DNA from: Escherichia coli
Lineage (GTDB): Bacteria > Pseudomonadota > Gammaproteobacteria > Enterobacterales > Enterobacteriaceae
Assembly: GCF_013122565.1 (NCBI RefSeq)
Contig: NZ_CP053258.1
DNA length: 64,000 nucleotides
Direction: 5' to 3' (one strand)
Part shown: positions 1-64,000 of the stretch, in pieces
How the letters are laid out: each line of letters begins with the position of its first letter
Numbering within the stretch: position 1 is the first letter of the stretch
Notes under the pieces: generated by a model
Databases searched by the model: none
Told to the model about the DNA's origin: nothing
Seen by the model: the letters and a program-made list of their open reading frames with translations, nothing else
Program-made: the position numbers and the translations under genes

Positions 1-1
1 C

Positions 2-997
2 GAAGAAACTGTTCAGGAGTGGGTGGACAAAATCCGCAAGCAGGTTGCCCCGTTCCTCGATTTCGACTGTGGAGAAAACTCTGCTATCGCGGCGAACAAC
101 TATGACTGGTTCGGCAATATGAATGTGCTGACCTTCCTGCGCGATATTGGCAAACATTTCTCCGTTAACCAGATGATCAACAAAGAAGCGGTTAAGCAGC
201 GTCTCAACCGTGAAGATCAGGGGATTTCGTTCACTGAGTTTTCCTACAACCTGTTGCAGGGTTATGACTTCGCCTGTCTGAACAAACAGTACGGTGTGGT
301 GCTGCAAATTGGTGGTTCTGACCAGTGGGGTAACATCACTTCTGGTATCGACCTGACCCGTCGTCTGCATCAGAATCAGGTGTTTGGCCTGACCGTTCCG
401 CTGATCACCAAAGCAGACGGCACCAAATTTGGTAAAACTGAAGGCGGCGCAGTCTGGTTGGATCCGAAGAAAACCAGCCCGTACAAATTCTACCAGTTCT
501 GGATCAACACTGCGGATGCCGACGTTTACCGCTTCCTGAAGTTCTTCACCTTTATGAGCATTGAAGAGATCAACGCCCTGGAAGAAGAAGATAAAAATAG
601 CGGTAAAGCACCGCGCGCCCAGTATGTACTGGCGGAGCAGGTGACTCGTCTGGTTCACGGTGAAGAAGGTTTGCAGGCGGCAAAACGTATTACCGAATGC
701 CTGTTCAGCGGTTCTTTGAGTGCGCTGAGTGAAGCGGACTTCGAACAGCTGGCGCAGGACGGCGTACCGATGGTTGAGATGGAAAAGGGCGCAGACCTGA
801 TGCAGGCGCTGGTTGATTCTGAACTGCAACCTTCCCGTGGTCAGGCGCGTAAAACTATCGCCTCCAATGCCATTACCATTAACGGTGAAAAACAATCCGA
901 TCCTGAATACTTCTTTAAAGAAGAAGATCGTCTGTTTGGTCGTTTTACCTTACTGCGTCGCGGCAAAAAGAATTACTGTCTGATTTGCTGGAAATAA
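2..997 (+). CDS. tyrS: Tyrosyl-tRNA synthetase, C-terminal ~331 aa (5' end lies upstream of the window)
   Basis: The frame is open from the window edge ([14 protein letters not shown]...) to the stop at 995-997. It has the class I aaRS KMSKS-type motif KFGKT and a C-terminal S4-like domain. It matches E. coli TyrS as I recall it and is followed by a strong terminator. Confidence 0.95.
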
Positions 998-1013
998 TGC
1001 ATTAAGTGGAAAG

Positions 1014-1045
1014 GGGGAGTGAGAAATCACTCCCCCTGGTTTTTA
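1014..1045 (+). terminator. Rho-independent terminator downstream of tyrS
   Basis: Perfect 10-bp stem gggggagtga/tcactccccc with a gaaa loop (1014-1037), followed by tgg+ttttt. Confidence 0.8.
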
Positions 1046-1055
1046 TACAGGGAAC

Positions 1056-1919
1056 ATGATGAAAAATATTCTCGCTATCCAGTCTCACGTTGTTTATGGT
1101 CATGCGGGTAACAGTGCGGCAGAGTTTCCGATGCGCCGCCTGGGCGCGAACGTCTGGCCGCTGAACACCGTTCAATTTTCTAATCACACCCAATACGGCA
1201 AATGGACTGGCTGCGTGATGCCGCCCAGCCATTTAACCGAAATTGTGCAAGGCATTGCCGCCATTGATAAATTACACACCTGTGATGCCGTATTAAGTGG
1301 CTATCTGGGTTCGGCGGAGCAGGGTGAACATATCCTCGGTATCGTCCGTCAGGTGAAAGCCGCGAATCCGCAGGCGAAATATTTTTGCGATCCGGTAATG
1401 GGTCATCCGGAAAAAGGCTGTATCGTTGCACCGGGTGTCGCAGAGTTTCATGTGCGGCACGGTTTGCCTGCCAGCGATATCATTGCGCCAAATCTGGTTG
1501 AGCTGGAAATACTCTGTGAGCATGCGGTAAATAACGTCGAAGAAGCGGTTCTGGCAGCGCGCGAACTCATTGCGCAAGGGCCACAAATTGTGTTGGTTAA
1601 ACACCTGGCGCGAGCTGGCTACAGCCGTGACCGTTTTGAAATGCTGCTGGTCACCGCCGATGAAGCCTGGCATATCAGCCGTCCGCTGGTGGATTTTGGT
1701 ATGCGCCAGCCGGTAGGTGTTGGTGATGTGACGAGCGGTTTACTGCTGGTGAAACTGCTTCAGGGGGCAACGCTGCAGGAGGCGCTGGAACATGTGACCG
1801 CTGCAGTCTACGAAATCATGGTGACCACCAAAGCAATGCAGGAATATGAGCTGCAAGTGGTGGCTGCTCAGGATCGTATTGCCAAACCAGAACATTACTT
1901 CAGCGCAACAAAGCTCTGA
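1056..1919 (+). CDS. pdxY: Pyridoxal kinase 2 (PfkB/ribokinase-like)
   Basis: 287-aa [25 protein letters not shown]..., recognisable as E. coli PdxY. Position between tyrS and gstA matches K-12. Confidence 0.93.
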
Positions 1920-1931
1920 AATATCTCATTT

Positions 1932-1955
1932 CGGCCCACAACGACCTGTGGGCCG
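1932..1955. terminator. Hairpin between the convergent genes pdxY and gstA
   Basis: Stem cggcccaca/tgtgggccg with a 6-nt loop, placed between two convergent stop codons. The U-tracts are weak on both strands. Confidence 0.5.
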
Positions 1956-1965
1956 ATGGCTATTA

Positions 1966-2571
1966 CTACTTTAAGCCTTCCGCTGACAGCACGTCTTGTA
2001 CTTCCGGACGTTCAGCCATACGTTGCATAAATGCTGCAATGTGCTCTAACCCTTCCAGATTCAGTTTCACCGCGTATGCCCAGCGCAGAACCGTAAACAG
2101 ATAGGCATCAGCAATTGTAAATCTTTGCCCACAGATCCAGTGCTCATCCTTCAGTGCCTCGTGAACATATTGCAGCTTCTTCTCCAGCTGCGCGCGAACT
2201 GTCGGTTTGTACTCTTCCGGTGTATCAGGGCGAAACAGAGGTGTGAAACCTTTATGCAGCTCGGTGGCGATGTAATTCAGCCATTCGATGGTTTTATAGC
2301 GGGAAATACTGTTTACCGGTGCCAGCAACTGGCGGTCGGGGACGCTGTCGGCAAGATACTGCATAATCGCTACGCCTTCCGTCAGCAAAGTACCGTCATC
2401 CAGCAGCAATGCAGGTACCTGTCCCTTAGGGTTAACGGCAAAGTAATCGTCACCGTTTTCGAGACGTTTTTTCATTAAATCCACACTGACGAGCGTAAAA
2501 TCCTTTCCGCTCTCACGCAGGGTGATATGGGAAGCGAGAGAGCAGGCGCCCGGTTTGTAGAACAATTTCAT
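1966..2571 (-). CDS. gstA: Glutathione S-transferase
   Basis: 201-aa [25 protein letters not shown]..., with a GST N- and C-domain layout. Matches E. coli GstA. Confidence 0.94.
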
Positions 2572-2621
2572 CGGTAACTCCTTTTGTCTGTGGTTTAAAG
2601 TATGGTAGTGCGTTGCTGAAC

Positions 2622-2653
2622 AAAAAAAAAGCCGCTAACGAAAAGTTAGCGGC
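2622..2653 (-). terminator. Rho-independent terminator of dtpA
   Basis: On the minus strand the stem gccgctaac/gttagcggc is followed by a 9-nt U-run (the + strand A-run at 2622-2630). It lies 24 nt after the dtpA stop. Confidence 0.85.
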
Positions 2654-2676
2654 TTGTAAAAGAGTTTCCCTGAATT

Positions 2677-4179
2677 TTACGCTACGGCTGCTTTCGCCGC
2701 TTTGTCTGCAGCGTCATCCTGCGTCATGCGGTGCAGTTTCGGCGCGGTCAGCAGCATCAGTACTGCAATAACGGCAGTAGCGACACCAATCTGCAAGAAT
2801 ACGCGACCATAGACTTCCAGTGACATCAGCGGATCGGTAACGTTATCCGGCACAGCCATCATACCCGCAACATAACCACCAATCAGGTTTGCACCGGCAG
2901 TGGTCAGGAACCAGCTACCCATAATGAAGCCCATCAGACGCTGCGGAACGAGTTGTGCAACCATTGCCAGACCCAGACCAGAGATCATCAGTTCCCCGAT
3001 GCTCTGCAGGCCATAGCTTGCGACCAGCCAGCTTACAGACACGATACCAGCGTCAGACGCGAATTTCGCACCCAGCGGCAGAATCAGGAACGCACCAGAA
3101 CACATCACCATGCCGATTGCAAACTTGGTTGGCATCGGCAGGGTATCGCCCATCTTGTTATAGATAGCGGCCAGAATCGGACTACCGATGATGATCCAGA
3201 ACGGGTTCAGTGCCTGATACTGCTCAGGTTCTACGGCCAGACCCAGAATGGTGTGTTCAACGTTACGAATCGCAAAGAAGTTCAGTGACGTTGGCATCTG
3301 GCTGTACAGCACGAAGAAGATAATGGCTTCGAGCATCAGGATGAAGGCAACGATCATTTTACGACGCGCAGCACCTTTCATCGCGAAGGCTTCTTTACCG
3401 AAGATCACCACGATACCGAAGGCAACAACGCCCAGCGCCATACGCGCAACTTCCTGATTGTGCAGCAGCCAGGTGGCGATAGCGATCAGTGCCACAACAC
3501 CAATAATGGTCAGCAGCAGGTTACGGTAGTTGATAGGCTCGAAGTCTGGTTTTGAACCGTACTGTTTAACCCAGCGTTGGCAGAAGGCGAAGTTAACGAT
3601 AGTGATCAGCAGGCCTACAACGCTCAACGCAAACGCAACGCTCCAGCCGTATTTCGCAGCCAGCCACGGGGTGGCGATCATAGAGAAGAAAGAGCCGATG
3701 TTGACGGACATGTAGTACATGGTGAATGCACCGTCCAGACGTGGGTCGTTTTTCTCATAGCATGTAGAAAGCAGAGAAGACGGGTTAGCTTTAAACAGGC
3801 CGTTACCGACCGCAATAGCCGCCATACCCATATAAACAATACCGGCGTCGTGACCAGACCAGGCAACCAGAGCATAACCAATCGCCAGCACAATAGCGCC
3901 GAGCATAATTACGCGTTTAGTACCCAGTACCTTGTCACCTAACCAGCCGCCGATAGCGACCAGACCATAAACCAGGGCACTAAAGGAAGAGAAAAGGGTG
4001 ATTGAATCCGCTTCAGACATACCCAGTTGTTTAACCAGGTAAACAGCCATAATTCCTTGTAGGCCGTAATAACCAAAACGTTCCCATAACTCAATCGAGA
4101 AGATGAGATAGAACGCCTTCGGTTGTTTGAAAGCGTTCAAACTGACGCTTTCAGTTGGTTTTTGGTTTGCAGTGGACAC
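2677..4179 (-). CDS. dtpA: Proton-dependent di/tripeptide permease (POT/PTR2 family)
   Basis: 500-aa ORF with a GTG start (cac at 4177-4179). It carries the POT signature [10 protein letters not shown] and is multi-TM. Matches E. coli DtpA (TppB/YdgR). Confidence 0.94.
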
Positions 4180-4789
4180 TTTTACCTCTTTTTTTACATC
4201 CCATATTAACGGGGGTGCTTTCTCGCGTTATGTCTAAAAAACATACGCGCAATTGTTATAGTGGGAGGGGAAACGGCAGGTAATGTTCACTATCTTGCAC
4301 TTTCAGACAAGTCCTTTGTAATAATCTGTTACATATAACTGGGGCGGGGAATTCAACCATTCCGGGAAATGTTATGCAGCGTTAAATTTTTCAAAAAACG
4401 TAACGGCAGATTTTTTCACTGCATTGAGAGGGGGATGATGGCTTAACGGCGATATGTTCTGCTATTTAGCGTTTTTCCTAGTGAGATAGTCCAGTTTCTG
4501 AAAAATAGCCAGTGTAATGTTTTGTAGGTCAATATTTGTTGCGTGTGTAAATTTAAATGATTTTAACCTGATTCTTGCAATGTTTTTACATTGCCACAGC
4601 ATCGTGATCTTGATCACGAATGAATAGAAAATTTCGCTATTAAAAAAACAATTAACCTGCATTTTTGGTTATCCGCAAACGGATTACCTGATGATAACGC
4701 TAAGCAATGGCATCATTGACGTTAAAAAGATGTTTTAAAAGAGGATAAAGAAAGGTTATGAATGGGGTAATCGGTGTTACCCCTTATCA

Positions 4790-5425
4790 TTAGATGTCAA
4801 CTTTCTCTTTGTATTCACAAAGATCTTCAATAATACAAGAGCCACAGCGAGGCTTGCGGGCAATGCAGGTATAACGCCCGTGCAGGATCAACCAATGGTG
4901 GCAGTCGACTTTAAACTCTGCCGGAACCACTTTCAGTAGCTTTTCTTCTACCTGTTCGACGTTTTTCCCCGGCGCAAATTGAGTACGATTACAAACGCGG
5001 AAAATGTGCGTGTCGACAGCAATAGTCGGCCAGCCGAATGCAGTGTTTAATACGACGTTGGCTGTTTTACGACCTACGCCGGGCAGGGCTTCAAGCGCAG
5101 CACGATCTTCCGGAACCTCGCCATTATGCTGCTCCAGTAAGATACGGCAGGTTTTGATGATATTTTCTGCTTTGCTGTTATAAAGCCCAATCGTTTTGAT
5201 ATAGGTTTTCACCCCTTCAACGCCCAGTTCAAGCATCGCTGCAGGCGTATTCGCCACCGGGTAGAGTTTCGCCGTCGCCTTATTAACACTGACATCGGTC
5301 GCCTGAGCGGAAAGCAGTACGGCAATCAACAATTCAAAAGGCGAACTGAAATTAAGCTCGGTGGTGGGATGAGGATTGTTCTCACGCAGGCGAGTGAGGA
5401 TCTCCAGGCGTTTTGCTTTGTTCAT
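4790..5425 (-). CDS. nth: Endonuclease III (DNA glycosylase / AP lyase)
   Basis: 211 aa with an HhH-GPD region and a C-terminal 4Fe-4S Cys cluster (CIARKPRCGSCIIEDLC). The start overlaps the rsxE stop by 1 nt. Confidence 0.95.
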   Translation of the reverse strand: MNKAKRLEILTRLRENNPHPTTELNFSSPFELLIAVLLSAQATDVSVNKATAKLYPVANTPAAMLELGVEGVKTYIKTIGLYNSKAENIIKTCRILLEQHNGEVPEDRAALEALPGVGRKTANVVLNTAFGWPTIAVDTHIFRVCNRTQFAPGKNVEQVEEKLLKVVPAEFKVDCHHWLILHGRYTCIARKPRCGSCIIEDLCEYKEKVDI

Positions 5426-6120
5426 CAGACATTCCCTGTTTCACCGTTTGGCAATGCACGTTCGGCAGCTGCTTCAGTACGGCGCTTTTTCATTCTTTCA
5501 TCAATCAGGTATTTTCCTGCCAGCATCAGTCCCAGGCCAATAAATGCACCTGGTGGCAGCATCGCCAACAGGAAAGGGGAGTCGGTGTGGAAAATCTCCA
5601 CGCGTAATACTTTTGCCCAGCTACCTAACAGCGCATCAGCACCGTCAAACAATGTGCCATTGCCGATAATTTCGCGTAGTGAACCCAGCACGAACATGGC
5701 GCAGGTTGCGCCCATACCAATTGAAAAGCCGTCCAGTGCCGAAAGCGCCGGACCTTTTTTGGCGGCGAAGGCTTCAGCGCGGCCCACAACGATACAGTTA
5801 GTGACAATAAGCGGAATAAAAATCCCTAATGATTGATACAGGCCAAAGGCGTAGGCGTTGATCAGCATCTGTACAGCGCTGACCACCGAGGCGATGATCA
5901 TCACGTAAATGGGAATGCGGATCTCGGCTGGCGTCCAGTGACGCAGCGTCGAAATGGTCAGGTTGGTCAGCGTCAGTACCAGCGTAGTCGCAAGTCCTAA
6001 ACCCAGAGCGTTAGTGGCAGTGGACGTGACCGCCAACAGAGGACAAAGGCCGAGCAACTGGACCAGCGCAGAGTTGTTTTTCCACAACCCCTGAACAATA
6101 ACGTCTTTAATTTCGCTCAC
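5425..6120 (-). CDS. rsxE: Rnf-type ion-translocating oxidoreductase / SoxR-reducing complex subunit E
   Basis: 231-aa polytopic membrane protein of the RnfE/NqrD family. It is the last subunit gene of the rsx cluster. Confidence 0.93.
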
Positions 6121-6123
6121 GCT

Positions 6124-6744
6124 TTATTCTCCACAGGCAGGAAGTTGAGAAAGTTGTGCCGGTAACGTCTGAGCGTACAATCCGGCGCGTTTTACCGCAT
6201 TAACCACCGCGCGGGGAGTAATCGTCGCGCCGGTGAACTGGTCGAAATCACCACCATCTTTCTTCACCGCCCAGTGCGCATCATCCGCACCACTGATTTT
6301 TTTACCCGCAAAATGGGTGATCCAGTCAGAAAGGCGCAGTTCGATTTTATCGCCAAGCCCTGGCGTTTCGTGGTGCTCTGTCACGCGCGTGCCAAGTACC
6401 GTGCCGTTAAAATCGGCTCCCACCAGCAGCTGAATCGCACCGGAATAGCCATCTGGCGCGGTTGCTTCCAGAACGGCGGCTACCGGTTTGTCATTCTGTT
6501 TGGCGATGTAAACCCGATGCTCACCTTTACCTAACTCTGGCGCAGTTACCAGATAGCAACTCTGTGCCAGCGCATTGTTATAGCGTTCGGCTGGCAGCAC
6601 CTGATCAAATAACGCCTTTTGTTGCAGACTGGCCTGTTCAGCAATCGTCGTTTTGGTCATCTGGTTGATGGCCGCAGTTAACCCTGTTGAACCCGCTGCA
6701 AATAGCGCCAACGTAATGCCGTGTTTTCGGATAGTTTTCAGCAT
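6124..6744 (-). CDS. rsxG: Rnf-type complex subunit G (FMN-binding domain)
   Basis: 206 aa with an N-terminal TM/signal anchor and an FMN_bind-like C-terminus ([11 protein letters not shown]). Operon position supports the call. Confidence 0.93.
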
Positions 6745-6747
6745 GGT

Positions 6748-7806
6748 TTACCCTTTGCGATGGCCGTAGACGCGCGGACGCGTGTAGTAATCGATCAGAG
6801 GAACCGTGATGTTCGCCAGCAGGACGGCAAAAGCCACGCCGTCAGGATAGCCGCCGAAACTGCGGATCAACCAGACCAATAAGCCCGCCAGCGCGCCGAA
6901 AATAAGACGACCACGATTGGTCGTAGAAGCGGTAACCGGGTCAGTCAAAATAAAGAATGCGCCGAGCATGGTCGCTCCAGACAGCAGATGAATTTGCGGT
7001 GCTGCCAGTGTTTCTGGTGAGAACAACCAGCCCAACGTTGCGCATAACGCCAGCGTTACTAAGAAGCTGAGGGGAATATGCCAGCGAATCGCTTTCTGCC
7101 ATAGCAACCACACCCCGCCAGCCAGCCAGGCGAGATTTACCCATTGCCAACCAGCGCCCGCCAGCATACCGCTGTAGATCGGATATTGCATAATCTGTTC
7201 AACCGAATGACCGGCACGGACAGAGGTTTTAAATGTATCCAGCGGTGTCGCCTGACTAATGCCATCAATACCTAAGCGTAGTGTGTTCATATCACCACCA
7301 CTGGCGGTATGCCCGCTGAAAATAACCTGTATGGCGTCGATAAAACCAGGGATGTTGACCGCAATTTCATGTGGCGGTAACCAGCTGGTCATCTGCACCG
7401 GGAAGGAGATCAGTAAGACCACATAACCAACCATTGCCGGATTAAATGGGTTTTGCCCCAGACCGCCATACAACTGTTTAGCGATGATCACCGCAAACAC
7501 CGTACCCAGCACGACCATCCACCATGGCGCGAGGGGGGGAATACTTACCGCCAGCAATAAGCCTGTCAGCAATGCTGAGTTATCTTTCAACGTTGCGGCT
7601 ACCGACTGCTTGCGTAGTTTGAGTACGAGAGCTTCGGCTAACAGAGCACTAACCGATGCCAACAGGATCTGAACGAGAGTACCCCAACCAAAAAACCACA
7701 GTTGCGCTGCGATTCCTGGCACGGCTGCGAGCAACACCAACAGCATAATGCGCGATGTCTGGCGCTGGTTATGGGTATAAGGGGAGCTAGCTATTCTGAA
7801 TACCAT
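6748..7806 (-). CDS. rsxD: Rnf-type complex subunit D (NqrB/RnfD family)
   Basis: 352-aa polytopic membrane protein. Its ATG directly abuts the rsxC stop (TAAATG). Confidence 0.93.
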
Positions 7807-10503
<2,697 letters not shown>

Positions 10504-10504
<1 letters not shown>

Positions 10505-11085
10505 TACAACTTCACCAAACCACTAAAGCCCATAAAGGCCAGAGACATAAGACCTGCGGTAATTAACGCAATGGCATTACCGCGAAAAGGTGCCGGGACA
10601 TCAGCCACAGCAAGGCGTTCGCGGATGGCGGCGAAGAGAACCATCACCAGCGAGAAACCGACAGCGGCGGAAAAACCGTACAGCGCCGACTGCAAGAAAT
10701 TGTGCCCGAGATTGATATTCAGCAACGCCACGCCGAGCACGGCACAGTTGGTGGTGATAAGCGGCAAAAAAATCCCCAGCAGACGGTAAAGCACCGGGCT
10801 GGTTTTGCGCACCACCATTTCGGTGAACTGCACAACCACAGCAATCACCAGAATAAACGCCAGGGTGCGCAGGTAAATCAGATTAAGTGGGATCAAAATC
10901 CACGTATCAATAAGCCAGGCGCAAATAGACGCCAGCGTCATCACAAACGTTGTTGCCAGCCCCATGCCCATCGCGGTTTCCAGCTTTTTGGAAACCCCCA
11001 TAAACGGACAGAGACCGAGAAACTTGACCAGTACAAAGTTATTGACCAGTACAGTTCCGACAAACAGTAACAGGTAGTCAGTCAT
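10504..11085 (-). CDS. rsxA: Rnf-type complex subunit A (NqrE/RnfA family)
   Basis: 193-aa polytopic membrane protein. It is the first gene of the cluster. Confidence 0.94.
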
Positions 11086-11161
11086 TTTTCGGCCTGAAAT
11101 AAAAAAGCCGCCTATTATCCGTTAATCCAGAGCAGGCGACAACAGGTTAACTGTAAGGTTA

Positions 11162-11602
11162 TTACGGATTCACAAACGTCGCTTTTACCCGCGACGAGCG
11201 TTTGAAATAGGGGACGATCAATGCGGTTGCCAACAAAGTAAACAGCAACTGGCGAACGGCTATGCCATCTTCCACGGGTGAAAAAGCGAACGCTTTTACT
11301 GCCAGTAAGACGGAAATAAGCAGCCAGATAATATAGTGTTTAGGAACACAACGCCGACGTTTAAAGAAAGCGATGGTCAACCACAGTGTGTAATACCACA
11401 TGGCGATAGCGGTAATAAAAGAAACGCCCCATAAGATTTGTGTTGTCAGTGCTTGTCCGCCGAGCGTTTGAAATGTTTGCGGAGAAGATAACGCAGCGGT
11501 ATACAGCAACAACGCCAGCGTCGTACTTAACAGAGCGACTAAAAGCCAGGCCAACGGGCCAAGCAACCAGCCTCCAATACGTTGTGGCGTTGTGGTGGTC
11601 AT
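11162..11602 (-). CDS. ydgK: Inner membrane protein (DUF2569 family)
   Basis: 146 aa counted from the ATG at 11602, which is preceded by GGAGAA. The longer 154-aa ORF start lacks an RBS. The protein has four hydrophobic helices and matches K-12 YdgK. Confidence 0.85.
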   Translation of the reverse strand: MTTTTPQRIGGWLLGPLAWLLVALLSTTLALLLYTAALSSPQTFQTLGGQALTTQILWGVSFITAIAMWYYTLWLTIAFFKRRRCVPKHYIIWLLISVLLAVKAFAFSPVEDGIAVRQLLFTLLATALIVPYFKRSSRVKATFVNP

Positions 11603-11687
11603 AGGTTCTCCAGAATAGCGACGCAAACAGGCAAATCTAATTTTAGGGGCGTTATTATAAGGCTTTTATAACCGATCGCTACTTTCT

Positions 11688-11903
11688 TTATTGGACATAG
11701 TGCCAGACGGACTTCGGTACCTGGCCGAGGTCAAACAAACGCCCGCCAGAAACCAGCTCTGCGCGACGGTGATCGGCAGCACGATACATATTGATCAGTT
11801 CCTGATCGTCCGTCAGGGTGTAATTAAGATGGTCGTAGAGTTTTTCCAGACTTTCGAGTGAACTGATTTTGCGAAATTTTAATAAGTAGTCCTGAACAGT
11901 CAT
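11688..11903 (-). CDS. cnu: Hha/YmoA-family H-NS-binding modulator (oriC-binding nucleoid-associated protein)
   Basis: 71 aa, [26 protein letters not shown]... Matches E. coli Cnu (YdgT). Confidence 0.92.
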
Positions 11904-12174
11904 AAAAGGTCCATAAAATAATTAATACCAAAGGGGTAGGTATTATTAGTGATGATAAAATTTCACCAAAGTGAACGCTTGTTTTATTACAAAAATAAGA
12001 ATGCGCTGATGGCAAATATTCAGGGATGAAAAACTGCTCTGAAAAGAGTAACGCGCTTTACTATCCCTGACAATCACCAAAAACATCGAACAAGATAATA
12101 AATTCCTGGTTTAATATCCGACAAATGAAAACATGCACCCGGACGAGCAGCATGTCGCTCTACAAGCGCAGAGC

Positions 12175-12300
12175 TTACTTGTGTTGTACCGTAGTACTCT
12201 GTTCAGGTGGCTGATAGTTGTCAATGTGACTCGCCACGCCAAGAAGAATGACTGAAACGACAAGAACGATCCAACCTGTTAATTCAATAAGACGATTCAT
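12175..12300 (-). CDS. blr: 41-aa small membrane protein (beta-lactam resistance / divisome-associated)
   Basis: My hand translation of the minus strand gives MNRLIELTGWIVLVVSVILLGVASHIDNYQPPEQSTTVQHK*. It is below the ORF-track cutoff. Position between cnu and ydgJ matches K-12, and it has one TM helix. Confidence 0.8.
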   Translation of the reverse strand: MNRLIELTGWIVLVVSVILLGVASHIDNYQPPEQSTTVQHK

Positions 12301-12542
12301 TACAACTCACATCTCTGTTGATTGATCCATTAACTTCAGGGGGTAAATGTTACTTAGCAATAATAGCTCCAGCAAGATTTTTACTGAGGTTTTTGCGATA
12401 TTTAGCTTTTGTCGTTGGAAAAATCGCTATTTTTTTGACTTAAGTTAAACAACATCCCTTATTGCTGGCAGGTTATTAAACTGTTGAGCGAGGGTAAAGG
12501 ATAGTGTCAAATAGCCATCATACTTCAATGAGAGGCAATGAC

Positions 12543-13583
12543 ATGAGCGACAACATCCGTGTTGGGTTGATTGGGTATGGTTATGCGAGCAAAACCTTCC
12601 ATGCGCCCCTGATTGCGGGCACGCCCGGGCTGGAACTGGCGGTAATCTCCAGCAGCGATGAAACAAAAGTAAAAGCCGACTGGCCAACGGTTACGGTTGT
12701 CTCTGAGCCCAAGCATCTGTTTAACGATCCCAACATAGACCTGATTGTCATTCCTACACCCAACGATACCCATTTCCCGTTAGCCAAAGCAGCGCTTGAG
12801 GCGGGTAAACATGTGGTCGTTGATAAACCCTTTACCGTGACACTGTCACAAGCGCGAGAGCTGGATGCACTGGCAAAAAGCCTGGGGCGTGTGCTGTCTG
12901 TATTCCATAACCGTCGTTGGGATAGCGATTTCTTGACGCTAAAAGGTTTGCTCGCGGAAGGCGTGCTGGGTGAAGTTGCTTACTTTGAGTCTCATTTTGA
13001 CCGCTTCCGTCCGCAGGTGCGCGATCGTTGGCGTGAACAGGGCGGCCCAGGCAGCGGTATCTGGTACGATTTAGCACCACATCTTCTTGATCAGGCCATT
13101 ACGCTATTTGGTTTACCGGTCAGCATGACGGTAGATTTGGCACAGTTACGGCCCGGAGCGCAGTCGACCGATTATTTCCACGCCATCTTGTCCTATCCAC
13201 AGCGGCGAGTCATTTTACACGGTACCATGCTGGCAGCCGCTGAGTCAGCACGGTATATCGTGCATGGATCCCGAGGCAGTTATGTGAAATATGGCCTCGA
13301 TCCACAGGAAGAACGTCTGAAAAGTGGCGAGCGTCTGCCGCAGGAAGACTGGGGCTACGATATGCGTGATGGCGTACTTACCCGCGTGGTAGGTGAGGAA
13401 CGTGTCGAAGAAACGCTGTTGACGGTGCCTGGGAATTATCCGGCTTACTATGCGGCGATTCGTGATGCGTTAAATGGCGATGGTGAAAATCCGGTTCCGG
13501 CAAGCCAGGCAATCCAGGTAATGGAGTTGATTGAGCTGGGCATCGAATCCGCCAAACATCGCGCGACTTTGTGCCTTGCATGA
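12543..13583 (+). CDS. ydgJ: Gfo/Idh/MocA-family NAD(P)-dependent oxidoreductase
   Basis: 346 aa counted from the internal ATG (MSDNIRVGLIGYGYASK, Rossmann N-terminus). The 359-aa ORF start is probably an upstream extension. Confidence 0.88.
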   Translation: MSDNIRVGLIGYGYASKTFHAPLIAGTPGLELAVISSSDETKVKADWPTVTVVSEPKHLFNDPNIDLIVIPTPNDTHFPLAKAALEAGKHVVVDKPFTVTLSQARELDALAKSLGRVLSVFHNRRWDSDFLTLKGLLAEGVLGEVAYFESHFDRFRPQVRDRWREQGGPGSGIWYDLAPHLLDQAITLFGLPVSMTVDLAQLRPGAQSTDYFHAILSYPQRRVILHGTMLAAAESARYIVHGSRGSYVKYGLDPQEERLKSGERLPQEDWGYDMRDGVLTRVVGEERVEETLLTVPGNYPAYYAAIRDALNGDGENPVPASQAIQVMELIELGIESAKHRATLCLA

Positions 13584-13616
13584 AAAATGGATGGTGCAAT
13601 TTGCACCATCCATTTT
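13582..13616. terminator. Bidirectional terminator between ydgJ and add
   Basis: Long perfect palindrome aaaaatggatggtgca...tgcaccatccattttt, flanked by A/T runs on both sides and placed between convergent stops. Confidence 0.85.
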
Positions 13617-13618
13617 TG

Positions 13619-14620
13619 TTACTTCGCTGCGGCTTTTTCTCGCAGTGCGCGTTTTTCCTCAGCGCTGAGGAAAGCCATTTCCAGACCATTAATCTGTGCC
13701 TGGCGGATTTGCTCGCGGGATAACCCAGCAGCTGGCGCGGCAACGTTATATTCGTGAATGATATCCACTCCCTGTACGCCGGGATCGTCAGTGTTAATGC
13801 TGGCACGAATGCCATGCTCAAGGAACGTTTTCAGCGGATGGGCAGCCAGCTCTGCCACGGTGCTGGTCTGAATATTGGAGGTCAGACAGGATTCAATACC
13901 AATTTGTTGCTCGGCGAGAAAATCCATCAGCGCCCGATCTTCAATGGCTTTTACGCCATGTCCAATACGCTCCGCCCCCAGTTCACGAATCGCCTGCCAG
14001 ATGCTTTCCGGCCCGGCAGCTTCGCCTGCATGGACGGTAATATGCCAGCCCGCATCACGCGCGCGGTTGAAGTGAGAAAGGAACAGACTTCCAGGGAAAC
14101 CAAGTTCATCACCGGCTAAATCAAGTGCGGTAATCTGGTCACGGTGGGCTAAAAAGGCCTCTAGCTCTTGCTGACAGGCGGCTTCGCCGAAGGTCCGGCT
14201 CATAATGCCGATAAGCTTCGCCTGCACACCAAAGGTGCGGCAACCTTCACGTACGCCATCGATCACCGCTTCGACAACACCTGCAACAGGCAGCTGATGT
14301 GCCATTGCCATGTAGCCTGGTGAAAAACGCAGCTCGACATAGTGCAGGCCGTGACGGGCTGCATCTTCAATGTTTTCAAATGCCACGCGGCGACAAGCAT
14401 CAAGAGAGGCGAGAACTTTAACGCCCCAGTCAAGTTTGGTCAGAAAGCTCACCAGATCGGGTTCGTTGGCAATGACCTGAACGTGGGGAATCAGTGTTTC
14501 CAGGGATTGTGCAGGAAGCGAGATATTATACTGGCGGCCAAGTTCAAGAATGGTCTGGGGACGAATGTTGCCATCAAGGTGGCGATGGATATCAGTTAAT
14601 GGCAGGGTGGTATCAATCAT
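13619..14620 (-). CDS. add: Adenosine deaminase
   Basis: 333 aa with the metal-binding HxH (DIHRHLDGN) and SINTDDPGV motifs. Matches E. coli Add. Confidence 0.95.
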
Positions 14621-14689
14621 GGTCGCACTCTTTTTCTGGATATAAAAGTGCGCACCATTATAAAAACAAAGCAGGGTAAAAATCCACGA

Positions 14690-14717
14690 TTGCGCAACGA
14701 TTTTTTACGTTGCGCAA
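14690..14717 (-). terminator. Hairpin downstream of malY
   Basis: 10-bp stem ttgcgcaacg/cgttgcgcaa with an 8-nt AT loop, 7 nt after the malY stop. The U-tract is only moderate. Confidence 0.45.
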
Positions 14718-14723
14718 TTGGGG

Positions 14724-15896
14724 TTAGCGAACAGCGCGGATGGCGTTAATTAATCCAGCCACACCTTTTTCCAGTTTCGAACGTGGGCAGCCGGCATTGA
14801 GTCGGACAAAACCACGACCTTCTTCACCGTAGGTATACCCCGGCATGATCGCGACTTTTTCTTGTTCGATAAGTGCTTTTTGCAACGCGTTGTCGTCAAT
14901 ATTCAATGGACGTAGATCAAGCCAGGCCAGATAAGTGGATTGCGGGATCTGCCAGTTGAGTTCAGGAAACGCGGCGTTCATTTTATCTGCGATATACGTC
15001 AGGTTATCTTTCAGATAGACGCGTAAGGCATCTAGCCACGGCGCGCCTTGCTGATAGGCGGCGATATGAGCAGTTAACGCCAGTACCGAAGGGGAAGAAA
15101 GCCCATCACGTCCTTTCAGTGCCGATAAATAGGCATCGCGACAACTGCTATTTTCTATAATCCCGTAAGCACCGGTCAGTGCGGGAATATTGAAACTTTT
15201 CGATCCCGACGTTAGCAACGCCCAGTCTCCCCGCGCCACATTACTCCAGGGAATATGCGGCTGCTTGCCCCAAACCATATCCATATGGATTTCATCGGAA
15301 ATAACCCTCACACCATGACGCTCGCACAGGTCAGCCATGATCTCCAGCTCATCGCACGTCCACACTTTCCCGGTAGGATTCTGTGGACTACACAGGAGCA
15401 TAATTTTACATTCTGGTTTCGCCAACACGGCTTCCAGCTTGCCCATATCGCAAAACCAGCCGTCAGCCTGCTTCTCTAAAGCAACGGGCATTACTGTGCG
15501 CTGATTACCTTCAATGGCCTTGTAAAATGCGTCATAGGCGGGTGTGTGGATCACCACGCCTTCACCTGTTTCAGACCACTGACGAATCAGTTCTGAAACC
15601 ATATAGATGACAGAAGGGCCATACACCACCGACTGAGGATCGATGGCGGTGTAATGCTGGGTGGAAAACCAGTGGGCAATAGCCGCGAGAAACTCATCGT
15701 TTTTCCAGCGGCTGTAGCCAAACACGCCGTGCATCAGGCGCTGATTCAGCGCCTCGATAATACAGGGGGCAGTGGCAAAATCCATGTCTGAAATCGTGAA
15801 AGGTAACAGGTCAGCAGTGCCGAAACGGTCAGCGACATAATCCCACTGCGTACACCATGTGCCATGACGATCCACGACCTTTGAAAAATCGAACAT
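14724..15896 (-). CDS. malY: PLP-dependent cystathionine beta-lyase / MalT-inhibiting protein
   Basis: 390 aa with the aminotransferase class I/II fold (SGSKSFN lysine region). Matches E. coli MalY. Confidence 0.94.
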   Translation of the reverse strand: MFDFSKVVDRHGTWCTQWDYVADRFGTADLLPFTISDMDFATAPCIIEALNQRLMHGVFGYSRWKNDEFLAAIAHWFSTQHYTAIDPQSVVYGPSVIYMVSELIRQWSETGEGVVIHTPAYDAFYKAIEGNQRTVMPVALEKQADGWFCDMGKLEAVLAKPECKIMLLCSPQNPTGKVWTCDELEIMADLCERHGVRVISDEIHMDMVWGKQPHIPWSNVARGDWALLTSGSKSFNIPALTGAYGIIENSSCRDAYLSALKGRDGLSSPSVLALTAHIAAYQQGAPWLDALRVYLKDNLTYIADKMNAAFPELNWQIPQSTYLAWLDLRPLNIDDNALQKALIEQEKVAIMPGYTYGEEGRGFVRLNAGCPRSKLEKGVAGLINAIRAVR

Positions 15897-15905
15897 ATCT
15901 TATCC

Positions 15906-17498
15906 TTATGCCTGGACAGTATGCATCAGACCGGCCATTTCATCTTTTACTGACTGAACTTGTGGCCCGATAACAACCTGCAGGTTATGTTGATTAAGTT
16001 GTACTACGCCAATTGCCCGATTGTCCTTCAGTGCCTGCACATTAACAAGCGACATATCTTTCACAGACAAACGCAGACGGGTAATGCAGTTATCCAGGCT
16101 AACAATATTGTCGGCACCGCCTAATGCTTCGAGGATTGCAGGAACGTTGTAACCTGATTTACCCGGCGCACCGGCAACGGCTTTTTCGATTGAACTGGCA
16201 ACTTCGCTATCGCGTCCCGGGGTTTTCAGATTGAAGCGGGTGATAGCGAAACGGAAGATGACGTAGTAAACGACAAACCAGATTGCCGCCACCACTGGCA
16301 CCATGTACCACTTGGTTGACAGACCATGCAAAATACCGAACACCACAAAGTCGATGATATTGCCGTCGGTATTACCGATGGTGACGCCGAGCACAGACAT
16401 GACGGTGAAGCCGAGGCCGGTTAACAGCGCGTGGATGACATACAGAACTGGCGCTACGAACAGAAACAGGAATTCCAGCGGTTCGGTCGTGCCACCAACG
16501 ACACAGGCGATCAGGCCAGAAATCAGCAGACCTTTAATTTTATGGCGATTTTCCGGGCGCGCACAGTGAAACATCGCTAACGCTGCACCTGGCAGACCGC
16601 CGAGAAACGCAGGCATTTTGCCTTGCGAAAGGAAACGCGTGGCGCTTTCAGAAAAACCGTGAGTGGTCGGGCAACTCAATTGAGCCTGGAAGATGGTCAG
16701 TGCGCCGCTGACGGTTTGACCGCAGACTTCCTGCGTGCCGCCTGCATCGGTAAAGCGAATTAATGCCACCAGAATGTGATGCAGACCAAACGGCAACAGC
16801 AGACGTTCACCGGTACCAAACAGCATCGGTCCGAAATCACCCGCGCTATTGATCATATGGCCTAAGCCGCTAATACCCATGGCGAAAATCGGCCAGACTA
16901 ATGGAATCACCAGGCCGACAAGGCCCATCACCAGCGAGGAGATGATTGGTACGAAGCGCGTACCTCCAAAGAATGCCAGCGCATCCGGCAGGCGGATATT
17001 ATGGAATCGCTCATGCAGCATCCAGACGATAATACCGGCGATCACCGCACCGAGGATCCCGGTGTCGATCGACTGGATCCCAAGAATGCTCTGGATGTTA
17101 TTGGCTTTCAGAACGGCGGCGTCTGTGGTTGGCAGAATGCCTTTATTGGTCAACCAGAAGTTTACCGCGAGGTTCATTACCGCATAACCGACGAAGCCAG
17201 CGAATGCCGCTACGCCTTTGTTTTCGCGTGCCAGGCCCAGCGGGATGGCGATACAGAACATGACTGGCAGGAAACTAAAAGCAAACGAGCCAATCTTACT
17301 CATCCAGGTAAAGATAGCCTGCAACACGGGGTTGCCCAGGACCGGGATTAGGGTGATGACATCGTGGCTACTAAGGGAACTACCAATGCCGAGCATAATG
17401 CCGCAGAACGACAATAATGCCACGGGTAACATGAAGGTTTTGCCTAACTGCTGGAAGAACTCCCACAGCGTGACTTTCGGTGCTGTTTTCGCCGTCAT
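15906..17498 (-). CDS. malX: PTS EIICB component (maltose/glucose-like)
   Basis: 530 aa counted from the ATG at 17498 (MTAKTAPKVTLWEFF...), which is preceded by GAGGAG. It has an EIIC membrane domain plus an EIIB Cys motif (NCITRLR). The 651-aa ORF is an upstream extension. Confidence 0.92.
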   Translation of the reverse strand: MTAKTAPKVTLWEFFQQLGKTFMLPVALLSFCGIMLGIGSSLSSHDVITLIPVLGNPVLQAIFTWMSKIGSFAFSFLPVMFCIAIPLGLARENKGVAAFAGFVGYAVMNLAVNFWLTNKGILPTTDAAVLKANNIQSILGIQSIDTGILGAVIAGIIVWMLHERFHNIRLPDALAFFGGTRFVPIISSLVMGLVGLVIPLVWPIFAMGISGLGHMINSAGDFGPMLFGTGERLLLPFGLHHILVALIRFTDAGGTQEVCGQTVSGALTIFQAQLSCPTTHGFSESATRFLSQGKMPAFLGGLPGAALAMFHCARPENRHKIKGLLISGLIACVVGGTTEPLEFLFLFVAPVLYVIHALLTGLGFTVMSVLGVTIGNTDGNIIDFVVFGILHGLSTKWYMVPVVAAIWFVVYYVIFRFAITRFNLKTPGRDSEVASSIEKAVAGAPGKSGYNVPAILEALGGADNIVSLDNCITRLRLSVKDMSLVNVQALKDNRAIGVVQLNQHNLQVVIGPQVQSVKDEMAGLMHTVQA

Positions 17499-17512
17499 AA
17501 AACGACTCCTCA

Positions 17513-18701
<1,189 letters not shown>

Positions 18702-18762
18702 CCCTCTCTTTATCTGCTATACCTGGTAGTGTCCTTTCCTCAAGGTTAATGATAAAAAATGT

Positions 18763-18790
18763 GGCACACAGGCGGTGCCTTTTATTTTTA
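18763..18790 (+). terminator. Possible malI terminator
   Basis: Short stem ggcac/gtgcc followed by tttttattttt. The stem is weak and the U-tract is good. Confidence 0.4.
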
Positions 18791-18812
18791 CTGAAGTTCA
18801 CAGGAGGTTTAT

Positions 18813-19580
18813 GTGTTTAATTCTGACAACCTGAGACTCGACGGAAAATGCGCCATCATCACAGGTGCGGGAGCAGGTATTGGTAAAGAAATCGCCATTA
18901 CATTCGCGACAGCTGGCGCATCTGTGGTGGTCAGTGATATTAACGCCGACGCAGCTAACCATGTTGTAGACGAAATTCAACAACTGGGTGGTCAGGCATT
19001 TGCCTGCCGTTGTGATATTACTTCCGAACAGGAACTCTCTGCACTGGCAGACTTTGCCGTCAGTAAGCTGGGTAAAGTTGATATCCTGGTTAACAACGCC
19101 GGTGGCGGTGGACCTAAACCGTTTGATATGCCAATGGCGGATTTTCGCCGTGCTTATGAACTGAATGTGTTTTCTTTTTTCCATCTGTCACAACTTGTTG
19201 CGCCAGAAATGGAAAAAAATGGCGGTGGCATTATTCTGACCATCACTTCTATGGCGGCAGAAAATAAAAATATAAACATGACTTCTTATGCATCATCTAA
19301 AGCTGCGGCCAGTCATCTGGTCAGAAATATGGCGTTTGACCTGGGTGAAAAAAATATTCGGGTAAATGGCATTGCGCCGGGGGCAATATTAACCGATGCC
19401 CTGAAATCCGTTATTACACCAGAAATTGAACAAAAAATGTTACAGCACACGCCGATCAGACGTCTGGGCCAACCGCAAGATATTGCTAACGCAGCTCTGT
19501 TCCTTTGCTCGCCTGCAGCCAGCTGGGTAAGCGGACAAATTCTCACCGTCTCCGGTGGTGGGGTACAGGAGCTCAATTAA
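18813..19580 (+). CDS. hdhA: 7-alpha-hydroxysteroid dehydrogenase (SDR family)
   Basis: 255 aa with a GTG start preceded by AGGAGG. It has TGAGAGIG cofactor and YASSK catalytic motifs. Matches E. coli HdhA. Confidence 0.94.
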   Translation: MFNSDNLRLDGKCAIITGAGAGIGKEIAITFATAGASVVVSDINADAANHVVDEIQQLGGQAFACRCDITSEQELSALADFAVSKLGKVDILVNNAGGGGPKPFDMPMADFRRAYELNVFSFFHLSQLVAPEMEKNGGGIILTITSMAAENKNINMTSYASSKAAASHLVRNMAFDLGEKNIRVNGIAPGAILTDALKSVITPEIEQKMLQHTPIRRLGQPQDIANAALFLCSPAASWVSGQILTVSGGGVQELN

Positions 19581-19681
19581 TACACTAACGAACCGGTAAA
19601 CAGCCGTATGTGTTGTTTACCGGGATAGCGTGTGCAATTCATCAACGTCTCTGCTAAACAACTGGCAGCCAAATTACGGCT

Positions 19682-19695
19682 ATTGGTTAACCAAT
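19682..19695. promoter_or_regulatory. UxuR/ExuR-type operator candidate upstream of uidR
   Basis: Perfect palindrome attggttaaccaat, 114-127 bp upstream of the uidR ATG. It resembles the hexuronate-regulon box AAATTGGTATACCAATTT as I recall it. Confidence 0.5.
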
Positions 19696-19808
19696 AACTG
19701 GATGAAAAGCATACGAATAGAGTGTGCCTTCGCACTATTCAACAGCAATGATAGGCGCTCACCTGACAACGCGGTAAACTAGTTATTCATGCTAACTATA
19801 ATGATTTA

Positions 19809-20399
19809 ATGATGGATAACATGCAGACTGAAGCACAACCGACACGGACCCGGATCCTCAATGCTGCCAGAGAGATTTTTTCAGAAAATGGATTTCACAG
19901 TGCCTCGATGAAAGCCATCTGTAAATCTTGCGCCATTAGTCCCGGGACGCTCTATCACCATTTCATCTCCAAAGAAGCCTTGATTCAGGCGATTATCTTA
20001 CAGGACCAGGAGAGGGCGCTGGCCCGTTTTCGGGAACCGATTGAAGGGATTCATTTTGTTGACTATATGGTTGAGTCTATTGTCTCTCTCACCCATGAAG
20101 CCTTTGGGCAACGGGCGCTGGTGGTCGAAATTATGGCGGAAGGGATGCGTAACCCACAGGTCGCCGCCATGCTTAAAAATAAGCATATGACGATCACGGA
20201 GTTTGTTGCCCAACGGATGCGTGATGCCCAGCAAAAAGGCGAAATAAGCCCAGAAATCAACACGGCAATGACTTCACGTTTACTGCTGGATCTGACCTAC
20301 GGTGTACTGGCCGATATCGAAGCGGAAGACCTGGCGCGCGAAGCGTCGTTTGCTCAGGGATTACGCGCGATGATTGGCGGTATCTTAACCGCATCCTGA
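19809..20399 (+). CDS. uidR: TetR-family repressor of the glucuronide operon
   Basis: 196 aa with an N-terminal TetR HTH (RILNAAREIFSENGFHSASMKAICKSCAISPGTLYHHF). Matches E. coli UidR. Confidence 0.93.
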   Translation: MMDNMQTEAQPTRTRILNAAREIFSENGFHSASMKAICKSCAISPGTLYHHFISKEALIQAIILQDQERALARFREPIEGIHFVDYMVESIVSLTHEAFGQRALVVEIMAEGMRNPQVAAMLKNKHMTITEFVAQRMRDAQQKGEISPEINTAMTSRLLLDLTYGVLADIEAEDLAREASFAQGLRAMIGGILTAS

Positions 20400-20700
20400 T
20401 CCTCTTATTTCGCGGGCTGGTGATAACTGTGCCCGCGTTTCATATCGTAATTTCTCTGTGCAAAAATTATCCTCCCCGGGTTTGGAGAATTCCCCCCAAA
20501 ATATTCACCATAGCCATATGTCATGAGAGTTTATCGTTCCTAATACGCCCGAACGAACGTTCGATTGCTTATTTTATGGCTTCTGTCAACGCTGTTTTAA
20601 AGATTAATGCGATCAATATCACGCTGTGGGTATTGCAGTTTTTGGTTTTTTGATCGCGGTGTCAGTTCTTTTTATTTCCATTTCTCTTCCATGGGTTTCT

Positions 20701-23967
<3,267 letters not shown>

Positions 23968-24005
23968 TATTCAATAAAAATAATCAGAACATCAAAGGTG
24001 CAACT

Positions 24006-25271
24006 ATGAGAAAAATAGTGGCCATGGCCGTTATTTGCCTGACGGCTGCCTCTGGCCTTACCTCTGCTTACGCGGCGCAACTGGCTGACGATGAAGCGGG
24101 ACTACGCATCAGACTGAAAAACGAATTGCGCAGGGCTGATAAGCCCAGTGCTGGCGCGGGAAGAGATATTTACGCATGGGTACAGGGAGGATTGCTCGAT
24201 TTCAATAGTGGTTATTATTCCAATATTATTGGCGTTGAAGGCGGAGCGTATTATGTTTATAAATTAGGTGCTCGTGCTGATATGAGTACCCGGTGGTATC
24301 TTGATGGTGATAAAAGTTTTGGCTTTGCCCTGGGGGCAGTAAAAATAAAACCCAGTGAAAATAGCCTGCTTAAATTAGGTCGCTTCGGGACGGATTATAG
24401 TTATGGTAGCTTACCTTATCGTATTCCGTTAATGGCTGGCAGTTCGCAACGTACATTACCGACAGTTTCTGAAGGAGCATTAGGTTATTGGGCTTTAACG
24501 CCAAATATTGATCTGTGGGGAATGTGGCGTTCACGAGTATTTTTATGGACCGATTCAACAACCGGTATTCGTGATGAAGGGGTGTATAACAGCCAGACGG
24601 GAAAATACGATAAACATCGCGCACGTTCTTTTTTAGCCGCCAGTTGGCATGATGATACCAGTCGCTATTCTCTGGGGGCATCGGTACAGAAAGATGTTTC
24701 CAGTCAGATACAAAGTATTCTCGAGAAAAGCATACCGCTCGACCCGAATTATACGTTGAAAGGAGAGTTGCTCGGCTTTTACGCGCAACTCGAAGGTTTA
24801 AGTCGTAATACCAGCCAGCCCAATGAAACGGCGTTGGTTAGTGGACAATTGACCTGGAATGCGCCGTGGGGAAGCGTATTTGGCAGTGGTGGTTATTTGC
24901 GCCATGCAATGAATGGTGCCGTGGTGGATACCGACATTGGCTATCCCTTTTCATTAAGTCTTGATCGTAACCGTGAAGGAATGCAGTCCTGGCAATTGGG
25001 CGTCAACTATCGTTTAACTCCGCAATTTACACTGACATTTGCACCGATTGTGACTCGCGGCTATGAATCCAGTAAACGAGATGTGCGGATTGAAGGCGCG
25101 GGTATCTTAGGTGGTATGAACTATCGGGTCAGCGAAGGGCCGTTACAGGGGATGAATTTCTTTCTTGCTGCCGATAAAGGGCGGGAAAAGCGCGATGGCA
25201 GTACGCTGGGCGATCGCCTGAATTACTGGGATGTGAAAATGAGCATTCAGTATGACTTTATGCTGAAGTAA
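24006..25271 (+). CDS. uidC: Outer-membrane glucuronide-facilitating porin
   Basis: 421 aa with the signal peptide MRKIVAMAVICLTAASGLTSAYA. The protein is beta-rich and ends in an aromatic-rich C-terminus (YDFMLK). Confidence 0.92.
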   Translation: MRKIVAMAVICLTAASGLTSAYAAQLADDEAGLRIRLKNELRRADKPSAGAGRDIYAWVQGGLLDFNSGYYSNIIGVEGGAYYVYKLGARADMSTRWYLDGDKSFGFALGAVKIKPSENSLLKLGRFGTDYSYGSLPYRIPLMAGSSQRTLPTVSEGALGYWALTPNIDLWGMWRSRVFLWTDSTTGIRDEGVYNSQTGKYDKHRARSFLAASWHDDTSRYSLGASVQKDVSSQIQSILEKSIPLDPNYTLKGELLGFYAQLEGLSRNTSQPNETALVSGQLTWNAPWGSVFGSGGYLRHAMNGAVVDTDIGYPFSLSLDRNREGMQSWQLGVNYRLTPQFTLTFAPIVTRGYESSKRDVRIEGAGILGGMNYRVSEGPLQGMNFFLAADKGREKRDGSTLGDRLNYWDVKMSIQYDFMLK

Positions 25272-25276
25272 GAAAA

Positions 25277-25302
25277 ACGCCGGAGAGAAAATTCTCCGGC
25301 GT
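25277..25302 (+). terminator. Hairpin 5 nt downstream of uidC
   Basis: acgccggagagaaaattctccggcgt, with a 10-bp stem, followed by ttcag. Confidence 0.55.
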
Positions 25303-25334
25303 TTCAGATTGTTGACAAAGTGCGCGTTTTTTAT

Positions 25335-25432
25335 GCCGGATGCGGCGTAAACGCCTTATCCAGCCTACAAAAGCTCATAAATTCAAAATGTTGCAGGAAA
25401 AGGTAGGCCTGATAAGCGTAGCGCATCAGGCA
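25335..25432. repeat. BIME: two REP elements in inverted orientation
   Basis: gccggatgcggcgtaaacgccttatccagcctac (25335-25368) and gtaggcctgataagcgtagcgcatcaggca (25403-25432) are both classical E. coli REP sequences. Confidence 0.85.
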
Positions 25433-25457
25433 ATCTCTGGTTTGTAATCAGACGAAT

Positions 25458-25483
25458 ACGCCGGAGTGAAAATTCTCCGGCGT
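25458..25483 (-). terminator. Hairpin 13 nt downstream of ydgA
   Basis: acgccggagtgaaaattctccggcgt, identical to the 25277 hairpin except for one loop base. Confidence 0.5.
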
Positions 25484-25495
25484 TTTGGCCGTGAA

Positions 25496-27004
25496 TTACT
25501 GCTGCGGAATTGCCGGTACAGCCGGAACGTTAAGAGCTGGCATCGCAAACATGCCAACAAAATCTTCTAACGACATTTTCTGCCCGTTTAACGTGATCTG
25601 ACCGTTAGTATATTGCAGGCTGGTGGTGATGGTATTGTCCTGCAAGGTGGTCAGACGGAACATCTGCCCCATTGCTGATGCACCTTCAACTTGCTGTTTC
25701 GCCAGTTTTTTCGCTTGATCTTCCTGATAACCTTCCAGCTTCGCTACCTGAGTCATCAACTCAGTTGCCATATCCACCGGAATGGTCAGTTTCGCATCCA
25801 GAGATTTAACCGAACGATCTACTTCCTGCGCCAGCGTTTGCGGCGCTTCTTTAGTCGTTGCCGGATCTTTCAGGAACAGCGACAGATTCAGTGCACTTTC
25901 ACCCTGACTGTTTTTCCAGCTTAGTGGCGCGATAGTAATCACCGGATCGCCTTTCAACATCAGCGGCAGGGCGCTAAAGAAGGCTTCCGTCACTTTCTCC
26001 TGATAAAGTTCTGGATTGTTGGCAATTTCTGGCTGTGCCAGCAGCGCCTGAGTTTGCGCGTTATATTGCTGGCTAAACTGATGCCAGGCTTCGCCATCAA
26101 TTTGGCCGACTTTTAAAGTCAGCTTGCCGCTGCCCAGATCCTGATTCTGTACCTTCAGGCTGTTTAGCGAGTAATCCAGTTGGCTATTGATCGTTTTACC
26201 GTCATTGACCAGATCCGATTTACCGCTGATCTCCATGCCTTCCAGCAGTGCCAGTTCTTTGCCTTCCACTGAAATGGTCATTTTTTCCAGTGACAGTTTT
26301 TGATTTCCTACGCGCTCACCAAAACTTGCCAGCGTGCTGGAACCGTCGGTTTTCAGATTATTAAAGGTCAACTGTACTTTCTGGTTGTATTCGTTAACCG
26401 CGTCTATCCGACCACTTTGCGCCTCCCCGGAAAGGGAGATAGCTTTGCCGTCTCTGTCTGCATTTAACTGGAACTCGCCGCCGCTAAAGGCGACTTTTTC
26501 ATCCTTTTGCTCGTAATTCAGTGGCTTGAGCGAAATATCGGAACTGGAATCTCCGCTGTAACCAATGCGGGAGTTAATCTCAAAAGGCGTTTCACCTTTT
26601 GCCATATCAAACAGTGGCTTGCTAACTTCATTATTAACCAGCGTGGTTTGAATTGATGCCATCGACGGGATCAGGTTCAGTTTTTTTAGCTGGGCAAGGG
26701 GGAAGGGACCATGATCAACCGATTCGTTGAAGATGACGCTCTGACCGCTTTTAATCCACGGATTTTCTTTCCCGGCAATGGGTTTCACCAACAGTTGCAG
26801 CTGACTGCTGAATACGCCGCGATGATAGTTTTGATAACTCACTTCCAGGTTGGATTCAGGAGCGGTCAGTTTGAGTTGCGCGTTCGCCTGCGCGACCATG
26901 TCTTCGAGATGGGTTTCAATCTTCTTGCCTGTATACCATGCGCCGCCTGTCCAGACTACGCCTAGCGCAACAATGACGCCTACCGCTACCAGCGATTTAT
27001 TCAT
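25496..27004 (-). CDS. ydgA: DUF945-family membrane-anchored periplasmic protein
   Basis: 502 aa with an N-terminal TM (LVAVGVIVALGVVWTGGAWY). Matches E. coli YdgA. Confidence 0.9.
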   Translation of the reverse strand: MNKSLVAVGVIVALGVVWTGGAWYTGKKIETHLEDMVAQANAQLKLTAPESNLEVSYQNYHRGVFSSQLQLLVKPIAGKENPWIKSGQSVIFNESVDHGPFPLAQLKKLNLIPSMASIQTTLVNNEVSKPLFDMAKGETPFEINSRIGYSGDSSSDISLKPLNYEQKDEKVAFSGGEFQLNADRDGKAISLSGEAQSGRIDAVNEYNQKVQLTFNNLKTDGSSTLASFGERVGNQKLSLEKMTISVEGKELALLEGMEISGKSDLVNDGKTINSQLDYSLNSLKVQNQDLGSGKLTLKVGQIDGEAWHQFSQQYNAQTQALLAQPEIANNPELYQEKVTEAFFSALPLMLKGDPVITIAPLSWKNSQGESALNLSLFLKDPATTKEAPQTLAQEVDRSVKSLDAKLTIPVDMATELMTQVAKLEGYQEDQAKKLAKQQVEGASAMGQMFRLTTLQDNTITTSLQYTNGQITLNGQKMSLEDFVGMFAMPALNVPAVPAIPQQ

Positions 27005-27016
27005 AATGATTATCCA

Positions 27017-27047
27017 TAAAATGAAATCAGGCGGACTGGCCGCCTGA
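27017..27047 (-). terminator. Probable manA terminator
   Basis: On the minus strand the stem tcaggcgg/ccgcctga is followed by tttcatttta. Confidence 0.55.
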
Positions 27048-27104
27048 AGGTGTTATAAGCCTTTAATAAGCTTAGCAAGAGATGTTAATTTTTTCAGTAA
27101 GCTC

Positions 27105-28280
27105 TTACAGCTTGTTGTAAACACGCGCTAAACGGCCGTGGCCTTTGACAGTCACCGGTGATTCGTTGGCGGCAATAAACGCTGATTCACCCGATTTAAG
27201 CTGTAACTGCTGAGAACCTTTCCACAACGTTGCATCGCCTTCGACGCAGAACAAAATGGCGGCACTCTGCTGGCTAATGGTGGTTTCTTTATCACTAAGG
27301 TCATGCAGCGAGAAGGCAAAATCATCCACAGGAATCGGGAAGTCCAGTTCTGCACCTTGTTTCACCGGCTGGGTCAACAACTGGTTAGCCGGTTTGGCTT
27401 CGAACTTCACATTGGCAACCAGTTCCGGAATATCAATGTATTTAGGCGTCAGACCCGCACGCAGCACGTTATCGGAGTTCGCCATCACTTCCAGCGCCAC
27501 GCCTTGCAGGTAAGCGTGCGGCGTTTCAGCGAACAGGAACATCGCTTCGCCAGGATTCAATTTCACCACATTCAGCAACAGCGGGGAGAACAGACCGCTG
27601 TCATCCGGGTAAAATTCAGAAATTAAACGAATCGTTTGCCACGGTTCACCCTGCTGACTGTCGAGCGCCGATTTTAAAATCGCCAGCGCGCGGGATTTTT
27701 CTTCACCCTGCATATTCAACAGGCTGGCGAACAGTTCGCTTAAACGTTCGGCATTAGGCTGTTGTAAAAAGTGAGCAATTGCCGGATGTGCACCTGCGAC
27801 TGGCTGGAGTAGGGAGACAATCTCGGAAAACTCACGAAACGCGTTCATCGCAAGGAAAGGCGTCAGCGCAAAAACCAGCTCCGGCTTGTGGTTAGGATCT
27901 TTATAGTTACGCTCGGCGGCATCCATCGGGATACCTGCGGCATTTTCTTTGGCAAAACCGATTTCAGAATTGCGTTTGTTTGGATGAACCTGAATGGAGA
28001 GCGGCTGTGCTGCGCATAATACTTTGAACAGGAAAGGCAGTTCGCCAAAGCGTTTGGCAACGGCCTCTCCGAGCAGAGTCGATTTATCACTCTCAATCAC
28101 ATCACGCAGTGAAACGATATCTCCGGCGGCATTCTGCACTCGTGAACTGCTTTTCGGATGTGCGCCCATCCACAGCTCGGCCATCGGCTGGCTGGACGGA
28201 TTTTCCATACCATAAAGTTCAGTCAACGCCGTTTTGCTGCCCCAGGCATAGTTTTGCACTGAGTTAATGAGTTTTTGCAT
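27105..28280 (-). CDS. manA: Mannose-6-phosphate isomerase, type I
   Basis: 391 aa counted from the ATG at 28280 (MQKLINSVQNYAWGSKTALTELYG). The zinc-site contexts ELWMGAHP and IQVHP are present. The 417-aa ORF is an upstream extension. Confidence 0.94.
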   Translation of the reverse strand: MQKLINSVQNYAWGSKTALTELYGMENPSSQPMAELWMGAHPKSSSRVQNAAGDIVSLRDVIESDKSTLLGEAVAKRFGELPFLFKVLCAAQPLSIQVHPNKRNSEIGFAKENAAGIPMDAAERNYKDPNHKPELVFALTPFLAMNAFREFSEIVSLLQPVAGAHPAIAHFLQQPNAERLSELFASLLNMQGEEKSRALAILKSALDSQQGEPWQTIRLISEFYPDDSGLFSPLLLNVVKLNPGEAMFLFAETPHAYLQGVALEVMANSDNVLRAGLTPKYIDIPELVANVKFEAKPANQLLTQPVKQGAELDFPIPVDDFAFSLHDLSDKETTISQQSAAILFCVEGDATLWKGSQQLQLKSGESAFIAANESPVTVKGHGRLARVYNKL

Positions 28281-28478
28281 GATCAATCCCTGTTTTAATG
28301 TGGAAATTAATCCCGCTATTAAAGCAAGAATCCTACGGGAAGTAACCTGGAGCCGCAAAAAGTCGTACTAGTCTCAGTTTTTGTTAAAAAAGTGTGTAGG
28401 ATATTGTTACTCGCTTTTAACAGGGCAACGGAACACCCGCCCAGAGCATAACCAAACCAGGCAGTAAGTGAGAGAACA

Positions 28479-30125
28479 ATGTCAAACAAACCCTTTCATT
28501 ATCAGGCTCCTTTTCCACTCAAAAAAGATGATACTGAGTATTACCTGCTAACCAGCGAACACGTTAGCGTATCTGAATTTGAAGGGCAGGAGATTTTGAA
28601 AGTCGCACCCGAAGCGTTAACTCTGTTGGCGCGTCAGGCGTTTCATGATGCGTCATTTATGCTGCGTCCGGCTCACCAACAACAGGTGGCCGACATTCTG
28701 CGTGACCCGGAAGCCAGCGAAAATGATAAATATGTGGCGCTGCAATTCCTGCGCAACTCCGACATAGCGGCGAAAGGCGTTCTGCCAACCTGTCAGGATA
28801 CCGGCACTGCGATTATTGTTGGTAAAAAAGGGCAGCGTGTATGGACCGGTGGCGGTGATGAAGCGGCGCTGGCGCGCGGTGTTTATAACACTTATATCGA
28901 AGATAATCTGCGCTACTCGCAAAACGCGCCGCTGGATATGTATAAAGAGGTGAATACCGGCACCAATCTACCAGCGCAGATCGATCTTTATGCCGTTGAT
29001 GGCGACGAGTACAAATTCCTCTGTATCGCCAAAGGTGGTGGTTCGGCAAACAAGACGTATCTCTATCAGGAAACCAAAGCGTTACTAACGCCGGGGAAAC
29101 TGAAAAATTACCTGGTTGAGAAGATGCGCACGCTGGGTACGGCGGCCTGTCCTCCGTATCATATTGCGTTCGTTATTGGTGGAACTTCTGCAGAAACGAA
29201 CCTTAAAACGGTGAAACTGGCTTCCGCTAAATACTATGATGAACTGCCAACGGAAGGGAATGAGCACGGACAGGCGTTCCGCGATGTGGAACTGGAAAAA
29301 GAATTGCTGATCGAAGCGCAAAATCTTGGTCTGGGTGCGCAGTTTGGTGGTAAATACTTCGCTCACGACATCCGCGTGATTCGCCTGCCACGTCACGGCG
29401 CATCCTGCCCGGTCGGTATGGGCGTCTCCTGTTCTGCTGACCGTAATATCAAAGCGAAGATCAACCGTCAGGGGATCTGGATCGAAAAACTGGAACATAA
29501 TCCAGGCAAATATATCCCGGAAGAGCTGCGCAAAGCGGGAGAAGGTGAAGCGGTGCGCGTTGACCTTAACCGTCCGATGAAAGAGATCCTCGCCCAGTTG
29601 TCGCAGTATCCCGTTTCTACACGCTTATCGCTTAACGGCACGATTATCGTCGGTCGTGATATTGCTCACGCCAAACTGAAAGAGCGGATGGATAACGGTG
29701 AAGGGCTGCCGCAGTACATTAAAGATCATCCGATTTACTATGCGGGTCCGGCCAAAACGCCGGAAGGTTATGCCTCCGGTTCTCTTGGCCCAACGACCGC
29801 CGGACGGATGGATTCTTATGTCGATCAACTGCAAGCGCAGGGCGGAAGTATGATCATGCTGGCGAAAGGCAACCGCAGCCAGCAGGTGACGGATGCCTGT
29901 AAAAAACACGGTGGCTTCTACCTTGGCAGTATCGGTGGTCCGGCCGCTGTATTGGCGCAGGGTAGTATTAAGAGCCTGGAATGTGTTGAATATCCGGAAC
30001 TGGGAATGGAAGCCATCTGGAAAATTGAAGTGGAAGATTTCCCGGCGTTTATTCTTGTGGATGATAAAGGAAATGACTTCTTCCAGCAGATACAACTCAC
30101 ACAATGCACCCGCTGTGTGAAATAA
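28479..30125 (+). CDS. fumA: Fumarate hydratase class I (Fe-S, aerobic)
   Basis: 548 aa, [29 protein letters not shown]... Matches E. coli FumA. Confidence 0.96.
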
Positions 30126-30130
30126 ACAGA

Positions 30131-30154
30131 GCCGCCCTTCGGGGCGGTTTTTTT
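30131..30154 (+). terminator. Rho-independent terminator of fumA
   Basis: gccgccc-ttcg-gggcggt stem-loop followed by a 7-nt T-run, 5 nt after the stop. Confidence 0.85.
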
Positions 30155-30267
30155 ACATGGCACGAAAGACCAAACATTTGTTATCAAATGGTAAATAATG
30201 AGTGAGCTAAAAGTTGCTTAACGAAAGCAAAACAGAAAGAAAAAATTAATCAGGTGAGGAGCAGGCC

Positions 30268-32630
<2,363 letters not shown>

Positions 32631-32672
32631 TTATAGCACAGTCGTGGTGACTTGACCATCGTGCGCGTAGTG

Positions 32673-33974
32673 TCAGGCAGAGGTAAATTGCGGGATGTTA
32701 TGCCATAACGGCCAGCTAAACGAGAAGCGGGCACCACCCAGTTCGCTGGTGTCACAATTAACCGTACCGCCCATTGCCAGTGCTATAGAGTGGACAATTG
32801 CCAGCCCCAGCCCGCAGCCGCCGGTTGAGCGATCCCGGCTGGGATCGAGGCGAACAAAAGGTTCAAAGATATGTTCGCGGTTTTCTGGGGCAATCCCTGG
32901 GCCATCATCCTCAACAATTAATGTCGCTCTATTCCCCGACAGTAGCAGGCTGGTTTCAACCGTTGAATGGCAGTACCGCAGGGCGTTATTGAGCAAATTA
33001 TCCAGCACGCGCTCCATTAAGCGCATATCCAACGCCGCATAATGGCCTTGCACGAGCGTTTTTATCCGTACCGTTTTATCGGGCGTTACTGCCTGAATAT
33101 CTGCTAGATGCGTTGACAGCCACAACGGCAGGTCTGGTTCGCTAAGATGAAGCTCGTTTTGTGGGCGATCGAGTCGGGCATAAGTCAGCAGCTCTTCAAT
33201 TAAAGCTTCAAGTTGACTGATATCACGATTCAACGCCTGGGATTCGGCGGCGCTCAGGTTATCGCTCATCTCCAGTCGATAACGCAGGCGCACTAACGGT
33301 GTTCGCAGTTCGTGAGCGATACCGTCAATAAGCTGTTTTTTGCTGGCAATTAAGGCGTTGATATTGTCCGCCATCTGGTTAAATGCGACGCCAAGTCGTT
33401 CAAAGCTCGAACCCTCATCAAAGTGGATACGTTCATTGAGATGCCCATCGCCAAATCGTTGCGCCGCTGCTTCCAGTTTTAACATATCCTGCCAGTGCGG
33501 ACGCATCCAGATAAACACCGGAAAGGCGAGGGAAATAGCAATAAAAGCGATCAGGGCGATATCCAGCAATCGCATCTGATGGAGATAATAAAGATAAGGA
33601 ACAGGACCAACTGCCAGCACGTAGTGGCTGCGCGGGATACGCTGCAAAAACGTGTACTGATCGTCCAGGGCGACAATTTCGCCGCCACGCAGTCGGTGCA
33701 TGGAAATATCATCAAGATGGTATTTACTCAGTGGCTCGACACGCAGATCGAAAGAGAGATTTAAATCCATCTCTTTCAGAGTCTTACCCCAGTCGTGTGG
33801 GGGGATCTCACGCAATTCGCTGCGCATCAGATACAGCGAACTGTTCATCAAATCATCCAGCGACTGTTTGCCCGCGCGTTCGGCGGTAAATTTGTACACC
33901 AGCCCAACCAGCAGAGACATCACAAGGAAGCAGACAAACAATAACAGGTAAAACTGGATAAACAGTTTTTTCAT
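32673..33974 (-). CDS. rstB: Two-component sensor histidine kinase
   Basis: 433 aa with two TM segments, a HAMP domain, the H-box HELRTPL and ATPase motifs DDGPGI and GGCGLGLAIV. Confidence 0.94.
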   Translation of the reverse strand: MKKLFIQFYLLLFVCFLVMSLLVGLVYKFTAERAGKQSLDDLMNSSLYLMRSELREIPPHDWGKTLKEMDLNLSFDLRVEPLSKYHLDDISMHRLRGGEIVALDDQYTFLQRIPRSHYVLAVGPVPYLYYLHQMRLLDIALIAFIAISLAFPVFIWMRPHWQDMLKLEAAAQRFGDGHLNERIHFDEGSSFERLGVAFNQMADNINALIASKKQLIDGIAHELRTPLVRLRYRLEMSDNLSAAESQALNRDISQLEALIEELLTYARLDRPQNELHLSEPDLPLWLSTHLADIQAVTPDKTVRIKTLVQGHYAALDMRLMERVLDNLLNNALRYCHSTVETSLLLSGNRATLIVEDDGPGIAPENREHIFEPFVRLDPSRDRSTGGCGLGLAIVHSIALAMGGTVNCDTSELGGARFSFSWPLWHNIPQFTSA

Positions 33975-33977
33975 CGC

Positions 33978-34697
33978 TTATTCCCATGCATGGGGCGCAA
34001 AAAGATAGCCTTTGTTACGCACAGTTTTAATGCGATAAGGTTCTGCGGCGTTATCGAGCAGTTTTTTTCTTAACCGCGAAATAGCCACGTCCACGCTACG
34101 ATCCAGTCCGTCATAACTGACGCCGCGTAAATTTTTCAGCAATGCATCGCGGTCCATGATTTGCCCAGCATGGGTAGCTAATTCCCACAATAATTCGAAA
34201 TCAGCTGTCGAGAGCGAGATTTCAGTGTTAGCCAGGGTGACTACGCGGTTGATGGGATCGATGGTCAACGTGCCGAAATGCAGGGCTTTGTAGGGAGTCA
34301 GAGACGTTTCCTGAAGACCTTTGGTCAGTGTGGCTTGCTCATTCTGACGCAAATGCAAACGTAAACGCGCTAGCAAAACAGCAGGGGGCGTCGTTTTGAG
34401 AATATAGTCGCAGGCACCCATTTCCAGTGCCAGGATGTGGTTCATATCGCTATCGAGAGAGGTTAGAAGAACAATCGGTCCAGACCACTTTGCGCGTAAA
34501 TCACGACAAATGGTCATGCCGTCCTTGCCTGGTAGCATGATGTCGAGTAACACCAAATCCGGATTTTCTCGCAAAATGGTTTCTTCGGCCTGGTCGCCGC
34601 GCGGCTCTACGGTAACCTGCATATCATGTTTTGCCAGGTACGCGGCAATCAGTGAACCGACTTCCGCATCATCTTCCACAAATACGATAGTGTTCAT
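33978..34697 (-). CDS. rstA: OmpR-family response regulator
   Basis: 239 aa counted from the ATG at 34697 (MNTIVFVEDDAEVGSL...). It has a receiver Asp (LVLLDIMLPGKDG) and a winged-helix C-terminus. The 259-aa ORF is an extension. Confidence 0.92.
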   Translation of the reverse strand: MNTIVFVEDDAEVGSLIAAYLAKHDMQVTVEPRGDQAEETILRENPDLVLLDIMLPGKDGMTICRDLRAKWSGPIVLLTSLDSDMNHILALEMGACDYILKTTPPAVLLARLRLHLRQNEQATLTKGLQETSLTPYKALHFGTLTIDPINRVVTLANTEISLSTADFELLWELATHAGQIMDRDALLKNLRGVSYDGLDRSVDVAISRLRKKLLDNAAEPYRIKTVRNKGYLFAPHAWE

Positions 34698-34753
34698 AAC
34701 ATTCACGGTAGATATAAAAACGTCACAATACACCGCGCTGTTTTTACTTACTA

Positions 34754-34770
34754 TCAATCGTTTCTAAACA
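34754..34770 (-). promoter_or_regulatory. Possible PhoP box upstream of rstA
   Basis: The minus strand reads TGTTTAGAAACGATTGA. The first hexamer is a perfect PhoP half-site and the second is degenerate at the 5-nt spacing. It lies 57-73 bp upstream of the rstA ATG. Confidence 0.3.
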
Positions 34771-34825
34771 AGTTTTCATCAGGTATTCTACTGATGACTT
34801 GTTATGGAAGTGTTAAGGTAAAAAG

Positions 34826-35161
34826 ATGGGGCTGGTAATCAAAGCCGCGCTCGGTGCGCTGGTAGTGCTGTTGATTGGTGTTTTAGCAAAAACGAAAAAT
34901 TATTATATCGCCGGGCTGATTCCACTTTTCCCGACCTTTGCGCTTATCGCGCATTATATTGTTGCCAGCGAACGCGGCATTGAAGCCTTACGCGCAACCA
35001 TCATTTTTAGTATGTGGTCGATTATTCCCTATTTTGTTTACCTGGTGTCGCTGTGGTATTTCACCGGAATGATGCGCTTGCCCGCCGCTTTTGTTGGTTC
35101 TGTTGCGTGTTGGGGGATAAGCGCATGGGTGTTGATTATATGCTGGATAAAGCTGCATTAA
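34826..35161 (+). CDS. ydgC: GlpM-family inner membrane protein
   Basis: 111 aa with 4 TM segments. The 3' end overlaps folM by 4 nt (convergent). Confidence 0.88.
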   Translation: MGLVIKAALGALVVLLIGVLAKTKNYYIAGLIPLFPTFALIAHYIVASERGIEALRATIIFSMWSIIPYFVYLVSLWYFTGMMRLPAAFVGSVACWGISAWVLIICWIKLH

Positions 35162-35880
35162 CGCAGATGACGACCGCCATCAAGTGGGAAACTGCGTCCG
35201 GTGACAAAGCAACTGGTAAGTAAGTAATCGACCAGGTCGATCACTTCTTTCTCGCCAGGCGCGGTTTTCATCAGTGATTTATTCAGCGCCTGTTGTCGAT
35301 ATTCGGCATCATCATGTTCATTAAACAGGATCAGCGATGGCGCAATAGAATTCACTTTCACTTCCGGTGCCAGCTTGCGGGCAAACGAGCGGGTCATATT
35401 ATCCAGTGCCGCTTTGCTTGCAGCATACGCAATATGTTTGTCGCTACCGCGCTCCACCACATAATCGGTAAAGTGAATGATATCGCTGGCGGCGTGTCCG
35501 TGCCCACGCAGTAATCTTTCCAGCGCATGGTTGAGCAGGTATGGGGTATTAACGTGGATCTGCATCATGCAAGCCAGTACGTCGGCCAGTGGCGCACCCG
35601 GTTTTTCCGCCATCCACGCACTGGCGTTATGCAAAATAGCACGCAGACCATGGGTGCTTTTTAGTACTTCGTCGGCAAACGCCATCACACCGTCGTTGGT
35701 CGAAAAATCAGCCTGAATACACTGCGCACCTGCATTAATCAGTCCATCAATGGCTGGATAGTGCGTCCGATAGCTGACAATCACCGGTTGCTTTTGATTA
35801 ATGAAATGCCATGCGAGGGCGAGGCCGATGCGACGACCACCGCCAGTAATTAATATTGGCAAGGGCTGGGCTTTACCCAT
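35158..35880 (-). CDS. folM: Dihydromonapterin/dihydrofolate reductase (SDR family)
   Basis: 240 aa with ITGGGRRIG and YAASK motifs. Matches E. coli FolM (YdgB). Confidence 0.92.
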   Translation of the reverse strand: MGKAQPLPILITGGGRRIGLALAWHFINQKQPVIVSYRTHYPAIDGLINAGAQCIQADFSTNDGVMAFADEVLKSTHGLRAILHNASAWMAEKPGAPLADVLACMMQIHVNTPYLLNHALERLLRGHGHAASDIIHFTDYVVERGSDKHIAYAASKAALDNMTRSFARKLAPEVKVNSIAPSLILFNEHDDAEYRQQALNKSLMKTAPGEKEVIDLVDYLLTSCFVTGRSFPLDGGRHLR

Positions 35881-35916
35881 CGTTATCTCCTTTGCTATCC
35901 AACGATGGGATGAACG

Positions 35917-37299
35917 TTATCCCACCAGCATCCAGGTCGCCGGAACTGAGGCAATTAACAGCATGCCAATCAGCACCATTTCCTGACGGTTCAGTACATT
36001 ATCATGGGTATGCGTTTTACGCGCGTACAGGAAAACCAGCAGCCCCGGTGCATACAGAACAACGGATAACAGCAAGTGCATTGGACCAGAGGCGTACAAT
36101 AACCATAAGCCATAAATGCAGGCACCGACACCTACCGCTTTATGCAGTGGACGGGTTGCGATTTTCAGCAAGAACGCGCCGACCAGGAAATAGGGCACCA
36201 GAATCATTTCTGAGGCGATGGTCAGCAACGTGTTGTAATCGGAACCGGTCAGCCAGATGAGTACCAGACAAATTTGCACGCAGATGTTAGTCAACCACAG
36301 TGAGGCGGATGGCGCAGCTTGTGCGTTCTGGCGCGCAAAAATGCGCGGGAATGCTTTATGAGTGGCGGCCAGGAACGGAACTTCTGCCGCCATGATGGTC
36401 CAGCTTAAGTACGCGCCGCAAACGGAAACGATCAAACCGGCAGCGATGATGATTTCGCCCCACGGTCCCATCATTTCCACCATCAGACCGGCCATTGACG
36501 GGTTACGAATTTCAGCCAGTTCAGGACGTGCCACCACACCCAGCGAAAGCAGCGTTACCAGCAAGTAAACGCCCAGAGCGGAGAGAACCGCCAGCAGTGT
36601 CGCTTTGCCAACATCACGTTTATTACGCGCACGCGCAGAAACAACCACGGCACCTTCCACACCAATGAAAACCCACAGGGTGATCAGCATGGTGTTTTTC
36701 ACCTGTTCCCACACGGGGACGCCAAGTGCAAGTCCGGTGAAGTCGAGCTTGAAGGTATCCAGTTTGAACATCATCATAGCCAGCACAACAAACAGACCCA
36801 GCGGCAACAATTTTGCCAGTGTCGCCACCAGGTTAATGCTGGCAGCGGTTTGCACCCCGCGCAGGATCAAAAAGTGAACAATCCACAATAAAGCCGATGC
36901 ACCGACGATCGATTGCCAGGTATTACCATCGCCAAACAGGCGCAATTCCGGCGTGTCCGTAAAAAAGCTTAACGCGGAAAAAACGATTACCAGATAGGAG
37001 ACGTTGGCGATGACTGCGCACAGCCAGTATCCCCATGCGGAACAAAAGCCGATTAGCTCGCCAAACCCTTCGCGGGCATAGGTAAAGATACCGCCGTCAA
37101 GTTCGGGACGAATGCGCGTGAGGATCAGCATGGCAAAGGCCAGTAATAAAATACCAGCGCCAGTGATACCCCAGCCGATGAGCAGTGCTGCCGGGCTGGC
37201 AACTGCCGCCATATTTTGCGGCAGACTGAAAACACCCGCGCCCAGCATTGAGCTTAATACCAGCGCGGTGAGTGCGCTCAGTCCCAGTTTCTTTTCCAT
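35917..37299 (-). CDS. ydgI: APC-superfamily basic amino acid antiporter (arginine:ornithine antiporter-like)
   Basis: 460-aa 12-13 TM protein. Matches E. coli YdgI (ArcD homolog). Confidence 0.9.
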   Translation of the reverse strand: MEKKLGLSALTALVLSSMLGAGVFSLPQNMAAVASPAALLIGWGITGAGILLLAFAMLILTRIRPELDGGIFTYAREGFGELIGFCSAWGYWLCAVIANVSYLVIVFSALSFFTDTPELRLFGDGNTWQSIVGASALLWIVHFLILRGVQTAASINLVATLAKLLPLGLFVVLAMMMFKLDTFKLDFTGLALGVPVWEQVKNTMLITLWVFIGVEGAVVVSARARNKRDVGKATLLAVLSALGVYLLVTLLSLGVVARPELAEIRNPSMAGLMVEMMGPWGEIIIAAGLIVSVCGAYLSWTIMAAEVPFLAATHKAFPRIFARQNAQAAPSASLWLTNICVQICLVLIWLTGSDYNTLLTIASEMILVPYFLVGAFLLKIATRPLHKAVGVGACIYGLWLLYASGPMHLLLSVVLYAPGLLVFLYARKTHTHDNVLNRQEMVLIGMLLIASVPATWMLVG

Positions 37300-37435
37300 C
37301 GATATCCAGTGATTAAAACGTGATAAGAAGAATAAATATTAGGGCAAAACGCATAAAAATGGAGTTTGCCACTGAAGCGCGGGATTTTACGAAGAGATGT
37401 GTCTGCATGCAATGGTTGCGGGGAAATTTGTGACT

Positions 37436-37466
37436 AAAAATACGAAAGGCGGCATCAAGCCGCCTT
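37436..37466 (-). terminator. Rho-independent terminator of ydgH
   Basis: On the minus strand the stem aaggcgg/ccgcctt is followed by tcgtattttt. Confidence 0.65.
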
Positions 37467-37484
37467 ATAGGAGTAACTGAATAG

Positions 37485-38429
37485 TTATTTATACAGATCT
37501 GCGCTGACGGTCAGGTTATTACCACGTTCCTGCCACTGGCGGGTGATGTGGTAATACTTAGCACCTTTCTTCGCGGCACGTTTCGCAACCTGATAGGAGA
37601 CTTCGGTCATGTTGCCGTAGTTGCCAGAGAATTTGATGCTGTCGAACGGGACCATCATCGCTGCGGTCGCTTTGTTCAGTTCTTCGACTTTAGTGCCATC
37701 CGGGAGCGTGACAGTGTAACGCCCGCCTTTTGATGACTGGGTTTCAAAGAAGCGACCAACTTCAGAACTTGGTGAAGCGGTAGTCGCAACACCCGGGATC
37801 TCAACTTTCTTCGCGGCTTCGCCACCGGCAGCCAGAGCTGCACGTCCTGCTTCGGAATCTGCCGGGATCACATCCGGGCTCTGGACGATACGTTTCTTAG
37901 CATCTTTTTTATAGATGAATGCAGTAATACGCTGGTTGCCGCCCTGGTTGGCATCGATTTGACGAACGATGTAGAAAGAGTAGGCACCTTTCGCTTTTGC
38001 CGCTTTGGTGATGGCATCATTGACTTCTGGCTGGCTACGATAGAAGCCCTGGACGGTGACCGTGTCAAACGGTTCAATCAGAACAGCCTGATCTTTCGGC
38101 AGTTCGACAACACCGTTAATTACGCGATTACTTGTTTCTTCTGCTTTTTCAGCATCGGCTTTATAGAGGTCAGCGACCACACGCCAGTTACCGCTGTTAC
38201 CAAAATCAGAAGTGTCGACAACATAAAAAGAGGCGGCACCTTCTTTATCTGCGCGACGAGAAACGGCTTTCACCGCTTCGCCAATAGCATTAAAACGACC
38301 GGTAACCACTACACGGTCAAAAGGTTTAACCGCTGCCGCTTGCTCCGGTGTCAGTTCTGTTGCTGCGTTAACGGAGAATGCCGTAGCAGAAAGCAGTGCC
38401 GACGCCAGGAGGGTGTTCTTAAGCTTCAT
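37485..38429 (-). CDS. ydgH: Periplasmic protein with three DUF1471 (YdgH/BhsA/McbA-like) domains
   Basis: 314 aa with the signal peptide MKLKNTLLASALLSATAFSVNA. Three internal repeats of the PFD..V.V.G.....E...A....A...GA..FY.V pattern are visible. Confidence 0.92.
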   Translation of the reverse strand: MKLKNTLLASALLSATAFSVNAATELTPEQAAAVKPFDRVVVTGRFNAIGEAVKAVSRRADKEGAASFYVVDTSDFGNSGNWRVVADLYKADAEKAEETSNRVINGVVELPKDQAVLIEPFDTVTVQGFYRSQPEVNDAITKAAKAKGAYSFYIVRQIDANQGGNQRITAFIYKKDAKKRIVQSPDVIPADSEAGRAALAAGGEAAKKVEIPGVATTASPSSEVGRFFETQSSKGGRYTVTLPDGTKVEELNKATAAMMVPFDSIKFSGNYGNMTEVSYQVAKRAAKKGAKYYHITRQWQERGNNLTVSADLYK

Positions 38430-38889
38430 AAAAATAATCCTTCGCCTTGCGCAAACCAGGTACTGGTATTGTTATTAACGAGAAACGTGGCTGATTATTG
38501 CATTTAAACGGTGTAACTGTCTGCGTCATTTTTCATATCACATTCCTTAAGCCAATTTTAATCCTGCTCAAATGACCGTCTATGCTTAAAAAACAGCCGC
38601 ATCAGCATCAATACTACTGAAGCAACTGAATTGTATAAGTTAATTTAATGTTAAGTAGTGATTCGTGCCGGGGCGATGTCTCGTTTTACCTGACCGTCGA
38701 AGACAATTATCAGTCTTTATCCGGCGTTCTAAGGTATTTATCCCACTATCACGGCTGAATCGTTAATATTTTGCGAGTTCACGCCGAAATACTGATTTTT
38801 GGCGCTAGATCACAGGCATAATTTTCAGTACGTTATAGGGCGTTTGTTACTAATTTATTTTAACGGAGTAACATTTAGCTCGTACATGA

Positions 38890-40485
<1,596 letters not shown>

Positions 40486-40492
40486 GGGGTAA

Positions 40493-41884
<1,392 letters not shown>

Positions 41885-41888
41885 CCCT

Positions 41889-41910
41889 GACGGCCTCTGC
41901 GGAGGCCGTC
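41889..41910. terminator. Hairpin between the convergent genes pntB and tqsA
   Basis: Stem gacggcctc/gaggccgtc with loop tgcg, followed on the + strand by actctttatt. It overlaps the tqsA stop codon. Confidence 0.7.
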
Positions 41911-42857
41911 ACTCTTTATTGAGATCGCTTAACAGAACGGCGATGCTTTGACCTCCCGCTGTTTGTTCAAGCGCAATTTTGACAATAATTGTTAACGGCA
42001 CGGAAAGCAGCATACCCACCGGTCCTAACAACCATCCCCAAAAAATCAACGACAAAAATACCACCAATGTGGAAAGTCCCAGCCCACGCCCCATGATGCG
42101 TGGCTCCAGAATATTGCCGAAGACCAGATTAATCAGCAGATATCCCGCCAGCACCAACAACGCTTCGTAGAAGCCATTAAACACCAGTACCTGAGCGATA
42201 ATCGAGGGCGGCGAGCATCGCCCATGCGACCAGGCCGGTGATGATGCTGATGGCTGTTTTCAGCACCAGATAATGAGACACACTGTCAATCGCACGCTGA
42301 ATCGCCGCCATCCCTTCAACCGGACGCGCCATCATTTGCTGAAATTTTCCGGGCAATTGTGGCACTTCGAGCAGCATAAACAGCACCGTCAGCAGCAATA
42401 AAAATATTGATGACATGGCATTAGATAACTGCGTCAATAAGTTGGTGAGCAACGTCATCGCCGCGTTCGGATCAATGTAATGCGCCAGTTGGTCAACTGA
42501 GACGTCAATCCCTACGCGTTGCAACAACGGCTCAAGAGCTTGCAGCGGCGTCATAATAGAGTTGCGATATTGCGGTAACGTCCGCGTCAACTCGTTGAGC
42601 GCGGAACCCAGATAAGCTAACAGCAACACCATAGCCATCACGATGATGGTCATCAAAATCGACACCGCCAGTACACGCGGCACTCGCCAGCGGACCATGT
42701 GTTGCACCAGCGGGTTAAGAATAACAGCAATAAATAATGCGAGAATAAACGGCACGATGATCTCGGCGGCAAAACGGATACCGCAGAGAATAATGACCAG
42801 CATTCCCAACATAATGACGATTTTTAGGCCATTGAGCGTGATGATCGGCTTTGCCAT
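41909..42857 (-). pseudogene. tqsA: AI-2 exporter / AI-2E (PF01594) family transporter, disrupted by an internal frameshifting deletion
   Basis: Two consecutive ORFs (42177-42857, 226 aa; 41909-42184, 91 aa) match the N- and C-terminal parts of E. coli TqsA. The first is recognisable up to ...WAMLAALD and the second from (I)[11 protein letters not shown]. Together they span 949 bp, against the 1035 bp expected for the 344-aa protein. Confidence 0.8.
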
Positions 42858-43060
42858 GCTTGTCCCCGTTTTTTCTTCCTTGGCTAATAATAATGTCTTT
42901 TTCGCTCCGTCATCATAACGAAAATCAAACCGCTCAGGTAAAGAAGTGAAAATATTTTGAGTTAATTCTTAAGCTATGATACAAATCAGGCGTGTTCAAC
43001 TACCGAGGACAATTATCATCCGCGATGACGAGAAGCAACACTGCGGATAATTGTAATATT

Positions 43061-43162
43061 ATGGACAATTTGTTCAGGACGTTATTTTCTACATTTACCC
43101 ATCTTCGTACCTCATCCACTATCTTGCTCGTAGGTGAGCAGCACTGGCGCAACGCGCTTTAG
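43061..43162 (+). CDS. Candidate leader ORF upstream of mdtJ (possibly the reported mdtU)
   Basis: My hand translation gives MDNLFRTLFSTFTHLRTSSTILLVGEQHWRNAL*. An in-frame ATG at 43025 would give 45 aa. There is no clear Shine-Dalgarno, and it lies in the 410-bp mdtJ upstream region. Confidence 0.3.
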   Translation: MDNLFRTLFSTFTHLRTSSTILLVGEQHWRNAL

Positions 43163-43268
43163 TCCTTTCTTCTGCCAAAGCTTGCGCTAAGCGCGGGGCT
43201 TGACCACTTTACTTTGGTTTCGCTGAATTAAGCGAAAATTAAAATAATTCTCTTGCAGGAGAAGGACA

Positions 43269-43634
43269 ATGTATATTTATTGGATTTTATTAGGTCTGGC
43301 TATTGCTACAGAAATTACCGGTACGCTGTCCATGAAATGGGCGAGCGTCAGTGAGGGAAATGGCGGCTTTATTTTAATGCTGGTGATGATTTCTCTGTCG
43401 TATATATTTCTCTCTTTCGCCGTTAAAAAAATCGCCTTAGGCGTAGCTTATGCGCTGTGGGAAGGTATCGGTATTTTATTTATTACCTTGTTTAGCGTTT
43501 TGTTATTCGACGAAAGTTTATCGCTGATGAAAATTGCCGGGTTAACCACCCTGGTCGCCGGGATTGTGTTGATAAAATCAGGTACCCGTAAAGCGCGTAA
43601 ACCTGAACTGGAGGTGAACCATGGCGCAGTTTGA
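43269..43634 (+). CDS. mdtJ: SMR-family spermidine exporter subunit
   Basis: 121 aa with 4 TM segments, preceded by AGGAGAAGG. Matches E. coli MdtJ. Confidence 0.93.
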
Positions 43635-43950
43635 ATGGGTTCACGCCGCCTGGCTGGCATTGGCAATCGTGCTGGAAATCGTTGCTAACGTCTTTTTGAA
43701 ATTTTCTGACGGCTTTCGTCGCAAAATATTTGGCTTGCTCTCCCTGGCGGCGGTGCTGGCTGCCTTTAGTGCGCTTTCTCAGGCCGTTAAAGGGATCGAC
43801 TTGTCTGTCGCTTATGCATTGTGGGGCGGGTTTGGTATTGCCGCCACGTTAGCCGCAGGTTGGATCTTGTTTGGTCAACGGTTAAATCGTAAAGGCTGGA
43901 TTGGCCTGATCTTGCTGTTGGCTGGAATGATCATGGTGAAACTTGCCTGA
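43621..43950 (+). CDS. mdtI: SMR-family spermidine exporter subunit
   Basis: 109 aa with 4 TM segments. It overlaps mdtJ by 14 nt. Confidence 0.93.
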
Positions 43951-43988
43951 TGAACACGCTGCCCGCGCTGTCGGGCAGCGTTTGAACA

Positions 43989-44810
43989 TTATTTTTGCGA
44001 CAGTTGATCCAGCCTGTCGCGAAAACCGGTAACAGAAATGGCCCGGTTATCGGCGCGCCAGCGATCTTTCGCGGCAGGAGCCGAACTTTGCACCCCAATT
44101 AATTGCCAGCCGTCATCGGTATGCAACATCAGAGGCGAACCGCTGTCACCCGGCAAGGTATCGCACTGATGTGACATCACCGACGTTTGCGCCCAGCCAG
44201 TCACTTCACAGTTTTGATGACTGTACAACGTATCGAGATGATCTTCAGGGTATCCCGCCTGAGTTACTTTACGGCCAGCCGATTTTAATGCGGCGGTAAG
44301 CGCGGCTTTATCTCCCTCAAATAACGGCAACGGTGTAATGCCAGAAGGGGGATTACGTAGCACAATCAATCCGAAGTCCCACGGTGCAGCTGCGGGAGGT
44401 ACAATCCAACCATCCCCATCTGCTTTTAACCGCTTTCCCAGTGTCGGATCAACGCGGCCTTCTATGTCGTGGATCTCATAGCGCCAAAGACCTTTATTTG
44501 ACACAAAACGCAGCGCTACCGCCTTATCCGCTTTACCCTTTGGAGGTGTCAATAAACAGTGTCCTGCCGTTAATGCCAGATTGGGTGCAATCAGCGTCGC
44601 CGTACATAAATTGCCGCTGGCCGTTTCCAGTTGCCCAACCGCATCCCACGGTGATTGGGTCGTGTCATTCACTGGCACACGATCATCATGACCAAAAAAC
44701 AGGGTGCTGATCTCATCGTTTGCCGATTTGGCAACGTCTGGTTTATCTGCAAACACAAAAGCAGACGTCAAACTAATTGCACCCAACACTACAGCAATGG
44801 TTGTACGCAT
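43989..44810 (-). CDS. ydgD: Secreted trypsin-like serine peptidase (S1 family)
   Basis: 273 aa with a signal peptide. The catalytic contexts TAGHC and GDSGSP are present. Confidence 0.9.
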
Positions 44811-44909
44811 ATCACACTCTGGTGGGTAATTATGATTATTAAAAGCAAACCCTCATAAATACTATAGACGGGACGGGATGAAAGTGGGAGTAAAATCAGA
44901 TAACTACGA

Positions 44910-44993
44910 TCAGGAAAGATAAAAACGGGCGGCAATCAGTGCGCATAAAATAAGGATGATAAGAATGAACTCAAAGCGATAACGGCCCACCAT
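44910..44993 (-). CDS. ydgU: 27-aa small hydrophobic protein
   Basis: My hand translation gives MVGRYRFEFILIILILCALIAARFYLS*. Position between ydgD and asr fits the K-12 small protein YdgU as I recall it. Confidence 0.6.
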   Translation of the reverse strand: MVGRYRFEFILIILILCALIAARFYLS

Positions 44994-45085
44994 ACTACCC
45001 TCCGCTAAAGGCGGTGCTAAACGTTACCCGCTTAGCACCGTAATTTTCAGGCGCGAGGGGGCGCGCCAGCATTACTGTTGAAAAC

Positions 45086-45394
45086 TTACGCTGCGGGTTG
45101 TGCAGCAGGTTTTGCCGGTTGCTGATGGCTGTGTTTCCCGGCGTGTTTCTTCGCTGCCTGCGCTTTTTGTTCAGGGGCTTTCTGTTCAGCTTTCGTATTT
45201 TTATGATGCTTTTTAGCCGCCTGCGCTTTCTGGGCAGGTGCTGCTTTATGCTGTTTTTTATGATGTGTAGTTTTCGCCGGCGCTGCTTTGGTGGTCGTCG
45301 CAGTCGGAGCAGGTGTGGTCGCAGTCTCTGCAGCAAAGGCGGCAGAAGACAGACCCATAGCAGCGGCAACAACCAGAGCTAATACTTTTTTCAT
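45086..45394 (-). CDS. asr: Acid shock periplasmic protein
   Basis: 102 aa counted from the ATG at 45394 ([21 protein letters not shown] signal peptide). The mature part is a Lys/His/Ala/Gln-rich low-complexity sequence. Confidence 0.9.
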
Positions 45395-45497
45395 TGTCAT
45401 ACCCTCAATTTGTTTTTTCATTTAACCCCACTGCGGGGCCGTTGAAATAACTATATCCCTGGGAATGGTAGACTTCCGTGAGTGGTTGGTTTCAGCG

Positions 45498-45511
45498 TGT
45501 AACGATATGTA
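45498..45511 (-). promoter_or_regulatory. RstA box in the asr promoter region
   Basis: The minus strand reads TACATATCGTTACA, a perfect fit to the published RstA box TACATNTNGTTACA as I recall it. It lies 104-117 bp upstream of the asr ATG. Confidence 0.6.
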
Positions 45512-45649
45512 CAAACGCTGAATAAATTACAGCATTGATAATAACGTATTGTGACTTAAGGAAAATTTAGCTACCAATAATAGTAGTCTTGATCGGGTTA
45601 ACTATTTTACTACTTACAAAGCGGTAGAATAACTGCGCATCAGTAATAA

Positions 45650-45769
45650 ATGACACACAGCAAAATGAATCCGTTTATTTGGGTACTTATAATCTTGATG
45701 ACGCTAGATGCGCTGCGGGAATTGGCTGGCGCTTCGTCTATTTTAGGATGGCTATTAACGTTGGTTTGA
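45650..45769 (+). CDS. Hypothetical 39-codon hydrophobic small ORF (unannotated as far as I know)
   Basis: My hand translation gives MTHSKMNPFIWVLIILMTLDALRELAGASSILGWLLTLV*. It ends 6 nt before a strong + strand intrinsic terminator. There is no convincing Shine-Dalgarno. Confidence 0.2.
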   Translation: MTHSKMNPFIWVLIILMTLDALRELAGASSILGWLLTLV

Positions 45770-45775
45770 GCAGGC

Positions 45776-45818
45776 AATAAGTCCGGATGGGTATTTACCG
45801 CAGTCCGGACTTATTTTT
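45776..45818 (+). terminator. Strong intrinsic terminator hairpin abutting the ynfM stop codon
   Basis: Perfect 12-bp stem aataagtccgga/tccggacttatt with a 16-nt loop and a T-run on the + strand only. On the minus strand it sits immediately after the ynfM TGA but lacks a U-tract. Confidence 0.7.
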
Positions 45819-47071
45819 CAGGCGTGCAGACGACGATGCAAACGCGTCCCGACCAGCAGAGCAATGACCAGCATCAGAGCAATAAATGCGCCGACGCCGT
45901 TCCAGCCATAGTTATGCCAGAAAACACCCCCCAGCGTCCCGGCAATACTCGACCCCAGATAGTAACTGAACAGATACAGCGAGGAGGCCTGGCCTTTAGC
46001 GCGTTTTGCGCGGGGGCCGATCCAGCTGCTGGCAACGGAGTGGGCTGCGAAGAATCCGGCTGAGAAGAGTAACATTCCGGCAAAGATCAGCCACAGCGAG
46101 CTAAATAAGGTCATCAGTAAACCAAACAGCATAACTCCCGTCGAAAACAACATCACCGGACCGCGCCCATAGCGGGTGGTCATGGTTCCGGCTTTGGGTG
46201 AGCTCCATGTACCGGTCAAATAAGCCAGCGATAATAAGCCAACCACGGCCTGACTGACATGCCAGGGGGAAAGCATCAACCGATAGCCGATGTAATTAAA
46301 CAGCGTGACGAACGACCCCATCAGCAAAAAGCCTTCTGCGAACAATAACGGTAATCCCCGGTCACGCCAGTGCAGACGAAAGTTGATAAATAACGTCTTA
46401 GGGCGCAGCGAAGTCGGGCGAAAATGGCGTGATTCAGGGAGGATTTTCCAGAACATCAACGCCGAGGCCAGCGCGAAACAACCGATTGCCGCCAGAGCAA
46501 TTCGCCAGTTGAAAAAGTCCGTGAAGACACCGCTAATTAAGCGTCCGCTCATACCGCCAATTGAGTTGCCGCTGATATACAACCCCATTGAAAAGGCCAC
46601 GAAACTGGGATGGATTTCCTCGCTAAGATAAGTCATGCCAACAGCTGCCACGCCACTTAACGAAAGCCCAATCAAGGCGCGCATAATCAAAATGCCGTGC
46701 CAGCTGGTCATCATTGTCGAAAGTAACGTACAAATGGAGGCCAACAGTAGCGCCGTGACCATCACTGGTTTGCGACCAATGGCATCGGATAGGGGGCCAG
46801 TAAACAGCAAACCAATAGCCAACATCGCCGTGGAAATGGACAGTGAAATACTACTGTTCGCGGGCGTTAAGCCAAACTCCTGCGAAAGCACCGGAAGGAT
46901 AGGCTGCACACAATAGAGAAGTGCAAATGTTGCCAGTCCGGCAGAGAACAGCGCCAGGGTGACGCGCATAAATTGCGGCGTACCGCGTTTAATAAATTGA
47001 TTTGGCAGAGAAATGCTTTGCTTGTCAGTGTCGCTTGCCGGAGCGCCATCAACAGTTGTAGTACGGCTCAC
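45818..47071 (-). CDS. ynfM: MFS transporter
   Basis: 417-aa 12-TM protein. Matches E. coli YnfM and is divergent from the LysR gene ynfL. Confidence 0.92.
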   Translation of the reverse strand: MSRTTTVDGAPASDTDKQSISLPNQFIKRGTPQFMRVTLALFSAGLATFALLYCVQPILPVLSQEFGLTPANSSISLSISTAMLAIGLLFTGPLSDAIGRKPVMVTALLLASICTLLSTMMTSWHGILIMRALIGLSLSGVAAVGMTYLSEEIHPSFVAFSMGLYISGNSIGGMSGRLISGVFTDFFNWRIALAAIGCFALASALMFWKILPESRHFRPTSLRPKTLFINFRLHWRDRGLPLLFAEGFLLMGSFVTLFNYIGYRLMLSPWHVSQAVVGLLSLAYLTGTWSSPKAGTMTTRYGRGPVMLFSTGVMLFGLLMTLFSSLWLIFAGMLLFSAGFFAAHSVASSWIGPRAKRAKGQASSLYLFSYYLGSSIAGTLGGVFWHNYGWNGVGAFIALMLVIALLVGTRLHRRLHA

Positions 47072-47177
47072 TTGAAATCCTTGCTAAATATGCCTGTGGA
47101 TCAGGCTTATACATAGGGTAGGAAAATCGAATTGTTCTGTCTAATATATTAATAATCTCAAATAAGATGTTTTAAAT

Positions 47178-48071
47178 ATGAATATTGAACTTCGTCATCT
47201 GCGTTACTTTGTTGCTGTTGCGGAAGAGCTGCATTTCGGGCGCGCCGCTGCCCGCCTGAATATTTCGCAACCGCCGCTAAGTCAGCAGATTCAGGCGCTG
47301 GAGCAACAAATTGGTGCCCGACTGCTGGCACGAACCAATCGCAGTGTATTGCTGACCGCAGCAGGAAAACAGTTTCTTGCAGATAGTCGGCAAATCCTGT
47401 CTATGGTGGATGACGCTGCCGCTCGCGCTGAAAGACTGCATCAGGGTGAAGCGGGGGAGTTGCGCATTGGTTTTACTTCGTCGGCTCCTTTTATTCGGGC
47501 GGTGTCCGATACGTTATCGCTGTTTCGCCGAGATTATCCCGATGTCCATTTACAAACCCGCGAAATGAACACTCGCGAGCAAATCGCTCCGCTCATTGAA
47601 GGAACGCTGGATATGGGATTGCTGCGTAACACAGCGTTACCGGAGACGCTTGAACACGCAGTCATCGTCCATGAACCGCTTATGGCGATGATCCCGCACG
47701 ATCATCCCCTGGCGAATAATCCGAGTGTAACACTGGCTGAACTGGCGAAAGAACCCTTTGTCTTTTTTGATCCGCACGTCGGGACAGGGCTGTATGACGA
47801 TATTCTCGGACTGATGCGACGTTACCATTTGACGCCCGTCATCACTCAGGAGGTGGGCGAGGCGATGACCATCATCGGTCTGGTTTCCGCCGGTCTGGGT
47901 GTTTCAATTTTGCCTGCGTCATTTAAACGTGTTCAGCTCAACGAAATGCGCTGGGTGCCGATTGCTGAAGAGGATGCGGTTTCTGAAATGTGGTTGGTCT
48001 GGCCGAAACATCATGAACAAAGTCCGGCTGCGCGTAACTTTCGTATTCATCTGCTGAATGCTCTCAGGTGA
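47178..48071 (+). CDS. ynfL: LysR-family transcriptional regulator
   Basis: 297 aa with an N-terminal HTH (LRYFVAVAEELHFGRAAARLNISQPPLSQQIQALE). Confidence 0.92.
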   Translation: MNIELRHLRYFVAVAEELHFGRAAARLNISQPPLSQQIQALEQQIGARLLARTNRSVLLTAAGKQFLADSRQILSMVDDAAARAERLHQGEAGELRIGFTSSAPFIRAVSDTLSLFRRDYPDVHLQTREMNTREQIAPLIEGTLDMGLLRNTALPETLEHAVIVHEPLMAMIPHDHPLANNPSVTLAELAKEPFVFFDPHVGTGLYDDILGLMRRYHLTPVITQEVGEAMTIIGLVSAGLGVSILPASFKRVQLNEMRWVPIAEEDAVSEMWLVWPKHHEQSPAARNFRIHLLNALR

Positions 48072-48100
48072 GGGAAATTTCAGCGAAAAAGCCCGAAAAA

Positions 48101-48116
48101 TGTGCTGTTAATCACA
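48101..48116. promoter_or_regulatory. CRP-binding site candidate in the mlc promoter
   Basis: tgtgc-tgttaa-tcaca is a near-perfect fit to TGTGA-N6-TCACA. It lies 90-105 bp upstream of the mlc GTG. Confidence 0.55.
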
Positions 48117-48171
48117 TGCCTAAGTAAAAATTTGACGACACGTATTGAAGTGCTTCACCATAGCCTACAGA

Positions 48172-48192
48172 TTATTTCGGAGCGCGAAAATA
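48172..48192. promoter_or_regulatory. Mlc/NagC-type operator candidate (mlc autoregulation)
   Basis: ttatttcg-gagcg-cgaaaata is an AT-rich inverted repeat of the Mlc/NagC operator type. It lies 14 bp upstream of the mlc start. Confidence 0.5.
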
Positions 48193-48205
48193 TAGGGAGT
48201 ATGCG

Positions 48206-49426
48206 GTGGTTGCTGAAAACCAGCCTGGGCACATTGATCAAATAAAGCAGACCAACGCGGGCGCGGTTTATCGCCTGATTGATCAGCTTGGTCCAGTCTC
48301 GCGTATCGATCTTTCCCGTCTGGCGCAGCTGGCTCCTGCCAGTATCACTAAAATTGTCCGTGAGATGCTCGAAGCACACCTGGTGCAAGAGCTGGAAATC
48401 AAAGAAGCGGGGAACCGTGGCCGTCCGGCGGTGGGGCTGGTGGTTGAAACTGAAGCCTGGCACTATCTTTCTCTGCGCATTAGTCGCGGGGAGATTTTCC
48501 TTGCTCTGCGCGATCTGAGCAGCAAACTGGTGGTGGAAGAGTCGCAGGAACTGGCGTTAAAAGATGACTCGCCATTGCTGGATCGTATCATTTCCCATAT
48601 CGATCAGTTTTTTATCCGCCACCAGAAAAAACTTGAGCGTCTAACTTCGATTGCCATAACCCTGCCGGGAATTATTGATACGGAAAATGGCATTGTACAT
48701 CGCATGCCGTTCTACGAGGATGTAAAAGAGATGCCGCTCGGCGAGGCTCTGGAGCAGCATACCGGCGTTCCGGTTTATATTCAGCATGATATCAGCGCAT
48801 GGACGATGGCAGAGGCCTTGTTTGGTGCCTCACGCGGGGCGCGCGATGTGATTCAGGTGGTTATCGATCACAACGTGGGGGCGGGCGTCATTACCGATGG
48901 TCATCTGCTACACGCAGGCAGCAGTAGTCTCGTGGAAATAGGCCACACACAGGTCGACCCGTATGGGAAACGTTGTTATTGCGGGAATCACGGCTGCCTC
49001 GAAACCATCGCCAGTGTGGACAGTATTCTTGAGCTGGCACAGCTGCGTCTCAATCAATCCATGAGCTCGATGTTGCATGGACAACCGTTAACCGTGGACT
49101 CATTGTGTCAGGCGGCATTGCGCGGCGATCTACTGGCAAAAGACATCATTACCGGGGTGGGCGCGCATGTGGGGCGCATTCTTGCCATCATGGTGAATTT
49201 ATTTAACCCACAAAAAATACTGATTGGCTCACCGTTAAGTAAAGCGGCAGATATCCTCTTCCCGGTCATCTCAGACAGCATCCGTCAGCAGGCCCTTCCT
49301 GCGTATAGTCAGCACATTAGCGTTGAGAGTACTCAGTTTTCTAACCAGGGCACGATGGCAGGGGCTGCGCTGGTAAAAGACGCGATGTATAACGGTTCTT
49401 TGTTGATTCGTCTGTTGCAGGGTTAA
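48206..49426 (+). CDS. mlc: ROK-family global repressor of PTS sugar uptake
   Basis: 406 aa with a GTG start (MVAENQPGHIDQIKQTNAGAVYRLI). It has an N-terminal wHTH and the ROK zinc motif CYCGNHGCLE. Confidence 0.95.
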   Translation: MVAENQPGHIDQIKQTNAGAVYRLIDQLGPVSRIDLSRLAQLAPASITKIVREMLEAHLVQELEIKEAGNRGRPAVGLVVETEAWHYLSLRISRGEIFLALRDLSSKLVVEESQELALKDDSPLLDRIISHIDQFFIRHQKKLERLTSIAITLPGIIDTENGIVHRMPFYEDVKEMPLGEALEQHTGVPVYIQHDISAWTMAEALFGASRGARDVIQVVIDHNVGAGVITDGHLLHAGSSSLVEIGHTQVDPYGKRCYCGNHGCLETIASVDSILELAQLRLNQSMSSMLHGQPLTVDSLCQAALRGDLLAKDIITGVGAHVGRILAIMVNLFNPQKILIGSPLSKAADILFPVISDSIRQQALPAYSQHISVESTQFSNQGTMAGAALVKDAMYNGSLLIRLLQG

Positions 49427-49550
49427 CATTTTTTAACTGTTCTACCAAAATTTGCGCTATCTCAATTTGGGCCAGGAAAGCATAACTTAGACTTTCAAGG
49501 TTAATTATTTTCCTGGTTTATATTTGTGAAGCATAACGGTGGAGTTAGTG

Positions 49551-50246
49551 ATGCTGAAGCGTTTCTTTATTACCGGTACAGACACTTCTGTAGGGAAAAC
49601 GGTGGTTTCCCGCGCATTGCTACAAGCGTTAGCCTCCCAGGGAAAAACGGTTGCGGGATATAAACCCGTAGCGAAGGGGAGCAAAGAGACACCCGAAGGG
49701 CTGCGTAATAAAGATGCCCTGGTGTTGCAGAGTGTTTCAACCATCGAACTGCCTTATGAAGCAGTTAATCCTATCGCGTTAAGCGAAGAAGAAAGTAGCG
49801 TGGCGCACAGTTGCCCAATCAATTACACCCTCATTTCAAACGGCCTGGCAAACCTGACCGAAAAAGTCGATCATGTCGTGGTAGAAGGGACTGGCGGCTG
49901 GCGCAGTCTGATGAATGATTTGCGTCCACTCTCTGAATGGGTGGTGCAGGAACAACTGCCGGTGTTGATGGTTGTCGGTATTCAGGAAGGTTGCATTAAC
50001 CATGCACTGCTAACAGCTCAGGCGATTGCCAACGACGGGCTGCCGCTCATTGGCTGGGTGGCTAACCGAATCAACCCAGGACTGGCGCATTATGCGGAAA
50101 TCATTGATGTGCTCGGTAAAAAACTTCCGGCACCGCTCATTGGTGAACTGCCTTATCTGCCGCGCGCCGAACAGCGTGAACTGGGGCAATACATCCGCTT
50201 AGCTATGCTGCGCAGTGTGCTGGCGGTAGATAGAGTCACGGTGTAA
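49551..50246 (+). CDS. ynfK: Dethiobiotin synthetase paralog
   Basis: 231 aa counted from the ATG at 49551. It has the P-loop GTDTSVGKT. The 3' end overlaps clcB by 48 nt (convergent). Confidence 0.9.
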
Positions 50247-51455
50247 CGTCCGCGAGATTACCGACGCAATTACGCAGGCAATCAATAAACCGGGGAGTAG
50301 CTGATACTCCCCGGTCATTTCACATATCATCAACGTCGACATAATCGGCGCGTGCGTGGTTGCCGCCAACAGTGTCGCCATCCCGGTCAATCCGAGTAAA
50401 AGCGTAATTTCTTCGCCATCAGGGAACCATAATCCCAGGCTACGACCATACAACATGCCAATGGCAAGACCGATAAATAGCGTCGGTGTAAAGACACCAC
50501 CGGGTGCGCCGGAACCGCTACTCGCCAGCACGGCACACAGTTTACAAAGGAAGATCCCGGCAATGATCATTAACAGTGGCGGGGCGGTTAAAAAGGATTG
50601 TACGGTGCTATAGCCGTTGCCCCACACTGCAGGTGTGAACAGGGAAAGCAGACCCACGATCAACCCGCCTAGTGCCAGTTGCCAGGGCGGCGCAAGTTTG
50701 AGACTCACAAATCCACGATGACAGGCGTTCATTAACGTTAACAACAGTGGTCCGCACAGACCTGCCAGCACACCTGTACTGATAATCAGCGCATAGTCAC
50801 GAGCCTGAACCGTCACTGAGAGTTGTACGCTGTAGAGTAACGCGTCGCTATGATTAATCAGATTGCTAACCAGCAATGCCACGACAGCGGAAATAATCAC
50901 CGGGCCGAGAGAGGCCAACATCATAGTGCCAAACAGCACTTCGGCTATAAATAAACTGCCAGCAAGCGGGGCGCGATAGGCCGCAGCCATTCCCGCCGCA
51001 GCTCCACAGGCGATCCATAATTTCCACTCCTGGCGTGGCGTAAAACGTTGGGTAAAACAGGAGGCGGCAAGGGCAGCTAAAAGAATCATCGCACCTTCGC
51101 GACCAATTGCACTGCCGCTGGTTACTACCAGCAGAGAGGCAAGCGATTTAACCAGGCTTGCTGCGTAATCAAACTGCCCATCGGTTTGCAACGCTTCCAT
51201 ATAATCGGTCGGCGCATGAGGGCGTTGCTGGGTAAATTTCTGCCAGCCCATCAGCAACAAACCCGCCGCCAGTCCGCCGAGCGCCGGAGTTAGCAGCCGT
51301 CGCCACGGGGAAAGATTTGTCGCTGCATTGACCAGACTGCCGGAGTCATTATTGAGGAACAACCACTCCAGTAGCAGCATCGCATGACGAAACCCGGCAA
51401 CGGCAAAGGCCGCGAGAATACCGACGGCTGTTGCGATAAGCAGACGGCGGAACAT
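50199..51455 (-). CDS. clcB: ClC-family voltage-gated chloride channel / H+:Cl- antiporter
   Basis: 418 aa counted from the ATG at 51455 ([17 protein letters not shown]). ClC motifs GSAIGREGA and GAPGGVFTP are present. The 438-aa ORF is an extension. Confidence 0.92.
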
Positions 51456-51648
51456 AGTGCGCAGATCCGGATAGATGTGTAGATGATGCATGAGCAGAAA
51501 TGGGCAATGAAACACGGGCGACTATTTTGCGGCAAAAGAGGCCAGCTGCAAAAGCAGTGCGTGCTTTAAGAGACAAAAAACGTGACACTGTAACGTATTG
51601 TTGCCGAATCGCGCGTAATCGTCACCATCCGGCAATATTACGGTGATC

Positions 51649-52263
51649 CTATCGAAACAGCGGTTTAACCGCGACAGGAATTAACAGTTGTGATTGCCAT
51701 TGCGCCAGCGTTAAGCGAGCCAGTTCACCCAGTGCACGGTAGAAAGGGTGTTCTGCTTTTTCGATAAAAACATCAAGAAAACGTGTTGACCACGGAAAAA
51801 GGTGCCATGCCAGCAATTCTTCGCATTCTGTCTGGCGACCATTCTCCGCCAACCACGCAGCCATCAACAGCAGCGAACCAAAATGATCTTCCGGTTCATT
51901 TTGCTTCATTTCAAACTGAATGCCTTTCTCGCGCATCCACTGACGAAGTGCCAATGTTGAATCGCCAAACAGCACAGATTCGCGATCCAGCCAGACCGAC
52001 CCCCACGGCGGAGACGGCAGTGCCCACGGGCCGACAAACAAACGCTGCCAGGCCTGGGCGTGAGTCTCTTCACACTGTGCCTGAAAAGCCGTCACCAGCG
52101 GCGCTAATGACGCTTCTGGTAGAGGCCACTGAGTTTCCCAGCCGTCACGGGTGAGTACCGCAACCAGAGGTGCGGCTTCCGCACTCTCTGGAGCGTAATA
52201 AAACAGCGCGCCCAACACGCGCGCCACGACAGAAAAATTATCTTGCTGTGAAAAATGGGTCAT
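51649..52263 (-). CDS. dmsD: Tat proofreading chaperone for DMSO-reductase-family enzymes (TorD family)
   Basis: 204 aa counted from the ATG at 52263 (MTHFSQQDNFSVVARVLGALFYY). It is the last gene of the ynfEFGH-dmsD cluster. Confidence 0.93.
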   Translation of the reverse strand: MTHFSQQDNFSVVARVLGALFYYAPESAEAAPLVAVLTRDGWETQWPLPEASLAPLVTAFQAQCEETHAQAWQRLFVGPWALPSPPWGSVWLDRESVLFGDSTLALRQWMREKGIQFEMKQNEPEDHFGSLLLMAAWLAENGRQTECEELLAWHLFPWSTRFLDVFIEKAEHPFYRALGELARLTLAQWQSQLLIPVAVKPLFR

Positions 52264-52305
52264 TCCTAACATCCTGAAATGTGCGGGTTGCCCCGCACCA
52301 ATTTG

Positions 52306-53160
52306 TTAACCTGCAATAGCCATTCCTACCGTCATGTGCAGGCCATAAAAGAGCACACGCCCGATCATCTCACCGCCAAGAATGAGGATTAACCCCAGAA
52401 TAAGTCCGGCAACGTGTGGTTCACGGCGACGTATGAGCGGACAAAGCCAGCATCCTAGACCTGCGCATAACAATACCACACGCCAGACCTGTAAGGAGGC
52501 GTAATCTGGTACCAGTGCGCTGGCTTGTTGTACGGATGAGTAAATAGACGACAGAGACAAACCTTGCAGCACAATCACCCCGGCACAAGCGATCAGCGCC
52601 AGAACGCTAATGATGGCAAATGGTGTGGTATTAAATGTAACGCGGGCTGCCCGCAGAATTGCGGCAGCAAGTATTGGACCACTCAACAATACCGTCAGGA
52701 AGAAAGCCAGCGTAGTGTAACCGTTATGCCAGGTTGGCACAGTGTCGATTTGATACACGCAGGTCATCATCCAGACGAAAATGACGCCGAGCGCCATGCT
52801 GACAAGTAACCAGAGTTTCCCCAACGCTTGCGGCATTTTACCGATGACCGCCACCAGCCACCATAGTCCGCCAACGGCAAAAAATATGGAACCGGCAGCA
52901 ATCTCGTTACTCAGACCAGAAGCTCCGATTCGATTCAGTGAGTTAAACGCCCGCAGTGGCGATCCCAGGTGCATGACAGAGGCAATAAACCCGATGCCCA
53001 TCAACAGCCAGAGGAAAAACATGCCACGAACAATGTGCTGACGGTCTGTGTCATTTTTGGCGGCGAACCAGCCAATTCCGCTAACAATCAGCGCGCCTAC
53101 TACGCATTGACCCAATACGGTAAAGATAACCAGTGGCCATTCATGCCATCCATTTCCCAT
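52306..53160 (-). CDS. ynfH: DmsC-family membrane anchor subunit
   Basis: 284 aa counted from the ATG at 53160 (MGNGWHEWPLVIFTVLGQ), with 8 TM segments. The 364-aa ORF runs through ynfG in another frame and is rejected. Confidence 0.92.
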   Translation of the reverse strand: MGNGWHEWPLVIFTVLGQCVVGALIVSGIGWFAAKNDTDRQHIVRGMFFLWLLMGIGFIASVMHLGSPLRAFNSLNRIGASGLSNEIAAGSIFFAVGGLWWLVAVIGKMPQALGKLWLLVSMALGVIFVWMMTCVYQIDTVPTWHNGYTTLAFFLTVLLSGPILAAAILRAARVTFNTTPFAIISVLALIACAGVIVLQGLSLSSIYSSVQQASALVPDYASLQVWRVVLLCAGLGCWLCPLIRRREPHVAGLILGLILILGGEMIGRVLFYGLHMTVGMAIAG

Positions 53161-53161
53161 T

Positions 53162-53779
53162 TTACACTTCCTCCGGATTAGCCAGATAACCAGTGGTATC
53201 GCCGGTCGGGCGGCTGTTGGCGTTAGGTTTGATAACGATATTGGGTTTTGTGAAATGCGCGCGCGGCAGTGGCGCGACGGCAGCAAGAGTGCCGTGCTTC
53301 TGGCGCAGCTCTTCAATTGGACCGAACTCAAGTGCACGCAGCGGGCAGGATTCGACACATATGGGTTGTTTCCCCTCGGCGACGCGCGAATAACAACCAT
53401 CGCACTTCGTCATGTGCCCTTTTTCAGCATTGTACTGTGGCGCGCCGTACGGACAAGCCATGTGGCAGTAGCGGCAACCGATACAAACATCTTCATCAAC
53501 CACCACAAAGCCATCTTCACGCTTATGCATTGCGCCGCTGGGGCAGACTTTTGTACATGCGGGGTCATCGCAATGGTTACAGGAGATGGAGAGATAATAA
53601 GCGAACACGTTCTGGCGCCAGACGTCATTATCTTCCTGCCAGTCGCCGCCAGCATATTCATAAATACGGCGGAAACTGACTTCCGGGCCAAGATCTTTAA
53701 AATCTTTGCACGCCAGTTCGCAGGTTTTACAGCCAGTACAGCGGCTGGAATCGATAAAAAATCCATATTGTGTGGTCAT
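53162..53779 (-). CDS. ynfG: DmsB-family 4x[4Fe-4S] electron-transfer subunit
   Basis: 205 aa with Cys clusters CTGCKTCELAC, CNHCDDPACTKVCP and CIGCRYCHMACP, plus a fourth group. Confidence 0.94.
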   Translation of the reverse strand: MTTQYGFFIDSSRCTGCKTCELACKDFKDLGPEVSFRRIYEYAGGDWQEDNDVWRQNVFAYYLSISCNHCDDPACTKVCPSGAMHKREDGFVVVDEDVCIGCRYCHMACPYGAPQYNAEKGHMTKCDGCYSRVAEGKQPICVESCPLRALEFGPIEELRQKHGTLAAVAPLPRAHFTKPNIVIKPNANSRPTGDTTGYLANPEEV

Positions 53780-53789
53780 GGGCTACTCC

Positions 53790-56216
53790 TTAAACCTTTT
53801 CGATCTGAACAAGATTGCTGTGCGACGGGTTTCCCTTTGCCAGCGGTGAAGGGCGGTGAGAGGTCAGAATATTGATACTGCCGCCGTGATCGACCCGGTC
53901 ACCAAACATATCCGCTTTAAGCCACGCACCTTGCCCGATGGCGGTAACGCCAGGCAGAATACGCGGAGTCACTTTTGCGGCAATCAGCATTTCTCCATTA
54001 TTGTTAAATACCCGCACGGTATCGCCATGACGGATACCGCGTTCCTGAGCATCAATGGGGTTGATCCACACCTCTTGTGGGCAGGCCTGCTGTAACACAT
54101 CAATATTGCCGTAGCTGGAGTGGGTACGTGCTTTGTAGTGGAAGCCCGTTAGCTGCAGTGGATAGGTTTTCCGCAGGGGATCGTCCCAGCCATCAAAACC
54201 TGGGGTATACGCAGGAAGGGGATGAATAATTTCATCTTTTTTCAATTCCCAGGTATCTGCAATCTTCGCCAGTCGTTCAGAATAAATTTCGATTTTCCCC
54301 GAAGGTGTTTTCAACGGGTTTGCCTGTGGATCTTCACGGAATGCGCGGAAAGCGACGTAGTGTTCTTCCGGGCATTTTTTCTTAAAGATCCCGGTCGTTT
54401 TCATCTCCTCGTAGTCGGGCATCTCAGGGTTACGTTCCTTCGTTTTCGCATGGAGATATTTGATCCATTCATGCTGACTGCGACCTTCAGTAAAGGTTTG
54501 ATAAACGTCCGGTCCTAAGCGTTTGGCGACTTCACTCAGCATCCAGTAGATGGGTTTGCGTTCAAATTTTGCTGAGGTTGCGGGTTGGGCGAGGATCACA
54601 TAGCCCATATTCCCTGCAGATTCATGAGAGATAAGGTCTTCTTGCTCTGTTGGCATCAGGTCGGGCAACAGGATATCGCAATACTTAGCCGAGGCCGTCA
54701 TGAAGTGGTCAATGCCGACAATCATCTCGCACTTGCTGTCATCCTGAAGCACCTCATGGGTGTGATTGATGTCGCCATGTTGATTGATCAATGTGTTACT
54801 GGCGTAGCACCATAAAAACTTGATGGGGACATCCAGTTTTTCTTTTCCACGAACACCATCACGGGTCGCGGTCATTTCCGTACCATGGTCGATGGCATCT
54901 GTCCATGTAAAGACGGAAATCTGCGTTTTAACAGGATTGGCTAGCATCGGGAACCATTCTACCCCCAGATCCCAGCTACCTTCGCGTACACCTGAGTTGC
55001 CGCCGTTTATGCCGACGTTACCGGTGAGAACGGAAAGCATGGCAATAGCGCGGGACGTTTGTTCGCCGTTGGAATGTCGTTGTGGCCCCCAACCCTGACA
55101 AATATAAGCAGGTTTTGCTGAACCGATCTCTCGTGCCAACTGGATAATTTTTTCTGCCGGGATGCTGGTGATTTTTGCTGCCCATTCCGGCGTTTTAGCT
55201 ATGCCGTCAGGCCCTTCGCCCAGAATATAGGCTTTATAATGCGCGTTACGTGGTGCGTTGGCGGGCAGCGTTTTTTCATCGTAACCAACACAATATTTGT
55301 CGAGAAATGGCTGATCGACCATGTTTTCAGTAATCAGTACCCAGGCAATCGCACAGGCCAGTGCGCCATCGGTGCCAGGGCGAATGGGCAGCCATTCATC
55401 TTCACGCCCGGCAGCTGTGTCGTTATAACGTGGATCGATGACGATCATGCGTGCGTTTGAACGTTCGCGGGCTTGCTCGACGTAGTAAGTGACACCACCA
55501 CCGCTCATCCGCGTTTCTGCCGGGTTATTTCCGAACATAACGACCAGTTTCGTATTGGCGATATCATCCGGGCTGTTGCCATCATTGGCACCGAACATAT
55601 AACTCATTGCGGCACTGATCTGTGCGGTACTGTAGCTGCCATAGCGACTGAGAAAACCACCGCAAGAGTTCATCAGACGGTACGGGACGTTTGAGTTGGT
55701 GATGTTTCCGCCATCTACACCTGTTCCGTACAGGACATGTACAGCCTCATTGCCGTAATCTTTTAGGATCCGCCGAAGATTATCACTGATGGTATCCAGG
55801 GCTTCGTCCCAACTTATCCGTTCAAATTTACCTTCACCGCGCTTGCCGACGCGCTTCATGGGATATTTCAACCTATCAGGATGATTCATCCGTCGGCGGA
55901 TAGAGCGCCCGCGTAAACACGCACGAACCTGATGATTACCGTAGACGTCGTCACCTGTCGTATCAGACTCCACCCAGTACACGGTGTCATCTTTCACATG
56001 CAAACGTAACAGACAGCGGCTCCCGCAGTTAACGGTACAGGAACTCCAGACCGCTTTCTCTTCTACCGGGGCCTCTGCCGCCCGGACCATTTGGGAAAAT
56101 GGCAGAGTGAAAGCACTGCTTGCCAGCGCAAGACTGCCAAGTGCGGAGGTTTTCATCAGACTTCTACGGCTGATTTCAGCCTTCATGAGCGCCTCTGTGG
56201 TATGGATTTTCATCAT
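53790..56216 (-). CDS. ynfF: Mo-bisMGD oxidoreductase catalytic subunit, DmsA paralog (selenate-reductase-associated)
   Basis: 807/808 aa (start at tandem ATG codons). It has the twin-arginine signal EISRRSLMKTSALGSLALA and the N-terminal Fe-S motif CTVNCGSRC. Confidence 0.94.
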   Translation of the reverse strand: MMKIHTTEALMKAEISRRSLMKTSALGSLALASSAFTLPFSQMVRAAEAPVEEKAVWSSCTVNCGSRCLLRLHVKDDTVYWVESDTTGDDVYGNHQVRACLRGRSIRRRMNHPDRLKYPMKRVGKRGEGKFERISWDEALDTISDNLRRILKDYGNEAVHVLYGTGVDGGNITNSNVPYRLMNSCGGFLSRYGSYSTAQISAAMSYMFGANDGNSPDDIANTKLVVMFGNNPAETRMSGGGVTYYVEQARERSNARMIVIDPRYNDTAAGREDEWLPIRPGTDGALACAIAWVLITENMVDQPFLDKYCVGYDEKTLPANAPRNAHYKAYILGEGPDGIAKTPEWAAKITSIPAEKIIQLAREIGSAKPAYICQGWGPQRHSNGEQTSRAIAMLSVLTGNVGINGGNSGVREGSWDLGVEWFPMLANPVKTQISVFTWTDAIDHGTEMTATRDGVRGKEKLDVPIKFLWCYASNTLINQHGDINHTHEVLQDDSKCEMIVGIDHFMTASAKYCDILLPDLMPTEQEDLISHESAGNMGYVILAQPATSAKFERKPIYWMLSEVAKRLGPDVYQTFTEGRSQHEWIKYLHAKTKERNPEMPDYEEMKTTGIFKKKCPEEHYVAFRAFREDPQANPLKTPSGKIEIYSERLAKIADTWELKKDEIIHPLPAYTPGFDGWDDPLRKTYPLQLTGFHYKARTHSSYGNIDVLQQACPQEVWINPIDAQERGIRHGDTVRVFNNNGEMLIAAKVTPRILPGVTAIGQGAWLKADMFGDRVDHGGSINILTSHRPSPLAKGNPSHSNLVQIEKV

Positions 56217-56273
56217 TACTCACTTATTGCTTTTCAAACAAAATGTCATGCCAGAATTTATGGTTGTAGTGGG

Positions 56274-58700
56274 TTATATTTTTTCGATCTCGACCAGATT
56301 CGTGTGCTGCGGGTTTCCCTTCGCCAGTGGTGAAGGGCGCAGAGTGGTTAGCGTATTCACACAGCCTCCATGGTCGATTTTATCGCCAGACATATTGGCC
56401 TCATGCCAGGCTCCCTGGCCCATAGCGCTAACCCCAGGGAGAATGCGTGGTGTCACTTTGGCTGGTAGCCGAACTTCGCCACGATGGTTAAACACCCGCA
56501 CCATATCGCCGTTGGCAATCCCACGTTTCTGTGCATCTATAGGGTTGATCCACACCTCCTGACGGCAGGCAGCCTTCAGGACATCAATGTTGCCGTAGGT
56601 CGAGTGAGTACGGGATTTGTAATGGAAACCAAACAGTTGCAGTGGGAAGGTACTACGTTCAGGGGAGTCCCAGCCTTCAAAGGTTGAGGCATAAACCGGC
56701 AGTGGGCTTATCACTTCATCTTTTTCCAGTTCCCAGGTACGGGCAATTTCCGCCAGCTTGCTGGAATAAATTTCAATCTTACCGGAAGGCGTTTTAAGTG
56801 GATTTGCCTCGGGGTCGTCACGAAATGCTTTGTAGGCGACAAAATGACCATTGGGATCTTTACGCTTATAGATACCCATTTTTTTCAGTTCGTCGTAAGA
56901 CGGTAACGCCGGATCTTTGGCAAGCATTTTGGCGTACAGATGTTGTAACCATTGTTCCTGCGTGCGACCTTCTGTGAACTTTTGATAGACGTCAGGTCCA
57001 AGACGTTTCGCGACTTCACTCAGGATCCAGTAAATCGGTTTACGTTCGAATTTTTCGCTGGTGACTGGCTGGAGGAAAATGAGATATCCCATGTTACCGG
57101 CGTAGTCGTTAGGAATAATATCTTCCTGCTCAACGGTCATCAGGTCTGGCAGCAGAATGTCGGCATATTTTGCCGATGAGGTCATAAAGTTTTCGATGAC
57201 CACAATCATTTCGCATTTCGATTCGTCTTGCAGAATTTCATGCGTTTTGTTGATGTCAGAATGCTGATTAACGAGGGTATTTCCCGCGTAGTTCCAGATA
57301 AACTTAATGGGCACATCCAGTTTATCTTTGCCCCGGACACCGTCGCGGAGTGCCGTCATTTGCGGGCCATGATCGATAGCATCCGTCCAGCTGAAGCAGG
57401 AGATTGACGTTTTGACCGGATTATCCAGCACCGGTAGGCGTTCTATCGTAATGGTATAGGTCGATTCACGCGCGCCACTATTTCCGCCGCTGATGCCGAC
57501 ATTGCCCGTCAAAATAGGCAACATAGCAATAGCGCGTGCGGTCAGCTCACCGTTTGCCTGGCGTTGCGGCCCCCAGCCCTGGCAGATATAAGCGGGTTTT
57601 GCTGTGCCAATTTCACGAGCCAGCTTGATGATACGGTCCACCGGGATACCGGTAATTTGCGAAGCCCACTGCGGCGTTTTCGCTGTTTTATCATCACCTT
57701 CACCAAGAATATAGGCTTTATAGTGACCATTTTTTGGTGCATCTGCGGGTAAGGTTTTTTCGTCATAACCGATGCAGTATTTATCGAGAAAAGGTTGATT
57801 AACGAGATTTTCGTTAATCAATACCCAGGCAATACCCGCCACCAGCGCGGCATCGGTGCCCGGGCGAATAGGGAGCCATTCGTCTTCACGACCGGCAGCC
57901 GTATCGGTATATCGCGGATCGATAACAATCATTTTTGCGTTCGATTTTTCGCGCGCTTTTTCAAGAAGATAAGTGATGCCACCGCCGCTCATACGTGTTT
58001 CTGCCGGGTTGTTACCAAACATCACGACCAGCTTGCTGTTTTCGATATCCGTGGTGCTGTTGCCATCATTACTGCCGTAGGTGTAGGGCATGGCACAGGA
58101 AATTTGCGCAGTGCTGTAGGAGCCATACTGGTTGAGTGAACCGCCGTAGCAGTTCATCAGACGTTTGACCGCCGAGGCGGATGGCGATGAGCGGGTCATA
58201 TTGCCGCCAACGATCCCCGAAGAGTACTGAATATATACAGCCTCATTGCCATATTGTTCGACGGTTTTTTTCAGGCTACTGGCGATAGTATCCAGGGCTT
58301 CACCCCAGCTAATCCGTTCGAATTTGCCTTCGCCGCGTTTGCCCACGCGTTTCATTGGATAATTCAAGCGATCGGGATGATTAATACGCCGACGGATGGA
58401 GCGACCGCGCAAACAGGCGCGTACTTGATGATTGCCATACTCATCGCTGCCGGTGTTGTCAGTTTCCACCCAGGTCACTTCATTATCTTTAACATGTAGA
58501 CGAAGTGCACAGCGGCTACCACAGTTGACGGAACAGGCACCCCAGACCACTTTTTCGCTGGCCTGTTGTACCGCTGCCGCTGCACTGCGCAGGGTGAACG
58601 GTAAAGAAAAACCGCCTGCAGCCAGCGCCAGAGAACCTATCGCGGTAGATTTAACGAGTGTTCTGCGGCTGATGCCCACCATTTGTTCATTTTTGGACAT
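56274..58700 (-). CDS. ynfE: Mo-bisMGD oxidoreductase catalytic subunit, DmsA paralog (selenate-reductase-associated)
   Basis: 808 aa with the twin-arginine signal GISRRTLVKSTAIGSLALA and the motif CSVNCGSRC. It is clearly paralogous to ynfF along its whole length. Confidence 0.94.
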   Translation of the reverse strand: MSKNEQMVGISRRTLVKSTAIGSLALAAGGFSLPFTLRSAAAAVQQASEKVVWGACSVNCGSRCALRLHVKDNEVTWVETDNTGSDEYGNHQVRACLRGRSIRRRINHPDRLNYPMKRVGKRGEGKFERISWGEALDTIASSLKKTVEQYGNEAVYIQYSSGIVGGNMTRSSPSASAVKRLMNCYGGSLNQYGSYSTAQISCAMPYTYGSNDGNSTTDIENSKLVVMFGNNPAETRMSGGGITYLLEKAREKSNAKMIVIDPRYTDTAAGREDEWLPIRPGTDAALVAGIAWVLINENLVNQPFLDKYCIGYDEKTLPADAPKNGHYKAYILGEGDDKTAKTPQWASQITGIPVDRIIKLAREIGTAKPAYICQGWGPQRQANGELTARAIAMLPILTGNVGISGGNSGARESTYTITIERLPVLDNPVKTSISCFSWTDAIDHGPQMTALRDGVRGKDKLDVPIKFIWNYAGNTLVNQHSDINKTHEILQDESKCEMIVVIENFMTSSAKYADILLPDLMTVEQEDIIPNDYAGNMGYLIFLQPVTSEKFERKPIYWILSEVAKRLGPDVYQKFTEGRTQEQWLQHLYAKMLAKDPALPSYDELKKMGIYKRKDPNGHFVAYKAFRDDPEANPLKTPSGKIEIYSSKLAEIARTWELEKDEVISPLPVYASTFEGWDSPERSTFPLQLFGFHYKSRTHSTYGNIDVLKAACRQEVWINPIDAQKRGIANGDMVRVFNHRGEVRLPAKVTPRILPGVSAMGQGAWHEANMSGDKIDHGGCVNTLTTLRPSPLAKGNPQHTNLVEIEKI

Positions 58701-58799
58701 AACTCACTCCCTGTTCTTTATCGTTATATAAAAGTTTATATATTGAATATTTAGCGCGCTAATAATAGAGGGAGTCTACCCATTTTGGGTTAAGAGTTA

Positions 58800-58813
58800 T
58801 TAATCCATATCAA
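58800..58813. promoter_or_regulatory. FNR-site candidate upstream of ynfE
   Basis: ttaat-ccat-atcaa has one mismatch to TTGAT-N4-ATCAA and is centred about 106 bp upstream of the ynfE ATG. A NarL-type heptamer tacccat (58777-58783) lies between it and the gene. Confidence 0.4.
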
Positions 58814-58860
58814 TAGAAGGGTATGAGTAATAAGGTGGGATTATGTTGTATGTTCAAATC

Positions 58861-58881
58861 GCCGGATGTGTCGTATCCGGC
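58861..58881 (-). terminator. REP-like hairpin downstream of ynfD
   Basis: gccggat-gtgtcgt-atccggc lies 18 nt after the ynfD stop. The U-tract is weak. Confidence 0.35.
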
Positions 58882-58898
58882 GTTCAGTCGATAATGTA

Positions 58899-59204
58899 TT
58901 ACTGTGGTTCGGCAGGCGCGCCATCCTGGGTAGACTGCGCGGGAGCAGAGACGTTACCGCTGGTGGTGCGGGTGTAGAGAATTTTATGCGTATCATTAGC
59001 GCAATGCCCGACGACCTGGGAATCAGGCTGATCAACCTGGTCATTGGGTACAATACTTAACGTGAAGCTGCTTTCGGGTACGCCATTATTGATAATGCGC
59101 TGTGATATATCGCTCTGTATGCGCTCACAGGATCCCGGCGCGGCGAGTACCGCGGGTGAGGCGAGGGCGAGCAGAAGCGTGGCACAGCAGGTTGAGAGTT
59201 TCAT
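58899..59204 (-). CDS. ynfD: DUF1161-family secreted protein
   Basis: 101 aa counted from the ATG at 59204 (MKLSTCCATLLLALASPAVLA signal peptide). Confidence 0.88.
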   Translation of the reverse strand: MKLSTCCATLLLALASPAVLAAPGSCERIQSDISQRIINNGVPESSFTLSIVPNDQVDQPDSQVVGHCANDTHKILYTRTTSGNVSAPAQSTQDGAPAEPQ

Positions 59205-59311
59205 CATAAGCTCCTTACGCGAAGATAACTTCTTTAAGCATAGCATTTAACGTGTAAAGTACTGTATTTGCTACTATGATTGAGAATCATCTCTACTCTC
59301 TGGTGACTGAT

Positions 59312-60022
59312 GTGAAATACAAATTACTGCCATGCTTACTCGCGATATTCCTCACAGGATGTGACCGCACAGAGGTAACACTTTCATTTACCCCTGAGAT
59401 GGCCAGTTTCTCTAATGAATTCGATTTTGATCCGCTGCGTGGTCCGGTAAAAGATTTCACTCAGACATTAATGGATGAGCAAGGTGAAGTGACGAAACGT
59501 GTTTCTGGGACTTTGTCGGAAGAAGGCTGTTTTGATTCACTCGAATTACTGGATCTGGAAAATAATACCGTGGTCGCTCTGGTACTGGACGCCAATTATT
59601 ACCGTGATGCCGAGACGCTGGAGAAGAGAGTACGTTTACAGGGAAAATGCCAGCTAGCAGAATTACCTTCTGCCGGGGTGAGTTGGGAAACCGATGATAA
59701 TGGCTTCGTGATTAAAGCCAGCAGCAAACAGATGCAGATGGAATATCGCTATGATGATCAGGGGTATCCGCTGGGTAAAACCACGAAAAGTAACGACAAA
59801 ACATTATCTGTCAGCGCCACGCCATCAACGGACCCGATCAAAAAATTAGATTATACAGCGGTTACTTTACTGAATAATCAACGGGTTGGTAATGTAAAAC
59901 AGAGCTGTGAATATGACAGTCACGCCAATCCGGTGGACTGTCAGCTAATCATTGTTGATGAAGGAGTAAAACCCGCCGTCGAACGGGTTTACACCATCAA
60001 AAATACTATCGATTATTATTAA
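59312..60022 (+). CDS. ynfC: Lipoprotein (UPF0257 family)
   Basis: 236 aa counted from the GTG at 59312 (MKYKLLPCLLAIFLTGC, lipobox LTGC). The stop lies 2 nt from the convergent speG stop. Confidence 0.85.
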   Translation: MKYKLLPCLLAIFLTGCDRTEVTLSFTPEMASFSNEFDFDPLRGPVKDFTQTLMDEQGEVTKRVSGTLSEEGCFDSLELLDLENNTVVALVLDANYYRDAETLEKRVRLQGKCQLAELPSAGVSWETDDNGFVIKASSKQMQMEYRYDDQGYPLGKTTKSNDKTLSVSATPSTDPIKKLDYTAVTLLNNQRVGNVKQSCEYDSHANPVDCQLIIVDEGVKPAVERVYTIKNTIDYY

Positions 60023-60024
60023 TA

Positions 60025-60585
60025 CTATTGTGCGGTCGGCTTCAGGAGAGTCTGACCCGGTGTTTTGTGCTCTGCCAGATACTGATGCTGGAATATACAC
60101 ATGCGAATGGCATTACGATATTGACCATTAATAAAGAACTCGTGCATCAATTCACCTTCAACCGTAAAGCCAAGCTTGCGGTAAATGTGAATCGCTTTTT
60201 CATTCTCTTTATCGACGATCAGATACAGCTTATAGAGATTGAGAACGGTGAAGCCATAGTCCATTGCTAATTTGGCGGCACGGGTTGCCAGACCTTTCCC
60301 CTGATACTCCGGGGAGATAATTATCTGAAATTCTGCCCGGCGATGAACATGGTTAATTTCCACCAGCTCCACCAGACCGGCTTTTTCGCCGTCACATTCC
60401 ACCACAAAGCGCCGTTCGCTCTGATCGTGAATATGCTTATCATACAGATCAGAGAGTTCAACAAAGGCTTCGTAGGGTTCCTCAAACCAGTAACGCATCA
60501 CACTGGCGTTATTGTCGAGTTGATGTACATAGCGTAAATCTTCACGCTCCAGCGGGCGTAGCTTAACACTGTGGGCGCTTGGCAT
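60025..60585 (-). CDS. speG: Spermidine N1-acetyltransferase (GNAT)
   Basis: 186 aa, [26 protein letters not shown]..., with the GNAT motif QGKGLATRA. Confidence 0.95.
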
Positions 60586-60619
60586 AACGTGTCCTTACAT
60601 TCCTTAAATCAATAACAGG

Positions 60620-60961
60620 TTAGGGGGTAATAACGCGGCCAGTTCGACGGTCCAGGCAGCGCAAAGTATTTGGCTCCCAGTAGGCATTGATGTTGGCGCT
60701 TTGCTCGCATTTATCGCGGTTATCAAAAGCGGCGTCGGCTTTATCCCACTCTTTTTCAGTGCGTTTATTCACTTTCTGGCGCAGATTGCGCGTGTCATTC
60801 CATTGCTCTTTTTCCATAGCGGCGTGCTGGCGGCTTTGTGCACTGTCGCCAGACTCAATCACCAGTTTGTTAGTTTCGGCATGAACAGTTGTGCTCAATG
60901 CCAGTGCGCAAGGCAGCAGAAAAGCGAGCAGGCCGATTCGTTTGCTGAGAGTGATTTTCAT
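60620..60961 (-). CDS. ynfB: DUF1283-family secreted protein
   Basis: 113 aa with the signal peptide [28 protein letters not shown]. Confidence 0.9.
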
Positions 60962-61095
60962 AATTCATTCCCTGTATGAATGATTAAAGGTGATTCTACA
61001 CCATCCACTGCGAACGCAAAACGTACCAGGAGGGTGTTTATATTGATGATATTATGTCGCCCTATAACTATACATGATGTCAATAAGTGACAAAG

Positions 61096-61422
61096 ATGAT
61101 TAAAACAACGTTATTATTTTTTGCTACTGCGCTGTGTGAAATTATTGGATGCTTTCTGCCCTGGTTGTGGTTAAAACGAAACGCCAGTATCTGGCTGTTG
61201 CTTCCGGCGGGGATTTCACTGGCGCTGTTTGTCTGGTTGTTAACGTTGCATCCTGCGGCGAGTGGGCGTGTTTACGCGGCTTATGGTGGCGTTTATGTCT
61301 GCACGGCGTTGATGTGGCTGCGCGTTGTGGATGGCGTGAAACTAAGTCTTTATGACTGGACGGGGGCGTTGATTGCGCTTTGCGGCATGTTGATTATTGT
61401 TGCGGGCTGGGGGCGCACGTAA
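61096..61422 (+). CDS. ynfA: UPF0060-family small inner membrane protein
   Basis: 108 aa counted from the ATG at 61096 ([23 protein letters not shown]), with 4 TM segments. Confidence 0.88.
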
Positions 61423-61627
61423 GGACATAAATCCATTTTATCAATAAGATACGAGGATGTGTCAGCTGACAAAAGGTATTCTATTTCATCTTTTGTCAAC
61501 CATTCACGGCGCAAATATACGCCTTTTTTTGTGATCACTCCGGCTTTTTTCGATCTTCATACTTGTATGGTAGTAGCTCAGTTGCGTAGATTTCATGCAT
61601 CACGACAAGCGATGCAAGGAATCGAAC

Positions 61628-62842
61628 ATGAAGATCGTAAAGGCTGAAGTTTTTGTTACCTGTCCGGGGCGTAATTTCGTCACATTAAAAATCACCACTG
61701 AGGACGGTATTACGGGCCTTGGGGATGCCACCCTCAATGGACGTGAGCTTTCCGTGGCCTCTTATTTGCAGGATCACCTTTGTCCGCAGCTTATTGGTCG
61801 CGATGCGCACCGTATCGAAGATATCTGGCAGTTTTTCTATAAAGGTGCTTACTGGCGTCGCGGTCCGGTTACGATGTCGGCCATTTCAGCGGTTGATATG
61901 GCGCTGTGGGATATTAAAGCCAAAGCTGCCAACATGCCGCTTTACCAGTTACTCGGCGGCGCGTCTCGTGAAGGGGTGATGGTTTATTGCCATACCACCG
62001 GTCACAGTATTGATGAAGCTCTGGATGATTATGCCCGTCATCAGGAGCTGGGATTCAAAGCCATCCGCGTGCAGTGCGGAATCCCTGGTATGAAAACCAC
62101 CTACGGCATGTCGAAAGGTAAAGGTCTGGCTTATGAACCCGCAACCAAAGGACAGTGGCCGGAAGAGCAGCTGTGGTCGACGGAGAAATACCTCGATTTC
62201 ATGCCGAAATTGTTTGACGCGGTACGTAACAAGTTTGGTTTTAATGAACATTTGCTGCATGACATGCACCATCGCTTAACGCCTATTGAAGCGGCGCGCT
62301 TTGGTAAAAGCATTGAAGATTATCGCATGTTCTGGATGGAAGACCCGACGCCTGCGGAAAACCAGGAATGCTTCCGTCTCATTCGCCAACATACCGTCAC
62401 ACCCATCGCAGTGGGTGAAGTCTTCAACAGCATCTGGGACTGCAAACAACTGATTGAAGAGCAACTCATCGATTATATCCGCACCACGCTGACCCATGCA
62501 GGCGGAATTACCGGTATGCGCCGGATTGCCGATTTTGCTTCGTTGTATCAGGTACGTACTGGCTCACACGGTCCTTCCGATTTGTCACCAGTCTGCATGG
62601 CTGCGGCGTTGCACTTTGATCTGTGGGTCCCCAATTTCGGTGTCCAGGAATACATGGGTTATTCCGAACAAATGCTCGAAGTCTTCCCGCACAACTGGAC
62701 TTTCGATAACGGCTATATGCATCCGGGAGACAAACCGGGTCTTGGTATCGAATTCGATGAAAAGCTGGCGGCGAAATATCCCTATGAACCTGCTTATCTA
62801 CCAGTCGCACGTCTGGAAGATGGCACGCTGTGGAACTGGTAA
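61628..62842 (+). CDS. rspA: Enolase-superfamily (mannonate dehydratase-like) starvation-sensing protein
   Basis: 404 aa counted from the ATG at 61628 ([27 protein letters not shown]). The 415-aa ORF is an extension. Confidence 0.93.
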
Positions 62843-62853
62843 GGAGTAAGATT

Positions 62854-63873
62854 ATGAAAAGCATATTAATTGAAAAACCGAATCAACTGGCGATTGTCGA
62901 ACGTGAAATACCCACCCCGTCAGCGGGTGAAGTACGAGTAAAAGTGAAACTTGCCGGAATTTGTGGTTCAGATAGCCATATTTACCGTGGGCATAATCCT
63001 TTTGCGAAATATCCGCGCGTCATTGGTCATGAATTCTTTGGCGTCATTGATGCGGTGGGTGAAGGTGTGGAAAGCGCCAGAGTCGGTGAACGTGTTGCTG
63101 TCGATCCGGTGGTCAGCTGTGGTCATTGCTATCCGTGCTCTATAGGTAAACCGAACGTTTGTACGACACTGGCTGTATTAGGTGTGCACGCTGACGGTGG
63201 TTTCAGTGAATATGCCGTGGTTCCGGCAAAAAATGCGTGGAAAATTCCTGAAGCAGTGGCCGATCAATATGCGGTAATGATCGAACCTTTTACCATTGCG
63301 GCTAACGTAACCGGACATGGTCAACCGACTGAAAATGATACCGTTCTGGTTTATGGTGCCGGTCCAATCGGCCTGACGATCGTTCAGGTATTAAAAGGCG
63401 TCTATAACGTTAAAAATGTGATTGTTGCCGATCGCATTGATGAACGACTGGAAAAAGCGAAAGAGAGCGGGGCAGACTGGGCGATTAATAACAGCCAGAC
63501 ACCGCTTGGCGAGATTTTCGCTGCAAAAGGCATCAAGCCGACATTAATTATCGATGCGGCTTGTCATCCTTCTATCCTGAAAGAGGCCGTAACGCTGGCT
63601 TCTCCAGCGGCACGTATTGTATTGATGGGCTTCTCCAGTGAACCGTCTGAAGTGATTCAGCAAGGAATTACCGGAAAAGAACTCTCTATTTTTTCTTCAC
63701 GCTTAAATGCAAATAAATTCCCGGTCGTTATCGACTGGTTAAGTAAAGGGTTAATTAAACCAGAAAAATTAATTACCCATACGTTTGATTTCCAGCATGT
63801 TGCTGATGCCATTAGTTTATTTGAACAGGATCAAAAACATTGCTGCAAAGTCTTACTCACTTTTTCTGAATAA
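62854..63873 (+). CDS. rspB: Zn-dependent medium-chain alcohol dehydrogenase family protein
   Basis: 339 aa counted from the ATG at 62854. It has GHEFFG and the structural-zinc Cys cluster CGHCYPCSIGKPNVC, plus the Rossmann motif VYGAGPIG. Confidence 0.93.
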   Translation: MKSILIEKPNQLAIVEREIPTPSAGEVRVKVKLAGICGSDSHIYRGHNPFAKYPRVIGHEFFGVIDAVGEGVESARVGERVAVDPVVSCGHCYPCSIGKPNVCTTLAVLGVHADGGFSEYAVVPAKNAWKIPEAVADQYAVMIEPFTIAANVTGHGQPTENDTVLVYGAGPIGLTIVQVLKGVYNVKNVIVADRIDERLEKAKESGADWAINNSQTPLGEIFAAKGIKPTLIIDAACHPSILKEAVTLASPAARIVLMGFSSEPSEVIQQGITGKELSIFSSRLNANKFPVVIDWLSKGLIKPEKLITHTFDFQHVADAISLFEQDQKHCCKVLLTFSE

Positions 63874-63930
63874 TACCAATAACGGCGAGTAAGTAGTACG
63901 CATCTTACCTCTTTTTTAGAGATAACCATT

Positions 63931-64000
63931 ATGACAATAGAAAAACACGAAAGAAGCACTAAGGATTTGGTGAAAGCAGCAGTATCGGGATGGCTGGGCA
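63931..64000 (+). CDS. ydfJ: MFS (metabolite:H+ symporter-like) transporter, first 23 codons only (runs off the window)
   Basis: The ATG at 63931 gives MTIEKHERSTKDLVKAAVSGWLG..., which fits the N-terminus of E. coli YdfJ as I recall it. Position downstream of rspB also fits. Confidence 0.6.
   Translation, partial: MTIEKHERSTKDLVKAAVSGWLG

Follow-up and report, generated by a model that had tools for sequence, protein, structure and literature searches.

A BIME-1 element resident between duplicated terminator hairpins of the uidC-ydgA spacer in Escherichia coli, and its probable recurrent loss by precise deletion between the repeats

Introduction

The spacer shared by the genes uidC and ydgA of Escherichia coli contains an inverted pair of REP sequences bracketed by two near-identical hairpins, and this arrangement raises the question of whether the hairpins record the arrival of the REP element or are the repeats through which it is lost. 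The original prediction, made on a stretch of E. coli DNA of 64,000 nucleotides (the window, by which we mean the whole stretch that was analysed), read the hairpins as a footprint of REP mobility: a single bidirectional terminator shared by the two genes had been duplicated when the REP block was inserted or expanded, in the manner of a long target duplication.

BIME-1 elements are defined by a Y and a Z1 REP in inverted orientation, joined by a long conserved L linker (PMC3333891, PMC1187871) that often bears an IHF site (PMC3333891), and the element located downstream of ydgA in K-12 has been named RIP126 (PMC2773258). The presence or absence of BIME-1 among E. coli isolates was already known, as stated in a passage of PMC1187871 that cites Bachellier et al. 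1997.

An insertion accompanied by duplication of its target and a deletion between direct repeats yield the same pair of alleles; therefore, outgroups and haplotypes are needed to establish the polarity of the change. In this study, the alleles of complete E. coli genomes were analysed, and the ydgA loci were compared across species representatives.

Results

The repeat structure occupies the shared spacer of uidC and ydgA, which are convergent, and the left repeat copy (L) begins 2 nt after the uidC stop codon; the coordinates of all features are collected in Table 1. On the minus strand at 25318-25291, a sigma-70-like site was found at chance level (1 found vs 1.0 expected). The window DNA is that of a natural, poorly sampled E. 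coli lineage. The closest of 5,426 complete E. coli genomes is 98.0% identical to it over the spacer region and 99.0% over manA-fumA.

Table 1. Positions of the genes, repeat copies and element parts at the uidC-ydgA locus of the window.
Feature	Position	Strand	Description	Basis
uidC CDS	24006-25271	+	glucuronide uptake porin	ORF and annotation in matching E. coli records
Left repeat copy (L)	25274-25304		31-nt direct repeat; hairpin core acgccggagagaaaattctccggcgt at 25277-25302; 10-12 bp stem, 6-nt loop GAAAAT
BIME-1 unit	25305-25451		complete, 147 bp, orthologous to K-12 RIP126	paralog alignments
BIME-1 left outer motif	25305-25334		CAGATTGTTGACAAAGTGCGCG...	conserved among paralogs
Y-type REP	25335-25368	+	GCCGGATGCGGCGTAAACGCCTTATCCAGCCTAC	alignment with paralogs
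L linker	25369-25402		34 nt	aligns with paralogs
IHF-consensus-like site	25381-25393		ATTCAAAATGTTG, in the L linker	1 mismatch to WATCAANNNNTTR
Z1-type REP	25403-25432	-	inverted relative to the Y REP; GTAGGCCTGATAAGCGTAGCGCATCAGGC on the + strand	alignment with paralogs
BIME-1 right outer motif	25433-25451		AATCTCTGGTTTGTAATCAG	paralog alignments
Filler	25452-25454		3 bases between BIME end and right repeat
Right repeat copy (R)	25455-25485		ydgA-proximal; 31-nt direct repeat; hairpin core acgccggagtgaaaattctccggcgt at 25458-25483; 9-bp stem
ydgA CDS	25496-27004	-	DUF945 family (PF06097)	ORF and annotation in matching E. coli records

The letters of the window bear out that two near-identical 26-nt hairpins lie in direct orientation with their starts 181 bp apart, and that a single base separates them. 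This base had been assigned to the loop but sits at the top of the stem, at position 10 (A in L, T in R), where it closes the stem in L and forms a T-T mismatch in R, and the loop GAAAAT is the same in both copies. Since this asymmetric loop is identical in reading direction, the orientation of L and R is direct, the stem itself being a perfect palindrome. A repeat finder extended the similarity to 31 nt at 94% identity (29/31) with a spacing of 181. When the 64-kb window was scanned with up to 3 mismatches, just L and R matched, both on the plus strand, and 100 shuffles gave no match. The predicted RNA folds of each copy on both strands reached -21 to -22 kcal/mol (z = -3.6 to -7.4).

A 35-nt query over L was located at 7172 places in 5422 E. 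coli genomes (median 1, maximum 2 per genome), and approximately 1750 genomes had two hairpin places, a number close to the 1771 records with the uidC-ydgA BIME. With one or two places per E. coli genome, a dispersed repeat family is ruled out for the 26-mer; the original prediction, which such a family would have undermined, holds on this point. A MITE of 207 bp with the hairpins as its terminal inverted repeats was also rejected, because the limits of the BIME-1 family fall between the hairpins, which are missing from the paralogs. An Rfam scan of 24900-25900 at E <= 1 gave sub-threshold matches only, and no RNA family accounts for the hairpins. The two hairpins are paralogs, both being copies of a terminator specific to this locus.

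The block between the hairpins is, as judged from its alignments, a complete and already catalogued BIME-1, and its two inverted REPs are as originally described, being of the Y and Z1 types. By alignment, the 147-bp family unit runs from CAGATTGTTGACAAAG to GTTTGTAATCAG; the hairpins fall just outside these boundaries, and L directly abuts the left end of the family consensus. When the inner 150 bp were searched against the E. coli genomes, every genome matched 97-99% of the length, which extends beyond the REPs alone. The paralogs in the fepA-entD, asnB-nagD and ybiA-rhlE spacers show 82-86% identity over 97-98% of the length, with both REPs aligning base for base, and the K-12 orthologue shows 97% identity across the BIME, differing from the window copy at 4 of the 147 positions. 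The element is a single extragenic unit between two convergent stop codons and shows no tandem amplification. Its best Rfam match, on the Y REP, was the REP-derived naRNA4 at a sub-threshold 37 bits (gathering score 59.5). The IHF consensus pattern occurs in the window at chance frequency (60 found, 60 expected); therefore, only the position of the site within the L motif counts as support.

As the window holds one REP cluster, the generality of the flanking repeat was tested on paralogous loci of other genomes. Direct repeats of at least 8 nt were found around none of three other BIME-1 copies, namely those at fepA-entD (two strains), asnB-nagD and ybiA-rhlE. The hairpin duplication is a peculiarity of the uidC-ydgA locus and not a signature of the BIME-1 family.

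Approximately one third of the 5,426 complete E. coli genomes carry the BIME with two hairpins, and the remainder have one hairpin. The 1771 records mentioned above match the uidC-ydgA BIME at >=90% identity, and a further 3704 have their best match at 80-90%, which represents paralogs only. The sampled matches to 25000-25800 fell into two main classes, one of full length and one exactly 181 bp shorter. In the short class (e.g., O157:H7 FRIK804), the uidC stop codon, one hairpin and the ydgA stop codon follow one another in a spacer of 65 bp, compared with 245-246 bp. A BIME-less allele with a single hairpin, which had been predicted, thus exists and is the majority state (about two thirds of the genomes); it includes O157:H7 and O25:H4 strains. 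Shigella flexneri has the full structure with the BIME and two hairpins.

All eight sampled single-hairpin alleles with non-K-12 flanks have the L-type loop, a pattern as compatible with a small number of deletions as with a single hairpin in the ancestor. In the tree of the ydgA side, the BIME-bearing and single-hairpin alleles of E. coli are sister clades, and thus the root state within E. coli is ambiguous. On the uidC side, alleles of the two classes are interspersed and share two left-hairpin haplotypes.

Two synthetic K-12 deletion junctions, keeping the left or the right loop, were built and searched against the genomes. The L-type junction was matched in one piece at 342/342 in H9Ecoli and Z1323PEC0010, and the R-type junction at 341/342 (99.7%), also in one piece, in PS2Canimalfeces12, the spacer of which, GTAAAAAATAACGCCGGAGTGAAAATTCTCCGGCGTTTTGGCCGTG, places the right-copy loop between the left and the right flank. 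The deletion alleles of these three genomes come from public assemblies. Over ~4.9 kb, their flanks show 99.8-99.96% identity to K-12, and all three genomes encode its YdgA protein. For ordinary single-hairpin alleles, the identity to K-12 on the ydgA side is 97.2-97.8%, and a difference appears as early as 7 nt past the hairpin (GGCTG vs GGCCG). The import of a single-hairpin allele into the three K-12-like genomes was rejected because the imported tract would have to end within 7 nt, and an imported allele was rejected as the source of the R loop because no sampled single-hairpin allele carries an R-type loop.

The products with the L loop in two genomes and the R loop in one therefore represent at least two independent, recent and precise 181-bp deletions in the BIME-bearing clade. 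Each product keeps exactly one repeat copy and both outer flanks intact. The break points lie inside the hairpin repeats and not at REP or C|T sites, and crossovers on either side of the loop are expected if direct repeats mediate the deletion. When folded as single-stranded DNA, the 225-nt region reaches -50 kcal/mol (z = -6.8), and its minimum-energy fold pairs the L arms with the R arms; from this model, the pairing geometry across the BIME should favour slippage. Loss was observed, in at least two events in the K-12-like background, and gain was not.

Among the other Escherichia lineages, the complete structure with two hairpins recurs in E. whittamii, where the hairpins have diverged (L ...GAGAGAAAACTCTC..., R ACACCGGAGAGAAAATCCTCC...). 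The BIME of this species shares 89% identity with that of the window, compared with 84-86% for the paralogs, and the uidC-ydgA copies have locus-specific states in common, namely CCAGCC in the Y REP, GGCAAT after the Z1 REP and TCATAAATTC in the linker. Going by these sequences, the two-hairpin structure dates back at least to the common ancestor of E. coli and E. whittamii. The deep lineage SCPM-O-B-8794, which is labelled E. coli and has a ydgA diverged by 7-8%, lost the DNA corresponding to window positions 20788-25390. The loss took away the left hairpin, the left BIME half and the greater part of the uid operon, and the right BIME half and the R hairpin were kept.

In E. albertii, the uid operon is absent, and a remnant of the uidR 3' end is kept (score 41 vs 18.7 +/- 2.5 for shuffles). 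Here, AATTCTGCTAATTGTCATCAG (TTGTCATCAG) is followed by 6 nt and then the hairpin, at the same spacing as the BIME end in the window; E. albertii appears to retain about 20 nt of the right outer motif, and a second E. albertii contig is identical. The remnant is short, and its free local alignment score was reached in 72 of 2000 shuffles; the in-register match is 9-10/10 at a fixed offset, for which we estimate a chance of ~1e-3. The motif is suggestive of a BIME end remnant in register with the hairpin. The point at which the BIME joins the ydgA-side hairpin probably predates the E. coli/E. whittamii split.

A single hairpin was found in E. ruysiae, Escherichia sp. E1V33 and Escherichia sp. 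MOD1-EC7003. The E. ruysiae and E. coli sequences are 1.4-2.4% apart in uidC and 6-7% apart in ydgA; since the uidC side of E. ruysiae is E. coli-like, its single-hairpin allele may be imported. A rearrangement in E. fergusonii has placed malY and add after ydgA, which leaves this species uninformative for polarity, and a search for a BIME remnant in this species was not significant (the score was reached by 30/500 and 164/500 shuffles). In Salmonella and Citrobacter, the ydgA terminators are unrelated and the uid operon is absent, and none of the lineages compared retains the state that preceded the hairpin duplication. On balance, the comparison favours the BIME-bearing rather than the single-hairpin state as ancestral.

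In a terminator scan, L on the minus strand, with the tail TTTTTCTT, was the only site in the spacer resembling a canonical intrinsic terminator, and the same outcome was obtained for K-12 and for the O157 single-hairpin allele. The full T-tract is found only at this position, the other tails being TTT (L, plus strand), TTTT (R, plus strand) and TATTCGTCT (R, minus strand). The single-hairpin allele offers one hairpin with a full T-tract for ydgA and a TTTT tail for uidC. In the window, each gene meets the poorer-tailed copy first (TTT for uidC, TATTCGTCT for ydgA), then the BIME, and then the better-tailed copy.

From this arrangement of tails, it is expected that ydgA transcripts would commonly pass the R hairpin, cross the BIME and end at the L hairpin. 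Such readthrough would put the REP stem-loops in the 3' untranslated region of ydgA, antisense to the 3' end of uidC. An RNA of 480 nt containing RIP126 was detected in K-12 in a study that could not distinguish it from a stable decay product of ydgA, termed the ydgA terminator 'predicted strong' and left the 3' ends unmapped (PMC2773258). The 480-nt RNA fits the predicted readthrough of ydgA to the L hairpin.

Discussion

This analysis makes it fairly likely, in our judgement, that an ancient BIME-1 is resident between duplicated terminators at the uidC-ydgA locus and is lost recurrently by precise repeat-mediated deletion, which gives the single-hairpin allele. The BIME-1, known as RIP126 in K-12, resides between two paralogous copies of the uidC/ydgA terminator hairpin. 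The 31-nt direct repeats, 181 bp apart and each palindromic, could also pair across the quasi-palindromic insert, and the combination of direct repeats with palindromic pairing would therefore make the unit of BIME-1 plus one hairpin prone to precise deletion, presumably through replication slippage or unequal recombination between the repeats. The single-hairpin allele of about two thirds of E. coli genomes would be the product of such a deletion, which for the common haplotype we infer.

These data change the reading of the locus with which the study began. The single-hairpin allele had been proposed as an empty site predating the insertion; since deletion between the repeats gives the identical sequence, it cannot be read in this way. 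The insertion or expansion of the BIME as the direction of change is disfavoured by the deletions, observed at least twice, and by the occurrence of the BIME next to the ydgA-side hairpin in deep lineages, where it is complete in E. whittamii, reduced to a half in SCPM-O-B-8794 and probably present as a remnant in E. albertii. A RAYT-mediated target duplication of 31 nt finds no support, because IS200/IS605-type Y1 transposases make no target repeats (PMC3333891) and the three other BIME-1 loci are without a flanking repeat. Of the proposal that a shared terminator was duplicated upon BIME insertion, the duplication itself stands, the hairpins being locus-specific paralogs, but the assumed direction of gain is not supported; loss is what is seen.

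The main competing explanation holds that the single hairpin is ancestral, that the BIME-1 was inserted beside it with duplication of roughly 31 nt of target, a stretch that took in the entire terminator, and that the single-hairpin alleles of today are unoccupied sites; the route could be transposase-mediated, or template switching or repair. Such alleles do exist and differ by exactly the BIME and one repeat, the repeat abuts the left end of the family consensus, the hairpin is found nowhere else in the genome, and a single hairpin is the state of most E. coli and of several further Escherichia lineages. We nevertheless consider this explanation unlikely, because the BIME is present in deep lineages, precise deletion gives the same product and was seen at least twice in the K-12-like background, the other three BIME-1 copies are not flanked by a repeat, the transposase family to which RAYTs belong (IS200/IS605-type Y1) makes no target duplication, and the BIME stops three filler bases short of the right repeat. 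It is possible that the hairpin was duplicated at the time of BIME arrival, and for such a duplication template switching offers a more plausible route than a transposase does, given that IS200/IS605-type enzymes make no target repeats. In a rather improbable extension of this idea, the 31-nt duplication would be the junction footprint of BIME-1 arrival at a stalled fork or extruded terminator hairpin, with a double template switch or staggered processing copying the palindrome on both sides; both copies would then have been preserved here only because both work as terminators. If true, this footprint would be the first junction-level clue to how BIME-1 elements spread.

An ancestral single hairpin in E. 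coli could also have been followed by the gain of the BIME-bearing allele from another Escherichia species through homologous recombination and by its subsequent spread. The BIME-bearing alleles do form one clade on the ydgA side, and exchange at the locus is real, as the unequal divergence of uidC and ydgA between E. ruysiae and E. coli indicates. This import is improbable, however, as the ydgA flank of the BIME clade is typical of E. coli (it differs by 1.8-3% from single-hairpin alleles and by ~7% from E. whittamii or SCPM), no sampled donor fits given the 11-13% divergence between the BIMEs of E. coli and E. whittamii, and the clade is deep, the window and K-12 differing by 1.8% in ydgA and 3% in the BIME. 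That the single-hairpin alleles arose through excision of the BIME as a mobile REPIN by RAYT (TnpA-REP) appears very unlikely. REPIN excision events were reported in Pseudomonas (PMC3116915) and TnpA-REP cleaves at or near REPs (PMC3333891), but the lost unit of 181 bp comprises the 147-bp BIME, the 3 filler bases and the 31-nt repeat, with breaks inside the hairpins and away from REP or C|T sites; moreover, both L-type and R-type products occur, as expected for a crossover anywhere in the repeat, and the match between the ~1750 two-hairpin genomes and the 1771 with the BIME leaves no sizeable group of genomes that have both hairpins but lack the BIME, the state expected after excision at the BIME ends. 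Independent terminators of uidC and ydgA that came to resemble each other by convergence or gene conversion are scarcely credible, even though each gene has a hairpin beside its stop codon, the stems are functionally constrained and the window L loop is one base closer to R than the K-12 L loop is. The identity of 29/31 nt includes the loop and the unpaired flanks, the sequence occurs nowhere else in E. coli, and the ydgA terminators of Salmonella and Citrobacter are unrelated; concerted evolution is not needed, since the paralog divergence (1-3/26) is no smaller than the ortholog divergence (1-3/26).

Recurrent loss of a resident BIME-1 can be compared with several known systems. Slipped-strand precise excision of Tn5 and Tn10 is the textbook case of deletion between short direct repeats around a palindromic insert. 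As in such excision, the insert and exactly one repeat are lost here, breaks may fall anywhere in the repeat, and the quasi-palindromic insert can bring the repeats together; in contrast to Tn5/Tn10, the repeats are 31 nt instead of 9 nt and are themselves palindromes, and a transposase origin is without support. The target-site duplications of MITEs and IS elements share with this locus a direct repeat flanking a small non-autonomous element and an element-less allele with one copy, whereas 31 nt is far longer than known duplications, the repeat is absent at other family copies, and the polarity points to loss.

The element itself corresponds to other BIME-1/RIP (RIB) elements in its inverted Y and Z1 REPs, its L linker with an IHF-consensus-like site, its length of ~147 bp, its single-copy extragenic position and its conserved outer motifs, and also in being present in some strains and absent in others; unlike the three other BIME-1 copies, that of uidC-ydgA has the local terminator on either side of it as a 31-nt direct repeat. 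With bidirectional intrinsic terminators, the locus shares a GC-rich palindromic stem with A-runs and T-runs between convergent stop codons, of which the single-hairpin allele is the simple form, but the window has the terminator twice with the BIME in between, and the proximal copy for each gene is the weaker-tailed one.

Conclusions

The element was already known as RIP126, the strain polymorphism of BIME-1 is established, and deletion between direct repeats is textbook knowledge; the meaning of the finding beyond this locus is therefore small. What the locus does illustrate is that, where direct repeats flank an element, an "empty site" cannot serve as evidence that the element was inserted, because deletion demonstrably gives the same sequence here. 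Further, it is a natural and easily assayed substrate (spacer of 246 vs 65 bp) for the repeat-mediated loss of REP elements, and it could show whether a BIME in the ydgA 3' untranslated region alters the stability of ydgA or uidC mRNA.

Haplotype of the window and variants of the hairpin

We compared the window with 5,426 complete E. coli genomes, among which the closest one reached 98.0% in the spacer region and 99.0% over manA-fumA. The loop of its left hairpin, AGAAAATT, and the sequence preceding its right hairpin, GTAATCAGACGAAT, are both nearer to those of E. albertii, SCPM-O-B-8794 and E. whittamii than to those of K-12. As no genome came closer than these values, and given the two likenesses, the window looks like an early-branching haplotype that bears the BIME.

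The lone hairpin of Escherichia sp. MOD1-EC7003 is the exact reverse complement of the left copy in the window (31/31); thus, its loop is inverted, while the orientation of the flanks is unchanged. In this genome, uidC is present only as a degraded 3' remnant, and the hdhA-containing interval is also skipped in the alignment with the window. The lone hairpin of E. fergusonii (L099), ACGCCGGAGTGAAATTCTCCGGCG, has a T at position 10, a base which at that place is otherwise confined to the E. coli copy nearest to ydgA.

Positions of the features compared at the uidC-ydgA locus and elsewhere in the window
Feature	Position in the compared locus	Position in the window	Remark
uid loss, E. albertii (L015, L101)		19606-25431	uidR 3' end remnant left
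uid loss, SCPM-O-B-8794 (L012)		20788-25390	uidR and uidA upstream region left
uid loss, MOD1-EC7003 (L014)			uidC tail left
Lone hairpin, MOD1-EC7003 (L014)	2458-2488 (reverse complement)	25304-25274
IS200C, E. coli 382634_2f (L003, NZ_CP039403.1)	575-1290	25272-25276 (insertion point)	711 bp, tnpA annotated
Frameshifted uidC, O157:H7 FRIK804 (L001)	1-571		annotated pseudogene
Segments compared, E. ruysiae (L011)		22819-25304 and 25458-29505
Spacer region		25000-25800
manA-fumA		27100-31100
Isolated REP-like cores GCCGGATGCG and GCCGGATACG		16980 and 58872	minus strand

Insertion, possible recombination and gene loss around the spacer

In E. coli 382634_2f, IS200C was found in a single-hairpin allele without the BIME, where it interrupts the A-run that separates the uidC stop codon from the lone hairpin; no target duplication was seen in the junctions (GTAAGAA / IS / AAAAAACGCC). 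The uidC of E. ruysiae diverges from that of E. coli by just 1.4-2.4%, whereas the adjoining ydgA diverges by 6-7%, which suggests an interspecies recombination tract that may have its boundary at or near the terminator hairpin.

The malI-ydgA spacer of Citrobacter amalonaticus (L017) contains, downstream of ydgA, two REP pairs in tandem, whose REPs belong to a different type; the Escherichia-type hairpin is absent from it. REP elements have evidently colonised the same convergent ydgA spacer independently in this species.

The genes that follow ydgA in E. fergusonii are malY and add; hence, malX-malI-hdhA-uid must be missing or moved. As judged from the compared sequences, the uid (beta-glucuronidase) operon has evidently been deleted independently in at least three Escherichia lineages; two of the deletions among the three lineages have one endpoint inside the BIME.
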